The notes: a model not told the origin generated them from the letters alone. Shown: positions 1 to 64,000, numbered from the stretch's first letter. The stretch: 64,000 nt of DNA from an uncultured Actinomycetes bacterium (GCA_963767005.1 CAVYCN010000003.1:320001-384000), one strand, 5' to 3'. Translations and numbers: made by a program.

Positions 1-200
1 ATGCCATCGACGGCCCGCACCCAGTGCTTCTCGGTGGCCACCATGGAACGCAGGAAGCTCTGGCGCACCGGGAAGAAGACCTCCAGGCCGCGGATGTCAT
101 AGAGCACGCCGTCGCGCACCGCAGCGCCGCGCAGCTCCTTGCGGCCGATCGCCCCGCCCTCCTTGGCGGCGGCCGAGGGGTTGTCAGTCACTGTCGCCAT
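1..200 (-). CDS. Oligopeptide/dipeptide ABC transporter ATP-binding subunit (OppF-like), 5' part only; runs off the window edge
   Basis: Manual translation from ATG at 200: MATVTDNP...LYDIRGLEVFFPVRQSFLRSMVATEKHWVRAVDG, a typical OppF/DppF N-terminus; starts immediately after the stop of the OppD-like gene. Confidence 0.85.
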   Translation of the reverse strand, partial: MATVTDNPSAAAKEGGAIGRKELRGAAVRDGVLYDIRGLEVFFPVRQSFLRSMVATEKHWVRAVDG

Positions 201-1220
201 CTAGGCCACCTTCCAGCAGCGCGCGTAGTGTCCGGGCGAGACCGCCACCATCTCCTGGTCGCTTTCAGTGCAGGCCGGCTCGGCTAGGGCGCAGCGCGGG
301 TAGAAGCGACAGCCGGGCGGCGGGTCTAGCAGGTTGGGCGGGTCGCCGGCGATCGAGCTCACCATCTCGCGGGTCTCGTGGATGTTGGGGAAGGCCTTGA
401 TGAGCTGCCGTGTGTAGGGGTGCGAGGGGGCCGTGAAGATGTCGGTCGTCGAGCCGGCCTCGACCACCTTGCCGGCGTACATGATGACGCCCTTGTCGCA
501 GGTCTCGGCCATGACCGAAAGATCGTGGCTGATGAGGATGAAGGAGAGCGCCAGCTCGTGGCGTAAGCGCTCGATCAGCTCGAGGATCTGGGCCTGGACC
601 ATGACGTCCAAGGCGGTGGTGGGCTCGTCGCCGATCACCAGCTTGGGGTTGCAGGCCAGGGCCATGGCGATCATCGCGCGCTGGCGCATGCCGCCGCTCA
701 TCTCGTGGGGGAACTCAGTCACGCGCTTGGGGTTGATGCCGACCAGATCGAAGAGCTCGCGGGCGCGGACCATCGCCTTGGCCTCGCTTAGGCCCTCGTG
801 GAGGATGATCGGCTCGGCGATCTGGCGGCCCACCTGCTGCACCGGGTTCAGGGCGTTCATCGCCCCCTGGAAGATGATCGAGACCTCCTTCCAGCGGATC
901 TTGGACATGCCGTACTCGGTGCGCTTGGCCAGGTTGCGACCGTCGAAGAGCACCTCGCCACTGACGATGCGGCCGTTTTCGGGTAAGAGCTTGAGGATCG
1001 CCAGGGCGGCCGTGGTCTTGCCGCAGCCGCTCTCGCCGGCCAGGCCCAGGCTGTGGCCGCTCTCCAACATGAAGCTCACGCCGTCGACGGCTTTGACGTC
1101 GCCCTCGCGCAGCTTGAAGTAGGCCTTCAGGTCGCGCACGTCGAGGATGCCCTCGTGGTCGATGCGGGCCGCGGCCTCCTTGGCGGGGGCGGCCGCGGCA
1201 GCGCCCGTGTGCGGGCTCAT
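201..1220 (-). CDS. Oligopeptide/dipeptide ABC transporter ATP-binding subunit (OppD-like)
   Basis: Walker A GESGCGKT, signature MSGGMRQR, Walker [10 protein letters not shown]-terminal HPYT...GCRFYPRC domain. Confidence 0.95.
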
Positions 1221-2632
1221 ATGACACCTCCCGGATCGCCGCCGACACTGCCGTCACGCACGACCGTCGCACTGTACAGGCCCGTGGGGATGGCGACGAC
1301 CGACTCGGTGTCGTCGCCGGGCCGTCCGCCGCTCTCCTCACGCTTGCGCAGCTTCGGATCGAGGATCTCGTCGAAAGCCGTGCCCATGAAGGTGAAGGCG
1401 AGCACGACCAGCACGATCGCGATGCCCGGCGGCAGCAGGTACCACCAGGCCGGCAGGCCGGCCGCGCCCGAGTCCCAGGCGTAATGCAGCATCGTGCCCC
1501 AGCTGAAGTTGAGCGGGTCGCCGAGGCCGAGGAACGACAGGGTCGTCTCGGACAGGATGGCGATCGCCACCACCAGGATGGTGTTGGCAAAGACGAGCGG
1601 GAAGACGTTCGGCAGGATGTGCTTGCGCATGATGTGCATGTCGCTCGAGCCGATCGCCCGCGAGCGCTCGATGAACTGCAGCTCGCGCACACGCATGGCG
1701 TCGGCGCGCACCACACGGGCGGTGCCGGGCCAGCTCGTGATGCCGATGATCAGCACGAGGATCATGTAGTTCTGACCCCAGGCCGCGACCAGCACCATGG
1801 CAAGCGGCAGCCAGGGGATCACGAGGAAGGCGTCGGTCAGACGCATCAGCACCTCGCTGAACCAGCCGTGGTAGTAGCCGGCGGCCACGCCGATACCGGC
1901 CCCCAGCACGGTCGAGATCGCCGTGGCGAACAGGCCGACCGCGAGCGAGATGCGCGAGCTCCAGATGAACTCGGCGAGCACCGACATGCCCTGCTCGGTG
2001 GTGCCGAACCAGTGGTAGTAGGACAGCGTCGGCGTCGCGAACGGGCTGCCGATCTGCGCCGTCGGGTCGAGCAGCGCGTGGTCGGCGAGGAACGGCGCGA
2101 GCAGCGCCATGAACAAAAAGACGAGCATGATGAACAGGCCGACCATGCCCTGCCAGTTGGCGCGGTACAGGCGCCAGATCTGGCGCGTGTTCCAGACCAT
2201 GAGCTCGGCGCGCTCGGGATTGGCGACGCCCCAGGCGTAGACGCAGGCGGCCAGCAGCACGATGACCACCGTCTGGAAGAGCCAGGCGAAGGTGGTGTCG
2301 CGGCCGTTCAGGGCGAGGCTGCCGTGAAGCACGCCGGCGCCGGCCGCGAACCACAGCAGGCAGTCGGCGCAGGCCGCGAGCAGCAGCAAGGGCAGCAGCC
2401 GCGAGCGCGACTGCCTGAAGAGCTGCGTCGCGCCGAAGACGCCCAGGGCGACGGCGAGAACGAGCGGCACGATCGGCGGGTAGTTGCCCACCGTCGGCGC
2501 CACGAAGCCGCCCAGCAGGTGGACGACGCCGGTGCGCAGCGGCCGGTCCTTGGGATAGGTGATGAGCGACACCAGCAGCCAGACGACCGGCGTCCAGACG
2601 TAGATCCAGGTGCGCAGACGATGGGGGATCAT
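1217..2632 (-). CDS. ABC transporter permease (OppC/DppC-like) with a long extra N-terminal membrane region
   Basis: WFGTT, EAA-like loop FIERSRAIGSS, HILPN, LSFLGLG, SWG motifs; 4-bp overlaps with both neighbours. Confidence 0.92.
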   Translation of the reverse strand: MIPHRLRTWIYVWTPVVWLLVSLITYPKDRPLRTGVVHLLGGFVAPTVGNYPPIVPLVLAVALGVFGATQLFRQSRSRLLPLLLLAACADCLLWFAAGAGVLHGSLALNGRDTTFAWLFQTVVIVLLAACVYAWGVANPERAELMVWNTRQIWRLYRANWQGMVGLFIMLVFLFMALLAPFLADHALLDPTAQIGSPFATPTLSYYHWFGTTEQGMSVLAEFIWSSRISLAVGLFATAISTVLGAGIGVAAGYYHGWFSEVLMRLTDAFLVIPWLPLAMVLVAAWGQNYMILVLIIGITSWPGTARVVRADAMRVRELQFIERSRAIGSSDMHIMRKHILPNVFPLVFANTILVVAIAILSETTLSFLGLGDPLNFSWGTMLHYAWDSGAAGLPAWWYLLPPGIAIVLVVLAFTFMGTAFDEILDPKLRKREESGGRPGDDTESVVAIPTGLYSATVVRDGSVGGDPGGVI

Positions 2633-3600
2633 GCCTTCACCCGCGGGTCGAGGTAGTAGTACATGATGTCGGCGATCAGGTTCGCGACGATCACGGCGAT
2701 GCTGCCCAGCAGGAACACGGCCTGCATGACCGGGTAGTCGCGCTGCATCATGGAGTCCCAGGAGAGCAGGCCGAGGCCGGGCCAGTTGAACACGGCCTCA
2801 GTGAGGATAGCGCCCGACATGACGAAGCCGATGTTCATCATGATGAGGGTGACCGTCGGCAGCATGGCGTTGGGCGCCACGTGCCGCCAGAGCACGTTCG
2901 AGTCGGACAGACCCTTGGCCCGCGCGGTCAGCACGTAGTCCTCTTTCATGACGCCGGTGAGCGAGCTGCGCACGATCAGGTGGTACTCGCCCATGTAGGT
3001 GATGGCGAACGTGAAGGCCGGCAGGAACAGGTGGTGCAGCAGCGCGCCGAACTGGTCGAGCCAGCCCGAGTAGGTCGCGCCGGGGTCGTACATGCGTCCG
3101 ACCGGGAACCAGCGTAACCACGTCGCGAAGATCATGATGAAGATCAGACAGATCCAGAAGGTCGGCGCGGAGTACATGACCATGCCGGCGTTGGTGGTCG
3201 CCACGTCGAACCGGCTGTTTCGTCGCCAGCCGGCAAAGACCCCGGTTATCACCCCGATGATGGTCGCGATGATGGTGCCCGTGCCGACGAGCAGGACGGT
3301 CGGCCAGATGCGCTCGCCGACGACCTGAGCCACCGGGCGCTTCTGCGCGAAGGAGTCGCCGAACTTGAGGCGGACGGTGTCGCCCCAGTAGAGCACGAAC
3401 TGCTCCCAGAGCGGCTTGTTCAGGTGGAAGTTGGCGCGCTGCTTGGCCATCGCGTCCATCGAGAAGCGACCCTTGGGCACCAGCAGGCGGGCCGGGTCGC
3501 CGGGCAGGATACGAAAGAGCACGAAGTTGAACGACGCGATGAGAGCGATGGTGAGCAGGGCGTTCATGATCTTGCGGGCGAAATAGCGCCGCTTATCCAC
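2629..3600 (-). CDS. ABC transporter permease (OppB/DppB-like)
   Basis: LPGDPA, EDYVLTARAKGL, EAVFNWPGLG, RDYPVMQ, YYLDPRV motifs. Confidence 0.95.
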   Translation of the reverse strand: MDKRRYFARKIMNALLTIALIASFNFVLFRILPGDPARLLVPKGRFSMDAMAKQRANFHLNKPLWEQFVLYWGDTVRLKFGDSFAQKRPVAQVVGERIWPTVLLVGTGTIIATIIGVITGVFAGWRRNSRFDVATTNAGMVMYSAPTFWICLIFIMIFATWLRWFPVGRMYDPGATYSGWLDQFGALLHHLFLPAFTFAITYMGEYHLIVRSSLTGVMKEDYVLTARAKGLSDSNVLWRHVAPNAMLPTVTLIMMNIGFVMSGAILTEAVFNWPGLGLLSWDSMMQRDYPVMQAVFLLGSIAVIVANLIADIMYYYLDPRVKA

Positions 3601-3913
3601 GGCCCTGGCGCGCCGCGCCGTTCGGCGAGACGATCTGCGCGCTCATTCCCCTCCCTCCGTTCTTCGGTCGCGACCCGGCCGTGCGGCCGATGGCCCGCAC
3701 GGCAGTCGCCCGTCTTTGCGTTGTGAGGGGAGATGACCCCCAGGCGACATGACGCCGGGGGACCGGCCGCCGATCCCACCTGCGGCCGTCAGACGACCCC
3801 CCTCGTCGAACGAGTCCGTGTTTGGGCATTGTACGCCACATGGCAAGAGGCGACGACCCGGACTCGCTCGACCGACCTGCACCGACTCGATGGGGCCCGA
3901 TGCGCCCGCTCAC

Positions 3914-3959
3914 TCGCGTGGCGGCCGCGGCCGGGCTCGTGACCGCGGCCGCCACGCGA
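3914..3959 (-). terminator. GC-rich stem-loop just downstream of the substrate-binding protein gene
   Basis: tcgcgtggcggccgcgg-N12-ccgcggccgccacgcga inverted repeat; no clear U-tract. Confidence 0.5.
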
Positions 3960-3973
3960 TGCCGCCCCGGGGC

Positions 3974-5812
3974 CTACTCCTCGACCGCGCGCGGCCGCGA
4001 GCGCCGCCGCAAGGCGAAGACGCACGCGACGACGATGGCCACGATGACCGCAGCGCCGACGATCCACGCCGTGGAGGCCGCACCTCGGGTCGCCCTCGCC
4101 GCGACCGGCCGCAGGTTCACGTAACTATCGACGTTGCCGGCGGTATAGAAGGCCGGCCCCCTGCCGTCGCCGACCCGTGTCCAGCCCGTCCATCTGGCCG
4201 TGTCGTAGGCCTCGAAGAAATCCGGGTAGGTCAGCACGATCCACGGCGTCTGCTGGTACATGATCTCCTGCATGCGCCGGATGAGCGCCTGCCTGGCAGT
4301 GGTGTCGAGGGCGGCCGCCTGCTGCGCGCAGAGCCTGTCGTACTGCGGGTCTGACCAGCTCGGTTCGTTCGTGCCGCCGATCTGCGCCGTGGTCTCGGCC
4401 GTCAATGTCTCGCCGGGGTCGAGGTAGCCCAGCCAACTGTTGACGTACAGGTCGAAGTCTGGCGTGTAGGTGCTGCCCCTGAAGTTCCACAGACGGGCGT
4501 TCAGGGCGCCGGGGTCGAGCACGCTGAAGTCGATCCTGATGCCGAGCTTCTGCAGCCAGCCGGTGATCAGCTTGCCCTCGATCTGCGAGGGATCGCTGTC
4601 GGTTGTGGCCCAGAGGCGCAGGACGATCGGCTTGCCCCGCCGGTCGACACGCACGCCCCCGCGCAGCGGGTAGCCCGCGGCGGTGAGGAGCTGGCCCGCC
4701 TTGGCCAGATCGAACGCGTAGAGCTGGCCGACGGACGGCTGCCAGTGGTAGTCGGGATCGACCCAGGTGTGGGGCGGGAGGATGGTCGTGCCGGGCATCG
4801 CATAGCCCTGGAAGGCGATCGCGCAGAGCCGCTGCCGGTCGATCGCGTAGTTGAGTGCGTTGCGGAACCGCCAGTCGCGCAGCACCGGGTTACCGAGCGA
4901 CGCCTTGCCCGCGTAGCAGTTGAAATTCAGGTACTCCCAGTTGTAGTAGGGGTAGGACAGCGCGGTGAGGCCGGGTGTCGAGGACAGGGTCTTGAACTGG
5001 GCGACCGGGATGCCCCAGGCGGCATCGAGAGCGCCGCTCTTCAGGTCGGCCGTCATGGTATCGGCGTCCTCGTAGGTCTCGAAGAAGATCTCGTCGACGG
5101 CCGGCCGCTTGCCCCAGTAGTAGGGGTTGCGGTCCAGGCGCAGGTACGAGCCCTTCACCCACTTGGCCACAGTGAACGGCCCGCTGCCAACAATCGGCAC
5201 GGCGTTGGTGAAGCTCGTGGTGGCCGCCTGCGGACTGACCTTCTTCCAGACGTGCTCCGGCACGATCGGCACGAAGATCTTCTCCATGTCCGCCTTCGGG
5301 CTCGAGCACGTGATGCGCACCGTGGTGGCATCGAGCGCCGTGGCGCCGAGAACGCCCGCCGTCGAGATCGCCATGTTGAGCATCTTGTTCTTGACAATGT
5401 AGTCGTAGGTGAAGGCGACGTCGGACGCGGTCAGCGGCTGGCCATCCGACCACCGGACGTTGGGCCGGATGTGGATGGTCCAGACCTTGCCGTCGGCCGA
5501 CAGCCCTCCGTTGGCCTTGGTCGGGAACTCGCTCGCGAGGTCGAGCGCGGGCCGCGACGTCGTGCCGAATCCGAACAGGAAGTCGTAGTTGATGGACCAG
5601 ATCTCGTAGTCCTGGTTCTGCCACCCGATGAAAGGGTTGAGGTTGTCGGGCTCGGTGGTCCAGCCGATGTGCAAGGCGACGCCGCCCGTGCTCGGCGCGG
5701 GCGAAGGGCTCGCCGCGAGCGCCTCGACCGACCCCACCGTGACCCCGGCGAGGAGCACCGAGACCGCGACGAGAGCGGCTCGCCGCAGACCGCCTGAGAA
5801 TCTCCTGTCCAT
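3974..5812 (-). CDS. Family-5 (peptide/nickel-type) ABC substrate-binding protein with signal peptide and C-terminal transmembrane anchor
   Basis: PDNLNPF, WSDGQPLTASDVAFT, GSGPF, RNPYYWG, FRNALNYAIDR motifs; ends in a hydrophobic helix followed by RRRSR. Confidence 0.92.
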   Translation of the reverse strand: MDRRFSGGLRRAALVAVSVLLAGVTVGSVEALAASPSPAPSTGGVALHIGWTTEPDNLNPFIGWQNQDYEIWSINYDFLFGFGTTSRPALDLASEFPTKANGGLSADGKVWTIHIRPNVRWSDGQPLTASDVAFTYDYIVKNKMLNMAISTAGVLGATALDATTVRITCSSPKADMEKIFVPIVPEHVWKKVSPQAATTSFTNAVPIVGSGPFTVAKWVKGSYLRLDRNPYYWGKRPAVDEIFFETYEDADTMTADLKSGALDAAWGIPVAQFKTLSSTPGLTALSYPYYNWEYLNFNCYAGKASLGNPVLRDWRFRNALNYAIDRQRLCAIAFQGYAMPGTTILPPHTWVDPDYHWQPSVGQLYAFDLAKAGQLLTAAGYPLRGGVRVDRRGKPIVLRLWATTDSDPSQIEGKLITGWLQKLGIRIDFSVLDPGALNARLWNFRGSTYTPDFDLYVNSWLGYLDPGETLTAETTAQIGGTNEPSWSDPQYDRLCAQQAAALDTTARQALIRRMQEIMYQQTPWIVLTYPDFFEAYDTARWTGWTRVGDGRGPAFYTAGNVDSYVNLRPVAARATRGAASTAWIVGAAVIVAIVVACVFALRRRSRPRAVEE

Positions 5813-5822
5813 GATCCCCCCT

Positions 5823-6881
5823 TCAGCTCAGCAGAGCCCTGGCGATAGGCTGCAGGTCGCGATCGGCGGGCATCTCGTCGAGACCGATCAGGGCGAGGAC
5901 GACCGCCTTCTGGAGGTGCTTCCGGTTGGCGGCCATCGGCCAGACGATCGACGCCGCTCCGTCGATGACCTCGTCGGTCACCTCGTCGCCCCTCACCGCC
6001 GGCAGGCAGTGCATGAAGCGCGCGCCCGGCTTGGTCTTGGCCCAGAGTTCGCGATTCACCTGGAAACGGCGGTTCTTGCGTCGCATCTCGGCCACGTGCT
6101 CCGGGGACTCCGCCCACCACCACAGCGAGGTGTAGACGTAGTCGGCGGTCACAACGGCTTCCTCGGGATCGTCGGTGGTGAGCAGGTGCGTGTCCCACAG
6201 GCCGCAGTTGTCGTCGACCGCCCGGCGGACGGCGTCCGGGAACGCGAAGTGTTCCGGCGTCGCCACGTTCACGTTCATGCCGAGGCGGGAGAACGTCAGT
6301 GCCACCGAGTCGCACATGCAGTCGCCGTTGCCGAGGAACGCCATCGTGGCGCCCTCGAGGGGTCCGCCCGCCTCGATGATCGTCATCGCATCGCTCAACG
6401 ACTGGATGGGATGGTCGTAGTCGCCGGCCTCGCCGTTGATCACGGGGATGGTGGCCGCGTCGGCCAGCTCCTGGAGCACGGCGACCGTCTGCGTGCGTGC
6501 CATGAGCGCGTCGAGGAACTGCGACAGGGCCTTGGCCGTGTCGGCCACGCTCTCGCGGCCGGGCAGGTGCATCTCGCCGGGGCGCAGGTAGACGGCGTGC
6601 CCGCCGAGCTCGGTCATCCCGGTCTCGAAGCTCACCCGCGTGCGGGTGGAGGGATCGTCGAACAGCATCCCGAGGTGATGCGCGGGCAGGAACGGAGTAA
6701 GCCGCTTGCGACCGCGGAGCGCCTTGAGCTCGATCGCCAGCTTGATCAGGTCGAGAAGCTCGTCCCGCGTGTAGGCCTGGTCCGTGACGTAGTCACGACC
6801 GCGGAACCGCGCAAGCGGCGGTAGCGGTGCGGCCAGGATCGACTCGAGCGTCGTTGCCGACGCCGCCGCGGCGTGCGCCAT
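5823..6881 (-). CDS. Ornithine/putrescine carbamoyltransferase-family protein (putrescine-transcarbamylase-like, atypical substrate loop)
   Basis: STRTRVSFE carbamoyl-phosphate motif, HPIQ, FMHCLPAVRGDEV; YTSLWWW in place of TDVWxSMG; ATG 6881 follows a GAGGGG SD. Confidence 0.9.
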   Translation of the reverse strand: MAHAAAASATTLESILAAPLPPLARFRGRDYVTDQAYTRDELLDLIKLAIELKALRGRKRLTPFLPAHHLGMLFDDPSTRTRVSFETGMTELGGHAVYLRPGEMHLPGRESVADTAKALSQFLDALMARTQTVAVLQELADAATIPVINGEAGDYDHPIQSLSDAMTIIEAGGPLEGATMAFLGNGDCMCDSVALTFSRLGMNVNVATPEHFAFPDAVRRAVDDNCGLWDTHLLTTDDPEEAVVTADYVYTSLWWWAESPEHVAEMRRKNRRFQVNRELWAKTKPGARFMHCLPAVRGDEVTDEVIDGAASIVWPMAANRKHLQKAVVLALIGLDEMPADRDLQPIARALLS

Positions 6882-6933
6882 GTCGACCACCCCCCTCGGA
6901 AGTTCGGTCCCGGTGCCTCAACGTCGGGCCGAT

Positions 6934-6976
6934 TTGATTGGTCGTACAATAAACCATCGCGCACAGGACATGTCAA
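6934..6976 (-). promoter_or_regulatory. Sigma70-type promoter (TTGACA 6976-6971) overlapping a putative TetR operator (6934-6953)
   Basis: ttgattggtcgtacaataaa is 17/20 identical to the palindrome at 7768-7787; AT-rich patch in GC-rich DNA. Confidence 0.65.
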
Positions 6977-7030
6977 GTGAGTGGTCAAGGGCGGCTCGGA
7001 GAGACGGCGAAGTGAGGTGGCGGGCGGCGG

Positions 7031-7741
7031 CTACTCCGCGCCCAGACGGTCGAGGCGGTCGATCAGCATCCGACGCCACAACCCGAAGGTGCCGTCGTGG
7101 TCGAACCGTGCCCGGTCGGCCGCGAACTGCACGGCGAGCCCTTCGACGACCGCGACGCTCAGGGCCGCGAGACGATCCAGATCGGCGGCCTCCGCGCCCG
7201 CGCTCGCGCCCTCGAGGCAGCGGCGATCGAGCTCCCGGGATGAGCGATACGACTCGGCCAAGCGCGCCCGCATGACGTCGTCGTGCATGATGTGGGGCAG
7301 CAGCTCGTAGAAGGCGCGAAAGCCACGCCAGTCGGCGGAGATCTCGCGCTGGGCGTCGAGCAGGGCGGCGACGCGGGCGCCGGGGTCGGCGATGGCCGCA
7401 AGCTCGCCGCGCAGGCCAACGTCCTCGTCCTCCATGAGCGAGTCGACCACCGCCTGCACGAGGCCGCGCTTGTTGCCGAAGTAGTAGGCGACCAGAGCCC
7501 GGAACTCGCCCGACTCCTCCTCGATCTCCTTCAGGGTGAAGTGCTGATAGCCCTTCTCGGTGAGAATGCGCTTGGCGGCCTCGAGGATGCGCTGCGCCGT
7601 CGGAGACGCCGGCCGGGACCGCTCGGACCCACCCGCCTCTCGCTTGTCTGCCGGCTGCCTGGCCAGTTGTCTCGCTCCCCTTCGTCGCGACCTTCCCATC
7701 TTACCTCGCCGTGGCTCAGGACCCCGCGTGACGATGGCCAC
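7031..7741 (-). CDS. TetR/AcrR family transcriptional regulator (alternative start ATG 7699)
   Basis: TAQRILEAAKRILTEKGY...ALVAYYFGNKRGL helix-turn-helix; divergent from aguA. Confidence 0.9.
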   Translation of the reverse strand: MAIVTRGPEPRRGKMGRSRRRGARQLARQPADKREAGGSERSRPASPTAQRILEAAKRILTEKGYQHFTLKEIEEESGEFRALVAYYFGNKRGLVQAVVDSLMEDEDVGLRGELAAIADPGARVAALLDAQREISADWRGFRAFYELLPHIMHDDVMRARLAESYRSSRELDRRCLEGASAGAEAADLDRLAALSVAVVEGLAVQFAADRARFDHDGTFGLWRRMLIDRLDRLGAE

Positions 7742-7767
7742 CGCCGGCGCCTATCTGGCTCATGGCG

Positions 7768-7787
7768 TTGATTTATCGTACAATCAA
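7768..7787. promoter_or_regulatory. Putative TetR operator in the tetR/aguA divergent promoter
   Basis: TTGATT-N8-AATCAA palindrome, near-repeated at 6934-6953. Confidence 0.65.
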
Positions 7788-7833
7788 ACCCGCTTCCGCG
7801 ATAGTCCGGCACTCGCCCACGAGGGGAGTTTCC

Positions 7834-8910
7834 ATGCAGATCGACGACACGCAGGCCGTCGGCACCGGCGCAGCCGAGGAGCTGCCGGCCGGCGCCGGCT
7901 TTCGCATGCCGGCCGAATGGGCGCCGCACGAGCGCTGCCTGATGGCGTGGCCGTCTTCGGCGCGCGCAAACGTCTGGGGCGATCACTACATGCTCGCCCA
8001 GGCGTCGTATGCCGCGGTGGCGCACGCGATCGCCGCGTTCGAGCCCGTAGTCATGGTCGCACGGCCCGACGACGCGGATGCCGCGCGCAGCTACTGCGGC
8101 CGCGACATCGAGGTGCTCGAGCTGCCCATCGATGACTCCTGGCTGCGCGACAGCGGCCCGATCTTCGTGGTGGGGCCGGGCGGCGAGCGCGCGGTGGCGG
8201 ACTTCCGCTTCAACTCCTGGGGCGAGCGTTACCTGCCGTACGACCTCGACGCCCGGATCGGCGAGCGGCTCAGCGAGCACTTCGGCGTGCGACGGTTCGC
8301 CGCTCCCCTCGTGCTCGAGGGTGGGTCGATCACCGTCGACGGCGAGGGCACCCTCGTTACAACCGAAAGCTGCCTGCTGCATCCGAGCCGCAACCCCCAG
8401 TTGACCAGGGACCAGATCGAGCGACACCTCATGGACTACCTGGGCGTCACGAAGGTCGTCTGGCTGAAGGCCGGCCTCGGCCTCGCCGAGGACCCCGACA
8501 CCGACGGTCACGTCGACGGCGTCGCCTTCTTCGCCGGGCCGGGCCGCATCGTGCTGCACATGGTGCGCGACCCCCAACACCCCGACTACGAGAACTTCCG
8601 CGAGAACCGCCGCCGTCTCGAGACGACCGACGCCCGCGGACGCGAGATCGAGGTCATCGAGATGGACGCGCGTAGCCGGCCCGTCGTGGTGGGCGGCGTC
8701 AACATCGTCGAGACCTACATCAACAGCTACTTCGCAAACGGCGGGCTGGTCGTGCCGACGGCAGGCACGGGCGACGACGAGGCTGCCCTGGAGCTCCTGC
8801 ACACGATGGTCCCGGACCACGAGGTCGTCGGAGTGCCCTGCCCCGTCGTCGCCTACGGCGGGGGCGGCATCCACTGCATCACGCAGCAGATGCCCGCGAC
8901 CGCCTCCTGA
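7834..8910 (+). CDS. aguA: Agmatine deiminase family protein
   Basis: FRMPAEWAPH, DDSWLRDSGP, FNSWG, LEGGSI, DTDGHVD, GGGGIHCITQQ (catalytic Cys); SD GAGGGGAG. Confidence 0.92.
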   Translation: MQIDDTQAVGTGAAEELPAGAGFRMPAEWAPHERCLMAWPSSARANVWGDHYMLAQASYAAVAHAIAAFEPVVMVARPDDADAARSYCGRDIEVLELPIDDSWLRDSGPIFVVGPGGERAVADFRFNSWGERYLPYDLDARIGERLSEHFGVRRFAAPLVLEGGSITVDGEGTLVTTESCLLHPSRNPQLTRDQIERHLMDYLGVTKVVWLKAGLGLAEDPDTDGHVDGVAFFAGPGRIVLHMVRDPQHPDYENFRENRRRLETTDARGREIEVIEMDARSRPVVVGGVNIVETYINSYFANGGLVVPTAGTGDDEAALELLHTMVPDHEVVGVPCPVVAYGGGGIHCITQQMPATAS

Positions 8911-8937
8911 CCCGGGTCTGCAGCGCCAGAAGAAGAC

Positions 8938-8974
8938 GGGCAGGGGAGGGCTGCTGCGCAGCCCTCCCCTGCCC
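8938..8974. terminator. Hairpin between convergent aguA and methyltransferase genes
   Basis: 17-bp perfect stem gggcaggggagggctgc/gcagccctcccctgccc; followed by TCTTCTT on the minus strand. Confidence 0.7.
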
Positions 8975-8991
8975 ATGTCGCGTCCGGTGTC

Positions 8992-9798
8992 CTATTCGAG
9001 CAGCCCCGCGCGATGGGCCTTGAGGTAGCGGCCGCAGAAGCTGTCCTCGTTGCGCAGCGCCTCGATCGCCTTGACCGTCGCCATCATCTGCTTGTTGCGC
9101 ACGTCGAGCACGGCGCCGTCGATGCCGATGCCGGCGCACATGGCCACGAACGTGCGGTTGAGCAGCGGCCGGTTCGGCAGCCCGAAGCTGACGTTGCTGA
9201 GGCCGCCCGTCGAGCGCACGCCCGGCAGGTTGGCCTTGATGAGGGCCAGGGTGCCCATGGTCACGAGGGCCGCGGTCGAGTCGGCCGAGACGGTCATGAC
9301 CAGCGGGTCGAACCACATGTCCTCGGCGGGCAGGCCGGCGGCGGCGAGCTTGTCGTGGAGCATCTTGGCGACCGCGAAGCGGTCTTCGGGGGTGCAGGGG
9401 ATGCCCTCGTCGTTCAGGCAGAGCGCCACCACGGGGCACCTGTACTTCTCGACCAGCGGCAGCACGGTGTCGATGCGGCTCTGCTCGCCGCTGATCGAGT
9501 TGATGTGCGGCACGGTGCCGTCGTTTGCGATCGCGGCCTCGACGCCGGCCTGCAGGGCGGCCGGGCTGGCCGAGTCGATCATGAGCTGCTTGTCGGTCAC
9601 ACTGCGCACGGTGGCGATCAGCCACAGCAGGTCCTCGACCTCGTTGCCGCCGGCGACGCCGCCGTTCACGTCGAGGATGTTGGCGCCGGCTTCGACCTGG
9701 TCGGTCGCCAGCGTCTTGATGAAGTCGGCATCGCGCGACTGGATGGCCTCGCCGACCTGCTTGCGTGTCCCGTTGATCGATTCGCCTACCAACAGCAT
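8992..9798 (-). CDS. Methyltetrahydrofolate:corrinoid methyltransferase (AcsE/MetH pterin-binding, DHPS-fold)
   Basis: MLLVGESING, QVEAGANILDVN, LMIDS, INSISGE, FDPLV, GLSNVSFGLPNR motifs. Confidence 0.88.
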   Translation of the reverse strand: MLLVGESINGTRKQVGEAIQSRDADFIKTLATDQVEAGANILDVNGGVAGGNEVEDLLWLIATVRSVTDKQLMIDSASPAALQAGVEAAIANDGTVPHINSISGEQSRIDTVLPLVEKYRCPVVALCLNDEGIPCTPEDRFAVAKMLHDKLAAAGLPAEDMWFDPLVMTVSADSTAALVTMGTLALIKANLPGVRSTGGLSNVSFGLPNRPLLNRTFVAMCAGIGIDGAVLDVRNKQMMATVKAIEALRNEDSFCGRYLKAHRAGLLE

Positions 9799-9979
9799 GA
9801 CCACTACCTCCACTTGATCTGAACGCGCGATCGCTCCCGGGACCGCGGACTTCAGCGCTGGTGCCGGAGGCCGTATCTTACCGGGGGGGCCGAGACGTTG
9901 CCAACCGCAACGCAAGGCCGGCGACAGAGGGTCGCGATGCGGCGCAGCCGCGCGGCCGGCAAGCTCCGCGGAGCGGCGC

Positions 9980-12910
9980 TCAGCCGTCGGTCGCGGCCGG
10001 CTCCGGCGGCACGCCGGCCGCGCCCGATGTGCGGCAGGCGTCGAGGAAGAGCCGGGCCAGGACGGGGTCGAACTGCACGCCGGCGCCACGGCGGACCTCG
10101 GCCCGCGCCTCGTCGAGGCCGAGCGCGGCCCGGTAGGGGCGTTCCGACAGCATCGCGGTGAATGAGTCGCCGATCGCGATCAGGCGGGCGCCCATCGGGA
10201 TCTCGTCGCCGCGCAGGCCGTCGGGGTAGCCGCCCCCGTCCCAGCGCTCGTGGTGGTGGCGCACGATCTCGATGAACTCGGTCGGGGCCTCGGCGTTCGT
10301 GAAGATGTCGACGCCGAGGTCGACGTGGCGGCGCAGCTCGCGACGCTCGTCGTCGGTGAGGCGATCGCCCTTCTCGAGCAGCTCCGCCCTGATGCCGACC
10401 TTGCCGACGTCGTGCAGACGGGCGGCGACGCAGTAGATCTCGCGGTCGGCGGCCGGCAGGCCGGCGCGCTCCGAGAGCTCGCGCACGATCTCGGCGACGG
10501 CTTCGCCGTGCCGCTCGCGGAAGCTGGCCTTGGCATCGACGGCGGCGGCCAGCACCTCGATGCCGTTGCGCCACGAGCGCTCGTCGGGCTCCTCGCCGGC
10601 CGGCGGCGCCATCATCTCGCGCACGTCGCGATAGTAGAGCACGCAGTTGCGACCGCGGCGCTTGGCCCACAGCAGAGCCGTGTCGGCGGCGCCGAGCATG
10701 GTCTTGGCGTCGAGCCCGCAGACCGGAAAGTCGGCGACTCCGATCGAGGCCGACACGCGAAAGCCGTCACCGGGCTCGATCACGATGTCGCGCACGCGTG
10801 AGCGGATGCGGTCGGCAAGCTGCCCGGCGTCGGCCGGCGAGGTCTTGGGCAGCAGCACGGCGAACTCCTCGCCGCCGTAGCGCGCCGCGTAGTCGGCTTC
10901 GCGCGTCGTCGCGGCGAGGATCTTGGCGACGTCGCGCAGCACGTCGTCGCCGCGCGGGTGGCCGAAGCGGTCGTTCACGCGCTTGAAGTGGTCGAGGTCG
11001 ATCATGAGCAGCGAGAAGCCGTCGCCGTAGCGTTCGCAGCGCCGCACCTCGTGCTCGAGGGTCTCCTGGAAGTGCCCGTGGTTGTACAGGCCGGTGAGCG
11101 GGTCGGTCACCGCGCGGAGCTGGCTCTTCTCGTAGAGCGAGGCGTTCTCGATGGCGATCGCCGCGAGGCTGGCGAACGGCTTGACGAGCTCGAACTCCTC
11201 GTCGCTGTAGGTCTTGCCGTCGAGCCGATCGAGGTTCAGGACGCCGATCACCTTGTTCATGACGTGCAGCGGCAGCACGATCGAGGCCTGGGGCTCGACC
11301 GGCGTGCCCGGCACCTGGGTCGAGCGCGGATCCTCGTGTGCGGCGTTGCACAGCACGGCCTCGTCGTGGGTCACCGCCCAGCCCCAGAGCCCCTGCTCGA
11401 GGTCGATCGGGTTGTCGATCAGCTCCTGGGCGTACTCGTCGCGCGCCCAGACCGTGACGATGCGGCGCGCCTCCCAGTCGACCTTGCTGATCGCCAGCGT
11501 GTCGTACTCGACGAGGACCCGCAGCTTCTCGGTGATCGACTCGAAGACGACCTGCTCGTCGAGCGTCGACAGCACCGACTCGCTCACCCGCAGCAGGTCG
11601 CGCTGCGAGCGGAGCTGGCGCTCGAGCCGGCGCTCCTGCACCTGGAGCGCGGCGTACTGCTCGGCGTTCTCGATGGCGACCGCGGCCTGGTTGGCGAAGA
11701 TCTCGACCGCGCCGACCGACTCCATGGTGGGCGGCCGCCGGTCGACCGGGTCGTAGACGTTGAGCGCGCCGAGCGGGCTGCCGGCGCGCGACAGGAGCGG
11801 CACGATCAGGCAGTCGCCCGTCTGCCACTCGTCGTCGGCGCGGGGGCCGAGGTCGCTGAAGGGCAACAGGCGCTGCTCGTCGCCGCTCGGCGGCACGCGC
11901 CGGCGGCGCCGGAAGTACGAGTTGCCCATGCGTGACTCGGGCCGCATGACCTGCTCGAACACGGCACGGGGAACGGCCGTCGTGAGCAGGTGGGTGGTGA
12001 GCTCGGACGGCCCGCCCAGCGCGGCCCTCGCACGGTACGTCTCGTCGGCCTCGTCGTACAGGAACAGGCTGACCTGCCGGTAGGCGAGCGACTCGAGCAC
12101 CGCCCCGGCGACGCGCCGCAGCACGTCGTCCAAGTCGAGGGTCGCGCGCAGCTCGTAGCCGAGGCGCAGTAGCGCCTCCATGGTCGAGGAGCGCTCGGCA
12201 AGCGCCGCGACGAGCTGCGAGCGGCGCTCGTAGAGGTTCGCGTTGGTGATCATGAGCGCGGCGAAACCGGCGACGGCCTGACCGACACCGATGCGCTCCT
12301 CGTCGAACTCGGCCTCGAGGCCGGGCTCGTCGAGCGCGGCGATGCCCAGCATCTCGCCGCCGGCCACGAAGGGCAGCACGAGCACCTTGCGGGCGTCGAG
12401 CTGCTCGAGCGCGGCGCGGTCGTCGCCCGCGGTGGCGGGCGTCAGGACGGCGGCCTCACGCAGCGCGCGAAGCCGGTCGCTGATGCGCCCGGTGGCGTCG
12501 CCGAACGGCGTGACCAGCGCGGCGCCCGTCGAAGCGGCGAGCCGCAGCCGGTCGCCCTCGACCAGCATCACGGCGCAGCGCGACACGCCGACGGCGACGG
12601 TCAGCCGCTGGGCGATCACGCCGAGCAGCTGGTGGATGTCCAGCGAGGCCGCGAGGTCGGCGGCGACCCGACCCAGCATGCCGGCCGCAGGCGTGAAGGG
12701 CGGCAGTGCCTGCTGCACGGTGGCCGCCGGCCGGCGGCCGAGGGCGACGAGCAGCGTGAGACAGCAGACCGCGACGAGCGCGAGGACGGTGGAGTACAGG
12801 TCGAGACGGCGGCCGGCGACGAGCTGAAGGGCGACCAGGGTCGCAAGCAGGGCGGCCGCAAGCCCGCACGCGACGAGTGCCGTGCGCCGGCCACGGATCG
12901 GCTTTCGCAC
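9980..12910 (-). CDS. Membrane-anchored GAF-GAF-GAF-GGDEF-HD-GYP diguanylate cyclase/phosphodiesterase
   Basis: Two N-terminal TM helices; three GAF-like blocks (AAVAIENA-type ends); DPLTGLYN, RxxD I-site (READ) + GGEEF; HDVGK and HHERWDGGGYP. Confidence 0.92.
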   Translation of the reverse strand: MRKPIRGRRTALVACGLAAALLATLVALQLVAGRRLDLYSTVLALVAVCCLTLLVALGRRPAATVQQALPPFTPAAGMLGRVAADLAASLDIHQLLGVIAQRLTVAVGVSRCAVMLVEGDRLRLAASTGAALVTPFGDATGRISDRLRALREAAVLTPATAGDDRAALEQLDARKVLVLPFVAGGEMLGIAALDEPGLEAEFDEERIGVGQAVAGFAALMITNANLYERRSQLVAALAERSSTMEALLRLGYELRATLDLDDVLRRVAGAVLESLAYRQVSLFLYDEADETYRARAALGGPSELTTHLLTTAVPRAVFEQVMRPESRMGNSYFRRRRRVPPSGDEQRLLPFSDLGPRADDEWQTGDCLIVPLLSRAGSPLGALNVYDPVDRRPPTMESVGAVEIFANQAAVAIENAEQYAALQVQERRLERQLRSQRDLLRVSESVLSTLDEQVVFESITEKLRVLVEYDTLAISKVDWEARRIVTVWARDEYAQELIDNPIDLEQGLWGWAVTHDEAVLCNAAHEDPRSTQVPGTPVEPQASIVLPLHVMNKVIGVLNLDRLDGKTYSDEEFELVKPFASLAAIAIENASLYEKSQLRAVTDPLTGLYNHGHFQETLEHEVRRCERYGDGFSLLMIDLDHFKRVNDRFGHPRGDDVLRDVAKILAATTREADYAARYGGEEFAVLLPKTSPADAGQLADRIRSRVRDIVIEPGDGFRVSASIGVADFPVCGLDAKTMLGAADTALLWAKRRGRNCVLYYRDVREMMAPPAGEEPDERSWRNGIEVLAAAVDAKASFRERHGEAVAEIVRELSERAGLPAADREIYCVAARLHDVGKVGIRAELLEKGDRLTDDERRELRRHVDLGVDIFTNAEAPTEFIEIVRHHHERWDGGGYPDGLRGDEIPMGARLIAIGDSFTAMLSERPYRAALGLDEARAEVRRGAGVQFDPVLARLFLDACRTSGAAGVPPEPAATDG

Positions 12911-13059
12911 CTTGTCCTCCCCGACGCCGCCCTTGCCCGTCGACGGCGTCTCCCGTTCATTGTCGAGCGCGCCGGCTCAATCCTTGAGCGTTTTGTTGTC
13001 AGTCCTGGCTACGGGGCGGCCGCAGTCGGTCGGCTCGCGGCGGGGTCGGCGATGGTGGC

Positions 13060-13272
13060 CTAGGAGTCGAAGGGCGGGAAGACCCAGGTCGGCGGGCGCC
13101 GGCGACGCTCGCCGACACGGCGGGCGTCCTGCCCGGGCACCCAGGGCGCGCGCCGGCGATCGAGCACGACGCGCACGTCCTGTCGGCCGGCGTAGACACG
13201 GGTGAACAATTCGTAGAGCCGCTCCCTCGCCGGGCCGGTGACCACGAGCTCTTTGACGTCGGTCCCTGCCAT
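13060..13272 (-). CDS. Small hypothetical protein (70 aa) with DRRR...ERRRR motif
   Basis: SD AGGGG upstream of ATG 13272; MAGTDVKELVVTGPARERLYELFTRVYAGRQDVRVVLDRRR...ERRRRP. Confidence 0.6.
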   Translation of the reverse strand: MAGTDVKELVVTGPARERLYELFTRVYAGRQDVRVVLDRRRAPWVPGQDARRVGERRRRPPTWVFPPFDS

Positions 13273-13407
13273 GGCACCCCCTTCGCGCCTCGCATGGGTA
13301 CCGTCACGTGCGCTTATCACGACGCTATGCCCGCCCTCTCCCCTGCGCAACAGTCGGCGCGGTCCCGGCGAGCGTGGCCTAGACGGATGTTCCATGCCGG
13401 AGATGAA

Positions 13408-13441
13408 GCGGCGGGCGGGCCCGGATGGGCCCGCCCGCCGC
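13408..13441 (-). terminator. groEL terminator hairpin
   Basis: 15-bp stem gcggcgggcgggccc/gggcccgcccgccgc, then TTCATCT on the minus strand. Confidence 0.7.
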
Positions 13442-13474
13442 GACGCGAGCTGGTGCTGGCGTGGGTCTAGTGGA

Positions 13475-15109
<1,635 letters not shown>

Positions 15110-15121
15110 TCAGCCTCCTTT

Positions 15122-15415
15122 CTATTTGACTGTGGCGAGGATCTCGCTCACCCGCAGGATGAGGAGCTCTTCGCCGTCGCTCGTCTTGTACTCGGTGCCC
15201 GAGTACTTGCCGTAGATGCACTTGTCGCCGACCTTGACATCCATCGGGATGCGCTTCGTGCCGGCCTCGTCCCACTTGCCGTCGCCCACCGCCACGACCT
15301 CGCCGAGCATGGGCTTCTCTTTGGCCGTGTCGGGAAGCACGATGCCGCTGGCCGTCTTCTCTTCACCTGTGACCGCCTTGATGATGACGCGGTCCTCGAG
15401 CGGCTTCAGCTTCAT
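15122..15415 (-). CDS. groS: Co-chaperonin GroES
   Basis: [23 protein letters not shown]. Confidence 0.99.
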
Positions 15416-15439
15416 ACAGCCCTCCTTCTCTGTCGCATT

Positions 15440-15466
15440 CTGGCACTCTCATCCTAAGAGTGCTAA
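15440..15466. promoter_or_regulatory. CIRCE element (HrcA operator)
   Basis: cTgGCACTC-N9-GAGTGCTAA versus consensus TTAGCACTC-N9-GAGTGCTAA, upstream of groES. Confidence 0.93.
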
Positions 15467-15481
15467 CGCTTCGGGGTCGTT

Positions 15482-15511
15482 ATGGTATGGCCCCGTCCGG
15501 CCTCTTGTCAA
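15482..15511 (-). promoter_or_regulatory. groESL promoter
   Basis: TTGACA (15511-15506), 18-nt spacer, TACCAT (15487-15482). Confidence 0.7.
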
Positions 15512-15688
15512 ACGATGGCCGGCGCCACCGTTCCAGTGCCGCCCCGACCGCTGTTGATACCCACTTTGAGCAGCTCCTTGGCCGGGACCAGGCGACGCGA
15601 TCGCGGCCTGTCAGAACGCCACGGCGAGTGCCGACGCGGCGGCGCCACGCCCTCGACGATGGTCCGGGCCGGCCGTAGAATCGCGGCC

Positions 15689-16126
15689 ATGCGAGTGCTC
15701 CTGCAGCGCGTCTCCCGGGCGCGGGTCACGGTGGACGACCGCGAGGTGGCCGCCGTCGGCCGCGGCTTCGTCGCGCTCGTCGGCGTCGGCCACGACGACA
15801 CGAGCGCCGCCGCCGCCCGCCTGGCGGCGAAGTGCGCCGCGCTGCGCGTCTTTGCCGACGAGCAGGGGCTCATGAACCGCGCGCTCGGCGACGTCGGCGG
15901 CGCCGTGCTCGCCGTCTCGCAGTTCACGCTGTATGCCGACACGCGGCGCGGCAACCGCCCGAGCTTCACCGGCGCCGCGCCGCCCGAGCTCGCCGAGCGG
16001 CTCTACGACGAGTTCGTGGCCGGCGTGCGCGCCGCGGGCGTGGCGGTCGCGACCGGCGTGTTCGGCGCCCACATGATGGTCGAGCTCGAAAACGACGGGC
16101 CGGTGACCATCCTGCTCGAGGCCTAG
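15689..16126 (+). CDS. dtd: D-aminoacyl-tRNA deacylase
   Basis: [32 protein letters not shown]; TAGAAT 7 nt before ATG suggests a leaderless mRNA. Confidence 0.97.
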
Positions 16127-16166
16127 GGTCGCGCAGGTCCAGGGTCGCGGACTCAGGGCCGCAGAA

Positions 16167-16208
16167 GGGGCGGGGCGGCCTGTGCGCGCGCACAGGCCGC
16201 CCCGCCCC
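16167..16208. terminator. 42-bp perfect palindrome between convergent dtd and APC permease genes
   Basis: ggggcggggcggcctgtgcgc|gcgcacaggccgccccgcccc. Confidence 0.65.
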
Positions 16209-16227
16209 GTATCCGTCGCGCTCGGGG

Positions 16228-18102
16228 TCAGACCGAGGGCGGCGCTCCCACGACGAGCGGCTCCTGCGGCACCGTGGGCTCCAGCGGCACGACGACCGGC
16301 GGGCGTCCGACCGGCTCGATCTCGGCCTTCAGGGCGAGGCCGGCGAACACCGAGCCGAGCACGGCCAGCACGATCGGCGCCGACCACACCCAGACGTTCG
16401 TGGTGCGGAAATCCGCGTGCGTGTAGATGAGGCAGAGGGCGATCACGCAGGCCGCGGCGACGAGCACCCCGCCAAGCCAGCGGCTCGCCTGCACGACGAG
16501 GCCGCCGGCGACCATCAGCAGGCCCATCGCGGCGAGCAACCGCTGCGGGCTCACCGCCACGCCGGCGACCTTCCAGTTGCCGCCGACCGCCCACGGGTGG
16601 TGGCTGTGGATGTAGAACGCAAACGCGAGCGCGACCACGCCGCCCACGACCGAGAGACCGGTCGCCAGGGTGCGCCACGTCCCGAAGTGGGCGCGGCGCT
16701 CTTCGGCCGGCACCGCCGGCATGCCGATCGAGCCCTCGACGGCATCGTCGGCCACGCCGCGGTACACGCGCTTGAAGATGAGGTAGGCGATCGGCCCGGA
16801 CACGACGCCGACCAGGCCGCCGACCAGGTAGTCGCTGCCGTTCGTGAACAGCGCGTAGACGGCGATCGCGATCGGGAGGCACACCCAGGCCGCGAGCAGC
16901 CACGTGGGGATCGGGATGCGGTACGGCCGCGGCATGTCGGGCCGCGTGATGCGCAGGGCGACGCCGGCGATCAAGATCGGGATGTAGCTGAACATGAGCA
17001 GGAAGACGTCGATCACGATCAGGGTGTCGAAGCTGCCCTTCACGAGAATGGCGTCGACGACGCCCATCGTGAGGATGGCGATCCAGGGCGTGCCCCAGCG
17101 CTTGTGCGCCCTGCCCATGAACTTGGGGTAGAGCCGGTCGCGCGAGAGCTGATACGAGGGCCGCGCACCGGTCGCCAGGTAGCCGGTGTAGAGGCCCAGG
17201 TTGCTGGCGATCGCCGAGGCCAGCATCAGCCACATGAGCACGGCGCCGCCGGCGAGCTCGGCGGCCCGCACGAAGTCGACGGCCGAGCCGCCGCCGCTCG
17301 CGTCGGAGGTCATGTTCAGCCAGTTGCCGACGCCGGCCGCCCTGATGCCGGCCATGGTTGTCACGGCGTAGGTGACGATCACGATCGGCACGGCGATCAG
17401 GATGGCCCGCGGGATGACGCGCTGCGGGTTTTCGACCTCGGCCGCCACCGTCGACATCGACTCATAGCCTGAGTACATCCACATCATGATCGCGAGGCCG
17501 AGGTTGCTCGCGGTGATCATGTTCTCGCCCTTCGGCAGGAACGGCGACACCGGGTTGGCGCCGCCCTTGGCGAAGGCCCACACGACGAAGAGCGCGAACG
17601 GCACCATGACGACCGCCTGAATCACGATCAGCGCCTTGCCGGTCAGGTCGAGGCCGCGGATGTTGATGAACGTGAAGAACGCGACGAGCGCGATCCCGAA
17701 CAGCCAGCGCCAGTTGTCGCTGAAGCCCCACTTGCTCTGGATGTAGTGCACGGCGAGGACGATGTAGACCGACGAGTCGACGTAGAGCGACAGGGTCCAC
17801 CACCAGCTCGACTGGAAGCCCCAGTACTCGCCCAGGCCGTGCCGCACCCAGCGGCCGAATCCACCCTCCTCCGGAATCGCCGAGCCGAGCTCCGACGACA
17901 GGAACGCCATCGGCACGCTCCAGATGAACGGCAGCAGCACGATCATGAGGATCGTGAAGCCGGGCCCCGACGACGAGACCACGTCCTCCATGCCGAACGA
18001 TCCGGAACAGACGAGCGTGAACACGACCACGACGACCGTGAACAGTCGCATGCGGACGCGCTTGAGCGCAGGGTCGGTGAAGAAGTTGCCTACCTCGGAC
18101 AT
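16228..18102 (-). CDS. APC family amino acid/polyamine permease with extra C-terminal TM segment
   Basis: GSFGMED, ELGSAIPEEGG, WMYSGYE, EVENPQRVIPRA, GTPW, MPRPYRIP. Confidence 0.9.
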   Translation of the reverse strand: MSEVGNFFTDPALKRVRMRLFTVVVVVFTLVCSGSFGMEDVVSSSGPGFTILMIVLLPFIWSVPMAFLSSELGSAIPEEGGFGRWVRHGLGEYWGFQSSWWWTLSLYVDSSVYIVLAVHYIQSKWGFSDNWRWLFGIALVAFFTFINIRGLDLTGKALIVIQAVVMVPFALFVVWAFAKGGANPVSPFLPKGENMITASNLGLAIMMWMYSGYESMSTVAAEVENPQRVIPRAILIAVPIVIVTYAVTTMAGIRAAGVGNWLNMTSDASGGGSAVDFVRAAELAGGAVLMWLMLASAIASNLGLYTGYLATGARPSYQLSRDRLYPKFMGRAHKRWGTPWIAILTMGVVDAILVKGSFDTLIVIDVFLLMFSYIPILIAGVALRITRPDMPRPYRIPIPTWLLAAWVCLPIAIAVYALFTNGSDYLVGGLVGVVSGPIAYLIFKRVYRGVADDAVEGSIGMPAVPAEERRAHFGTWRTLATGLSVVGGVVALAFAFYIHSHHPWAVGGNWKVAGVAVSPQRLLAAMGLLMVAGGLVVQASRWLGGVLVAAACVIALCLIYTHADFRTTNVWVWSAPIVLAVLGSVFAGLALKAEIEPVGRPPVVVPLEPTVPQEPLVVGAPPSV

Positions 18103-18267
18103 GCAGCCCCCCCTGTGGCATCCAGATGAGCCTCCGCGGGACGCGCGCGCTACGCGTGGCTCCGGCCAGATGTGCTGGAGGGGGCGGGTCCCCCCAGGAT
18201 GCCCCTCCACCCGCAGTGTACTAAAGGCCGGGCCGCGGTGGGAAGAGCGCCGGCGCCGGCGCCTGCC

Positions 18268-20016
18268 CTACGAGCGCCGCCGCAGCAGCCCGGGGGCGAG
18301 CTTCCAGAGGTCGGTCCCGAGCTTGTCGTTCTCGCGGTAGTCGATCGGCACCTCGACGACGACCGGGCCGCTCGCCGCGAGGGCCCGCTCGAGGACGGGC
18401 CGCAGGTCGCCGGCCCGCGCCACCCGGTACCCATCGAGGCCGAAGGCGTGCGCGAGGGCGACGAAGTCCGGGTTGCCGAAGCGGGTGCCGCTCACGTGGC
18501 CGAACGCGCGGCGCTGGTGCATCTCGATCAGGCCGTAGCTGCCGTCGCTCCAGACGAGCACGACGAGCGGGTTGCCGAGGCGGCGGGCCGTCTCGAGCTC
18601 GCCGACGTTCATGAGAAAGCCGCCGTCGCCGACGATGGCGGCGACCCTGCGGCGCCCCTGCACGGTGAGCGCCGCGGCGATGGCGGCCGGCAGGCCGAAG
18701 CCCATCGCCGCGAAGCCGTTGGAGATGAGCACCGTGTTGGGCTCGTCCGTCTCCCAGAAACGCGCCACCCAGAGCTTGTGGGCGCCGACGTCGCTCACCA
18801 GGATGTCGTCGGGGGCAAGGAGGGCGCGCAGCTCGCGCAGCACGCGCTGCGGCTTGACCGGCGCGTCGTCGTCGGAGTCGCCGTCGAGCGCCGCCTCGAG
18901 CGCGCGGTGGTAGGGCGGCACCTCGAGCTCGGACAGCGGCCTCTCGGCCAGCAGGCGGCCGAGCTCGACGATGATGTGGGTGAGGTCGCCGACGAGCTCG
19001 ACCTCGGGCACGTAGTGGGCGTCGATATCGGGCGCCGCCGTGTCGATGCAGACGATGCGCCGGTCGCCCTCCGGGTTCCAGGCGGCGGGCGCCCATTCGA
19101 CGAGGTCGTAGCCGACGCACACGACGAGATCGGCGCGGCCCAGGATGCCGGCTGGGTAGTCCTGGGCCTGCAGGCCGGCCGTGAACAGGAAGTGTTCGTC
19201 GTCGGCGCGCAGCACGCCCTTGCCCATGAACGTGGTGATCACGTGCAGCCCGGTGCGCCGGCAGAGCTCGCGCAGCGCCGGCGCGGCGCCCTGCCGCACC
19301 ACGCCGTGACCGACGAGGAGCACCGGCAGCCGCGCCCTTCGTATGAGACGCGCCGCCGCGCGCAGCGCCTCGTCGTCGGGCTCGCTAACCGGCGGCGGCG
19401 TGCGCTGCAGGCAGCGCCCGGCGAAGGCCGGCGCGGCCATCACGTCGGCCGGCAGCTCAAGGTGCGTCGCGCCGGGCTTTTCGGCGGTGGCCACGGCGAA
19501 AGCCTTGCGTACCGCCTCGGCCACGGTCCGCGGATCGTGGACGCGGGCGTTCCACTTGGTCATCGGCTCCATCATCTCGATGGTGTCGATGAACTGATGG
19601 GTCTCCTTGTGGATGCCGGTCAGGTCGACCTGGCCGGTGATCGCGACGAGCGGCGCGTGGTCGAGGTTCGCGTCGGCGATGCCCGTCGCCAGGTTGGTCG
19701 CCCCCGGGCCGAGCGTGGCCAGGCAGACGCCGGCCTTGCCGGTGAGGCGGCCGTAGGCCTCGGCCATGAAGGCGGCGGCGGCTTCGTGACGGGTGGGGAC
19801 GAAGGTGATCTGCTCGGAGCGGTCGAGCGCCTCGTTCACGTCGAGCGTCTCCTCGCCGGGGATGCCGAAGACGTACTCGACGCCCTCGTTCTCGAGGCAG
19901 GCCACGAACTGGTCCGCGGCGATCGCCGGGCGCGTCGCAGCCGGCCTCGCCGCAGCCGGCCTCGCCGCCCTGCGCATCGTGGTCGCGCCGCCCTTGCCTG
20001 TCTGCCGAGTCGCCAT
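18268..20016 (-). CDS. Acetolactate synthase large subunit-like ThDP enzyme
   Basis: VFGIPGEE, TRHEAAA, TLGPGATNL, SNGFAAMGFGLP, GDGGF ThDP motif. Confidence 0.9.
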   Translation of the reverse strand: MATRQTGKGGATTMRRAARPAAARPAATRPAIAADQFVACLENEGVEYVFGIPGEETLDVNEALDRSEQITFVPTRHEAAAAFMAEAYGRLTGKAGVCLATLGPGATNLATGIADANLDHAPLVAITGQVDLTGIHKETHQFIDTIEMMEPMTKWNARVHDPRTVAEAVRKAFAVATAEKPGATHLELPADVMAAPAFAGRCLQRTPPPVSEPDDEALRAAARLIRRARLPVLLVGHGVVRQGAAPALRELCRRTGLHVITTFMGKGVLRADDEHFLFTAGLQAQDYPAGILGRADLVVCVGYDLVEWAPAAWNPEGDRRIVCIDTAAPDIDAHYVPEVELVGDLTHIIVELGRLLAERPLSELEVPPYHRALEAALDGDSDDDAPVKPQRVLRELRALLAPDDILVSDVGAHKLWVARFWETDEPNTVLISNGFAAMGFGLPAAIAAALTVQGRRRVAAIVGDGGFLMNVGELETARRLGNPLVVLVWSDGSYGLIEMHQRRAFGHVSGTRFGNPDFVALAHAFGLDGYRVARAGDLRPVLERALAASGPVVVEVPIDYRENDKLGTDLWKLAPGLLRRRS

Positions 20017-20138
20017 TTACCTCCGCTCGCTTTCGAGGTTGTACCCCGTACGAGCCCACCCGGAGCAACCTCGGCCGCGCGAGCCGGCTTGCGCGCCGCC
20101 GGCCGGCGGCCGGAGCTCGTCAGCGGCCGGCCGGCCGG

Positions 20139-21167
20139 TCAGCGCCGCGCGGCGTTCAGCGCCGGCTCAGACGCGTAGGCGTCGAGGCCGATGTAGTCGG
20201 GCCAGGGCACGGCCGGCAGATGGCTAGCGGCCAGGCCGACCATGGCCGCGTTGTCCGTGCACAGCGCGACCGGCGGGACGTAGGCCGTGAGGCCGTGCCG
20301 CGCGCAGGCCTCGGCGAGGCGGCGGCGCAGCCGCGAGTTCGCGGCCACGCCGCCGCCGACCGCGACCCGGCGCAAGCCCTCGTCCTCGGCGCAGCGCACG
20401 GTCTTGCGCACGAGCTGGTCGACGATCGCCTCCTGGTAGGAAGCGGCGACGGCGGCGCGGCGGGCCTCGCCGACCGCGTCGTCGGGGTGCTCGCGCAGGT
20501 AGTAGAGCAGCGCCGTCTTGAGACCGCTGAAGCTGAAATCGAAGCCGCGCGGCAGGCTGCGCGGGAAGGCGACGGCGGCGGGGTCGCCGCGCGCCGCCAG
20601 CAGGTCGAGCTCGCGGCCGCCCGGATACGGCAGGCCGAGCAGACGGGCGCCCTTGTCGAACGCCTCGCCGGCCGCGTCGTCGAGCGTGCGGCCGATCACG
20701 CGGAACTCGACGCCGCGCTCGACCACGGCGAGCAGCGTGTGGCCGCCGCTCGCGGTGAGGCAGACGAACGGCGCCTCGACGCCGAGCGCATAGCTCGCCG
20801 CGAGGTGGCCCTGCAGGTGGTCGACCGGCGTGAGCGGCAGCCGTCGCGCGTAGGCCAGGGCCTTCGCGCCGGCCAGGCCCACGAGCAGCGCGCCGATCAG
20901 GCCGGGGCCGGTGGTCACAGCCACGCCCTCGACGTCGCCCCAGGAGACGCCGGCCTCGTCGAGCGCGTCGGCGACGGCGCCGACCAGCAGCTCGGCGTGG
21001 CGCCGCGACGCGACCTCCGGCACCACACCCCCGAAGGCGGCGTGGAACTCGTGCTGCGACGACACCACCGACGAGCGGATGGGGTCGGCGCCGGGCGCCG
21101 CCGCGGTGTCGACCAGCGCCGCGCTCGTGTCGTCGCACGAGGTCTCGATGCAGAGCAGCAGGCTCAC
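20139..21167 (-). CDS. tsaD: tRNA N6-adenosine threonylcarbamoyltransferase
   Basis: IETSCDDT, GGVVPEVASRRH, HLQGH, SGGHT, DDAAGEAFDK, CTDNAAM. Confidence 0.96.
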   Translation of the reverse strand: MSLLLCIETSCDDTSAALVDTAAAPGADPIRSSVVSSQHEFHAAFGGVVPEVASRRHAELLVGAVADALDEAGVSWGDVEGVAVTTGPGLIGALLVGLAGAKALAYARRLPLTPVDHLQGHLAASYALGVEAPFVCLTASGGHTLLAVVERGVEFRVIGRTLDDAAGEAFDKGARLLGLPYPGGRELDLLAARGDPAAVAFPRSLPRGFDFSFSGLKTALLYYLREHPDDAVGEARRAAVAASYQEAIVDQLVRKTVRCAEDEGLRRVAVGGGVAANSRLRRRLAEACARHGLTAYVPPVALCTDNAAMVGLAASHLPAVPWPDYIGLDAYASEPALNAARR

Positions 21168-21652
21168 GCCGAATCGCCCTCCCATTCCTTCCACATGATG
21201 AGGGCGTCTTCGCGGTTGTCGGAGTAGTAGCCGCGCCGCACGCCGGTCGTCACGAAGCCGTAGCTGCGGTAGAGCTCGATCGCCGGCTCGTTCGACACCC
21301 GCACCTCGAGCGTGTGGCCGCGGTGGGGGTGGTCCTCGGTGATAGCGAAGTAGCTCTCAAGCAGATCGGAGGCCACGTGACGGCGGCGCTGGGCCGCGCT
21401 CACCGCCAGGTTCATGACGTGCCAGACGTCGACGAACATGTCGGCGATCAGGTAACCCACGAGGCGGCCGTCGAGCGTGCAGCCCAGGCACAGCGCCTCG
21501 GGCTTGGTGACGAGCGACTGGAAGACGTTCGGGTGCCAGGGCAGCGTGAACGTGGCGCTCTCGATCGCGACGATCGCGGCGACGTCGGCCAGCACGAGGC
21601 GGCGGATCACGACCGGGGGTCCCGCCGGACGCCCGGGCAGCGTGTCGGTCAC
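21164..21652 (-). CDS. rimI: Ribosomal protein alanine N-acetyltransferase
   Basis: HVMNLAV, LEVRVSNEPAIELY, RRGYYSDNREDALIM; lies between tsaB and tsaD. Confidence 0.92.
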   Translation of the reverse strand: MTDTLPGRPAGPPVVIRRLVLADVAAIVAIESATFTLPWHPNVFQSLVTKPEALCLGCTLDGRLVGYLIADMFVDVWHVMNLAVSAAQRRRHVASDLLESYFAITEDHPHRGHTLEVRVSNEPAIELYRSYGFVTTGVRRGYYSDNREDALIMWKEWEGDSA

Positions 21653-22419
21653 GGCGCGCCTCCGCCCGTCGCGGCCGAGTCCGTACCGCTTCCGGCGGCC
21701 CGCCCAGGCGGTGGCGCGACGCCGGGGACGGCGTCGGGCTCGCGGCCGTAGATGGGCAGGGTCACGGCGAAGCCGCGCGTCACGGCGGGCGAGCCGGCCA
21801 GGAAGGTGCGGGCCACCATGAGCGCGTCGGGGGCGGCGACGGCGCGCTCGTGCACGACGGTCGGCGGCAGCCGGTCGGCATGCAGCAGCGCGCCGTCGCC
21901 GCCGACGAGCGCGCCCGGCCACAGCGCGAGGAAGGCCGCAAGGTCGCCGGCCGGCACGACTGTCAGGGCCACGGCCGGCGCGACGACGGGCCAGGGGAGC
22001 GCCGCGCCGGTCGCCGCGGGCAGCACGCGGTAGACGGCCGCGAACACCTCGTCGCGGCGGCCGTCGATCAGCGGCACGACGCAGGGGGCGCTCGCTCCGG
22101 CCTCGCCGGCGGCGAGGCCCCCGGCGAGCGCCTCGAGGCTCGGCACGCCGGCGAGCTCGAGGCCGGCGCCTTGCGCCAGCGCGCGCGCCGCCGCGATGCC
22201 GATGCGCAGCCCGGTGAACGTGCCGGGACCCAGGCCGCACACGACCGTGTCGATATCGGCGAGGCCGACGCCGGCCGCGGTCAGCGCCTCGTGCACGCCC
22301 TCAAGCAGGCGGCGCGCCGGGCGGCCGTCGGTGACCGGCCGCGAGCGGCCGAGCGCCGCACCGGCGCCGTCGACGACCGCAGCCGACGCCGCGCTTGCGG
22401 TATCGAGCGCGAGGATCAC
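21649..22419 (-). CDS. tsaB: tRNA threonylcarbamoyladenosine biosynthesis protein TsaB
   Basis: ILALDTA, GPGTFTGLRIG, DGRRDEVF, PIYGREPDA. Confidence 0.93.
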   Translation of the reverse strand: MILALDTASAASAAVVDGAGAALGRSRPVTDGRPARRLLEGVHEALTAAGVGLADIDTVVCGLGPGTFTGLRIGIAAARALAQGAGLELAGVPSLEALAGGLAAGEAGASAPCVVPLIDGRRDEVFAAVYRVLPAATGAALPWPVVAPAVALTVVPAGDLAAFLALWPGALVGGDGALLHADRLPPTVVHERAVAAPDALMVARTFLAGSPAVTRGFAVTLPIYGREPDAVPGVAPPPGRAAGSGTDSAATGGGAP

Positions 22420-22943
22420 GACGTCGCCTCGCCCGGTGCGGCCGCGACATCGGCCGCGACCATGACGTCGCCGAACCCGCCGGCGGCGCGCAGCGCGGCG
22501 CCGAGCGCCGCCTCGAACGCGGCGGCGGCGCGCAGCGTGAGACCGCGGCTTTCGAGCGTGCGATGGCTGAGCAGCACGTCGACATCGGCGGCCGGCAGCT
22601 CCGCCGCGGCCGCCTCGGGCCACTCCACGAACGTGAGCGCGGCGTCGCCGAGGTAGTCGTCGAAGGCGAACAGGCCGGCGTCGGCGCCCGGGCTCAGGCG
22701 GTACAGGTCGAGGTGGTGCAGGCGCAGGCCGTCAGTGCCCTCGTAGCTCTGGGCCAGCGTGAACGAGGGGCTCGCCACGACGCCTTCGACGCCCAGCGCG
22801 TGCAGGACCTCACGCACGAGCGTCGTCTTGCCGGTGCCGAGGTCGCCGCGCAACGCCACGAGCGCCGGCGGCACGAGCGCGACAGCGAGCAGCGAGGCGA
22901 ACGTCCCGGTGGCGTCCGGCGAGGTGAGCGTGGCGGTGAGCAT
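22416..22943 (-). CDS. tsaE: tRNA threonylcarbamoyladenosine biosynthesis ATPase TsaE
   Basis: GDLGTGKT, SPSFTL, HLDLYRL, VEWPE. Confidence 0.95.
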   Translation of the reverse strand: MLTATLTSPDATGTFASLLAVALVPPALVALRGDLGTGKTTLVREVLHALGVEGVVASPSFTLAQSYEGTDGLRLHHLDLYRLSPGADAGLFAFDDYLGDAALTFVEWPEAAAAELPAADVDVLLSHRTLESRGLTLRAAAAFEAALGAALRAAGGFGDVMVAADVAAAPGEATS

Positions 22944-22946
22944 GCG

Positions 22947-23687
22947 TCAGAAGAGGCCGAGCTGCTCGGCCGGGCCGCGCCCCGGGGGCGCCGGGGGCGG
23001 CGCCTGGCCGCGCTCCGGCGTGGTCGGCAGGACGCCCCGCGAGCCGATCGTCGGCGGCGGACCGTCGGCGCCGGCAGCAACGTCGTCGTCGGTCTCGAGC
23101 GGCAGCCCGAGCACCTCGGGCAGGCGCAGAAAGTCCTGCTTGAGCGTCTCGAGCATGGCCGGCGTGTACAGCGCGGCGGCCGGGTGGAAGATCGGATACA
23201 GGTAGAGCTCGCGGCCGCCCAGGCGCTTGCGCTGGGGGATGCCGTGCACGCGCGTGATGCCAGTCTGGCTGCCCGACAGGAGCTTGGTCGAGAAGTTGCC
23301 GAGGGTGCAAATCACGCGCGGCGCGATGAGCTCGATCTGGCGCAGCAGGTAGGGCTCGCAGGCCTCGATCTCCTCGGGCTTGGGGTCGCGGTTGTTGGGC
23401 GGCCGCGACTTGAGCACGTTACCGATGTAGACCTGCTCGCGCGACAGGCCGATCGTGGCGAGGAGCTGCTCGAGCAGCTTGCCGGCCTGGCCGACGAACG
23501 GCCGGCCCTGCTGGTCCTCGTGGTAGCCCGGCGCCTCGCCGACGAACATCAGGTCGCTGTGGGGGTCGCCCTCGCCGAAGACGACCCGGGTGCGCGTGCC
23601 GGCGAGCACGCAGCGCTCGCAGGCCTCGGCCTCGCGCCGCAGGGCGTCGAGCTCGGCTACGACCGGATCGTCAGTGGCAGGTGGCAC
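22947..23687 (-). CDS. Family 4 uracil-DNA glycosylase (start approximate)
   Basis: CERCVL, VFGEG, FVGEAPG, FVGQAG, RPPNNRDP, FHPAAALY. Confidence 0.92.
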   Translation of the reverse strand: MPPATDDPVVAELDALRREAEACERCVLAGTRTRVVFGEGDPHSDLMFVGEAPGYHEDQQGRPFVGQAGKLLEQLLATIGLSREQVYIGNVLKSRPPNNRDPKPEEIEACEPYLLRQIELIAPRVICTLGNFSTKLLSGSQTGITRVHGIPQRKRLGGRELYLYPIFHPAAALYTPAMLETLKQDFLRLPEVLGLPLETDDDVAAGADGPPPTIGSRGVLPTTPERGQAPPPAPPGRGPAEQLGLF

Positions 23688-23889
23688 AGGACGAGCCCGC
23701 ACACGTCGAGCAGCTCTTGCTCGCCCCGCCGCCGCCGAGGCCCGGCGAGCTCGAGTGGACAGCGAAGGCGGACAGCAGACGGCGCACGTCGCCGGTCGCG
23801 CACTCGGGGCAGCGCGGCTTGTCGCCGCTACGCACGAGCTCCTCGAACCGCAGCTCGCAGCGCTCGCAGATGAACTCGTAGATGGGCAT
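23671..23889 (-). CDS. FmdB family zinc-ribbon protein
   Basis: MPIYEFICERC...CPEC...LLSAF, Cys-rich tail; TACACT 6 nt upstream of ATG. Confidence 0.88.
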   Translation of the reverse strand: MPIYEFICERCELRFEELVRSGDKPRCPECATGDVRRLLSAFAVHSSSPGLGGGGASKSCSTCAGSSCATCH

Positions 23890-23989
23890 GGCGTCAGTGT
23901 ACCACCGGGCCATTTGCCGCCGCACTTTCGCGTGTCGGCGACGTCTATGTGCAGCAGGCACGTTTGTCCAAGCCGTCCAAGAGGCACGA

Positions 23990-24018
23990 TTGACGCTGCC
24001 GGCGCGCGCCCCTACTCT
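23990..24018 (+). promoter_or_regulatory. Promoter of the pan operon
   Basis: TTGACG-N17-TACTCT. Confidence 0.7.
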
Positions 24019-24176
24019 GTGAGTGGACGATCGGCCATCCGGCGGATCGGCCAACGTGCCCGCTTCGAGCCTGGTGCCGGAGACGGGGACGACCGCCCAG
24101 AAGAAAGGTTGCGCCGGGACGAAGGCCGGCGCGGTACCGCCCGCCACGGGAGGACTGCAGCCAAGGAGCCGTCGCC

Positions 24177-25064
24177 TTGCTTCCACGCGAAGCGCTGCGG
24201 ATCTGTGTGATCGGACCGGGCCGTCTGGGGCTGACGCTCGTCGCGTCGCTCAGGCAGGCCGGGTTCGCCGTACCCGCGGTGGCGGCCTCGCCGGGCAGCC
24301 GGCTCGAGCCCACCGCCGATCCGCCGCGACTCTCACTGCCCGACGCGGTCGCACAGGCCGACGTTATCTGGATCACCGTGCCCGACGACGCTATCGAGGG
24401 CGTCGCCCATGACGTCGCCGCCGCGCTGCCGGCGCCGCTCGAGCGGCCGGTCGCGGCCGTCCACTCGAGCGGCCTGGGCTCGCTCGCGCTGCTCGCGCCG
24501 CTCCGCGGCCGGGTGGCCGGCATCCTTTCGCTGCACCCCTTGCAGAGCTTCGCCGCCCCCGGCGACGCCGGCACGCTGCGCGGCGTGCCGGTGGCGGTCA
24601 CCGGCGACACGCCGGCCGACGTCGAGCTCGGCACCTGGCTCGCCGAGCGGCTCGGCTGCCGTCCGTTCGCCCTGGCCGACGACGCCAAGCCGCTCTACCA
24701 CCTGGCGGCCGCAGTGGCCAGCAATCTCTTCGTCGCCCTGCAGAGCGAGGCCGGCGAGCTCATGGCCGCGGCGGCGGGTCTCGAGCCCGGCGACGCCGCC
24801 CACCTGCTCGCGCCGCTCGTCGGCACGACGGCCGGCAACGTCGCCGCCCGGGGCCCGGCCGGCGCGCTCACCGGCCCGGTCGCCCGCGGCGACGTCGGCA
24901 CGGTGCGCGCCCACCTCGAGCTGCTGGACGAGTGCGCCCCGCGCTTCGCCGACACGTACCGCTCGCTCTCGCTGCAGGCGCTCCATCTCGCGGCGCCGCG
25001 CCTCGACGACGACACCGTTCGCGCCCTGCGCGAGTTGCTCGAGCGGCCCGAGGGGCGGCTGTGA
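24177..25064 (+). CDS. Rossmann-like/DUF2520 oxidoreductase (PanG-type ketopantoate reductase candidate)
   Basis: IGPGRLG, ITVPDDAI, HSSG, LHPLQSF, KPLYHLAAAVASN, LTGPVARGD; upstream of panC. Confidence 0.85.
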   Translation: MLPREALRICVIGPGRLGLTLVASLRQAGFAVPAVAASPGSRLEPTADPPRLSLPDAVAQADVIWITVPDDAIEGVAHDVAAALPAPLERPVAAVHSSGLGSLALLAPLRGRVAGILSLHPLQSFAAPGDAGTLRGVPVAVTGDTPADVELGTWLAERLGCRPFALADDAKPLYHLAAAVASNLFVALQSEAGELMAAAAGLEPGDAAHLLAPLVGTTAGNVAARGPAGALTGPVARGDVGTVRAHLELLDECAPRFADTYRSLSLQALHLAAPRLDDDTVRALRELLERPEGRL

Positions 25065-26101
25065 ACGCCGTCCCCGACAGGCCCCGCACGCCGGCCGCGC
25101 CACCGTCTGGCACGGCCGTGCCTCGCCCGGGCGGCCTGAAGGCCGCGGCGGTGCCCGTGACTCGCACCGTCCCCGAGACCCGCCGGGCGCTCGCCGCCCT
25201 GCCGCGACCGCTCGGCCTGGTTGCGACCATGGGAGCGTTGCACGAGGGTCACCTGGCGCTGGTGCGGGCCGCGGCGACGGACTGCGCGAGCGTCGCCGTC
25301 TCGATCTTCGTGAACCCCACGCAGTTCGGGCCCGCCGAGGACCTCTCGCGCTATCCGCGCGACGAGGCCCGCGACGTACGCCTCGCGACGGCCGCCGGCG
25401 CCACGCTCGTCTTCGCGCCGAGCGCCGCGGAGATGTATCCGGCAGACAGCGCGACCGCGGTGCACGTCGAAGGCCCTCCCGCAGCCGGCTTCGAGGCGGC
25501 CGCGCGGCCCGGTCACTTCGACGGCGTCGCGACGATCGTGACCAAGCTGCTCACGATCGTCGCTCCCGACCGCGCCTACTTCGGGCGCAAGGACGCCCAG
25601 CAGCTCGCCGTCGTGCGGCGCCTGGCCGCCGACCTCGACCTGCCGGTCGCGATCGTGGCGGTCGGCACCGTGCGCGAGCCCGACGGCCTGGCCATGAGCT
25701 CGCGCAACGCCTACCTCACGCCGGCCGAACGTGCGACGGCCCCCGAGCTGCACCGCGCCCTGCTGGCCGGCCGCGCGGCCGCCGGGCGCGGCGCGCCGGC
25801 GATCGTCGCCGCGGTCGCGGCGCATCTCGCCGGCGCGCCGCGCTTCGCGCTCGACTACGCCGTCGTCGTCGACCCCGACCGTTTCACGCCGGTCGCCGAC
25901 GATGCCTCCGTGCCGTCCGGCAGCCTGATCGTGGCGGCCGCGCGGCTCGGCGACACCAGACTGCTCGACAACGAGCCCGTCGGAGCTGCCCCACCGGCGG
26001 CGGGACCGATGGGCGTTGCGACGGACCAGGCACCCGACCCGCGCGGCGGGCCGGACACGACATCTCCGCCCGCAGCGCGGGCGGCGCGACAGGAGGACTG
26101 A
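25061..26101 (+). CDS. panC: Pantoate-beta-alanine ligase
   Basis: TMGALHEGH, SIFVNPTQF, RPGHFDGV, FGRKDAQQ, GLAMSSRN, RLLDN. Confidence 0.96.
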   Translation: MNAVPDRPRTPAAPPSGTAVPRPGGLKAAAVPVTRTVPETRRALAALPRPLGLVATMGALHEGHLALVRAAATDCASVAVSIFVNPTQFGPAEDLSRYPRDEARDVRLATAAGATLVFAPSAAEMYPADSATAVHVEGPPAAGFEAAARPGHFDGVATIVTKLLTIVAPDRAYFGRKDAQQLAVVRRLAADLDLPVAIVAVGTVREPDGLAMSSRNAYLTPAERATAPELHRALLAGRAAAGRGAPAIVAAVAAHLAGAPRFALDYAVVVDPDRFTPVADDASVPSGSLIVAAARLGDTRLLDNEPVGAAPPAAGPMGVATDQAPDPRGGPDTTSPPAARAARQED

Positions 26102-26107
26102 GACACC

Positions 26108-26581
26108 GTGGCGACAGTGATGATCAACGGTCGGCAGAAAGCGGCGGTCCGCGAGGGCCTGATGTGCGTCGTGACCGGCGCCATCGAGTTCTCGAGCGGC
26201 GGCAACGCCGCCATGATCGGCATCACCGACGAGGTGGCCGAGGCGGTCGCCCGCACAGGGCTGCGCGACGGCACGGTGACCGTGTTCGTGCCGGGCGCGA
26301 CCGGCGCCGTGACCACGCTCGAGTACGAGCCCGGCGTCGTGCACGACGTGCAGGAGATGCTCGACCAGATCACCCCGCCCGACCGGCACTACGTGCATAA
26401 CGACAACCTGCGCGACGGCAACGGCCACTCGCACGTGCGCGCCGGCCTGGTCGGCCCGTCGCTGACCGTGCCGTTCGTCGACGGCCGCCTCACGCTCGGC
26501 CGCTTTCAGACGATCGTCTTCTGCGACTTCGACGCGCGGCCTCGCGACCGTCAGCTCGTCGTCCAGGTGATGGGCGTATGA
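26108..26581 (+). CDS. YjbQ/UPF0047 family protein
   Basis: VPGATGAVTTLEYEPG, HND...DGNGHSHVRAGL, FCDFD; SD AGGAGG. Confidence 0.9.
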   Translation: MATVMINGRQKAAVREGLMCVVTGAIEFSSGGNAAMIGITDEVAEAVARTGLRDGTVTVFVPGATGAVTTLEYEPGVVHDVQEMLDQITPPDRHYVHNDNLRDGNGHSHVRAGLVGPSLTVPFVDGRLTLGRFQTIVFCDFDARPRDRQLVVQVMGV

Positions 26582-27915
26582 GCGGCGGTGGTGGCGGCGC
26601 GGCGGCGGGAACCGCCGGCGCGGCGCCCCGCGTGCCGCTGCAGGTGGCGCTCGACTTCGTCGACCTGCCGCGCGCCCTGCAGATCGCGCGCGAGGCTGTC
26701 GCCGGCGGCGCCGACTGGGTCGAGGCCGGCACGCCGCTCATCAAGGCCGAGGGTCTCGCGGCGGTGCGCGAGCTCAAGGCCGCCTTCCCCGACAAGCTCG
26801 TCTTCGCTGACTTAAAGACGATGGATGCCGGCCGCATCGAGGTCGAGTACGCGGCCAAGGCCGGCGCCGGCCTGGTCGGCGTGCTCGGCGCGGCCAGCGA
26901 CTCGACCATCAGGGAGTGCATCGAGGCGGCTCACAGCTACGGCTGCAAGCTGATCGTCGATATGATCGAGGTGGCCGATCCGGTGGCCCGCGCGCGCCAG
27001 GCCGAAGCCTGGGGGGCGGACTATGTCGGCATCCACACGGCGATCGACCAGCAGATGCGCGGCGAGGCGCCCTTCACCACGCTGCGCGCGGTGGCCGCGG
27101 CCGTCGCCATCCCGGTGAGCGCCGCCGGCGGCATAAACTCCGAGACGGCGGCCGCCGCCGTGGCCGCGGGTGCCGGCGTCGTCGTGGTCGGCGGCGCGAT
27201 CACCAAGGCGACCGACGCCACGGCTGCCGCCGCCGAGATCCGGCGCGCGCTCGACGAGGGCGTCGCCATCGAGACCACGCTCTACAAGCGCGCCGGCGAG
27301 GCCGACGTGCGCGCCGTGCTCGAGCGCGTCTCGACCGCCAACATCTCCGACGCCTGGCATCGTCAGCCCAGCCTGCACGGCATCAGGCCGCTGCTGCCCG
27401 GCGCCCACATGTGCGGTCCGGCGGTGACCGTGCGCACCTATCCCGGCGACTGGGCCAAGCCGGTCGAGGCGATCGACGAGTGCAAGCCGGGCGACGTGCT
27501 GGTGGTCGATGCCTTCAACAGCTATCCCGCCATCTGGGGCGAGCTCGCCACGCACAGCGCCGTGGTCAAGGGCCTCGCCGGACTGGTCGTGTGGGGCGCC
27601 ATCCGCGACACGCCCGAGATCGGCCGCATGGGGTTCCCCGCCTTCTCCAGCCTGGTGAGCGCCAACGCCGGCGAGCCCAAGGGCTTCGGCGAGATCAACG
27701 TGCCGGTGCTGATCGCCGGCCAGACCGTCGAGCCCGGCGACTGGGTGGTCGGCGACGACGACGGCGTGATCGTGCTGCCGCGGGCGCAGGCCGTCGAGCT
27801 TGCCAACCGCGCCATGGACGTGCTCGAGAAGGAGAACCGCCTGCGCGGCGAGATCGACGCCGGCAAGACGCTCGCCGAGGTCGCCTACCTGCAGAAGTGG
27901 GAGAAGGCGCGCTGA
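26578..27915 (+). CDS. 3-hexulose-6-phosphate synthase (HUMPS) - RraA/HMG-aldolase-like fusion protein
   Basis: LQVALD, VEAGTPLIK, ADLKTMDAG, HTAIDQQ, AGGIN (HPS barrel); TANISDA, WGEL, GAIRD, PGDWVVGDDDGV (RraA domain). Confidence 0.9.
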   Translation: MSGGGGGAAAGTAGAAPRVPLQVALDFVDLPRALQIAREAVAGGADWVEAGTPLIKAEGLAAVRELKAAFPDKLVFADLKTMDAGRIEVEYAAKAGAGLVGVLGAASDSTIRECIEAAHSYGCKLIVDMIEVADPVARARQAEAWGADYVGIHTAIDQQMRGEAPFTTLRAVAAAVAIPVSAAGGINSETAAAAVAAGAGVVVVGGAITKATDATAAAAEIRRALDEGVAIETTLYKRAGEADVRAVLERVSTANISDAWHRQPSLHGIRPLLPGAHMCGPAVTVRTYPGDWAKPVEAIDECKPGDVLVVDAFNSYPAIWGELATHSAVVKGLAGLVVWGAIRDTPEIGRMGFPAFSSLVSANAGEPKGFGEINVPVLIAGQTVEPGDWVVGDDDGVIVLPRAQAVELANRAMDVLEKENRLRGEIDAGKTLAEVAYLQKWEKAR

Positions 27916-27919
27916 CTCG

Positions 27920-27963
27920 CGGCGCCTGACGCCGCCGGCGCCCGCCGGCGGCGTCAGGCGCCG
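27920..27963. terminator. Long hairpin between convergent genes
   Basis: ~20-bp perfect stem ggcgcctgacgccgccggcg/cgccggcggcgtcaggcgcc. Confidence 0.6.
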
Positions 27964-28175
27964 GCGCGCACGGTCCAGTAGCGCCGCAGCGCGACGACCG
28001 TCCAGATCGCCTCGACCACGCCGAACGGCCAGGCGCCCGACAGAAAGCCGTAGGTGCTCGACAGCGCGCAGCCGGCGGCGAAGGCCACGATGAAGCCGGG
28101 CCCGCGCCGTTCGAGCGCGTACATCAGCATCATGAACGTCACCGCCACGACGCCGTACGCGGTGACCGCGCTCAT
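27954..28175 (-). CDS. Small membrane protein (73 aa)
   Basis: Three hydrophobic segments, YGFLSGAWPFGVVEAIW; 4-bp overlap with the upstream gene. Confidence 0.75.
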   Translation of the reverse strand: MSAVTAYGVVAVTFMMLMYALERRGPGFIVAFAAGCALSSTYGFLSGAWPFGVVEAIWTVVALRRYWTVRAGA

Positions 28176-28699
28176 GTCCGCCTCCCTGGTCGCCCCGCCC
28201 GCACCGCCCGCAGCGTATCACCCTCGCCGACGGCGGCCCCGAGCGCGGCGCGCAGCGCGGCCAGGCTCGGCGCCAGCACCAGATGACCGTGGCAGCCGCA
28301 ATCCGACGAGCCGAAGCCGGCGGCGGGACCGGGCGCCGGATCACCGGCGGGCCGGGACGGGGGCCGCGCACCCGCGGCGCCCGGCGCGGCGCCCGCGAGC
28401 ACCGGCGCGAGCGTTGCCCGCAGGCGTCCGGCGAGCGCGCACTCGTCGAGCGCGGTGTCGAGCAGCCAGGCGCGTCGAGCCGGCCACGGCGTGAAGAGGT
28501 AGTCGGCGTGCCAGCGCAGCGGTTTGGCGGCGCGGCAGTGGCGCGCGACGCGGGCGTCCCGCCCGCGTCGCGCGCTGCCCACGTAAGCCTGCCAGCCGCG
28601 CTCGAGGCGCACCGGTCCGAGGGCGCCCACCGTGATCGTCGCGCGCCGCGGCAGCCAGGCCGCGACCACGTACAGGCGGTTGGGCGGCGGCACCGTCAC
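28172..28699 (-). CDS. DUF123/GIY-YIG nuclease family protein
   Basis: AYVGSA, RVARH, LRWHADYL, ECALA, GFGSSDCGCHGHL. Confidence 0.8.
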   Translation of the reverse strand: MTVPPPNRLYVVAAWLPRRATITVGALGPVRLERGWQAYVGSARRGRDARVARHCRAAKPLRWHADYLFTPWPARRAWLLDTALDECALAGRLRATLAPVLAGAAPGAAGARPPSRPAGDPAPGPAAGFGSSDCGCHGHLVLAPSLAALRAALGAAVGEGDTLRAVRAGRPGRRT

Positions 28700-29619
28700 G
28701 GCGAGAACGGCCGCCCCGCGGCGTCGCGGCGGCGGAACGGCTCGGCCACCGCCGGGTCGACCAGCCGGCCGTAGAGCGCCGGGCGCCGGAAAGCGCCGCC
28801 GAGCACCTCGGCCCGGCGCCAGGCGCGTAGCTCGTCGAGATCGAAGGCGGCGAGGACGACGGCCTCGTCGGGCCCGGCCCGCACCACGGTGGTGTTGCGG
28901 CCGCGACCCGCGGCGTCCCAGGCGCAGGGATGGAAGGCGACCGAGTGACCGTCGCAGTCGGCGTGCGTGGCCGGGTAGTTGGCGAGGGCGACGGCGACCA
29001 TGTTCTCGAACGCCCGGGCACGGAGCTGGCCGGTGCGGTTGTCCTCCATCGGACAGGCGTTGGGCACCAGGAGCAGCTCGGCGCCGTCGAGGGCGAGCAC
29101 GCGCGCCGTCTCGGGGAGCTCGCGATCGAAGCAGATCATCGCGCCGACCCGGACCGGGCCGGCCGCGGTGTCAAGCGTGGCGACCGGCAGGCCGTCGCCG
29201 GCCACCAGGGCCGCCTCGGGCCAGTCGAACGCGCAGGTGTGGACCTTGGCGTACCGGAGCGCCTCGCGACCGTGACGGTCGACCAGCGACACGGTGTTGC
29301 GCGGCCCGCCGGCCGTGGCCTCGAGATACGTGACGGCGATCGCCAGGCCGAGCTCGTTCGCGAGGCGGGCGAAACGGGCGACGAAGGGGGCGTCGGCGGT
29401 GACCGCCTGCGCGCGCCAGCGGGCGAGCGCGGCGGCGGCCGGCGCCGTCCGCTCTCCCTCGAACCCGTAGCCGATGTTCCACATCTCGGGGAACAGGGCG
29501 AGGTCGGCGCCCAGCGCGGCGGCCCGCCGGCAGGCGGCCTCACCGCGTCGCAGGTTCTCGTCCTGGTCGTAACCGGCCGCCTCGATCTGCAGCAGCGCCA
29601 CCGTGAGCGCGGCGCTCAT
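28696..29619 (-). CDS. Carbon-nitrogen hydrolase (nitrilase superfamily)
   Basis: Catalytic triad LFPEMW / YAKVH / MICFDRELPE, RARAFEN. Confidence 0.9.
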   Translation of the reverse strand: MSAALTVALLQIEAAGYDQDENLRRGEAACRRAAALGADLALFPEMWNIGYGFEGERTAPAAAALARWRAQAVTADAPFVARFARLANELGLAIAVTYLEATAGGPRNTVSLVDRHGREALRYAKVHTCAFDWPEAALVAGDGLPVATLDTAAGPVRVGAMICFDRELPETARVLALDGAELLLVPNACPMEDNRTGQLRARAFENMVAVALANYPATHADCDGHSVAFHPCAWDAAGRGRNTTVVRAGPDEAVVLAAFDLDELRAWRRAEVLGGAFRRPALYGRLVDPAVAEPFRRRDAAGRPFSP

Positions 29620-30584
29620 GCCGGCCTCCGGCCGGGGGCGTCGCCGCGTCCGCGTCGCGCTGCCGGCCGTTGCGCCGGCCTCCCCACCGGCGAGGTCGCG
29701 CGCCGTGTCGCGGCGCGCCGGACGCGCTCCCGCTCGAGCGCCTCGCGGCCGCCGGCGGCGAGCCGGCGCCCGCGCGGCAGCGGCTGGCAGCGCGGGCAGA
29801 AGTGCGTGCCCCGGCCACCGAGCTCGACGCGGCGCACCGGCGTGCCGCACACGCGACAGGGCTCCCCGCCGCGCCCGTAGACGTTCAGGATCTCCTGGAA
29901 GGCGCCACGCGACCCCGCGGGGTCGACGAAGCTCTCGATCGAGGCGCCCTCGTGGTCGATGCCGAGCTGGAGCGTCTCGAGCAGGGCGTCGCGCAGACGC
30001 GCGACCTCGCCGGGCCCGAGGCTGCCGGCCACGCGCAGCGGGCTGAGGCGGGCGCGAAAGGCGGCCTCGTCTGCGTAGATGTTGCCGACGCCGGCGATGC
30101 GGCGCTGGTCGAGCAGGAACGACTTGAGCGGAGCCACCCGACCTTCGAGCGCGCCGCGCAGGTAGTCGGTCGTGAACGACGCACCGAACGGCTCGGGACC
30201 CATGGCGGCGAAGAACCCGTCCTCGGCCGCGCCGGGCAGCGCCCAGACCCGCCCGAAGCGGCGCGTATCGTAGAAGAACAACTCGCCGGCCGGACGCAGG
30301 CGCAGCACGAAGCGCGGCCGGGGGCTGCCAGGCTCGGGCGCGAGCAGTAGACGACCGGTCATGCGCAGGTGCACGACGAGCAGGACGCCGTCGAGCTCGA
30401 CGATCAGGTACTTGCCGCGCCGGCGCAGCCGCACGATGCGGCGGCCTTGCAACGCGTCGCGCAGCTCGGCGGCCGTCTGGACCGAGACGACGGGGTCGTT
30501 CACGACGACGCCGTCGACCACGAGGCCCGGCAGGCAGGCGGCCAGGCGGCGGCGCACAGTCTCGACCTCGGGCAGCTCAGGCAT
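29616..30584 (-). CDS. mutM: Formamidopyrimidine-DNA glycosylase
   Basis: MPELPEVE, RRGKYL, HLRMTG, GVGNIYADE, CRVC...CPRC zinc finger. Confidence 0.97.
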   Translation of the reverse strand: MPELPEVETVRRRLAACLPGLVVDGVVVNDPVVSVQTAAELRDALQGRRIVRLRRRGKYLIVELDGVLLVVHLRMTGRLLLAPEPGSPRPRFVLRLRPAGELFFYDTRRFGRVWALPGAAEDGFFAAMGPEPFGASFTTDYLRGALEGRVAPLKSFLLDQRRIAGVGNIYADEAAFRARLSPLRVAGSLGPGEVARLRDALLETLQLGIDHEGASIESFVDPAGSRGAFQEILNVYGRGGEPCRVCGTPVRRVELGGRGTHFCPRCQPLPRGRRLAAGGREALERERVRRAATRRATSPVGRPAQRPAARRGRGDAPGRRPA

Positions 30585-31992
30585 CGCTCCCGCCTTCCCC
30601 GTCGCATCCCGACGCGCGCTCGCGGTCCCACCACGACAGCACGAACGACCTGGCCTGCTCGGGCGTCGTCACGAGGCCGCAGTCGACCTCCTCCTGGAGG
30701 GCGGCGAGGGCGCGGCCCACGGTCGCGCCCTCGTCGAGGCCGAGGAGCTCCATGACCTCGCCGCCGCGCAGCAGCCGGCGCGGCGCCGCCGGCGCGTCGC
30801 CGAACACGTCGCGCGCGATGCGGAAGTGGCGCGCCAGGGAGCGCGGCGGCGTGCGCTCGCCGCGGGTCGCGACGCGGTCGGCCAGCGAGAGTACGGTCGC
30901 CTCGAAGACGAACGGCTCGACGTCGCGACGGTACCGCACGAGGGCGCGCCGCGTGAGCGGCATCTCGCGCACGAGGAAGCCCAGACGCAGGTGCCCGCGC
31001 ACGAGCACGGCGAGGAACTGCTCGAAGCGCCGACTCAGGTGCAGCCGGCGGCAGACGCCGCGGGCGAGGTCCTCGCCGATGCGGTCGTGCGAGAAGAAGG
31101 TCACCCGGCCGTCGTCGCCCACGTCGCGCGCTGCGGGCTTGCCGACGTCGTGCAGCAGCACGGCCCAGGCAAGCGGCGCGAGCGGCGGCGCGCCGGGCAG
31201 GCCGACCGCCTCCGGCGTGGCAAGGTAGCGCTCGCCGCCGAGCGCGGCGACCACCTGCGGCAGGAACGAGAGGGCCTCGAGCGTGTGGTCGAAGACGTCG
31301 AGGTGGTGGTAGGGATTCTGCGTGACGCCGCGGCAGGCGGCGAGCTCGGGCAGCGCCACCTCGAGGGCGCCGAGATCGGCCAGGCAGCGCACGGCCGCAT
31401 CGGCCGGCGACAGGCCGAGCAGGATCGAGAGCTCCCGCTCGAGACGCTCCACGCTCACCGCGGCGAGGCCGCCGGCCGCCTCCACGGCCGCCTCCTCGAG
31501 ATCGGGCACGGGCGTGAGCTCGAGCTCGAAACGGAGCCGGGCGAGCCGCACCACGCGCAGCGGATCGTCGAGCAGGGCCCGCGTCGTGCACGGCGCGAGG
31601 CGCCGGGCGCGCAGGTCGGCAAGACCGCCGCAGGGATCCAGCAGGGCGCTGGGCTGTGCGCCCAGCGGCCGGGCCATCGCGTTGACCGTGAAGTCGCGGG
31701 CGCGCAGGTCGTCGGCGATCGTCGCGCCGCGCAGCGGCGCGACGTCGATGTGCCCGCCCTCGCAGGCGATGCGCCACGCCGAGAAGCGCTCGGAGTACGA
31801 GAAGACGGGCCCGCCGAGCTCGGCCGCCAGGGCATGCGCGAAGGCCTCGGCGTCGCCGGCCACGACGAGGTCGAGGTCGTCGCAGAGCCGGTGCAGGAGG
31901 GCGTCGCGCACACCGCCGCCGACGATCCAGGCCCCGTCGCTCGCGGCGGCCACGGGGGCGGCCGCGGCGGCGATGGCGTGGACGTCGAGCAT
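30577..31992 (-). CDS. CCA-adding/poly(A) polymerase family nucleotidyltransferase with HD domain
   Basis: VGGGVRDALL, DLDLV, DLRARDFTVNAM, DDPLRVVR, LLHDVGKP. Confidence 0.9.
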   Translation of the reverse strand: MLDVHAIAAAAAPVAAASDGAWIVGGGVRDALLHRLCDDLDLVVAGDAEAFAHALAAELGGPVFSYSERFSAWRIACEGGHIDVAPLRGATIADDLRARDFTVNAMARPLGAQPSALLDPCGGLADLRARRLAPCTTRALLDDPLRVVRLARLRFELELTPVPDLEEAAVEAAGGLAAVSVERLERELSILLGLSPADAAVRCLADLGALEVALPELAACRGVTQNPYHHLDVFDHTLEALSFLPQVVAALGGERYLATPEAVGLPGAPPLAPLAWAVLLHDVGKPAARDVGDDGRVTFFSHDRIGEDLARGVCRRLHLSRRFEQFLAVLVRGHLRLGFLVREMPLTRRALVRYRRDVEPFVFEATVLSLADRVATRGERTPPRSLARHFRIARDVFGDAPAAPRRLLRGGEVMELLGLDEGATVGRALAALQEEVDCGLVTTPEQARSFVLSWWDRERASGCDGEGGSDA

Positions 31993-32000
31993 CGCGCCCG

Positions 32001-33185
32001 TCAGGCGGTGTCGGGTCCGCCCGATGGAGCCTGCGGCCCCGTCGCGACGGCCGTGTAGCGCGCGGCGGGCCGGACCTCGGTGTCGGCCGGCGCCTCGACG
32101 TAGCGCCGCACGACGCGCGGCGCCACGTCGCAGGCGACCTCGTAGTTGATGGTGTCGAGCAGCCGGGCGACGTCCTCGGCGAGGATCCGCTCGCGACCCG
32201 ACCGGCCGATGAAGACGACCTCGTCGCCGGCCTGCACCGCGGCCGGATCGTCGGGCAGCAGCACCGTGAGCTGGTCCATGCTGATCGTACCCGTGATACG
32301 GCAGCGCCGGCCGGCGATCAGCACGTCGCCGCGGTTGGTGAGCGCCCGCGTGACGCCGTCGGCGTAGCCGATCGGCACGATCGCCAGGCGCGCCGCGCCC
32401 TCGGCGACGAAGCGACGGCCGTAGCCCACCGATTCGCCGCGCTCGACCTCGCGGATGCCGGCCACATACGAGGTGAGACGCAGGGCCGGCCGCAGGCCGC
32501 GCGGCACCGGGTCGTCGCCGAACGGCGACAGGCCGTAGATCGCGATGCCGGTGCGCACCAGGTCGAAGTGCGTCGCCGGCTCGCGCATGACGGCTGCGCT
32601 GTTGGCCGTGTGGGCCACGAGCCGCGGGTAGGCCGCCTTGAGCTCGGCGGCGAGCGCCGTGAAACGCTCGAGCTGCGCCAGGAAGAAGGTGGGGTCGTCT
32701 TCGTCGGCGGTGGCGAAGTGGCTCATGAGACCCGACAGGGCGCCGCCGGCCGCCGCGGCGAGGGCGCGGGCGTCGCGCTCGCGCACCCCGAGCCGCCCCA
32801 TGCCCGAGTTGAACTTGACGTGGACCCGCACGCGGCACCGCAGCGCTTCGTCGAGAAAGGCCTGCGACCAGACGGCGACGTCGGCGTGCACCCGCGCGGC
32901 GCGCGCGAGCTCGCGGCCGGTCAGCGGACCGAACACGAGGATGGGTGCGGCCAGCGCGGCCTCGCGCAGCTCCTCGGCCTCGGCGACGGTGGCCACGCCG
33001 AGCCACGACGCCCCGGCACGCAGCGCGGCCCGGGCGACCGGCACGGCGCCGTGGCCGTAGCCGTTCGCCTTGACCACGGCGCACAGCGAGGCGCCGGGGG
33101 CGAGCAGGCCAGTGAGCGTCGCGACGTTGTGACGGACGGCCGAGAGGTCGACCGTGGCAAGCGCACGCTCCCTGCCGTCGAGCAC
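32001..33185 (-). CDS. alr: Alanine racemase
   Basis: AVVKANGYGHG PLP motif, SHFATAD, GYADG, ISMDQ, TINYE. Confidence 0.96.
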   Translation of the reverse strand: MLDGRERALATVDLSAVRHNVATLTGLLAPGASLCAVVKANGYGHGAVPVARAALRAGASWLGVATVAEAEELREAALAAPILVFGPLTGRELARAARVHADVAVWSQAFLDEALRCRVRVHVKFNSGMGRLGVRERDARALAAAAGGALSGLMSHFATADEDDPTFFLAQLERFTALAAELKAAYPRLVAHTANSAAVMREPATHFDLVRTGIAIYGLSPFGDDPVPRGLRPALRLTSYVAGIREVERGESVGYGRRFVAEGAARLAIVPIGYADGVTRALTNRGDVLIAGRRCRITGTISMDQLTVLLPDDPAAVQAGDEVVFIGRSGRERILAEDVARLLDTINYEVACDVAPRVVRRYVEAPADTEVRPAARYTAVATGPQAPSGGPDTA

Positions 33186-33186
33186 G

Positions 33187-33702
33187 TCAGATCCCCAGCA
33201 TCCGGACGATGTCGTGCCGCGCGATGATGCCGACCACACGGCCGTCGTCGACGACGGGCACGCGGTCGATCCGTTCGTCGGCCATGATGGTCGCGGCCCG
33301 GCCGACCGGATCGCCGGGCGCGACGGCGAGCACGCGGGTCGTCATGATGTCGCCCACCGTGCTGCCCACCATCTTCCTGAGGCGCTTCTCGAACTTCTTC
33401 TGGCCCCCCAGGAACACGAGGCTGCCGAGCACCTCGACGAAATGCGGAGCCCGCACGTCGGCGTCCTCGACCACGAGGTCGCCCTCGGTCACCATGCCGA
33501 CCAGACGGCCGGCGCCGTCGACGACCGGCACCCCGCCGAGGTCCTTCTCGCGCAGCAGCTGCACGAGCTCGTGCACCGTGGCGTCGGGAGCGATCGTCAC
33601 GACGTTGCGCTCCATGATGTCGGCGGCCTTCGGCTCGCCGCTCCCGCTCGGGTCTGCGCCACGCGGGGCGCCTGCGTCGTCTGTCACCTGGTCACCATCC
33701 AT
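33187..33702 (-). CDS. CBS domain pair protein
   Basis: ADIMERNVVT...GGVPVVD...VGDIMT...RVPVVD...GIIARHDI. Confidence 0.9.
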   Translation of the reverse strand: MDGDQVTDDAGAPRGADPSGSGEPKAADIMERNVVTIAPDATVHELVQLLREKDLGGVPVVDGAGRLVGMVTEGDLVVEDADVRAPHFVEVLGSLVFLGGQKKFEKRLRKMVGSTVGDIMTTRVLAVAPGDPVGRAATIMADERIDRVPVVDDGRVVGIIARHDIVRMLGI

Positions 33703-35272
33703 GGTCGTGGTCGTACTCGTCGTCGTGCTCGTGCTCGTCGTCGTCGCCGACCGCCAGGCGCTCGACCGCGAGCGGCAGGAAGTCGAACAGATCGCTTGCG
33801 ATCATGCCCTCGGCGCTCACCGCGGTGTCGACCGCCATGTCGGCCGCCAAGCCGTGCACGTAGCCGCCCAGGCAGGCGGCCTCGGTGGCCGGCAGACCCT
33901 TGGCGAGCTGGCCGACGATGACGCCGGTCAGCACGTCGCCGGTGCCCGGCGTCGCGAGGCCCGGGTTGCCGGTCGGGACGACGAAGGCCGTGCCGCCCGG
34001 GTCGGCGACGATCGTATGCGCCCCCTTGAGCAGCACGGTCGCGCCGCTGCGCCGCGCCGCCTCACGGGCCGCGGCCAGGCGCTGCGCCGCGACCTCGGCG
34101 GCGTCGCGCGCGAGCAGGCGCCCGAGCTCTCCCTCGTGAGGGGTCAGGACGGTCGGCGCCGTACGGCCGGCCAGCAGCTCGAGGTCGGCGCCGAGGGCGT
34201 AGAGCCCGTCGGCGTCGATCACGAGCGGCACGTCGGCGGCCGCTGTGACGAGCTTGCGCACGAGGGCGACGGTGTCGTCGTCACGGCCCATGCCCGGGCC
34301 GAGCGCGGTCGCCTTGAGACGGCCCATCTCGGTGCGCACGGCATCGAGGTCGGCGAGGCCCAGCCGTTCCCGGCCGCCGGCGGCCACGTTGATGACCTCG
34401 AGGTACGGCTTCTCGGACACGAGGTCGGCCGGCAGGATGCAGTGCACGAGGCCGGCCCCTGAGCGCAGCGCGCCGAGCGCCGCCATGGCGGCCGCGCCGC
34501 TCATGCCACGCGAGCCGCCCGCCACGAGCACGGTGCCGACCGAGCGCTTGTGGTCGGCCTCGGTCTTGGGCCGCACCACGAGGCCGACCGCGTCGCTCGT
34601 CAGCGCGAACACGGCGGCCGCTTCGTCGCACGAAGGCGGGATGCCGATCGGCACGACCACGATGTGGCCGGCGCAGCGATCGCCGGGGCTCACGAAGTGA
34701 CCGACCTTGGGAGCGTGCAGCGCGACCGTGAGGTCGGCGAGCACCGCCGGTCCGGCGATCTCGCCGGTCGAGGCGTCGACGCCCGAGGCGATGTCGAGCG
34801 CGACGACCGCGGCGGCCGAGGCGTTCATCTCGGCGATCGCCTCGGCGGCGACGCCGCCGGCCGTGCCGCTGAAACCGGTGCCGAAGACGGCGTCGACCGC
34901 GACGTCGGCGTCGCCGACCGGCCCCACGCCGTCGACGACGTCGACACCGAGCCGTTCGGCGATCTCGAGGTTGAGGAGGGCGTCGCCCTTGTAGGCGTCG
35001 TGGCCGGCGATCGCGAACACGGCCACCTCGACGCCGGCGTTGAACAGCTCGCGGGCGACGACGAAGCCGTCGCCGCCGTTGTTGCCCTTGCCGGCGTAGA
35101 CCACCACGCTCTCGGGCTCGAAGGCGCGCATGAGCTCGCGCGCGACGGCCGCCCCGGCACGCTCCATGAGGTGTCCGCCGGGGATCCCGAGCCCTTCTAT
35201 AGCGGCGGCGTCGGTGGCCCGCATCTCCTCCGCCGTGAAGAGGCCGAGCGACAGCGACTCGAGCATCGTCAT
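33692..35272 (-). CDS. nnr: Bifunctional NAD(P)H-hydrate epimerase/dehydratase
   Basis: LMERAG, GKGNNGGDG, DAVFGTG, GPGMG, IDADGL, LTPHEGE, TPGTGDVLTG. Confidence 0.94.
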   Translation of the reverse strand: MTMLESLSLGLFTAEEMRATDAAAIEGLGIPGGHLMERAGAAVARELMRAFEPESVVVYAGKGNNGGDGFVVARELFNAGVEVAVFAIAGHDAYKGDALLNLEIAERLGVDVVDGVGPVGDADVAVDAVFGTGFSGTAGGVAAEAIAEMNASAAAVVALDIASGVDASTGEIAGPAVLADLTVALHAPKVGHFVSPGDRCAGHIVVVPIGIPPSCDEAAAVFALTSDAVGLVVRPKTEADHKRSVGTVLVAGGSRGMSGAAAMAALGALRSGAGLVHCILPADLVSEKPYLEVINVAAGGRERLGLADLDAVRTEMGRLKATALGPGMGRDDDTVALVRKLVTAAADVPLVIDADGLYALGADLELLAGRTAPTVLTPHEGELGRLLARDAAEVAAQRLAAAREAARRSGATVLLKGAHTIVADPGGTAFVVPTGNPGLATPGTGDVLTGVIVGQLAKGLPATEAACLGGYVHGLAADMAVDTAVSAEGMIASDLFDFLPLAVERLAVGDDDEHEHDDEYDHDHGW

Positions 35273-35690
35273 CCTCCTCCCTTGCCTTCGCTTCCCGGCG
35301 GGCCGTCGCCGGCCGTGTCGCCCACAGCGACGGCCATGGCGTAGGCCATGCCGGCGGTGTGACTCAGGGACAGTTCTACCCTCGTTACGCCCAGTCGTCG
35401 AGCAACCTCGGCGACGTGGCCGTGGAGCGCCACGCGCGGCTGGCCGCCCGACAGCACCTCGATCTCGCGCCAGACGAAGCCGATGATGCCGATGCCGAGC
35501 GCCTTGCCCACCGCCTCTTTTGCGGCGAAGCGCGCCGCGTAGCGCGGGAACGGGTCGGCGAAGCCGTCGGCGTAGGCGCGCTCGTGCGGCGAGAACAGCC
35601 GTTCAGAGGCGCGCGGCAGGCGCTCGAGCAGCCGGCGCATGCGCGCCACCTCGACCGCGTCGGTGCCCACGCCGGTCACGCTTGAGCCGC

Positions 35691-35694
<4 letters not shown>
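35269..35694 (-). CDS. acpS: Holo-ACP synthase
   Basis: GVGTDAV, AARFAAKEAVGKALG, LSLSH. Confidence 0.94.
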
Positions 35695-37517
<1,823 letters not shown>

Positions 37518-37560
37518 GGAGACCTCGCTTCGCTCGGAAACGGGCGCGCGCGGGACGGGC

Positions 37561-37710
37561 GACACGTTCGAGCCGTTTTGTCGCCGCCGTTACCGGCGGG
37601 ATTTGTCGGATCGATCACGACCGTGTCGGGCCGGGAGGCATCCGCCGAAGACTTCGATGAACCTCCGCCTCGTCACCCGCCGGCTGACCGCCGGGGGTCT
37701 GGCGCTAGGA
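37561..37710 (-). ncRNA. glmS ribozyme (GlcN6P-activated)
   Basis: Minus strand reads AGCGCCAGACC...GACGAGG-CGGAGGUUCAUCGAAGUCUUCGGCGGAUGCCUCCCGG...ACAAA...GGUAAC...ACAAAA; P3.1 pair GACACG/CGUGUC; directly upstream of glmS. Confidence 0.93.
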
Positions 37711-37870
37711 GATTGCCGGAGCTCGTACCGCGTGGCGAAAAGAGCGCGCCTTGGGCCGTTCGGCGTTCACTCGTGCGTCTCGATCCACCTCCCCGATCGA
37801 CGTCAGCCATTCTACCGTATCGCGCGCAGTCGTGGCGCAGGAGGGCCGCCCTTCGCGGCAGACGCGCCGA

Positions 37871-38347
37871 TCAGGAGCCCGCCTCACCCTCCCAGTAGTC
37901 GACCGCGCTCTCGCGGCGCACCATCAGGTCGTCGTCGCGGTTGCCGGTCCAGATGGCGACCTTGCCGCTGTCGGGGTAGACGGTCGCGGCCGGGTGGCAG
38001 ACCGTCGACCACATGAGGATACGCACTGTCTCGGCCGTCTCGTTGCGCACGCCGTGAGCGCCGGCCGGCCCCGTCGGAAAGCATACGACGTCCCAGGGCT
38101 CGAGGACGTCCTCGCCTTCGGGGTGACGCAGCGTCGGCCGGCCTTCGAGCACGAGCAGCCACTCCTCCTCGGCGTACTCGTAGTGATAGGGGCAGACGGC
38201 CTGACCGGGCGGCAGCTCGTACACGCTCGCGCCGAGCTGGGCCGCACCGAGCAGGGGACCAAAACGGAACGTGCCGCCGCGAAAGCCGGCGGGGTCGTCG
38301 CTGTCGTAGATGAACCGGGGCCGGGCGATGTTGACGTGAGGCGGCAT
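37871..38347 (-). CDS. Cupin domain protein
   Basis: YELPPGQAVCPYHYEYAEEEW...FPTGPAGAH...YPDSGK. Confidence 0.88.
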   Translation of the reverse strand: MPPHVNIARPRFIYDSDDPAGFRGGTFRFGPLLGAAQLGASVYELPPGQAVCPYHYEYAEEEWLLVLEGRPTLRHPEGEDVLEPWDVVCFPTGPAGAHGVRNETAETVRILMWSTVCHPAATVYPDSGKVAIWTGNRDDDLMVRRESAVDYWEGEAGS

Positions 38348-38390
38348 GGGCGGGTCATACCCGCCCATGCCGCCCGCCTGACCGTCAGCG

Positions 38391-39863
38391 TCAGGCGTCG
38401 GCCGTGCTCTCCGACCGACGACCGGCGCCGGCGTCGGGCAGCACCGGGGCGTCGGGGGCGCCGGCGCGGTGCGCGAGCCACCAGCCGACCACCATGCTGA
38501 TCGCCGTGCCGCCGGCCGTGACGATCCAGTACGTCACCTTGGGCGTGCCGTCGGGCACGAGATAGAAGAACAGCACGATGGCGAAGACCACGCCGGCCGT
38601 CGTCAACGCCACGGAGAGCCACGCCCCGGCCCGCCCGCCCGGCACCGTGTAGGGGCGCTTCGTGCCCGGCTGCGAGCGCCGCAGCAGGAGCAGCGCCGGG
38701 AACATGAGCAGGTACGGGAACAGGAAGACGATCGAGCTCAGGGCGAAGATGCTCCAGAACACGCTCTCCCTCGTCGCGAAGAAGGAGTAGTTGATGACCG
38801 TGATGGCGGTCGAGAGCACCCCCATGAGCACGAAGGCGTAGTCGGGCGTGGTGAAGCGCCGGTTGGTGTGGCCGAACACGCCCGGCGCGGCGCGGTCGAG
38901 GCCGGTCGAGGCCATGCTGTGGTTGGCGCCGATCGACCAGGTGACCATGTTGCCGATCAGCGTGAAGAGCAGCAGCACGATGAAGACGTCGTAGACCGTC
39001 CCGGCGGCGCCGCCCAGGACGGCGTGGAACGAGAGCTTCATGGCGTCGGCCATGCCGGTCACGATCGAGAGGTTCTTGAGCGGGATCGCCGCGAGGATGC
39101 CGAAGTTGCCGACGAGCTGGGCCACGACGATGATCACGCCGGCCAGCAGCAGCATGCGGGGGATGTCACGCCGCGGGTTGCGCACCGCGCCGGCCGCCGA
39201 GCTCATGAGTTCGAAGCCCATGAAGTTGTAGACGATGATCGGCAGGAAGCTCCAGTTCGCCCCGAACGACGGCTTCCAGGCCGACGCCGCAAACGAGTTG
39301 GCGAGGCCGTGATGCACGGCGAAGGCGAGGCCCATGGCGCCGAGCATGACGAGCACGCCGACCTTGAGCGCCGCGCTTGCGCTGTTCACCCACTTGCTGA
39401 GCGACAGCGGCAGGACGCCGATCAGCACCACGAGCCAGATGAGGGCGATCACGATGATCTCCGCCCAGGTGTTGCTCATGCCGCCCCAGAAAGCCGCCGA
39501 GAGCGTGCCGGCGAAGATGACGAAGACCGCCGGCGCCCAGTAGGCGACGTTCACCCAGTACAGCCAGGCGGTGAACGTGCCCCAGCGCGGTCCGTAGGCC
39601 TCGCGCACCCAGACGTAGATGCCGCCCTCGTCGGGCCAGCCGCTGCCGAGCTCCGCGGTGATCAGCCCGTAAGGCACGAAAAAGATCACCGCGAACAGGA
39701 TGAAGAGCGTGATGCTCTGGACGCCGATCGCCGACGACGTCGCGACGGTGTCCAGCGTGATCATCGCCGAGACGGCGAAGAGGGTCATCGAGACGATGCC
39801 CATGGTGCGCGGCTGGTCGGCGAGCGTCACCCCGGCCGCGATGCCTCTGCTTTCTGTCGCCAT
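38391..39863 (-). CDS. APC family permease, agmatine/putrescine antiporter (AguD)-like
   Basis: LDTVATSSAIG, ELGSGWPDEGGIYVWV, WLYWVN, YNFMGFE, NPRRDIP; directly downstream of a transcarbamylase. Confidence 0.88.
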   Translation of the reverse strand: MATESRGIAAGVTLADQPRTMGIVSMTLFAVSAMITLDTVATSSAIGVQSITLFILFAVIFFVPYGLITAELGSGWPDEGGIYVWVREAYGPRWGTFTAWLYWVNVAYWAPAVFVIFAGTLSAAFWGGMSNTWAEIIVIALIWLVVLIGVLPLSLSKWVNSASAALKVGVLVMLGAMGLAFAVHHGLANSFAASAWKPSFGANWSFLPIIVYNFMGFELMSSAAGAVRNPRRDIPRMLLLAGVIIVVAQLVGNFGILAAIPLKNLSIVTGMADAMKLSFHAVLGGAAGTVYDVFIVLLLFTLIGNMVTWSIGANHSMASTGLDRAAPGVFGHTNRRFTTPDYAFVLMGVLSTAITVINYSFFATRESVFWSIFALSSIVFLFPYLLMFPALLLLRRSQPGTKRPYTVPGGRAGAWLSVALTTAGVVFAIVLFFYLVPDGTPKVTYWIVTAGGTAISMVVGWWLAHRAGAPDAPVLPDAGAGRRSESTADA

Positions 39864-39915
39864 TGTGGACCTCCTCTTGCGACCTGCCGTGGTACCCGCC
39901 CGACGACCGCGGCTC

Positions 39916-40971
39916 CTAGCGTACGAGCGCCCGCCCGATGGCGGCGAGCTCGGGGTCGTCGGGCGGTGTGTCGATGCCGATGAGCGCGAGCAGCAGCGCC
40001 TTCTGGAAGTGCTTGCGGTTCTCCGCCTCGTCGAGCACGATCGAGAACGGCGCGTCGAGGATCGCGTCGGTCATCTCCTCGCCGCGCACGGCCGGCAGGC
40101 AGTGCATGAACACCGCTCCCGGCCTGGTGTGACGCCAGAGCGCCTCGTTCACCTGATAGGGCGTGAGCTCGCGGCGCAGCTTGCGCACCTCGTCGTCGGG
40201 CTGCATCCACCACCAGCCGACGGTGAACACGACGTCGGCCTGCGAGACTGCCGCCACCGCGTCGTCTGTCAGCGTGAGGGTCGCGCCGCTGCGCGCGCAG
40301 TTGAGCCGCACGAGGGCGGCCGTCTCGTCGGTCATCTGGTGCCCGGCCGGGCCGGCCATCACCATGCTGCTGCCCAGGCGTGTCATGGTGAGCGCGACGG
40401 AGGTGCCCATCGCGTCAGCGCACTTGCCGACGAAGGCGCAGGTCAGGCCGCTCACCGTACCGAAGCGCTCGCGGATCGTGAGCGCGTCGGTCATCGACTG
40501 CACGGGGTGGTCGTAGTCGTCGGTGAGCCCGTTGATGACGGGCACGGTGGCCGCCGCGGTGAGCTCGGCCAGCGTCGAGTGGTAGGCCGTGCGCGCCATG
40601 ATGGCGTCGACCAGGCGGCTGATCACACGAGCGGTGTCGGCCACCGTCTCGTGGCCGCCCAGGTGGATCTCGCCGGGCCGCAGGTACTGGGCGTGGCCGC
40701 CGAGCTCGGTCATGCCCGCCTCGAAGCTGATGCGCGTGCGGGTCGACGGATGCTCGAAGATCATCGCGAGGGTGCGTCCCTCCAGGAACGGCGTCAGCGG
40801 GCGGCGCCGGTACGCGGCCTTCAGCGCGACCGCGAGGTCGAGCAGGCCGGTGAGCTCCTCGGCCGTGAACTCCTGATCGGTGAAGAAGTGGCGGCCTCGC
40901 AGCGACGCCAGGCTGCCGGGGGCGACCGGCTCGCTCACCGGCCGACGGACTGTCTCGCTCATGCTCGCCAT
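39916..40971 (-). CDS. Second putrescine-transcarbamylase-like protein (atypical substrate loop)
   Basis: STRTRISFE, GEIHLGGHETVADTARVISRLVDAIMAR, HPVQ, FMHCLPAVRGEE, DEAENR; FTVGWWW loop. Confidence 0.9.
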   Translation of the reverse strand: MASMSETVRRPVSEPVAPGSLASLRGRHFFTDQEFTAEELTGLLDLAVALKAAYRRRPLTPFLEGRTLAMIFEHPSTRTRISFEAGMTELGGHAQYLRPGEIHLGGHETVADTARVISRLVDAIMARTAYHSTLAELTAAATVPVINGLTDDYDHPVQSMTDALTIRERFGTVSGLTCAFVGKCADAMGTSVALTMTRLGSSMVMAGPAGHQMTDETAALVRLNCARSGATLTLTDDAVAAVSQADVVFTVGWWWMQPDDEVRKLRRELTPYQVNEALWRHTRPGAVFMHCLPAVRGEEMTDAILDAPFSIVLDEAENRKHFQKALLLALIGIDTPPDDPELAAIGRALVR

Positions 40972-40978
40972 CACCTCT

Positions 40979-41036
40979 TGGTTAAACGGACATTTATCAC
41001 TGACTCTTATATGACCGTTTAACCAGATGCTGTCAA
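40979..41036 (-). promoter_or_regulatory. Promoter (TTGACA 41036-41031) with a large inverted repeat / paired operators
   Basis: tggttaaacggacat-N17-atgaccgtttaacca; AT-rich patch between tetR and the transcarbamylase gene. Confidence 0.65.
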
Positions 41037-41065
41037 GCGCTGACCGGCCGGCGAGCGCCTCGTCT

Positions 41066-41671
41066 TCAGTCCCGCGATAGTCCCAGGTAGTGGTCGATGA
41101 CGGCGCGCCAGGCGCGCCAGGCACGGGCGTGGTCGAAGCCGTCGGGGTCGAGCGCGCGCTGGATGGCGAGCCCCTCGACCACCGCGATCGTCACGGCCGC
41201 GAGCGCCTCGGCGTCGTCGAGGTCGGTCGGCGCCGCGTCGAGAAACTCGGCGTCGATGCGCCGGAAGAGGCGATACTCGTCGGCGAAGCGCCGGCGCACC
41301 TCCGGGTCGCGCAGGGCCTGGGGCAGCAGCTCGTAAAGCTGGCGATTCACGCGGTCGCGGGCCGAGACGCGCTCCTGCCAGTCGAGGAAGCGCCGCGTGC
41401 GCAGCGGGCCTTCGGCCTCGTCGCGGACCGTCTCGGCGAGCCCCGCCCCGGGATCATGGAAGACGCCGTCGACGAGCGCGGCGATCAGGCCCGCCTTGCC
41501 ACCGAAGTAGTAGGACACGAGCGCGCGGTTGGCGCCCGACTCGGCTTCGATCGCGGCCATCGTGAGCTCGGCGAAGCCGCGTTCGGCGAGGATCGTCTGG
41601 GCCGCCGCGAGGATGCGCTGGGCCGTCGGCGGCAGTGGTCGGGCGGGGCCGAGTGGCGGCTCGGCGGCTAT
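41066..41671 (-). CDS. TetR/AcrR family regulator (paralog of 7031-7741); likely ATA start
   Basis: PTAQRILAAAQTILAERG...ESGANRALVSYYFGGKAGL; shares YELLP and VVEGLAxQ with the first TetR. Confidence 0.85.
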   Translation of the reverse strand: MAAEPPLGPARPLPPTAQRILAAAQTILAERGFAELTMAAIEAESGANRALVSYYFGGKAGLIAALVDGVFHDPGAGLAETVRDEAEGPLRTRRFLDWQERVSARDRVNRQLYELLPQALRDPEVRRRFADEYRLFRRIDAEFLDAAPTDLDDAEALAAVTIAVVEGLAIQRALDPDGFDHARAWRAWRAVIDHYLGLSRD

Positions 41672-43005
41672 GCGCCGAGCTCCTGCTCGACCACGGCCAC
41701 GATGCGTCCGCAGACCGCGTCGCAGTCGCCTTGCGTGGCGGCCTCGGCCATGACCCGCACGAGCGGCTCGGTGCCCGAGGCCCGCACCAGCACGCGACCC
41801 TGGCCGGCGAGGCGCTCGGTCTCGCGCGTAACGGCGTCCCAGACGGCGCGCGCGCCGTCGAGCGCCTCGCGATCGCGCACGCGCACGTTGACGAGACGTT
41901 GCGGCAGGCGCTCCATGACGGCCGCCGCCTCGTGCAGCGGGCGCCCGGTCTCGCCGAGGGCCTGCAACAGGAGGAGCGCGGTCGCCAGGCCGTCGCCCGT
42001 CGTCGACACGTCGCGGTTGATGATATGGCCCGACTGCTCGCCGCCCAGCACGTAGTCGTGCTCGAGCATCTCGGCGATCACGTAGCGGTCGCCGACCGCC
42101 GTCGTGACGACCTCGATGCCCTCGCGCCGCATCGCCAGGTGAAAGCCGAGGTTGGTCATCACGGTGGTGACCACGGTGTCGCCGCGCAGGCGGCCCCGCG
42201 TCTTCAGGTGCGTGGCGAGGATGGCGATCACGAAGTCGCCGTCGACGAGGGCGCCGCGGGCGTCGACGGCGAGCACGCGGTCGCCGTCGCCGTCGAAGGC
42301 CAGGCCCAGGTCGAAGCGGCCCTCGCGCACGACCCGCTGCAGGGCCTCGATGTGCGTCGACCCGCAGTCGTGGTTGATGTTCAGGCCGTCGGGCTCGGTG
42401 TGCAGCAGGCTGAGGTCGGCCCCCGACTCGCTCAGGGCAAGCGGCGCGGCGCGATACATCGCGCCGTTCGCGCAGTCGACCGCGATACGCAGGCCCGACA
42501 GGTCGAGCGGGATGCGACGCACCACGCTCCACACGTAGCTTTCGACCGCGCCCTCGACGACCTCGGCGCGCCCCACCTGCTCGCCGCGCGCCGAGGCGAT
42601 GTCGTGCCGGCCGACGTGACGCTCGATCTCGGCCTCTTCGTCGTCCGACAGCTTGAGGCCGAGGTGGCTGAAGAACTTGATGCCGTTGTCGGCGAAGGGG
42701 TTGTGAGAGGCGGAGACGACGACGCCGGCGTCGGCGCCGCGCTCGACGACGAGCGCGGCGAGCCCCGGCGTCGGGATCACGCCGGCGATCTCGACGGCGC
42801 CGCCGCCGCTCGTGACGCCGGCCACCAGGGCGGCCTCGAGCATGGAACCCGACACGCGTGTGTCGCGGCCGATCAGGAACAGCGGCGCATGGCCGCGATG
42901 GGCGGCCAGCACGAAGGCCGCGGCGCGACCCACCTGGAGCGCGAGCTCGGCGGTGAGCTGCTCGCCGGCCAGGCCGCGGATGCCGTCGGTGCCGAACAGG
43001 GCCAC
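41668..43005 (-). CDS. glmM: Phosphoglucosamine mutase
   Basis: FGTDGIRG, SASHNP, DGDGDR, GGEQSGH, RASGTEP. Confidence 0.97.
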   Translation of the reverse strand: MALFGTDGIRGLAGEQLTAELALQVGRAAAFVLAAHRGHAPLFLIGRDTRVSGSMLEAALVAGVTSGGGAVEIAGVIPTPGLAALVVERGADAGVVVSASHNPFADNGIKFFSHLGLKLSDDEEAEIERHVGRHDIASARGEQVGRAEVVEGAVESYVWSVVRRIPLDLSGLRIAVDCANGAMYRAAPLALSESGADLSLLHTEPDGLNINHDCGSTHIEALQRVVREGRFDLGLAFDGDGDRVLAVDARGALVDGDFVIAILATHLKTRGRLRGDTVVTTVMTNLGFHLAMRREGIEVVTTAVGDRYVIAEMLEHDYVLGGEQSGHIINRDVSTTGDGLATALLLLQALGETGRPLHEAAAVMERLPQRLVNVRVRDREALDGARAVWDAVTRETERLAGQGRVLVRASGTEPLVRVMAEAATQGDCDAVCGRIVAVVEQELGA

Positions 43006-43154
43006 GGTCAGCAGGACCTCCGTTGTGTGGTTGGCGTCACCCCGCCGGCCATGCTACCCCCGCCGCCCGGCGGGCGCCACAGGCCGCGGACACGGCACGA
43101 CCGGTGAGGCGGCGCGACGGCGCGAGCGGAGCAGCGGATGTGATGCCGGTGACG

Positions 43155-43270
43155 AGCCGTGGAACCACGTCACCCCTGGCTGAGCGGCCGCGACGATGTC
43201 GCTCGACGGCCTAGCCGTGGAACGAGGTCACACCCGGCTGAGCGGCGACGATGAAGTCGCTCGACGGCCT
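43155..43270. repeat. Two tandem 58-bp copies of a dispersed two-hairpin repeat
   Basis: agccgtggaac..gtcac...ggctgagcggc.........gtcgctcgacggcct x2 (43155-43212, 43213-43270). Confidence 0.85.
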
Positions 43271-43661
43271 AGCGCTTCGAGAACTGCGGCCGCTTGCGCG
43301 CCTTCTTGAGGCCGGCCTTCTTGCGTTCCTTCACGCGCGCGTCGCGCGTGAGGAAGCCGGCCCGCTTGAGCGGCGTGCGCAGGTTCTCGTCGGCCACGAT
43401 GAGCGCGCGGGCGATGCCGTGGCGGATGGCGCCGGCCTGGCCGGCCATGCCGCCGCCGTTCACGTTGACCCGGACGTCGAACTTGGCCTGGGTGTGCGTC
43501 GCCTCGAAGGGCATGACGGCGATGGTCTGCAGCACGCGGCGACCGAAGTAGTCGTCGAGGTCCTTGCCGTTGACGACCACGCGGCCCACGCCGGGCATGA
43601 GGACGACGCGCGCTACGCTCGTCTTGCGCCTGCCGGTGCCGCTGTAGGTGACTGTGGCCAC
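43269..43661 (-). CDS. rpsI: 30S ribosomal protein S9
   Basis: [12 protein letters not shown]...[27 protein letters not shown]. Confidence 0.98.
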
Positions 43662-43666
43662 GCGTC

Positions 43667-44101
43667 CTACTCCTTGATCGCGAGCGTTTCGGGATGCTGA
43701 GCGTCGTGCGGATGCTTGGGACCGGCGTAGATCTTGAGCTTCCGCAGCTGCGCCGCCCCGAGACGGTTGTGCGGCAGCATGCCCTTGACGGCGCGGCGGA
43801 CGACCTCTTCGGGCCGGCGTGAGAGCAGGTTCCTGAGCGACTCGCCCTTGATGCCGCCCGGATAGCCCGAGTGCCGCCAGTAGGTCTTCTCGTCGAGCTT
43901 GTTGCCCGTCACGACGATCTTCTCGGCGTTGACGACCACGACGAAGTCGCCGGTGTCGATGTTGGGCGTGTAGATCACCTTGCGCTTGCCGCGCAGGGCG
44001 TCGGCCACCACGGTCGACAGCCGGCCGAGGGTCTGCCCGGCGGCGTCGACGACGTACCACTTCTTCTCGATGGTCGCAGGCTTGGCTACGAAGGTCTTCA
44101 C
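43667..44101 (-). CDS. rplM: 50S ribosomal protein L13
   Basis: [40 protein letters not shown]. Confidence 0.98.
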
Positions 44102-44130
44102 GCGAGAACTCCTTGAATGCGCGAGGGGGT

Positions 44131-44159
44131 ATGATACCCGGTCGCCCGGGGCGACGCAA
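44131..44159 (-). promoter_or_regulatory. rplM promoter
   Basis: TTGCGT-N17-TATCAT. Confidence 0.6.
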
Positions 44160-44237
44160 CCTTCGTTTGCGCCCGCCGGCACGTCCGGCGCCGCGCACCC
44201 CGACCGCCGACCCGCGCCGGCCGTCCCTGAGCGACCG

Positions 44238-45050
44238 TCACGACAGGCGGCGCAGCTCCACGGTGTCGCCGGGCGACAGCCCCAGGACCTCCTCGGCGGA
44301 GCCGGTGTTCACGGCGAGCGCCACCTGGCCGTAGCTGTCGACCAGCACCATGATATCGCTCGGCCGCACCTCGATGAACGAGCGCGCGAGGCGGGCGAGG
44401 TAGCGCTCCCCCGCGCACACGATCTCGATCGTCTCGCCCAGGCGGGCCGCCTCGAGACCGGCGGCGTCCAGGTTGAGGGCGACGTTGCCGAAGCGGTCGA
44501 TCAGCACGGCGGTGGCCCGCAGGCCGCGCCGCGTGGTCGCCGGCGGCGGGATCTCGAGGCGCACGAGGCCGGCCGGCTCGACCGCCGGGCCGAGGAGCGC
44601 GGGCGTCAGGCCCCCGGCCAGGCGCGCCGCCACCGGCGCGAAGATGTCGCGCCCATGGAAGGTCGCCGACAGCGGGGTCGTGAAGAACTCCTCGTTGGTG
44701 ATCTCCCAGCAGTCCGCGATGCCGCCGTCGGCCTCGGCAGCGAGCACGAGCATGCCGTTGTCGGGGCCCACGAAGAAGCGGTCGCCGGCGGAGCGCAGCA
44801 CCACGGCGCGGCGCGGACCGCCGACGCCCGGATCGACCACCGCCAGGTGAACGGCGCCCGCGGGCATGTAGCGCACCGTGTTGCGCAGCACGAAGGCGGC
44901 GCCGACGAGGTCGTGCCGGGAGATGCCGTGGGTGACGTCGATGACGCGCACGTCGGGCGCGAGGCGTGCGATGATGCCGCGGCACGTGCCGGCGAAGTCG
45001 TCTTCGTAGCCGTAGTCCGAAAGAAAGCAGATGTGCCGCGGTGCAGTCAC
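44238..45050 (-). CDS. SAM hydroxide adenosyltransferase (DUF62 family)
   Basis: LSDYG, DVTH, VVDPGVGGPRR, GPDNG, SATFHGRDIFAP, DRFGN. Confidence 0.9.
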   Translation of the reverse strand: MTAPRHICFLSDYGYEDDFAGTCRGIIARLAPDVRVIDVTHGISRHDLVGAAFVLRNTVRYMPAGAVHLAVVDPGVGGPRRAVVLRSAGDRFFVGPDNGMLVLAAEADGGIADCWEITNEEFFTTPLSATFHGRDIFAPVAARLAGGLTPALLGPAVEPAGLVRLEIPPPATTRRGLRATAVLIDRFGNVALNLDAAGLEAARLGETIEIVCAGERYLARLARSFIEVRPSDIMVLVDSYGQVALAVNTGSAEEVLGLSPGDTVELRRLS

Positions 45051-45141
45051 GCGCCAAGTGTACTCGGGATCGCTTGGCGATGCGGCGTCGCGGACATGCG
45101 CGGGGCGCTGGTTGCGGGCGTGGCGCCCGGGCTTTCGGCCG

Positions 45142-46833
45142 CTAGCTGCGCGCGGTCACCGTCACCGGCTTGCTCCTGAAGGTCAGGCCGCCGGCCTTGT
45201 ACGACGCCACGAGCACCCACTTGCCGGCCTTGTCGGGCCTGAGCGCCCAGCGGAACGCGCCCGAACCCGAGATCTTCACGGTCTTCAGCGCCGTCGCTCG
45301 CGCCCCGACCATGCGCCAGAACCGCACGGCCGTCGCCGTCGAGACGAAGTTCCTGACGACGCCCTTCAGAGTGACGGCCTGGCCGACAGCCGTCTTCCGT
45401 GAGGAGGCCGCGAGCGTGAGCGTCGGCACGGCGAACGACTCGGCGTAGACGGCGCCCGCGTAGTCGTGGCCCTCGAACGCCTTGTCGCTGGCGCCGATCA
45501 GCGCCGTGTTGCCCGACAGCGCGACGGCCCCCCCGTAGCAGTCGTAGGGCACCGCGTCGGCGGCCGTCAGCTCGCGCGTGCGCGACCAATTCGCTCCCGA
45601 CCCGTCGAACACATACACGGCGCCACCCGGGTGAGCGGCCAGCGCCTGCGGACGCGCCCCACCCGCGAGTCGCGTCCGCGCCGAGAGCATCGGGCCAAGG
45701 TCGGACTCACCCTGGGCGCCGATCAGCGCCCTGGTGCCGGACAGGGCGAGCGAGCAGCCGAACTGGTCGCCGGCGACCTCATCTGCAGCCTGCAGCTCAG
45801 TCTGCAGCGCCCAGTCCGTCCCCGTGCGCGTGAAGACGTAGGCCGCGCCAGCGAAGCCGTTCGTGCCCACGGTGATGCCTGGCGCACCGATCACTGCGGT
45901 GTCGCCGGAGAGGGCGACGGCCCAGCCGAAGGCGTCGTTCGGAGCCTCATCCACGGCGACGAACCTGGCCTGCTGCGACCAGCTCGAGCCCGAACCTGCG
46001 AAGACGTAGGCCGCGCCGGGCGGGCTCCCCAGGTAGCCGGCGGGAGCACCGATCAGGGCCGTGTCGCCGGAGAGGGCGACAGCGTCGCCGAAATAGGCAT
46101 TGGTGGTCGGGTCGGAGGCGACGAGCCGGGCTTCCTCCGCCCAGCTGGCTCCTGAGCCCGCATAGACGTAGACGGCGCCGGCGGCGGCCTGGTCGGTGGC
46201 GGTCTGGTCGGCGACGGTCGTGCCGCTGGCGCCGATCAGCGCCGTGGTGCCCGCGAGCGCCACCGCGGAGCCGAAGTAGTTGCTGGTGCCCGGACTGGGT
46301 GCGTTCAGCTCGGTCTGCTGAGTCCATTTCGTGCCGGAGCGCACAAAGACGTAGGCGGCGCCGGCCACCTCGTAGCCCGCGACCGTCCTGCCGGGGGCCC
46401 CGATCAGCGCGGAGTTGCCGGAGAGCGCGACCGTCGAACCGAACGCGTCGCCGTCGCCCGGGTCGGCGGCGACGAGCTTCTGCTGGAGCATCCAGGTCGC
46501 TCCGGAGCGCACGTAGACGTAGGCGGCGCCGGCGTTTTCGAGACCGTCGACCGTCTTCTCGCGGGCGCCGATCAGCGCGGTGTTGCCGGAGAGCGCGACC
46601 ACGCAGCCGAACTGGTCGGGGGAGGCCGGATCGGAAGCGTGCAGCTCGGCCTGCTGCAGGGCCACGATGGCGAGAGGGCTCGCGGCCAGCACCCGCGCGT
46701 GGTGCGAGAGCGTCGTGGGCGCGGCCGTCGCCATCGCCGGCGCGAGCAGGAGGGCGGCGGCGACCAGCGCCGCGCACGCCCAGGCGAGCCACCTGGTTGA
46801 ACGAGCGCCGCGGTAAACGTAAGCCAGGGACAC
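45142..46833 (-). CDS. Secreted FG-GAP repeat (beta-propeller) protein with C-terminal beta domain
   Basis: Signal peptide, then seven repeats of FG.xVALSG.TALIGA...GAAYVF. Confidence 0.88.
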   Translation of the reverse strand: MSLAYVYRGARSTRWLAWACAALVAAALLLAPAMATAAPTTLSHHARVLAASPLAIVALQQAELHASDPASPDQFGCVVALSGNTALIGAREKTVDGLENAGAAYVYVRSGATWMLQQKLVAADPGDGDAFGSTVALSGNSALIGAPGRTVAGYEVAGAAYVFVRSGTKWTQQTELNAPSPGTSNYFGSAVALAGTTALIGASGTTVADQTATDQAAAGAVYVYAGSGASWAEEARLVASDPTTNAYFGDAVALSGDTALIGAPAGYLGSPPGAAYVFAGSGSSWSQQARFVAVDEAPNDAFGWAVALSGDTAVIGAPGITVGTNGFAGAAYVFTRTGTDWALQTELQAADEVAGDQFGCSLALSGTRALIGAQGESDLGPMLSARTRLAGGARPQALAAHPGGAVYVFDGSGANWSRTRELTAADAVPYDCYGGAVALSGNTALIGASDKAFEGHDYAGAVYAESFAVPTLTLAASSRKTAVGQAVTLKGVVRNFVSTATAVRFWRMVGARATALKTVKISGSGAFRWALRPDKAGKWVLVASYKAGGLTFRSKPVTVTARS

Positions 46834-47082
46834 AGCTCCCCCTCTCAAGCTGGCGCCTGAAGGCCCACCTGCCCGCCGCTCCCCGCCGGCTCGCGGGTGG
46901 TGACCGTTCGAACCGCCGGCGGATCGCCGCATCCTTGCCGGCGCGATCCTGCGAGCCTGACCAAGCTCGCCAGTTGCCTTCTACAGCGCGCACCGCAGTC
47001 GGTCAAGGAAGCGGCGTAGCCGCTCGAGGATCCACTCCCGCAGCCGGCCCGACACCCTGCCGGCAGGTGCGGAGCGGCATGC

Positions 47083-47964
47083 TCAGGAGCGGCGCGTGCC
47101 TGAGCTCGCCCCGCGACGCGGCGCGGTCGTCCGGTCGGCGCCGGCCGCGTCGCGCATGAGCGCGGTCACGAGACCGGCCGCCGAGTAGACCGTCGCTTCG
47201 ACGGCGACCGTCAGGCCCAGCTCGTGCAGGGTCGCGCTCGTCACCGGCCCGATCGACGCGAGTCGCACGCCGACGAGGCGCTCCGGCAGGCGCTCGGCAC
47301 CCATCAGGGCGACGAAGGCGCGGACGGTGGAGCTCGACGTGAAGGCCACGTAGTCGGCCGCCTCGATGGCGCCCGCCGCGCAGGGCAGTGCGGCCGCGGG
47401 CACCGCGTCGTACAGGTCGACGACGTCGACGAGGGCGCCGTGACGGCGGAGCTCGTCGGGCAGCACGGCACGGGCCGCGCACGAGCGCGGCAGCAGGACG
47501 CGCCGACCGGCGAGACGCCGCGCTCGCGCGGCGAGCGCGGCGACGACCCCTTCGGCCACATGCTCTTCGGGTACGAGGCTCGCGACGAGACCGCGCTCCT
47601 CGAGGGCCGCGGCCGTGCCGGGGCCGATCGCCACGAGCTCGCGGGCCGCGAGCGCCGCGGCGTCGAGACCGCAGTCGCGCAGCCGCTCGCAGAAGATGGC
47701 GACGCCGTTCGCGCTCGTAAAGACGACCGTGCCGTAGCCGTCGAGGCCGGCGATCGCGGCGCGCACCGCGTCGGTCAGGCCCAGCGCCACGATCTCCACC
47801 ACCGGGCAAAGCAGCACGCGCGCGCCGGCCTGCTCGAGGGGCGCGGCCAGGCCGGCGGCCTGGCCGCGCGGCCGCGTGACGACCACCGTGCAACCGGCGA
47901 GCGGCAACGGCCGGGCGGCGGCCACGACGCCCCGGCCGGCGGCCGGCCGGCGCCGCGCGCTCAC
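47083..47964 (-). CDS. hemD: Uroporphyrinogen-III synthase
   Basis: VVVTRP, FTSANGV, IGPGT, FTSSSTV, IGPVT; follows hemC. Confidence 0.9.
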   Translation of the reverse strand: MSARRRPAAGRGVVAAARPLPLAGCTVVVTRPRGQAAGLAAPLEQAGARVLLCPVVEIVALGLTDAVRAAIAGLDGYGTVVFTSANGVAIFCERLRDCGLDAAALAARELVAIGPGTAAALEERGLVASLVPEEHVAEGVVAALAARARRLAGRRVLLPRSCAARAVLPDELRRHGALVDVVDLYDAVPAAALPCAAGAIEAADYVAFTSSSTVRAFVALMGAERLPERLVGVRLASIGPVTSATLHELGLTVAVEATVYSAAGLVTALMRDAAGADRTTAPRRGASSGTRRS

Positions 47965-48941
47965 CGCGCGCTCCCCGGCGTGAGGCCGGCGGCGCGGGCT
48001 TCGGCCAGCAGACGGTCGGCGCCGGCCGCGCGGAGGCGCTCGGCGAGGTCCTCGCCGAGCGCCTCCGGCGCGGCGGCCGGCGCCGTGAGGGCGTCGCGCA
48101 CGGCGCGGGCGCCGTCGAGCGAGCCGACGAAGGCGCGCAGGCGCAGGAGCTCGTCGTCACCGGGTGTCCCGACGAGCTCGGCGAAGGCCGCGATCGGCGC
48201 CTGGCATCCACCCTCGAGAGCGGCGAGCAGGGCGCGCTCGGCGCGCACGGCCAGGGCCGTGGGGCGGTCGTCGAGGCCGGCGACGAGCGCGGCGACGCGT
48301 TCGTCGCCGGCCCGCACCTCGACCGCCAGGGCGCCCTGGCCCACCGCGGGCAGGAGCTCGTCGGTCGAGAACGCAAAGGCGGGGAGCGCCGCGCGACCCA
48401 GACGGTCCAGACCGGCCGCGGCCAGCACGGTGCCGTCGAGACCCTGCTCGGCGACCTTGCGCAGGCGCGTCTCGACGTTTCCGCGCAGATCGACGAGGCG
48501 CAGGTCGGATCGCAGGGCGAGGAGCTGCGCGCGCCGCCGCAGGCTCGAGCTGCCGACGCGCGCGCCGGCCGGCAGCGCCCGCGGGCCGGCCGGCCGCGGC
48601 CCCTCGCCGGCCGCGACGAACACGTCGCGCGGGTCCCGGCGGCGCGTGTAAGCGGCCACGCAGAGGCCGGGCGGCAGGACCGTCGGCAGGTCCTTGGCGG
48701 AGTGCACCGCAAGGTCGACGCGGCCGTCGAGCAGGGCGGCCTCGATCTCCTTCGTGAACAGGCCCTTGCCGCCCACGCGTGCCAGGGGCACGTCGAGCAC
48801 GCGGTCGCCGGTCGTGGCGATCGCCTCGATCGCGACCTCGATGTCCGGGCGTGCCGCGCGCAGGCCGGCGGCCGCCTCCGCGGCCTGGACGAGCGCGAGC
48901 GGGCTGCCTCGCGTGCCGACGACGAGCCGGGTCGTGCTCAA
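47961..48941 (-). CDS. hemC: Hydroxymethylbilane synthase
   Basis: GTRGSPLAL, GKGLFTKE, VHSAKDLP, GSSSLRR, RGNVETRL, EGGCQAP; TTG start overlaps the hemA stop. Confidence 0.96.
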   Translation of the reverse strand: MSTTRLVVGTRGSPLALVQAAEAAAGLRAARPDIEVAIEAIATTGDRVLDVPLARVGGKGLFTKEIEAALLDGRVDLAVHSAKDLPTVLPPGLCVAAYTRRRDPRDVFVAAGEGPRPAGPRALPAGARVGSSSLRRRAQLLALRSDLRLVDLRGNVETRLRKVAEQGLDGTVLAAAGLDRLGRAALPAFAFSTDELLPAVGQGALAVEVRAGDERVAALVAGLDDRPTALAVRAERALLAALEGGCQAPIAAFAELVGTPGDDELLRLRAFVGSLDGARAVRDALTAPAAAPEALGEDLAERLRAAGADRLLAEARAAGLTPGSAR

Positions 48942-50347
48942 GAGGCCGAAGGCCGCTCGCCCGCGGCCGCGCGGACGCGCCGCCGCGCAGTCGTACCCGC
49001 GGGATCGGTCGTCATCGCCGGCAGCTCCACCAGGGCGCCATCGGATGTGGCGCCGTCGGATGTGGCGCCGTCGGCCGACGGCGGACGATCGAGGTCGAAC
49101 AGGCGCCACAGCGCCTCGACGTAGGCGCCGGCCCCGCGCTCGGCGGCGAGCTCCTTCAGACGCACCGTCGGCAGGTGCAGGATCTTGTTCACGATGGCCA
49201 CGGTCAGCCGCTCGACATCGCTCCTCTGCTCGGGCGTGAGCGCGGCGAGCCGGCCGCCCATACGGGCGAGCTCGTCGCGGCGGATGTCCTCGACCGCCCC
49301 GCGCAGTCGCGAGATCGTCGGCACCATGTGGCGGCTCGCGATCCACTCGTTCAGGCGCGCGACCTCCTCGGCGACGATGCGCTCGGCCTGCGCGATCTCG
49401 CGTTCGCGCTCGTGGCGGCCGGCGGCCACCACGGCCCGCAGGTCGTCGATGTCGCAGAGCCGGCAGCCCGCGAGCGCGGCGACGTCGGGGTCGACGTCGC
49501 GCGGGACGGCGAGGTCGATCAGGAGCAGGGGCCGCGCGGGCCGGCGCGCCATGACCGCAGCGACGCGGGCGCGGTCGACCACGTAGCCGGGCGCCGCCGT
49601 CGAGGAGATCACGATGTCGGCGGCCGCGAGCTGCTCGTCGATCTCGTCGAGACAGACGGCGCGGCCGTGGCAGCGTCCGGCCAGCGCCTCGGCCGCGGCC
49701 AGCGTACGGTTGGCGACGATCACGGCGCCGGCGCCCTGGTCGTGCAGGTGGCGCGCGGTGAGCTCGCTCGTCTCGCCGGCCCCCAGGACCAGCACGACAC
49801 GGTCGTCGAGCGTGTCCAGCGCCCGGCGGGCGAGGTCGACGGCGGCTGAGCTCACCGACACCGGCCGCTCGCCGATCGCGGTCTCGCTGCGCACCCGCTT
49901 GCCCACCTCGATCGCCTGGCGGAAGAGCTGGTTGAAGACGGCGCCGGTGCTGCCGGCGGCGCGGGCCGCGTCGAAGGCCTCCTTGACCTGCGCCAGGACC
50001 TGGGCCTCGCCGACCACCAGCGAGTCGAGGCTCGCGGCCACGCGGAAGAGCTGAACGACGGCCGCATCGCCGCTCGCGCAATACGCGGCGGCGGGCAACG
50101 CGGCGGCCGCGACGCCGGCACGCCCGGCGAGGCGCTCGAGCACGCACGCCTCGGCCGTCCGCGCGTCGGCCCCGGCCAGGTAGACCTCGGTGCGGTTGCA
50201 GGTCGACAGCACGACGACCTCGGCGGCGACCCCCGCCGCGAGCAGGTCGCCCCCCAGCAGCACGCTCTCGTCGCGCGCCAAGGCCAGGCGCTCGCGGAGC
50301 TCGATGGGCGCCGTCCGATGGGAGATGCCGACCACCACGGGATGCAT
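48938..50347 (-). CDS. hemA: Glutamyl-tRNA reductase
   Basis: SHRTAPIELRE, LSTCNRTE, SLVVGEAQ, GAGET, DLAVPRD, NKILHLP. Confidence 0.96.
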   Translation of the reverse strand: MHPVVVGISHRTAPIELRERLALARDESVLLGGDLLAAGVAAEVVVLSTCNRTEVYLAGADARTAEACVLERLAGRAGVAAAALPAAAYCASGDAAVVQLFRVAASLDSLVVGEAQVLAQVKEAFDAARAAGSTGAVFNQLFRQAIEVGKRVRSETAIGERPVSVSSAAVDLARRALDTLDDRVVLVLGAGETSELTARHLHDQGAGAVIVANRTLAAAEALAGRCHGRAVCLDEIDEQLAAADIVISSTAAPGYVVDRARVAAVMARRPARPLLLIDLAVPRDVDPDVAALAGCRLCDIDDLRAVVAAGRHEREREIAQAERIVAEEVARLNEWIASRHMVPTISRLRGAVEDIRRDELARMGGRLAALTPEQRSDVERLTVAIVNKILHLPTVRLKELAAERGAGAYVEALWRLFDLDRPPSADGATSDGATSDGALVELPAMTTDPAGTTARRRVRAAAGERPSAS

Positions 50348-50379
50348 CGACGTGCCTTCCTACCCGCTGCGCCTCGGGC

Positions 50380-50541
50380 TCAAGCCTCACGCTCCCGCCG
50401 CCGGGCCTCGTCCTCGAGGCCGCGCAGGTCGCGCTGCAGCCGCGTGAGGCGCCGGGCGGCCACGATCAAGTAGGCCACGAGCACCACAAGCACGGCGCCG
50501 TAGGCGGCCGCTACGTACTTGACGGCTTCGGTGAGCGGCAT
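50380..50541 (-). CDS. ccmD: Heme exporter protein D-like small membrane protein
   Basis: YVAAAYG, single TM helix, basic tail; directly after ccmC. Confidence 0.7.
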   Translation of the reverse strand: MPLTEAVKYVAAAYGAVLVVLVAYLIVAARRLTRLQRDLRGLEDEARRREREA

Positions 50542-50542
50542 G

Positions 50543-51274
50543 TCAGCCCTCCAGACGGTCGGTGAGGTCACGCAACCCCTCGCGCAGGGCCTCGATCCCC
50601 GTCTCGATGCGCAGGAGCCCGACGAGCAGCAGGGTCATGCCGGCCATGCCGCACAGGAATGCGACGAGGTCGCGGTGGTCCATGCCGCTGCCCGACGGAC
50701 CGAGCACGACGGGGTGCAGGCCGGCCGGCAGGAACCGCGTCGCGAAGAAGGTGATCGGCACGTCGACGAAGGCCACGACGGCGTAGAGCGCGGCGAAGGT
50801 GGCGCGGCGCGACTCGTCCTCGACGCTGCTGCGCAGCACGAAGTAACCAGCGTACAGCAGGCAGGCGATGAGGAACGTCGTCAAGCGCGGCTCCCAGGCC
50901 CACCACACGCCCCAGGCGGCGCGCCCCCAGATCACGCCCGAGATCATGACGAGCACGCTGAACAGCAGCCCGAGCCGCACCGCGGCGAGGCCGAGGCGGT
51001 CGTAGCGGGGGTCGCCGCGGCGCAGGTAGAGCAGGGCGGCCACGAAGGCGACGGCGTAAGCCAGCAGCGCCGTCTCGGCGATCGGCGCGTGCACGTAGAA
51101 GATCTTTTGGCTGAAGCCGAGCGTCGAGGCGTCGGTCGGCGCCACCAGGAACCCCACGAGCACGTCGGCCAGCAGGAGCGCGGCGGCCGCGGCGAGCACG
51201 GCGACGGTGGTCGTGGTGTGCGTGCGCACTCCGGCGGCGCTGCCGCGCGCGGCGACGGTCGTTGTGCCCTGCAC
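50543..51274 (-). CDS. ccmC: Heme chaperone CcmC
   Basis: IFYVHAP, WGRAAWGVWWAWEPRLT (WWD domain), LHP. Confidence 0.92.
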   Translation of the reverse strand: MQGTTTVAARGSAAGVRTHTTTTVAVLAAAAALLLADVLVGFLVAPTDASTLGFSQKIFYVHAPIAETALLAYAVAFVAALLYLRRGDPRYDRLGLAAVRLGLLFSVLVMISGVIWGRAAWGVWWAWEPRLTTFLIACLLYAGYFVLRSSVEDESRRATFAALYAVVAFVDVPITFFATRFLPAGLHPVVLGPSGSGMDHRDLVAFLCGMAGMTLLLVGLLRIETGIEALREGLRDLTDRLEG

Positions 51275-51280
51275 CGTCCC

Positions 51281-51961
51281 TCACTCCCCGATCGCCACGT
51301 CGTAGGTGCCGTAAGCGAGCACCAGGAAGACGCCATCGTATACCAGCAGGAACGCCGCCCTGCCGAGCAGCGGCGGCCCGGCGGCGGCCGAGAGCAGGCC
51401 GCTCGTGCCGGTCGCGGCGGCGATGAGCAGCGGGATCGCGAGCGGCAAGAAGACGATGGGCAGGATCAGATCGCGGGCGCGCGTGTGCATCGCGATCGTG
51501 GCGAGCAGCGTGCCGAGGGCGCTGATGCCGAGGTCGCCGAGGGCGATCAGCAGGATCAGACCAGGCAGGTGAGCGACGATCCGGCCGGGCGCGAAGAACA
51601 GCGCGAACAGCGGCACGGCGAGCACCTGGATCAGGCCCAGGAAGACGAGGTTGGCCGTCATCTTGGCGAGAAAGATCGTCACCCGGTCGACCGGGCACAG
51701 CAGCAGGCCGTCGAGGCAGCCTTCGTCCTTCTCGTGGGCAAAGGAGCGGCCCAGGCCGAGCAGGGCGCCGAAGACGAACACCACCCAGAGCATGCCGCCG
51801 GCGTAGAGCGACGGCGCGCCGCGGCCGGCCGCCGTAAAGGCGTAGTGGAACACGATCATGGCGAGGACGACGAACAGGAACATGGCGGCGAGCGTCTCGC
51901 GCGTGCGCATCTCGAGGATCAGGTCCTTGCGCACCATCGCCCGGAACTGGCGCAGGCCCAC
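51281..51961 (-). CDS. ccmB: Heme exporter permease CcmB
   Basis: KDLILE, EKDEGCLDGL, LPIVFLPLAIPLL. Confidence 0.9.
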   Translation of the reverse strand: MGLRQFRAMVRKDLILEMRTRETLAAMFLFVVLAMIVFHYAFTAAGRGAPSLYAGGMLWVVFVFGALLGLGRSFAHEKDEGCLDGLLLCPVDRVTIFLAKMTANLVFLGLIQVLAVPLFALFFAPGRIVAHLPGLILLIALGDLGISALGTLLATIAMHTRARDLILPIVFLPLAIPLLIAAATGTSGLLSAAAGPPLLGRAAFLLVYDGVFLVLAYGTYDVAIGE

Positions 51962-51964
51962 GGC

Positions 51965-52690
51965 TTACACCAGCGCCCCTTCGCGCACGCGCTCGCGGTA
52001 GACGGCGAGGACGTCGGCCGGCTCGAGCGCGCCGCGCGCGTGGTAGACGGCGCGCCCCCCGTCGAGGATGAGGACCTGGTCGGCGAGCTCGAGGCCGCGC
52101 CGCAGGTCGTGGGTCGAAAGGACGAAGGTGTGCTCCCCGCGGATCTCGGCCAGCAGGCCGTCGAGCAGCTCGACGGCGCGCGCGTCGAGCCCGGCGTCGG
52201 GCTCGTCGAGCAGCAGGACGCGCGGCCGGTGCAGCAGCGCCCGCGCGATGGCGAGGCGCTGGCGCATGCCCTTGGAGAGCGTCGCGACCGCGTCGTTCCC
52301 GCGACGGCCGAGCTCGAGCCGCTCGAGCAGCTCGTCGACGCGGGCGACCGGCTCGACGACGCCGTACATGTCGGCGTAGAAGCGCAGGTTCTCGCGGGCG
52401 GTGAGGTCGCGGTAGAGCAGCGGCTCGTGCGAGATGAGCCCGACGGCGCGGCGCACCGCGGCCGGGTCGCGGCGCGCGTCGTGGCCGGCGACGACGACGC
52501 TGCCGGCCGACGGCCGCAGCAGCGTCGCCAGCAGGCGCAGGGTGGTGGTCTTGCCGGCGCCGTTGGGCCCGAAGAGCGCGAGAAAGCCGCCCCGGGCGAC
52601 CGTGAACGACAGGTCCGTGACGACCGCCCGGCGGCCGAACGAGCGGCCGAGACCCGCCGCCACGACCTCGGGATCGGCCGGCGAGGCCAT
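51965..52690 (-). CDS. ccmA: Heme exporter ATPase CcmA
   Basis: GPNGAGKTT, LTARENL, LSKGMRQR, LLDEP; operon position. Confidence 0.88.
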   Translation of the reverse strand: MASPADPEVVAAGLGRSFGRRAVVTDLSFTVARGGFLALFGPNGAGKTTTLRLLATLLRPSAGSVVVAGHDARRDPAAVRRAVGLISHEPLLYRDLTARENLRFYADMYGVVEPVARVDELLERLELGRRGNDAVATLSKGMRQRLAIARALLHRPRVLLLDEPDAGLDARAVELLDGLLAEIRGEHTFVLSTHDLRRGLELADQVLILDGGRAVYHARGALEPADVLAVYRERVREGALV

Positions 52691-54678
52691 CAGGCGCCCT
52701 CGCCCACGGCCTCGTCGCGCCGCTCACGGGCCGTGACCGGCACCCGCCGGCGCGCCGGCCACAGGGCCACGGCGGCGCCCCCGACGAGCAGGGCGACGCC
52801 GGCCCAGAGCGAGCGCATGAGCGGGAACACGTCGAGCTGCAACCGCAAGTGGCTGGCGGTCGTGTCGAACGGATCCTGGGCGACCACGAACAGGTCGCGG
52901 GGCAGGCTGCCCAGGATGACGGCGCGCAATGCGGCGCCGGCCGCGGGATAGACGTCGGTGTGCGGCGCGACGCTGCCGAGCTCGCGGCCGCCGCGGCTCA
53001 CCGTGAAGTGGGCGTAATAGCGGCGCGAACCCTGCGGTCCGGCGTCCTGCGAGAAGCCGGTGAAGCGCAGAGTGTAGCCGGCCACCGCCGCGGTCGCCCC
53101 GGGCCGGGCCGTGATGTAGACGTTGCGCTCCGTGCGGTAGACGTTGGAGCCGACCAGGCCGAGCAGGACCACGACGACACCGACGTGGGTCACGAGGGCG
53201 GCCGAGCGGCTGCGGCTGCCGAACAGCGCGCGGCGCAGGCCGGCGAGCGCTCCGCGCTCGGCGGCGGTCCGCCGCGCGTCGCGGGCGACGTGGACGACGA
53301 GCGCCGCCAGCGCGAGGCAGCAGACGTCGAGGCCGGCGATGCCGAGCGGGCTCGAGCGCAGCCGCCCGTTCGTCAGCAGCGCGGGCAGGGCCACGGCCGC
53401 CACGAGCAGCGGCCAGCGCACCGCCTGCCACCACGATCGACCGCGCGCGCCGCCGGTCGCGAGCAGCGGGCACAGGGCGAGCGCCGCGACGACGGCGACG
53501 CCGAGCGGCTCGGCGAAGGCCCGGTAGGTGTCGGGGCCCAGGGTACGGCCGGTGGTGAGCGGCACGAGGACGGTCGCCACGGCCAGCGCGGCGGCGAGCA
53601 CGGCGAGCGCCACGTCGAGCGCGGCCGGCGCGAGGGCCGTGGCGCCGGCCTCAGCCGGCGCCGCCGCGGCGAAGCGCCGCCAGCGCGCCACGAGCAGTCC
53701 GACCGAGAGCGCGGCCACCGCGCCGAGCAGCGTGGTCAGCACGACGATCATGGTCTCGCTCCGCTCGAAGGCGTGGACCGAGCTGATCAGGTCGGTGCGC
53801 GTCGTCCAGGTCGCGAGGATGGTGGCCCAGAAGGTCGCGCAGGCGAGGCCGAGCGCCCAGCGTGCGAGCTGCCCGCTGCGCCGGTAGACGAGCAGCGAAT
53901 GGACGAGCGCCGTGCCCGTTAGCCAGGGCACAAGCGACGTGTTCTCGACCGGGTCCCAGCCCCAGTAGCCGCCCCACGACAGCACGACGTAGGCCCACCA
54001 GGCACCGAGCCCGATGCCCAGGGACAGCAGCAGCCAGCCGCCCACGGCCCAGCGCTGGGCGCTCGGGGCCCACTCGCGCCCCGTGTCGCCGAGCAGCAGC
54101 GCCGCCGTCGCGTAGGCGAACGGCACGGCGAGAGCGGCGTAGGCGGCAAACAGGGCGGGAGGGTGGAGCACCATCGCCGGGTGCAGGAGCAGCGGGTTCA
54201 GGCCGGCGCCCGAGGTGCCGGCCGCGGCTCCGAGGAACGGATCGGAGCCGCCGTCGATCACCATGAGCGCGACGAACACGGCGGTGACGGCGGCAAGCAC
54301 GCCGACCGTCGTCGCCGTCAGGCGGTCGGCGGCCTCGACGTCGCGCAGCGCGATCACCACCGTGACGAGCGCGAGCAGCGCCGCCCACAGCAGCAACGAG
54401 CCCTGCTGACCGGCCCAGAAGCCGGCGGCGCGGTAGAACAGCGACAGCGTGGGGTCGGAGTTCTGGGCGACGTAGGCAAAGGAGAAGTCGCGACCGACGA
54501 AGGCCTCGAGCAGCACCGCGCAGGCGACGACGACGGCGAAGAACAGCCCGTAGACGGCGAGGTAGCCGGACCGCACGAGATCGGCGCTGCGCCGGCGCAC
54601 GCCGAGGGCGAGGAGCGCGACGGCGCCGAGCGAGAAGGCCAGGCAGCAGGCGAGGGCGATGCGGCCGAGGACGATCAA
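52690..54678 (-). CDS. ccmF: Cytochrome c heme lyase CcmF
   Basis: WAGQQGSLLLW, GLNPLL, HPP, GAWWAY...WGGYWGWDPVEN, SVHAF. Confidence 0.93.
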   Translation of the reverse strand: MIVLGRIALACCLAFSLGAVALLALGVRRRSADLVRSGYLAVYGLFFAVVVACAVLLEAFVGRDFSFAYVAQNSDPTLSLFYRAAGFWAGQQGSLLLWAALLALVTVVIALRDVEAADRLTATTVGVLAAVTAVFVALMVIDGGSDPFLGAAAGTSGAGLNPLLLHPAMVLHPPALFAAYAALAVPFAYATAALLLGDTGREWAPSAQRWAVGGWLLLSLGIGLGAWWAYVVLSWGGYWGWDPVENTSLVPWLTGTALVHSLLVYRRSGQLARWALGLACATFWATILATWTTRTDLISSVHAFERSETMIVVLTTLLGAVAALSVGLLVARWRRFAAAAPAEAGATALAPAALDVALAVLAAALAVATVLVPLTTGRTLGPDTYRAFAEPLGVAVVAALALCPLLATGGARGRSWWQAVRWPLLVAAVALPALLTNGRLRSSPLGIAGLDVCCLALAALVVHVARDARRTAAERGALAGLRRALFGSRSRSAALVTHVGVVVVLLGLVGSNVYRTERNVYITARPGATAAVAGYTLRFTGFSQDAGPQGSRRYYAHFTVSRGGRELGSVAPHTDVYPAAGAALRAVILGSLPRDLFVVAQDPFDTTASHLRLQLDVFPLMRSLWAGVALLVGGAAVALWPARRRVPVTARERRDEAVGEGA

Positions 54679-54688
54679 GCGACGGCCC

Positions 54689-55111
54689 CTACTGCCCGAC
54701 GCTCGCCTGCGGCAGCGGGCTCGCCTTGCCCGCGTACTTCGACGGGCACTTGGTCTCGAGCTGCTGAGCGGTGATCAGGTCGCCGCCCGCCGCGAAGCGG
54801 CCCGTGACCACGACCTGCACGCCGGCCGCGAAGGTGGCCGGCATCTGGCCGTCGTAGGCGACGCCGACGGTGGCCGCCTTGCCCGTGAGGTCCTCGATCG
54901 CGAAGCGCACGCCTGAGGGGCCGCGCACGATCGAGTCGCGCACGACGGCGCCGCCGACCTTCACGTCGTGGCCGTCGTCGGCGGCCGACAAGGCCGAGAC
55001 CTGCCGGTAGTAGGCGCCCTGAGCGACCACCACGTACACCATGGCGACTGCGAACACCGCCACCAGGACGACGGTGGCGACGATCAGGCGTCGCTGGGCC
55101 CTCTTGCTCAT
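54689..55111 (-). CDS. ccmE: Heme chaperone CcmE, CxxxY variant
   Basis: N-terminal TM, OB-fold, YDGQMPATF, TKCPSKY. Confidence 0.9.
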   Translation of the reverse strand: MSKRAQRRLIVATVVLVAVFAVAMVYVVVAQGAYYRQVSALSAADDGHDVKVGGAVVRDSIVRGPSGVRFAIEDLTGKAATVGVAYDGQMPATFAAGVQVVVTGRFAAGGDLITAQQLETKCPSKYAGKASPLPQASVGQ

Positions 55112-55330
55112 GGCTCACTCCCCGCCGGACGTCGTGCCCCGCAACCCGGCCGTTCGGACCGTGTTCAGGCCGTTCGAACCGTCTAAATGTAGATGGTGCG
55201 GCGCCGGGCGTCACTCGTTCAGGCGTCACGCCCCGCTCGAGAGGCGTCCTCGCCGGAGGCGCGGCCGCAGGAGTCGGGCGGCCGTCGGCGTACTCTACGC
55301 CGACGGCCGCCCGCGGCAGGAGGCGAGCTC

Positions 55331-55903
55331 ATGCACGCTGCGATCCACGTCGACGTGATCGACTCCCGACGCCTCGCCGAACCCGAGACGCTCGCTCCCG
55401 CGCTCGAGCGCACCGTCGGCGAGCTGAACGAGGTCTTCGCCCCCGGGCTCGTGCGGGGCTTCGCGCTCGAGCACGACGACGACGCCTTTGCGGGGGTCCT
55501 GGCCGACGCCGTCCAGGCGCCTCTCTGCGTGAGCCTGCTGCGCGAGCTGCTGGCGCCGCTCCAGGTGCGCGTCGGGGTCGCGCTCGACGGTGAGGCCGAG
55601 GAGGCGTTCCTCGCGGCCTGGCGAGCCGACCGCCTCGTGCACTACCGCGGCACCGGCGCCGCCGGCGACCTTCTGTTGAACGCCTTCTGCGGTCTCGTCG
55701 AACCGCTCGTGCGCGCCCGCGACGCCGCCGAGTGGGACGCGGTGCGCACGGTACGGCGCCACACGACGCGGAGCGCGGCGGCCGCGAGCCTGGGGATCGC
55801 CGTCGACGAGCTCGAGCTGCGCCTTGCGACCGGCCACTGGCGCGAGGTCGAGGACGCCGACGCGGCCGTCGCCGCCTACCTCGCCCTGGCGCTCGCCCCC
55901 TGA
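55331..55903 (+). CDS. SatD-like protein with C-terminal helical/HTH-like region
   Basis: MHAAIHVDVIDSRRL...DAFAGVL...VRVGV; SD AGGAGG. Confidence 0.6.
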   Translation: MHAAIHVDVIDSRRLAEPETLAPALERTVGELNEVFAPGLVRGFALEHDDDAFAGVLADAVQAPLCVSLLRELLAPLQVRVGVALDGEAEEAFLAAWRADRLVHYRGTGAAGDLLLNAFCGLVEPLVRARDAAEWDAVRTVRRHTTRSAAAASLGIAVDELELRLATGHWREVEDADAAVAAYLALALAP

Positions 55904-55920
55904 GGGACCGGACGCGCTCC

Positions 55921-56433
55921 TCAGAGGTCGGGCCGGGCGCAGTCGCCGCCCAGGTCGGCCAGCTTCTCGAGGGCGTGCGGCAGGGCCGCGCGGATCACCG
56001 CGAACTGCTCGCGACAGGCGACCGGGCTGCCCGGGAAATTGACGATCAGGGTGGCGCCGCGCAGGCCGCTCGCCGCGCGCGACAGCATGGCGTGCGGCGT
56101 CTTTGCCAGCGACGCCGCGCGCATGGCCTCGGCAAAGCCGGGCGCTTCGCGGTCGAAGGCCGCCCTGCTGGCCTCGGGCGTCACGTCGCGCGAGGTGAAG
56201 CCGGTGCCGCCCGTGGTCAGGATGAGGTTGGCCGGCGTGCGGTCGGCGTAGTGGATGAGCTTCTCGGTCAACAGCACCTGCTCGTCGGGCAGCAGGACGC
56301 GCTCGACGTATTCGGCGCCGAGCTCGTTCAGGAGACCCTCGAGCACGGCGCCGCTCTCGTCCTCGCGCCGGCCCGCGTGGCCCGAGTCGGAGAGCGTGAT
56401 GACGACCGCCCGGATCGGCACGCTTGCGCTCAT
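55921..56433 (-). CDS. mog: MogA/MoaB family molybdopterin adenylyltransferase
   Basis: ITLSD, DESG, TTGGTG, RDVTPEA, AMLSR, NFPGSP. Confidence 0.9.
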   Translation of the reverse strand: MSASVPIRAVVITLSDSGHAGRREDESGAVLEGLLNELGAEYVERVLLPDEQVLLTEKLIHYADRTPANLILTTGGTGFTSRDVTPEASRAAFDREAPGFAEAMRAASLAKTPHAMLSRAASGLRGATLIVNFPGSPVACREQFAVIRAALPHALEKLADLGGDCARPDL

Positions 56434-56944
56434 GCCCTGCCCTCCTCGCTCGTCGCGCCCGGCCCGCGCGCGCCGCCGCCCAGCAGCGTGACGACGACCT
56501 CGTCGCCCGCCTTCAGCGGGCCGCCCTCGAGGACCCGGGCGAAGACGCCCTCGCGCGGCATGACGCAGTCGCCGGCCGCGCGATAGATGGCGCAGCGGTC
56601 GTGGCAGACCTTGCCGATCTGCGTGAGCTCGACGAGGCAGCCGCCGAGACGCAGACGCGTGCCGATCGGCAGGTCGGCGACGGCGATCCCCGTTGTCGTC
56701 ACGTTCTCGGCGAAGTCGCCCGGGCCCACGTCGAGGCCCTTGGCGCGCATCGTCTCGATGCTCTCGAGGGCGAGCAGGCTGACCTGGCGGTGCCAGGGAC
56801 CGGCGTGGCCGTCGCCCTCGATGCCGTGCTCGACCGCGAGCAGGATCTCGGGTCGCGGCTGCTTGCGCACGCCCTTCGTCGCGGCGACGTTGACCGACAC
56901 GACGCTGCCGTGCCCGCCCACCTCTGCCGCCGCCTTCGCGCCGC

Positions 56945-56948
<4 letters not shown>
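56430..56948 (-). CDS. MOSC domain protein
   Basis: [39 protein letters not shown]. Confidence 0.9.
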
Positions 56949-57433
<485 letters not shown>

Positions 57434-57437
57434 CGTG

Positions 57438-58400
57438 CTAGCCTCCGATCTGCGACATGCGGGCACCGGCCGCGGGCGACTCGAGGCCGCGGTCGAAGCT
57501 CTTGCCGGCGATGGCGTCGGCCAGGGCCGCGGCGAGCGCGTCGGGCCGGCCGATCAGGGAGCGCACGTCGAGCTCGCGCTCGGGCGCCGAGAACAGACAG
57601 GTCTTGAGGCGGCCGTCGGCCGTGAGGCGCAGCCGGTTGCAGCGCGCGCAGAAGTGGTCGGACACCCCGGCGATGAAGCCGACGGTGCCGCGCGCCCCGG
57701 GTACGCGGAAATACGTGGCCGGTCCCAGGCCGTAGGGCCCGTCGACCGCCTCGACGGCGTAGCGGCCGCGCAGCCGCTCGAGCACCGCGCCGGCCGGCAC
57801 GAACTCGCCACCCACGCCCAGCCGGCGGTCGACCGGCATGTACTCGATGAACCGCACGTGGACCTCGCGCCCGCGCACGAGCTCGACGAAACGCTCGACC
57901 TCGTCGTCGACGCCGGCCAGCAGCACGGCGTTCACCTTGACGGGTGCGAAGCCCGTCTCGAGGGCCGCGTCGAGGCCGGCCAGGGCATCGGCCAGGCGAG
58001 CGCCCCGGGTGAGCCGCTCGTAGCGGTCGGGGTCGAGGCTGTCGATGCTCATGTTGACGCGCCGCAGGCCGGCGGCGCGCAGCTCGGCGGCGTGGCGTGG
58101 CAGGAGGATGCCGTTCGTCGTGAGCGCGAGATCGGCGAGGCCGTCGAGCGCGGCGAGCCGCTCGACGAAGCCGACAAGGCCCTTGCGCACGAGCGGCTCG
58201 CCGCCCGTGACGCGCACCCTCGTCACGCCCAGCCGCAGCGCGGTCGCGGCGAAGGCGAGCAGCTCCTCGTACGACAGGATCTCGTCGTGGCGCCGCGGCG
58301 GCACGCCCTCGGGCGGCATGCAGTACACGCACCGCAGGTTGCAGCGGTCCGTGACGGAGAGGCGCAGGTAGTCGACGCGGCGTGACGGGGAGGCGCTCAC
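57438..58400 (-). CDS. moaA: GTP 3',8-cyclase
   Basis: [22 protein letters not shown]...C, MSQIGG C-terminus. Confidence 0.97.
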
Positions 58401-58481
58401 AGCGGCAGTGTAGCGCGCCCGGCGCGGCCCGTCACACGCGCTCCCGGCACGCGCGGGGCGACCCGCCGCCGGCGCCCGTCC

Positions 58482-58682
58482 TCAGGTCTGGACCATCACC
58501 TCGGTGGCCTTGATGACGGCCTTCACCTGATCGCCCTGCTTGAGCCCCATCGACTCCACGGAGTGCCGCGTGATGGCGGCCACCACCTCGTTGCCGCCGA
58601 CGTCGATCACGACCTCGGCCATCACCGTGCCGAGCGTGATGAACTTGACGGTGCCGGGAAGCTGGTTGCGTGCGCTGATCAT
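58482..58682 (-). CDS. Molbindin/TOBE (Mop) domain protein
   Basis: MISARNQL...ITRHSVESMGL...AVIKATEV. Confidence 0.9.
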   Translation of the reverse strand: MISARNQLPGTVKFITLGTVMAEVVIDVGGNEVVAAITRHSVESMGLKQGDQVKAVIKATEVMVQT

Positions 58683-58720
58683 GGTCCCTCTCGTGGTCGT
58701 GGTTTGGTCGGCCGCCGCCG

Positions 58721-60220
58721 TCACATGCCGTCGCGCCGGCAGGCGCCGAGCGGCGAGCCGGGGCTCGCCCAGTCCATCTCGCGGATCATGACCATCTTCA
58801 GCTCGGTCATCTCGGCGATCGCGAACTTCACGCCCTCGCGACCCATGCCCGAGCTCTTGATGCCGCCGTACGGCATATGGTCGACCCGGAAGGTCGGCAC
58901 CTCGTTGATCATCACCCCACCCACCTCGAGGTGGTGCGCCGCGTAGAGGGCCTTGTTCAGATCGCGCGTGAAGAAGCCGGCCTGCAGCCCGAACTCGCTG
59001 TCGTTCGAGATCTCGATCGCCTCGCAGAGGTCGCGCGCCTTGATGACGGCGAGCACCGGACCGAAGACCTCCTTGGCGCAGACCTTCATGTCGCGGCCGA
59101 CGTCGGCCAGCACGGTGGGCCGCAGGGCGCCGCCGGCGTCGACGCCGCCGGTGACCAGGGTCGCACCCTGGTCGATCGCCTCGGCCACCCAGGATTTGAC
59201 GCGCTCCGTCTCGCCCTCGTCGATGAGGGCGGCCACGTCGGTCGTCTCGTCGAGCGGGTCGCCGACCTTCAGGGCCGCGACAGAGGCGGCGAGCGCCGCC
59301 AGGAACTCGTCGTAGACCTTCTCGTGGACCACGACGCGCTGGACCGAGATGCAGACCTGGCCCGAGTTCGTGAAGCCGCCCGCCACCACACGCTGCAGGG
59401 CGAGCTCCAGGTCGGCGTCCTCGTCGATGATCGTCGCCGAGTTGTTGCCGAGCTCGAGCGTCACCATCTTCATGCCGGCGTCGCTCGCGATCTGGCGACC
59501 GACCGGGGGACTGCCGGTGAAGGTCACCATGTTGACGCGCTCGTCCTTCACCAGGGCCGCGCCCAGCGTGCGCCCGGGCCCGACCACGACCTGGAGCACG
59601 CGCTCAGGCAGGCCGGCCTCGGCAAGGAGCTCGGCCAGCCGCAGCGCGGTGAGCGGCGTCGACGACGCCGGCTTGAGCACGACCACGTTGGCGCCGGCCA
59701 GGGCGGGCGCCACCTTGTGGGCGACCAGATTGAGCGGGAAGTTGAACGGCGAGATCGCGACGATCAGGCCGCGCGGCTCGCGGATGGTCCAGCCGAAGCG
59801 GTTCTCGCCGCCCTGGTCGGCGTCCATCTCGATGATCTCGCCGGCCGTGCGCTTGGCCTCTTCGCTCGCCCAGCGGAAGGTCGAGGCGCCGCGCCGCGCC
59901 TCGACCCGCGCGTCCTTGAGCGGCTTGCCGCCCTCCAGAGCGATCAGCCGGGCGATCTCCTCGGCGTGCTCTTCGATCAGATGCGACGTGCGCTCGAGGA
60001 TCTGGGCCCGCCTCCAGGCCGGCGTCCAGCGCCACTCGGCAAGAGCCGCGCGCGCCCCGTCGAGGATCCCGTCGAGGTCCTCGATGCGCGTCGTGTTGAT
60101 GGTGGCGACCTCGGCACCGTCCCACGGGCTGCGGACGGTGAGGGGGTCGCCGGTCCCGACGGGACCGGCGATCCGCAACCCCCTGGCCACGCGTGCGGTG
60201 ACGTCTACTACCACAGCCAC
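58721..60220 (-). CDS. Aldehyde dehydrogenase family protein
   Basis: SPFNFP, KPAS, FTGS, LELGNN, GQVCISVQR, EVFGP, PYGGIKSSG. Confidence 0.93.
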   Translation of the reverse strand: MAVVVDVTARVARGLRIAGPVGTGDPLTVRSPWDGAEVATINTTRIEDLDGILDGARAALAEWRWTPAWRRAQILERTSHLIEEHAEEIARLIALEGGKPLKDARVEARRGASTFRWASEEAKRTAGEIIEMDADQGGENRFGWTIREPRGLIVAISPFNFPLNLVAHKVAPALAGANVVVLKPASSTPLTALRLAELLAEAGLPERVLQVVVGPGRTLGAALVKDERVNMVTFTGSPPVGRQIASDAGMKMVTLELGNNSATIIDEDADLELALQRVVAGGFTNSGQVCISVQRVVVHEKVYDEFLAALAASVAALKVGDPLDETTDVAALIDEGETERVKSWVAEAIDQGATLVTGGVDAGGALRPTVLADVGRDMKVCAKEVFGPVLAVIKARDLCEAIEISNDSEFGLQAGFFTRDLNKALYAAHHLEVGGVMINEVPTFRVDHMPYGGIKSSGMGREGVKFAIAEMTELKMVMIREMDWASPGSPLGACRRDGM

Positions 60221-60226
60221 TCCCTT

Positions 60227-60339
60227 CTCGTGCCGTCAAGCGATCGTTTCCGCCCAGGCTGGCGTGACTTCGTCGCGCGCCTCGTGCCGTCAAGCGACTT
60301 CGTCGTCGCCGCTCAGGCTGGCGTGACTTCGTCGCGCGC
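60227..60339. repeat. Two tandem copies (54 and 59 bp) of the dispersed two-hairpin repeat, reverse orientation
   Basis: ctcgtgccgtcaagcga...caggctggcgtgacttcgtcgcgcgc x2; reverse complement aligns with the 43155-43270 units. Confidence 0.85.
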
Positions 60340-61929
60340 CTAGTGGCAGTTCCGGCAGTATCCGACCCACTCGTCGGACTGGTGCTCCTCGTTGAACGGC
60401 CGGCGCTCGCTCAGCGACACGACCTTACCCGCCGCGACGTCTTCCTTCCCGTGCTGGTAGATGCCGAGCGGCTTGTCGGTCAGGTCGATGTTGATCTGCT
60501 TGACCTCCTGGTACTCGTCGAGGCCGAACGTGCCGAGCTCGCGGCCCACGCCGCTCTGCTTGTAGCCGCCCCACGGCGCCTCGCTGTACGTCGGGTGGTA
60601 GGTGTTGATCCAGGTGATGCCGGCGCGCAGCGCCTTGATGACCCGCATGGCACGCGTGACGTCCTTGGTCCAGACGCCGGCCGCGAGGCCGTAGATGGTG
60701 TCGTTGGCGATGCGCACGGCGTCGGCCTCGGTGTCGAACGGGATGACGACGAGGACCGGACCGAAGATCTCCTCTTGGGCGATCCTCATCGAGTTGTCGA
60801 CGTCGACGAAGATGGTGGGCTCGTAGTAGTAGCCGCTGCCCTCGAGGCGACGGCCGCCGGTGGCGAGCTTGGCGCCCTCGTCGCGGCCGATCCGCACGTA
60901 GCGCTCCGTGGTATCGAGCTGCTGCTGCGAGACGAGCGGTCCCATCTCGCTCGTCTCGTCGGTGGGCGCGCCGACCTTGATCGCCATCGCCCGCGAGACG
61001 AGCTCGCCGACGAAACGGTCGTAGATCGAACGCTGCACGAGCAGGCGCGAGCCGGCCGAGCAGACCTCGCCGCTGCCGGCGAAGATGCCCACCAGGGCGC
61101 CGTCGATGGCCGCCTCGAAGTCGGCGTCCTCGAAGACCACGTTCGGGCTCTTGCCGCCGAGCTCCAGGCCGACCTTCTTCACGTTCTCGGCGCCGGCCCG
61201 CATGATGCTCTTGCCGACCTCGACGCTGCCGGTGAAGGCCACCATGTCGACGTCGGGCGACGAGGCGAGATAGTCACCGACCGCCCCGCCCGGACCGGTC
61301 AGTACCTGGAAGACGCCCTCCGGCAGTCCTGCCTCGGTGAAGATCCGGGCCAGCTCGATCGAGGTAAGCGGCGATACCGAGGCCGGCTTCAGGATCATGA
61401 CGTTGCCGGCGGCGAGGCTCGGCGCCACCTTCCAGGCGGCCATCAGGATCGGGAAGTTCCACGGCGTGATGCCGGCGGTGACGCCGATCGGCTCGCGCAC
61501 GACCATGCTCATGCTCTCGCCCGGTACCTCGAGGGTCTGGCCGTGCTGCTCGACGGCCAAGCCGGCGTAGTAGTCGAACGTGTGGGCGGCATCGTTCACG
61601 TCGATGAGCGAGTCGCCGAGCAACTTGCCCATCTGGCGCGTCTCGAGCAGCGCGAGCTCGTCGGCGTGCTCGCGGATGCGGTCGGCGACCGCGTGGAGCA
61701 GCTCGGCGCGCTCGGTGGCGAGCGTGTGCGGCCAGGGGCCTTCGTCGAAGGCCTTGCGGGCCGCGGCTACCGCGCGCTGCGCGTCGGCAAGGCCGCCCTT
61801 CGGCACCACGGCGAACGGCCGCTCGGTAGAGGGGTCGACGACCTCGTAGGTCTCGCCGCTCTCGGCACCGGACCACTGCCCGGCGATGAACATCTGGTAG
61901 GTCTTCAGCTGCTGCTCGACCGTTGACAC
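60340..61929 (-). CDS. Aldehyde dehydrogenase (aminoaldehyde/betaine-aldehyde-like) with C-terminal CxxCH tail
   Basis: TPWNFP, FTGS, LELGGKSP, GEVCSAGSR, EEIFGPV, PWGGYKQSG; SD AGGAGG before GTG 61929. Confidence 0.93.
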   Translation of the reverse strand: MSTVEQQLKTYQMFIAGQWSGAESGETYEVVDPSTERPFAVVPKGGLADAQRAVAAARKAFDEGPWPHTLATERAELLHAVADRIREHADELALLETRQMGKLLGDSLIDVNDAAHTFDYYAGLAVEQHGQTLEVPGESMSMVVREPIGVTAGITPWNFPILMAAWKVAPSLAAGNVMILKPASVSPLTSIELARIFTEAGLPEGVFQVLTGPGGAVGDYLASSPDVDMVAFTGSVEVGKSIMRAGAENVKKVGLELGGKSPNVVFEDADFEAAIDGALVGIFAGSGEVCSAGSRLLVQRSIYDRFVGELVSRAMAIKVGAPTDETSEMGPLVSQQQLDTTERYVRIGRDEGAKLATGGRRLEGSGYYYEPTIFVDVDNSMRIAQEEIFGPVLVVIPFDTEADAVRIANDTIYGLAAGVWTKDVTRAMRVIKALRAGITWINTYHPTYSEAPWGGYKQSGVGRELGTFGLDEYQEVKQINIDLTDKPLGIYQHGKEDVAAGKVVSLSERRPFNEEHQSDEWVGYCRNCH

Positions 61930-62146
61930 GACGTCCTCCTGACGTACCCGCGCGGTAGGTGTCCCGCGCGAAAACACCCCTGTCCGCCGCGGAAAAGCAG
62001 AGACGCCGGCAACACGCGGGCTCCCACCCGCGGCTCCCTGCTGGAATACCCGCGCCACGGGGGGCGATAACCTCATAAGGACAGTGGAAAAATCGCGCGC
62101 ACGAATGCGGCGCGGCGGCGCGCTGCGAGGGGGTGACGCGGGGCCA

Positions 62147-62206
62147 GGCGCGCAACGGAGTCGCGCCAGCCCGAGCGTCAGCGACGGAGTCGAACTGGCG
62201 GCGTCA
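62147..62206. repeat. Single copy of the dispersed two-hairpin repeat
   Basis: ggcgcgcaacggagtcgcgccagcccgagcgtcagcgacggagtcgaactggcggcg. Confidence 0.7.
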
Positions 62207-62389
62207 GAAGCAGCCGAGCTGGCAGTGCACGATCTTGATGCCCAGCTCGTTGCAGGCGCGGCCCACCTCGGCGACAGGCACCTCGAGATCGTGCGCCACC
62301 TTGAAGGCAGCGGCGCACGCGAGGCGCTTTTCGTCGCCTGCCTGAGTCTTGAGGACGGCGACCAGTCGAGGGATGTTGCCGGCGACCAT
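62204..62389 (-). CDS. Small Cys-rich hypothetical protein ending in CQLGCF
   Basis: LACAAAF...VGRACNELGIKIVHCQLGCF; TACAAT 6 nt before ATG. Confidence 0.8.
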   Translation of the reverse strand: MVAGNIPRLVAVLKTQAGDEKRLACAAAFKVAHDLEVPVAEVGRACNELGIKIVHCQLGCF

Positions 62390-62446
62390 GGCCGGATTGT
62401 AGCAGAGGGCCGTGCGACTACGCCAGGATGGAGCATACGGGGCGCC

Positions 62447-62507
62447 GGCGCGCAGCGAAGCCACGCCTGCCTGAGCGTCAGCGACGTAAGTCGCCTGACG
62501 GCACTCA
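62447..62507. repeat. Single copy of the dispersed two-hairpin repeat
   Basis: ggcgcgcagcgaagccacgcctgcctgagcgtcagcgacgtaagtcgcctgacggcac. Confidence 0.78.
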
Positions 62508-62583
62508 TCCTCTGCCCCCAGACGGCCGATACCGGCTGTGCGGAGCGCCGCTCGTTGCGGCGCATGGGAGCGAGGGACACGGC

Positions 62584-63540
62584 GTGACCGACATCGACGT
62601 GAGCGACACGGCCGTCACCGCGGCGGACATCATCCAGCCCCGCGAGAGCGAAGAGGACCGTGAGGAGCGGCGTGCGCGCAAGTCGATCGTGACGCGCATC
62701 CAGGGCGACGTGATCGGCCGGATCGACGCCATGATCGACGAGCTGCAGGCGCAGCCCGTGGGCGAAGAGCCGCGGGAGTACCTCGAGGCGCTGCGCGTGC
62801 TGCTGAAGTCGCAGGTGACGACCTACCTGTCGTATGTCACGGGCCGTCGCGACGCGCTCTCGTCGACGACCTCCACCATGTACGCCGGCGAGCTCAGCCC
62901 CGCCGGGCCGGTGCCGGTGACGCTGCGCGGTCTGATCGAGGGCGGCACGCTGTCGAAGGCCCAGGCGGCGCGCCTGGCGAGCTGCGTGCTGGAGCGCCGC
63001 ACCCTGCTCATCTTCGGCGACCGCTCGACCGGCAAGTCGACGCTGCTGAACGCGCTGCTCGACCTGATGCCGGTCGACGAACGCGTCGTGGCGATCGAGC
63101 ACGGCGACCACCTCCCCGCGCTCGAGGAGCGCTCCTTCTGCACGCGTCTGACCGTCGAGGACGGCGTCGACGTCGCCGGGATCTTCGCGCGCGCCGTCAA
63201 GATGCAGCCCAGCCGCATCATCGTCGGCGAGATCCACGCCGACGAGATGCTCCACTTCTTGACCGAGCTCAGCCGGCGGCCCGAGGCCGGCGGCTTCTGC
63301 ACGGTGCGCGCCGACTCGGTCCACATGGCCGTCGCCAAGCTGCTGCGTCAGATGGAGCTCAGCGTCGCGGCGCTCGAGGCCCGGGAGCTGGTCGGGACGG
63401 TGCGCCCGGTGCTCGCCCACATGCGCAGCGACGAGCGCGGCGAACCGCGCCTGGCCGCGATCTGGGCGGTCGAAGGGCTCGATACCGATGGTGAGATCCT
63501 GCTCCACGAGGTGCCGGCCGACGAGGCGCTCGCCTCGTAG
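62584..63540 (+). CDS. CpaF/VirB11-type secretion ATPase domain protein
   Basis: Walker A GDRSTGKSTLLNALL, RVVAIEH, MQPSRIIVGEI. Confidence 0.8.
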   Translation: MTDIDVSDTAVTAADIIQPRESEEDREERRARKSIVTRIQGDVIGRIDAMIDELQAQPVGEEPREYLEALRVLLKSQVTTYLSYVTGRRDALSSTTSTMYAGELSPAGPVPVTLRGLIEGGTLSKAQAARLASCVLERRTLLIFGDRSTGKSTLLNALLDLMPVDERVVAIEHGDHLPALEERSFCTRLTVEDGVDVAGIFARAVKMQPSRIIVGEIHADEMLHFLTELSRRPEAGGFCTVRADSVHMAVAKLLRQMELSVAALEARELVGTVRPVLAHMRSDERGEPRLAAIWAVEGLDTDGEILLHEVPADEALAS

Positions 63541-63660
63541 CCCGGTCGTGCGCGCGGTGTCCGCCGCGCGCACCGCCCCGACGTCCACCCGCCGCCGCCC
63601 GAAGGTCACCGCACCACACGCGGCGGCTACTTTGCGTCTGTCCCCTGCAGGGTGCATCGT

Positions 63661-63689
63661 TTGAGCAGGACGCCGGGCACTGGTATCAT
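63661..63689 (+). promoter_or_regulatory. rpsF promoter
   Basis: TTGAGC-N17-TATCAT with extended TG. Confidence 0.65.
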
Positions 63690-63722
63690 GCCGGGGTTAC
63701 GCCGCCGAAGGGGCGGCGTTTT

Positions 63723-63773
63723 TCACCCCTGCTCCAGCAGCGAGGCTGGGGCCGCCTGAGACCACAGGAGGTG
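63723..63773 (+). ncRNA. S6:S18 (rpsF) autoregulatory leader
   Basis: cacccctg-ctccagc/gctgggg hairpin-CCG motif...caggaggtg; the 5' pyrimidine tract pairs with the SD. Confidence 0.7.
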
Positions 63774-63779
63774 AGTTCC

Positions 63780-64000
63780 ACGAATAAGTATGAGTTGATG
63801 CTCATGCTCAACCCCGCCGTCGAAGACGGCCGGCAGTCCGAGATCCTCGATCGCCTGTCCACCACCGTCCAGAAGGGCAAGGGCAAGATCGCGTCGGTCG
63901 ACGACTGGGGCAAGCGCAAGCTGGCCTACGAGATCTCCGGTCAGACCGAAGGCCTCTACAGCGTCGTCACATTCTCGGCCGCGCCGGAGACGCTCGCCGA
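63780..64000 (+). CDS. rpsF: 30S ribosomal protein S6, 5' part; runs off the window edge (start ACG 63780 or GTG 63771)
   Basis: NKYELMLMLNP...DDWGKRKLAYEI...EGLY. Confidence 0.95.

Follow-up and report, generated by a model that had tools for sequence, protein, structure and literature searches.

The locus analyzed here, part of a 64,000-nucleotide stretch of DNA from an uncultured Actinomycetes bacterium (hereinafter, the window), raises the question of which amine is handled by a transcarbamylase with three consecutive tryptophans in its substrate loop, encoded next to an agmatine deiminase family enzyme (AguA) and an AcsE-like corrinoid methyltransferase. A sequence-only reading of the window had proposed a new pathway in which the tryptophans form a cage for an N-methylated or quaternary amine, or a pocket for a neutral chain, AguA supplies the ureido substrate and the AcsE-like enzyme passes methyl groups to tetrahydrofolate. 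Its description of the sequence was accurate: the carbamoyl-phosphate motifs STRT, HPxQ and HCLP are intact in both the transcarbamylase (P0001) and its paralogue in the window (P0002, 39916-40971), the loops read YTSLWWW (WWW at 6114-6122) and FTVGWWW, respectively, and aguA and the AcsE-like gene are located where it had placed them. The tetR gene between aguA and the transcarbamylase was absent from that reading. The locus comprises the following features:

201..3600, minus strand: resident genes for an opp-type permease/ATPase, which probably serve the binding protein (in the relative G004, an operator precedes oppB)
3974..5812, minus strand: family-5 ABC substrate-binding protein, immediately downstream of P0001
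5823..6881, minus strand: P0001, Asp-less transcarbamylase similar to putrescine transcarbamylase (PTC), subtype A (ORF extendable to GTG 6890)
6934..6953, no strand assigned: predicted TetR operator, a palindrome upstream of P0001
7031..7741, minus strand: TetR/BetI-type regulator, exact start uncertain
7768..7787, no strand assigned: second palindrome copy, between the divergent tetR and aguA
7834..8910, plus strand: P0003, agmatine-deiminase-family enzyme of the short-loop type, likely start ATG 7834
8936..8976, minus strand: terminator-like hairpin after acsE, one cassette border
8992..9798, minus strand: AcsE-like methyl-THF:corrinoid methyltransferase, resident core gene, judged to lie outside the cassette

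The ORF of P0001 spans 5823-6890 on the minus strand, with ATG 6881 as the likely start, in agreement with the database copy of 352 aa, and evolves under purifying selection (dN/dS 0.13-0.29 against four orthologues). It encodes STRT, HPIQ and HCLP along with GNGDCMC and YTSLWWW. Most databases label these proteins as ornithine carbamoyltransferase (OTC, EC 2.1.3.3), with which they share the fold (Z 36-40, level with PTC) and the carbamoyl-phosphate site, but P0001 and P0002 lack the DxxxSMG loop, the GDxNN motif and the Lys of FxKxSTRT; the residue two before STRT is Asp in P0001 and His in P0002, and the missing Lys at this position has been tied to a substrate without an alpha-carboxylate (PMC3282769). 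The best profile of P0001 is that of PTC (TIGR04384), with 305.5 bits (338.2 for P0002) against a cut-off of 500, and the top 10 Foldseek matches are all Enterococcus faecalis PTC, with TM of about 0.8 and sequence identity of about 40%. With the latter enzyme (AguB/PtcA, EC 2.1.3.6; PDB 4A8H, 4A8P, 3TXX; TIGR04384), P0001 shares the fold, the STRT, HPxQ and HCLP motifs, the lack of both the Lys two before STRT and the SMG loop, an agmatine deiminase partner, and a C-terminal extension of about 20 residues with a predicted helix (20 residues in P0001, helix 344-354 in the AlphaFold model). In neither P0001 nor P0002 do the last 22 residues match the helix-13 signature (L/F/V/I)xx(F/Y/L/M/V)(L/I/M), and the last helix of the P0001 model, which is a monomer, did not align to PTC helix 13, the helix that in PTC wraps around the adjacent subunit of the trimer. 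In a quick tree, a phylogeny having been suggested by the initial reading, the Asp-less homologs form a separate clade (SH-aLRT 100), whereas their placement between the PTC and OTC groups is poorly supported (64). These comparisons support P0001 as a real, uncharacterised, PTC-derived enzyme with an altered amine site, the segments of which are:

6114..6134, minus strand: 230-loop YTSLWWW, with Ser for PTC Asp227 (from sequence and alignment)
6312..6332, minus strand: GNGDCMC segment, with Asn188 at PTC Asp161, Asp190 at Thr163 and Cys191 at Gln164
6423..6437, minus strand: NGEAG segment, with Glu154 at PTC Met125, a putrescine-contacting position

The previously noted loss of the loop Asp holds for both proteins, Asp227 of E. 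faecalis PTC being aligned to Ser255 in P0001 and to Val in P0002, as does the alteration of the GDxxN/GDATQ region (GNGDCMC and GKCADAM, respectively), where Gln164 is replaced by Cys and Ala; Asp161 and the loop Arg are lost as well. Given that Asp227 is present in all 77 outgroup OTC/PTC sequences, its loss is unusual. Position 163, Thr in E. faecalis PTC, is Asp or Glu in 90 of 90 Asp-less homologs compared to none of the 30 that keep Asp227; this exchange maps to a single change on the tree and therefore does not amount to statistical co-evolution. The spatial role of position 163 is predicted from its adjacency in the sequence to Gln164. In subtype A, position 125 (Met in E. faecalis PTC) is Glu in 23 rows and Gln in one, compared to Leu in subtypes B and C, and acids were added at positions 50, 125 and 163, usually also after the WWW; relative to the Asp-keeping sister sequences, subtype A gained acids, not aromatics. 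We predict that, in place of Asp227 and Gln164, Asp190, possibly together with Glu154 and Asp79, binds the second nitrogen of the substrate. The acids at 163 and 125, which the initial reading had missed, favour a relocated cation over a neutral chain.

The tryptophans themselves are not a new feature. Trp229 is near-universal (74 of the 77 outgroup sequences), the published PTC signature permits WW at 230-231 (PMC3282769, section 13), and WWW also occurs in PTCs that keep Asp227 and are encoded in ordinary aguA/arcC operons, one of them in the same genome. Against the 230-loop signature (Y/W)(G/W)(V/L/I)X (Polo 2012), WW fits the first two positions and the third does not match (P0001, Ala; P0002, Met). 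WWW is older than the loss of Asp227, and the novelty is the remodelled amine pocket (Asp227 and Gln164 lost, an acid at 163) rather than the WWW.

A precedent for such remodelling is provided by the diaminopropionate and diaminobutyrate transcarbamylases (DPTCase/DBTCase), in which the Asp of the 240s loop is likewise replaced, by Thr or Ser, and a new Asp is gained near the reactive site (PMC4581275, sections 5 and 8). By analogy, P0001 could act on 1,3-diaminopropane or on an aminopropyl end as a shorter diamine unit, which Glu154, at a position that contacts putrescine, would hold closer to the reactive nitrogen. This appears unlikely: P0001 has HCLP, WWW and a deiminase partner, unlike these enzymes of antibiotic biosynthesis with HDLP and (T/S)RWQ(T/S)(T/M)G, position 125 is Leu in subtypes B and C, and the AguA retains both its distal acid and the residues of the four-carbon tunnel.

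The 20-bp palindrome matches the window twice compared to no match in 100 shuffles, no further site near the training scores was found across the genome, and the exact pattern occurs in 9 of 89 genomes, the reversed control in none. Given that one copy precedes the transcarbamylase and the other lies between tetR and aguA, which is transcribed divergently from the transcarbamylase with tetR between them, the unit consists of aguA, tetR, the transcarbamylase and the ABC binding protein. Among the 14 long subtype-A loci (those of at least 10 kb), aguA, tetR and the binding protein are present in all 14, MttB in 9, acsE in one, and arcC and APC/NCS1 transporters in none. The pairing of AguA with the transcarbamylase is thus borne out by both the common palindrome and gene content. 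P0003 keeps the catalytic His250, Asp252 and Cys372, the four-carbon tunnel and Asp246, the terminal-amine binder at the channel mouth, four residues before the catalytic His; its score of 327 bits is under the TIGR03380 cut-off of 381.8. We consider it probable that these genes form a co-regulated module with a substrate other than plain agmatine or putrescine.

E. faecalis and S. mutans follow the same logic of deiminase, transcarbamylase, transporter and regulator in their agmatine deiminase system (aguB-aguD-aguA-aguC). The genome analyzed here also encodes, on contig C4, a canonical PTC-arcC-aguA operon that is complete and accompanied by a tetR of its own, the PTC of which has the loop YTDCWWW and is 51% identical, and, elsewhere (C2), a regular OTC-type gene. 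Compared to these systems, the cassette aguA belongs to another clade and is transcribed divergently, import would involve an ABC binding protein rather than an antiporter, carbamate kinase is encoded only elsewhere in the genome, and the amine site is changed. Since the canonical operon is retained with its own tetR, P0001 probably does not duplicate its function. An ordinary PTC isoenzyme, with Asp190 replacing Asp227 and low-concentration agmatine scavenged via the ABC importer, would account for the profile and structure matches, for the canonical active site of AguA and for the frequent pairing of related short-loop AguAs of other Actinomycetota with aguB; however, with a score of 305 versus 500 bits, several substrate-site positions altered together and, in the genome, both the full canonical operon and a third paralogue alongside regulators of their own, we regard this possibility as rather unlikely.

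The window contains no carbamate kinase, as noted previously; the genome search for arcC suggested at that time yielded two copies, both outside the window. By locus, arcC is found in 1 of 39 of subtype A, 0 of 13 of B and 0 of 6 of C compared to 13 of 14 of the Asp-keeping D, and it was not found in the cassette-bearing genomes G004 (95% complete) and G041 (87%). Phosphorolysis normally needs carbamate kinase (PMC6022934), so that these two genomes speak against the catabolic scenario set out below. Instead of being catabolic, the enzyme could use carbamoyl phosphate to carbamoylate an amine and so modify or detoxify it, but this is very unlikely given that the palindrome is common to the transcarbamylase, deiminase and importer, the sister group of this lineage sits in catabolic operons, and arcC is present in 77 of the 89 genomes of the order.

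The AcsE-like protein, which passes NF005719 and misses the NF040758 cut-off, had been proposed to belong to the pathway. We rejected it: acsE, present as a single copy, belongs to the core genes of the order (80 of the 89 genomes), no operator was found at it, and none of the 29 other acsE loci has aguA or the transcarbamylase within 1.5 kb. A three-tryptophan cage for a quaternary amine, with acsE as the dedicated methyl acceptor, might draw on the adjacency of acsE and the cassette here and in the close metagenomic relative L178, and on operator copies just past the acsE stop in G004 and G010. These copies, however, lie downstream of acsE, in G004 before oppB; oppB directly follows acsE in five relatives and G008 has an empty site; and the WWW predates the Asp loss. 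The combination is thus largely refuted by synteny, and we deem it extremely improbable.

The methylated substrate, in contrast, remains plausible, since MttB and corrinoid genes flank the cassette in relatives. The search for MttB, also suggested previously, returned 41 matches in the genome, 7 with TAG at the pyrrolysine position, along with two pylB copies. A TAG-containing MttB adjoins the cassette in 9 related loci, usually with a corrinoid gene after it, compared to a 12% background chance of any MttB within 8 kb in this genome, and in 8 of 12 wider loci without the transcarbamylase, one of them from the genus of the window, the same AguA type is embedded in an MttB cluster. The MttB-flanked loci are related and probably go back to a single inherited arrangement. 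Near-orthologues of the MttB directly downstream occur in 48 of the 89 genomes, with cassette genes within 1.5 kb in 7 of its best 30 loci; the cluster also occurs without the cassette, MttB is missing from 5 of the 14 long subtype-A loci, including the present one, where genes for a substrate methyltransferase and a corrinoid protein are absent, and no MttB gene of this genome is preceded by the operator. A literature search retrieved no paper with dimethylagmatine, trimethylagmatine or arginine betaine.

Our preferred, albeit tentative, scenario is that the TetR-linked aguA, remodelled transcarbamylase and ABC binding protein import and degrade an agmatine analogue with an alkylated, charged second nitrogen. 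The N-methyl identity, the first choice among such groups, is suggested by the circumstantial MttB/corrinoid neighborhoods of relatives and is itself put forward with reserve. The binding protein and the resident opp permeases, whose gene order is observed, would take up the substrate as their predicted ligand; AguA, on the evidence of its family and catalytic residues, would convert the guanidine to a ureido group and ammonia; and the transcarbamylase, with its intact carbamoyl-phosphate site, would phosphorolyse the ureide to the free amine and carbamoyl phosphate, a direction inferred from its pairing with a deiminase. Carbamoyl phosphate could be drained by the carbamate kinase encoded elsewhere or by biosynthesis. 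Finally, and speculatively, MttB-family/corrinoid systems elsewhere might remove any methyl groups, delivering them to tetrahydrofolate via the single general AcsE.

A close rival to the N-methylated substrate is a guanidino-polyamine (N1-aminopropylagmatine, guanidino- or bis-guanidino-homospermidine), which we consider possible although somewhat less likely. P0001 would be a spermidine- or homospermidine-type transcarbamylase in which the tail leaves through an opening created by the loss of Asp227 and Gln164, with further amines bound by the extra acids; the gain of acids without aromatics at the positions listed above fits this at least as well as a methylated substrate. Guanidino-polyamines are natural compounds, and PMC13625781 describes AguA-family diagmatine and aminopropylagmatine iminohydrolases dedicated to analogues of agmatine that are lengthened at the second nitrogen; in the part consulted, these enzymes are biosynthetic, act with hydrolases and have no described transcarbamylase partner. 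The importer is a peptide-type binding protein, instead of the APC antiporter of 7 of 14 canonical loci, and many subtype-A cassettes come with a second AguA paralogue. Nevertheless, no polyamine-synthesis genes were found in the annotated neighborhoods, guanidino-polyamines are known as intracellular intermediates, and the MttB neighborhoods would be left unexplained.

The paralogue locus in the window is organized differently:

38391..39863, minus strand: APC-family (GadC-like) transporter downstream of P0002
39916..40971, minus strand: P0002, Asp-less PTC-like paralogue of subtype B, 51% identical to P0001
40979..41025, no strand assigned: different inverted repeat upstream of P0002, with half-sites recurring before other subtype-B genes
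41066..41670, minus strand: TetR-type regulator upstream of P0002, start approximate

Extending the preferred scenario, a lineage-wide radiation of catabolic transcarbamylases with at least five amine-pocket subtypes can be envisaged, though with considerable doubt, through which these actinobacteria, users of pyrrolysine, obtain carbamoyl phosphate from N-methylated guanidines of the agmatine type and hand the methylated amine on to corrinoid methyltransferases. If so, guanidine fermentation would be joined to methylotrophy, and the family, of which only three catabolic members are established, would gain new substrates. Alternatively, and less probably, the distal end might carry a guanidinium, ureido or acyl group, as in bis-guanidines (for example, arcaine) or N-acyl-agmatines, with sequential AguA paralogues and different transcarbamylases acting on successive intermediates. 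The retained distal acid of P0003 and the acids gained by P0001 speak against a neutral group in subtype A, and the cassette of G004 has the sole AguA found and the sole transcarbamylase of the lineage. The fit to subtypes B and C is better: subtype-C loci encode up to three distinct AguA paralogues, two without the distal acid; amide hydrolases recur nearby (isochorismatase, PuuE-like, CocE/NonD, ArgE/DapE, C45, aguB); and, in locus L184, a single run of genes comprises arcC, two AguAs and two Asp-less transcarbamylases that differ from each other. The subtype-B protein P0002, with the motifs STRT, HPVQ, HCLP, GKCADAM and FTVGWWW, passes TIGR00658.

The genes P0001 and P0002, with the motifs ascribed to them in the sequence-only reading, were confirmed when the sequence was re-read. 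The features concerned are the following.

3974-5812, minus strand, family-5 ABC binding protein
5823-6881, minus strand, P0001, PTC-like transcarbamylase of subtype A
6934-6953, first copy of a palindrome
7031-7741, minus strand, tetR
7768-7787, second copy of the palindrome
7834-8910, plus strand, P0003, agmatine-deiminase-family AguA
8992-9798, minus strand, acsE
39916-40971, minus strand, P0002, subtype-B paralogue of P0001

The best profile for both P0001 and P0002 is putrescine carbamoyltransferase (PTC), with 305 and 338 bits, respectively, against a cut-off of 500. When P0001 is aligned with Enterococcus faecalis PTC, Ser255 falls on Asp227, Cys191 on Gln164, Asp190 on Thr163 and Glu154 on Met125; in PTC, Asp227 and Gln164 are described as shaping the putrescine site (PMC4581275) and Met125 as contacting putrescine (PMC3282769). 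The AlphaFold model of P0001 (mean pLDDT 85) has a transcarbamylase fold with an additional C-terminal helix; Foldseek places E. faecalis PTC first for this model, and in VIA-align PTC and ornithine carbamoyltransferase (OTC) are tied. Comparison with four orthologues gives a dN/dS of 0.13-0.29, which speaks against decay of P0001. The cassette of aguA, tetR, transcarbamylase and binding protein works like the agmatine deiminase system, whereas P0001 departs from PTC at Asp227/Gln164, at the third position of the loop, in the helix-13 signature and by scoring below the profile cut-off; it does not belong to OTC either. Judged from sequence, the remodelled PTC-like transcarbamylase is a real variant of a known enzyme type, with a predicted substrate; Shi et al. 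(PMC4581275) state that it is still to be settled whether sequence-variant PTCs are genuine ones. A literature search of articles without their supplements, mostly outside the subscription journals, found no paper on Asp-less WWW transcarbamylases; W-type PTC loops may appear in Figure S2 of PMC3282769.

The three-tryptophan cage that the sequence-only reading put forward as a novelty did not hold up. Given that the PTC loop of Polo et al. reads (Y/W)(G/W)(V/L/I)X (PMC3282769), two tryptophans following the conserved one are already in print. Among 77 ordinary OTC/PTC sequences, the fully translated ones of 80 matches listed from a generic-motif search of genome contigs and taken as outgroup, the alignment columns contain Trp229 in 74, Asp227 in all 77 and the full WWW in 2; the latter two loci, from Bellilinea and Nanopelagicales, both have aguA nearby, and the Nanopelagicales locus arcC as well. 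The window's own genome (G000) also encodes a YTDCWWW enzyme within a complete transcarbamylase-arcC-aguA operon (contig C4). Since WWW thus coexists with Asp227 in ordinary PTC-type loci, it is older than the loss of the aspartate, and we reject the cage as a new feature.

At the sequence level, the new element is instead the remodelled amine pocket, in which Asp227 and Gln164 are lost and an acid is gained at 163. The 120 best homologs were sorted by motif into subtypes A (YTSLWWW, including P0001), B (TVGWWW, including P0002), C (TVLWWW, with DCLP) and F (TLLWWW), and the Asp-keeping subtypes D and E. In the alignment of the 120 scored rows (P0001, P0002 and 118 homologs, with protein P0025 left out), Asp227 is absent from 90, all of which carry Asp or Glu at 163, compared with none of the 30 Asp-keeping rows. 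The same 90 rows have lost the pair of Asp161 and the loop arginine, which forms a salt bridge in human OTC. A quick tree of 57 sequences groups the lineage in a single clade (SH-aLRT 100), in which subtype D is sister to all others, and the 163/227 exchange takes just one change on it, which indicates one remodelling event and does not prove co-evolution. The lineage is compact, with two 50% clusters far above the remaining matches, and was matched in 64 of the 89 genomes of the window's order (E <= 1e-80), with WWW in all 30 loci among the matches listed from that order; outside it, 1 of 400 genomes sampled across the phylum had a match. Most named homologs bear the label Thermoleophilia or unplaced Actinomycetota together with an OTC annotation, which makes a Thermoleophilia bacterium the probable host.

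Further divergent PTC-like lineages with unusual loops are represented by P0128, P0129, P0136, P0167, P0195 and P0249, with P0129 forming an independent Asp-less lineage. G000 also contains a fourth WW-type paralogue (L017:9141-10641; contig C3, 29.1-30.6 kb), with a degenerate carbamoyl-phosphate motif and a long branch, behind an aguA fragment carrying an internal stop; by its sequence, this paralogue is probably decaying.

One copy of the 20-bp palindrome lies 53 bases upstream of where the transcarbamylase begins, the other between tetR and aguA, which are divergent (2 matches in the window, none in 100 shuffles), and related cassettes hold it at equivalent places. A weight matrix found no further site in the genome (next score 15, training minimum 26.8), and 9 of the 89 genomes of the order contain the exact pattern (0 for the reversed control). 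The 39 subtype-A loci comprise the window, 7 genomes and 31 metagenome contigs, many of them short; arcC is missing from all 14 that span at least 10 kb, each of which contains the family-5 binding protein, aguA and tetR. The Asp-keeping subtype-D loci have arcC in 13 of 14 and aguA in 12 of the same 14, subtype-B loci have aguA in 1 of 13 and subtype-C loci in 6 of 6, both without arcC; the loci counted within these subtypes are related to one another and not independent. P0003 belongs to a clade different from the fermentative AguAs and retains the catalytic residues as well as the aspartate at the channel mouth, which binds the terminal amine (PMC6447857). The glycine that follows the AguA catalytic aspartate was considered as a sign that the leaving-group channel has widened, in analogy to Cys239 of PPAD; it was discarded because this position varies freely in other actinobacterial AguAs. 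For the binding protein, structural-sequence searches gave only weak matches and no hint of the ligand.

The subtype-B unit of the window (37871-41670) consists of tetR, P0002, a GadC-like transporter and a cupin-like gene (labelled by sequence inspection); an inverted repeat specific to this unit lies at 40979-41025. Five subtype-C-type loci (L059, L062, L063, L064 and L068) encode two or three distinct AguA paralogues each, including a variant that lacks the distal acid and has Gly where His precedes the catalytic Cys, and one in which His takes the place of the tunnel Trp; they also carry opp genes and an aguB hydrolase, along with a PuuE-like deacetylase or isochorismatase, and in four of these loci DCLP replaces HCLP in the transcarbamylase. 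In locus L184:1222-8100, two different Asp-less transcarbamylases, two AguAs, tetR and arcC form a co-oriented run. A histone-deacetylase-family gene adjoins tetR in 10 of 14 canonical subtype-D agmatine operons (e.g., L070, L157, L161-L165, L168 and L172), which suggests acetylated agmatine or putrescine as input.

The proposed membership of acsE in the pathway was not borne out. It is the sole such gene in G000, a core gene present in 80 of the 89 genomes of the order, and 29 other acsE loci all lack aguA and the transcarbamylase within 1.5 kb. Given that oppB directly follows acsE in five relatives and that a 376-bp gap after acsE in genome G008 matches both cassette borders seen in the window, the cassette has acsE on one side and the opp permease genes on the other. 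In G004 and G010, which carry the cassette on another contig, a copy of the operator lies just past the acsE stop, in G004 upstream of oppB; hence the binding protein of the cassette probably uses the opp permeases. In trans, acsE may act as a general methyl acceptor; G000 encodes formyl-THF synthetase; acetyl-CoA synthase was not found in this genome.

Ureide phosphorolysis is described as unfavourable, with carbamate kinase as its normal coupling partner (PMC6022934). G000 has two arcC copies; at least one arcC is present in 77 of the 89 genomes of the order, and none was found in the cassette-bearing G004 (95% complete) and G041 (87%). Considering the ATP-driven import, the cassette may be more a means of salvaging nitrogen or amines than of gaining ATP.

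As to the substrate, N-methylation of the second nitrogen is the single most likely case, although we hold it only tentatively, at well below even chances. In favour of it, G000 has 41 MttB matches, 7 of them with TAG at the pyrrolysine position, along with two pylB genes. In another genus, the cassette is flanked by a TAG-containing MttB with a corrinoid gene and by co-oriented non-pyrrolysine MttB genes. MttB lies beside the cassette in 9 of the 14 long subtype-A loci, against a background of 12%, and among wider loci without the transcarbamylase, the same AguA type occurs inside MttB clusters in 8 of 12. Against the methyl link, the flanking MttB cluster (MttB-KamA-RamA) occurs in G000 without the cassette, and the cassette-adjacent MttB has near-orthologues in 48 genomes of the order, with cassette genes at only 7 of its best 30 loci. 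The weight matrix found no operator before MttB genes in G000, and dimethyl- or trimethylagmatine is named in no paper of the literature searched. Alternatively, the substrate could be a guanidino-polyamine, natural compounds for which dedicated deiminases are described (PMC13625781) and which the acid-rich subtype-A pocket suits, or a short-chain amine, following DPTCase/DBTCase, where the aspartate is likewise lost and a new acid lies nearer the reactive site (PMC4581275). With acids and smaller residues gained in the pocket and the long AguA tunnel kept, we set aside two further routes: a creatine/N-carbamoylsarcosine one, suggested by neighbouring isochorismatase and FAD-oxidase genes, and a small-amine one (methylurea).

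That the MttB following the cassette lacks MtgB Arg312 was dismissed as a specific sign, since 31 of 32 aligned G000 MttB-family proteins are also without this arginine, which MtgB-type enzymes use for the substrate carboxylate; this breadth hints at many non-betaine methylamine substrates. A conserved MttB run (G000 contig C4, 106-118 kb, and L208-L210) ends in a lysine-2,3-aminomutase-like gene and a RamA-like activator (labelled by inspection), which suggests the use of methyl-lysine.

The reviews list three catabolic transcarbamylases as firmly established (PMC6022934) and leave open putrescine as the substrate of sequence-variant PTCs (PMC4581275). The variants described here are a defined conserved set, mostly labelled as OTC in databases, and each comes with a regulator, a transporter and a deiminase partner of its own; G000 alone offers a canonical control enzyme and two remodelled ones, so that the question is directly testable, and the pair of TetR and palindrome provides a quick inducer screen. 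A methylated substrate would make the cassette a previously unrecognised source of methylamines and ATP for a family of uncultured actinobacteria.

Elsewhere in G000 (L018:8868-19763; contig C3, ~69.5-83 kb), there is a different transcarbamylase that keeps Lys before STRT and has YGNTWHSMA as its loop. After it come a DDAH/ADI-like gene and an MtmB that is divided between two ORFs, with related copies of the run in L020:8741-13954 and L019. This run is a candidate route by which methylarginine or methylguanidine would supply a methylamine methyltransferase. A 1.17-kb arcC copy, 99.8% identical to that of the C4 operon, lies at a distance of about 8 kb, behind a corrinoid gene and MttB.
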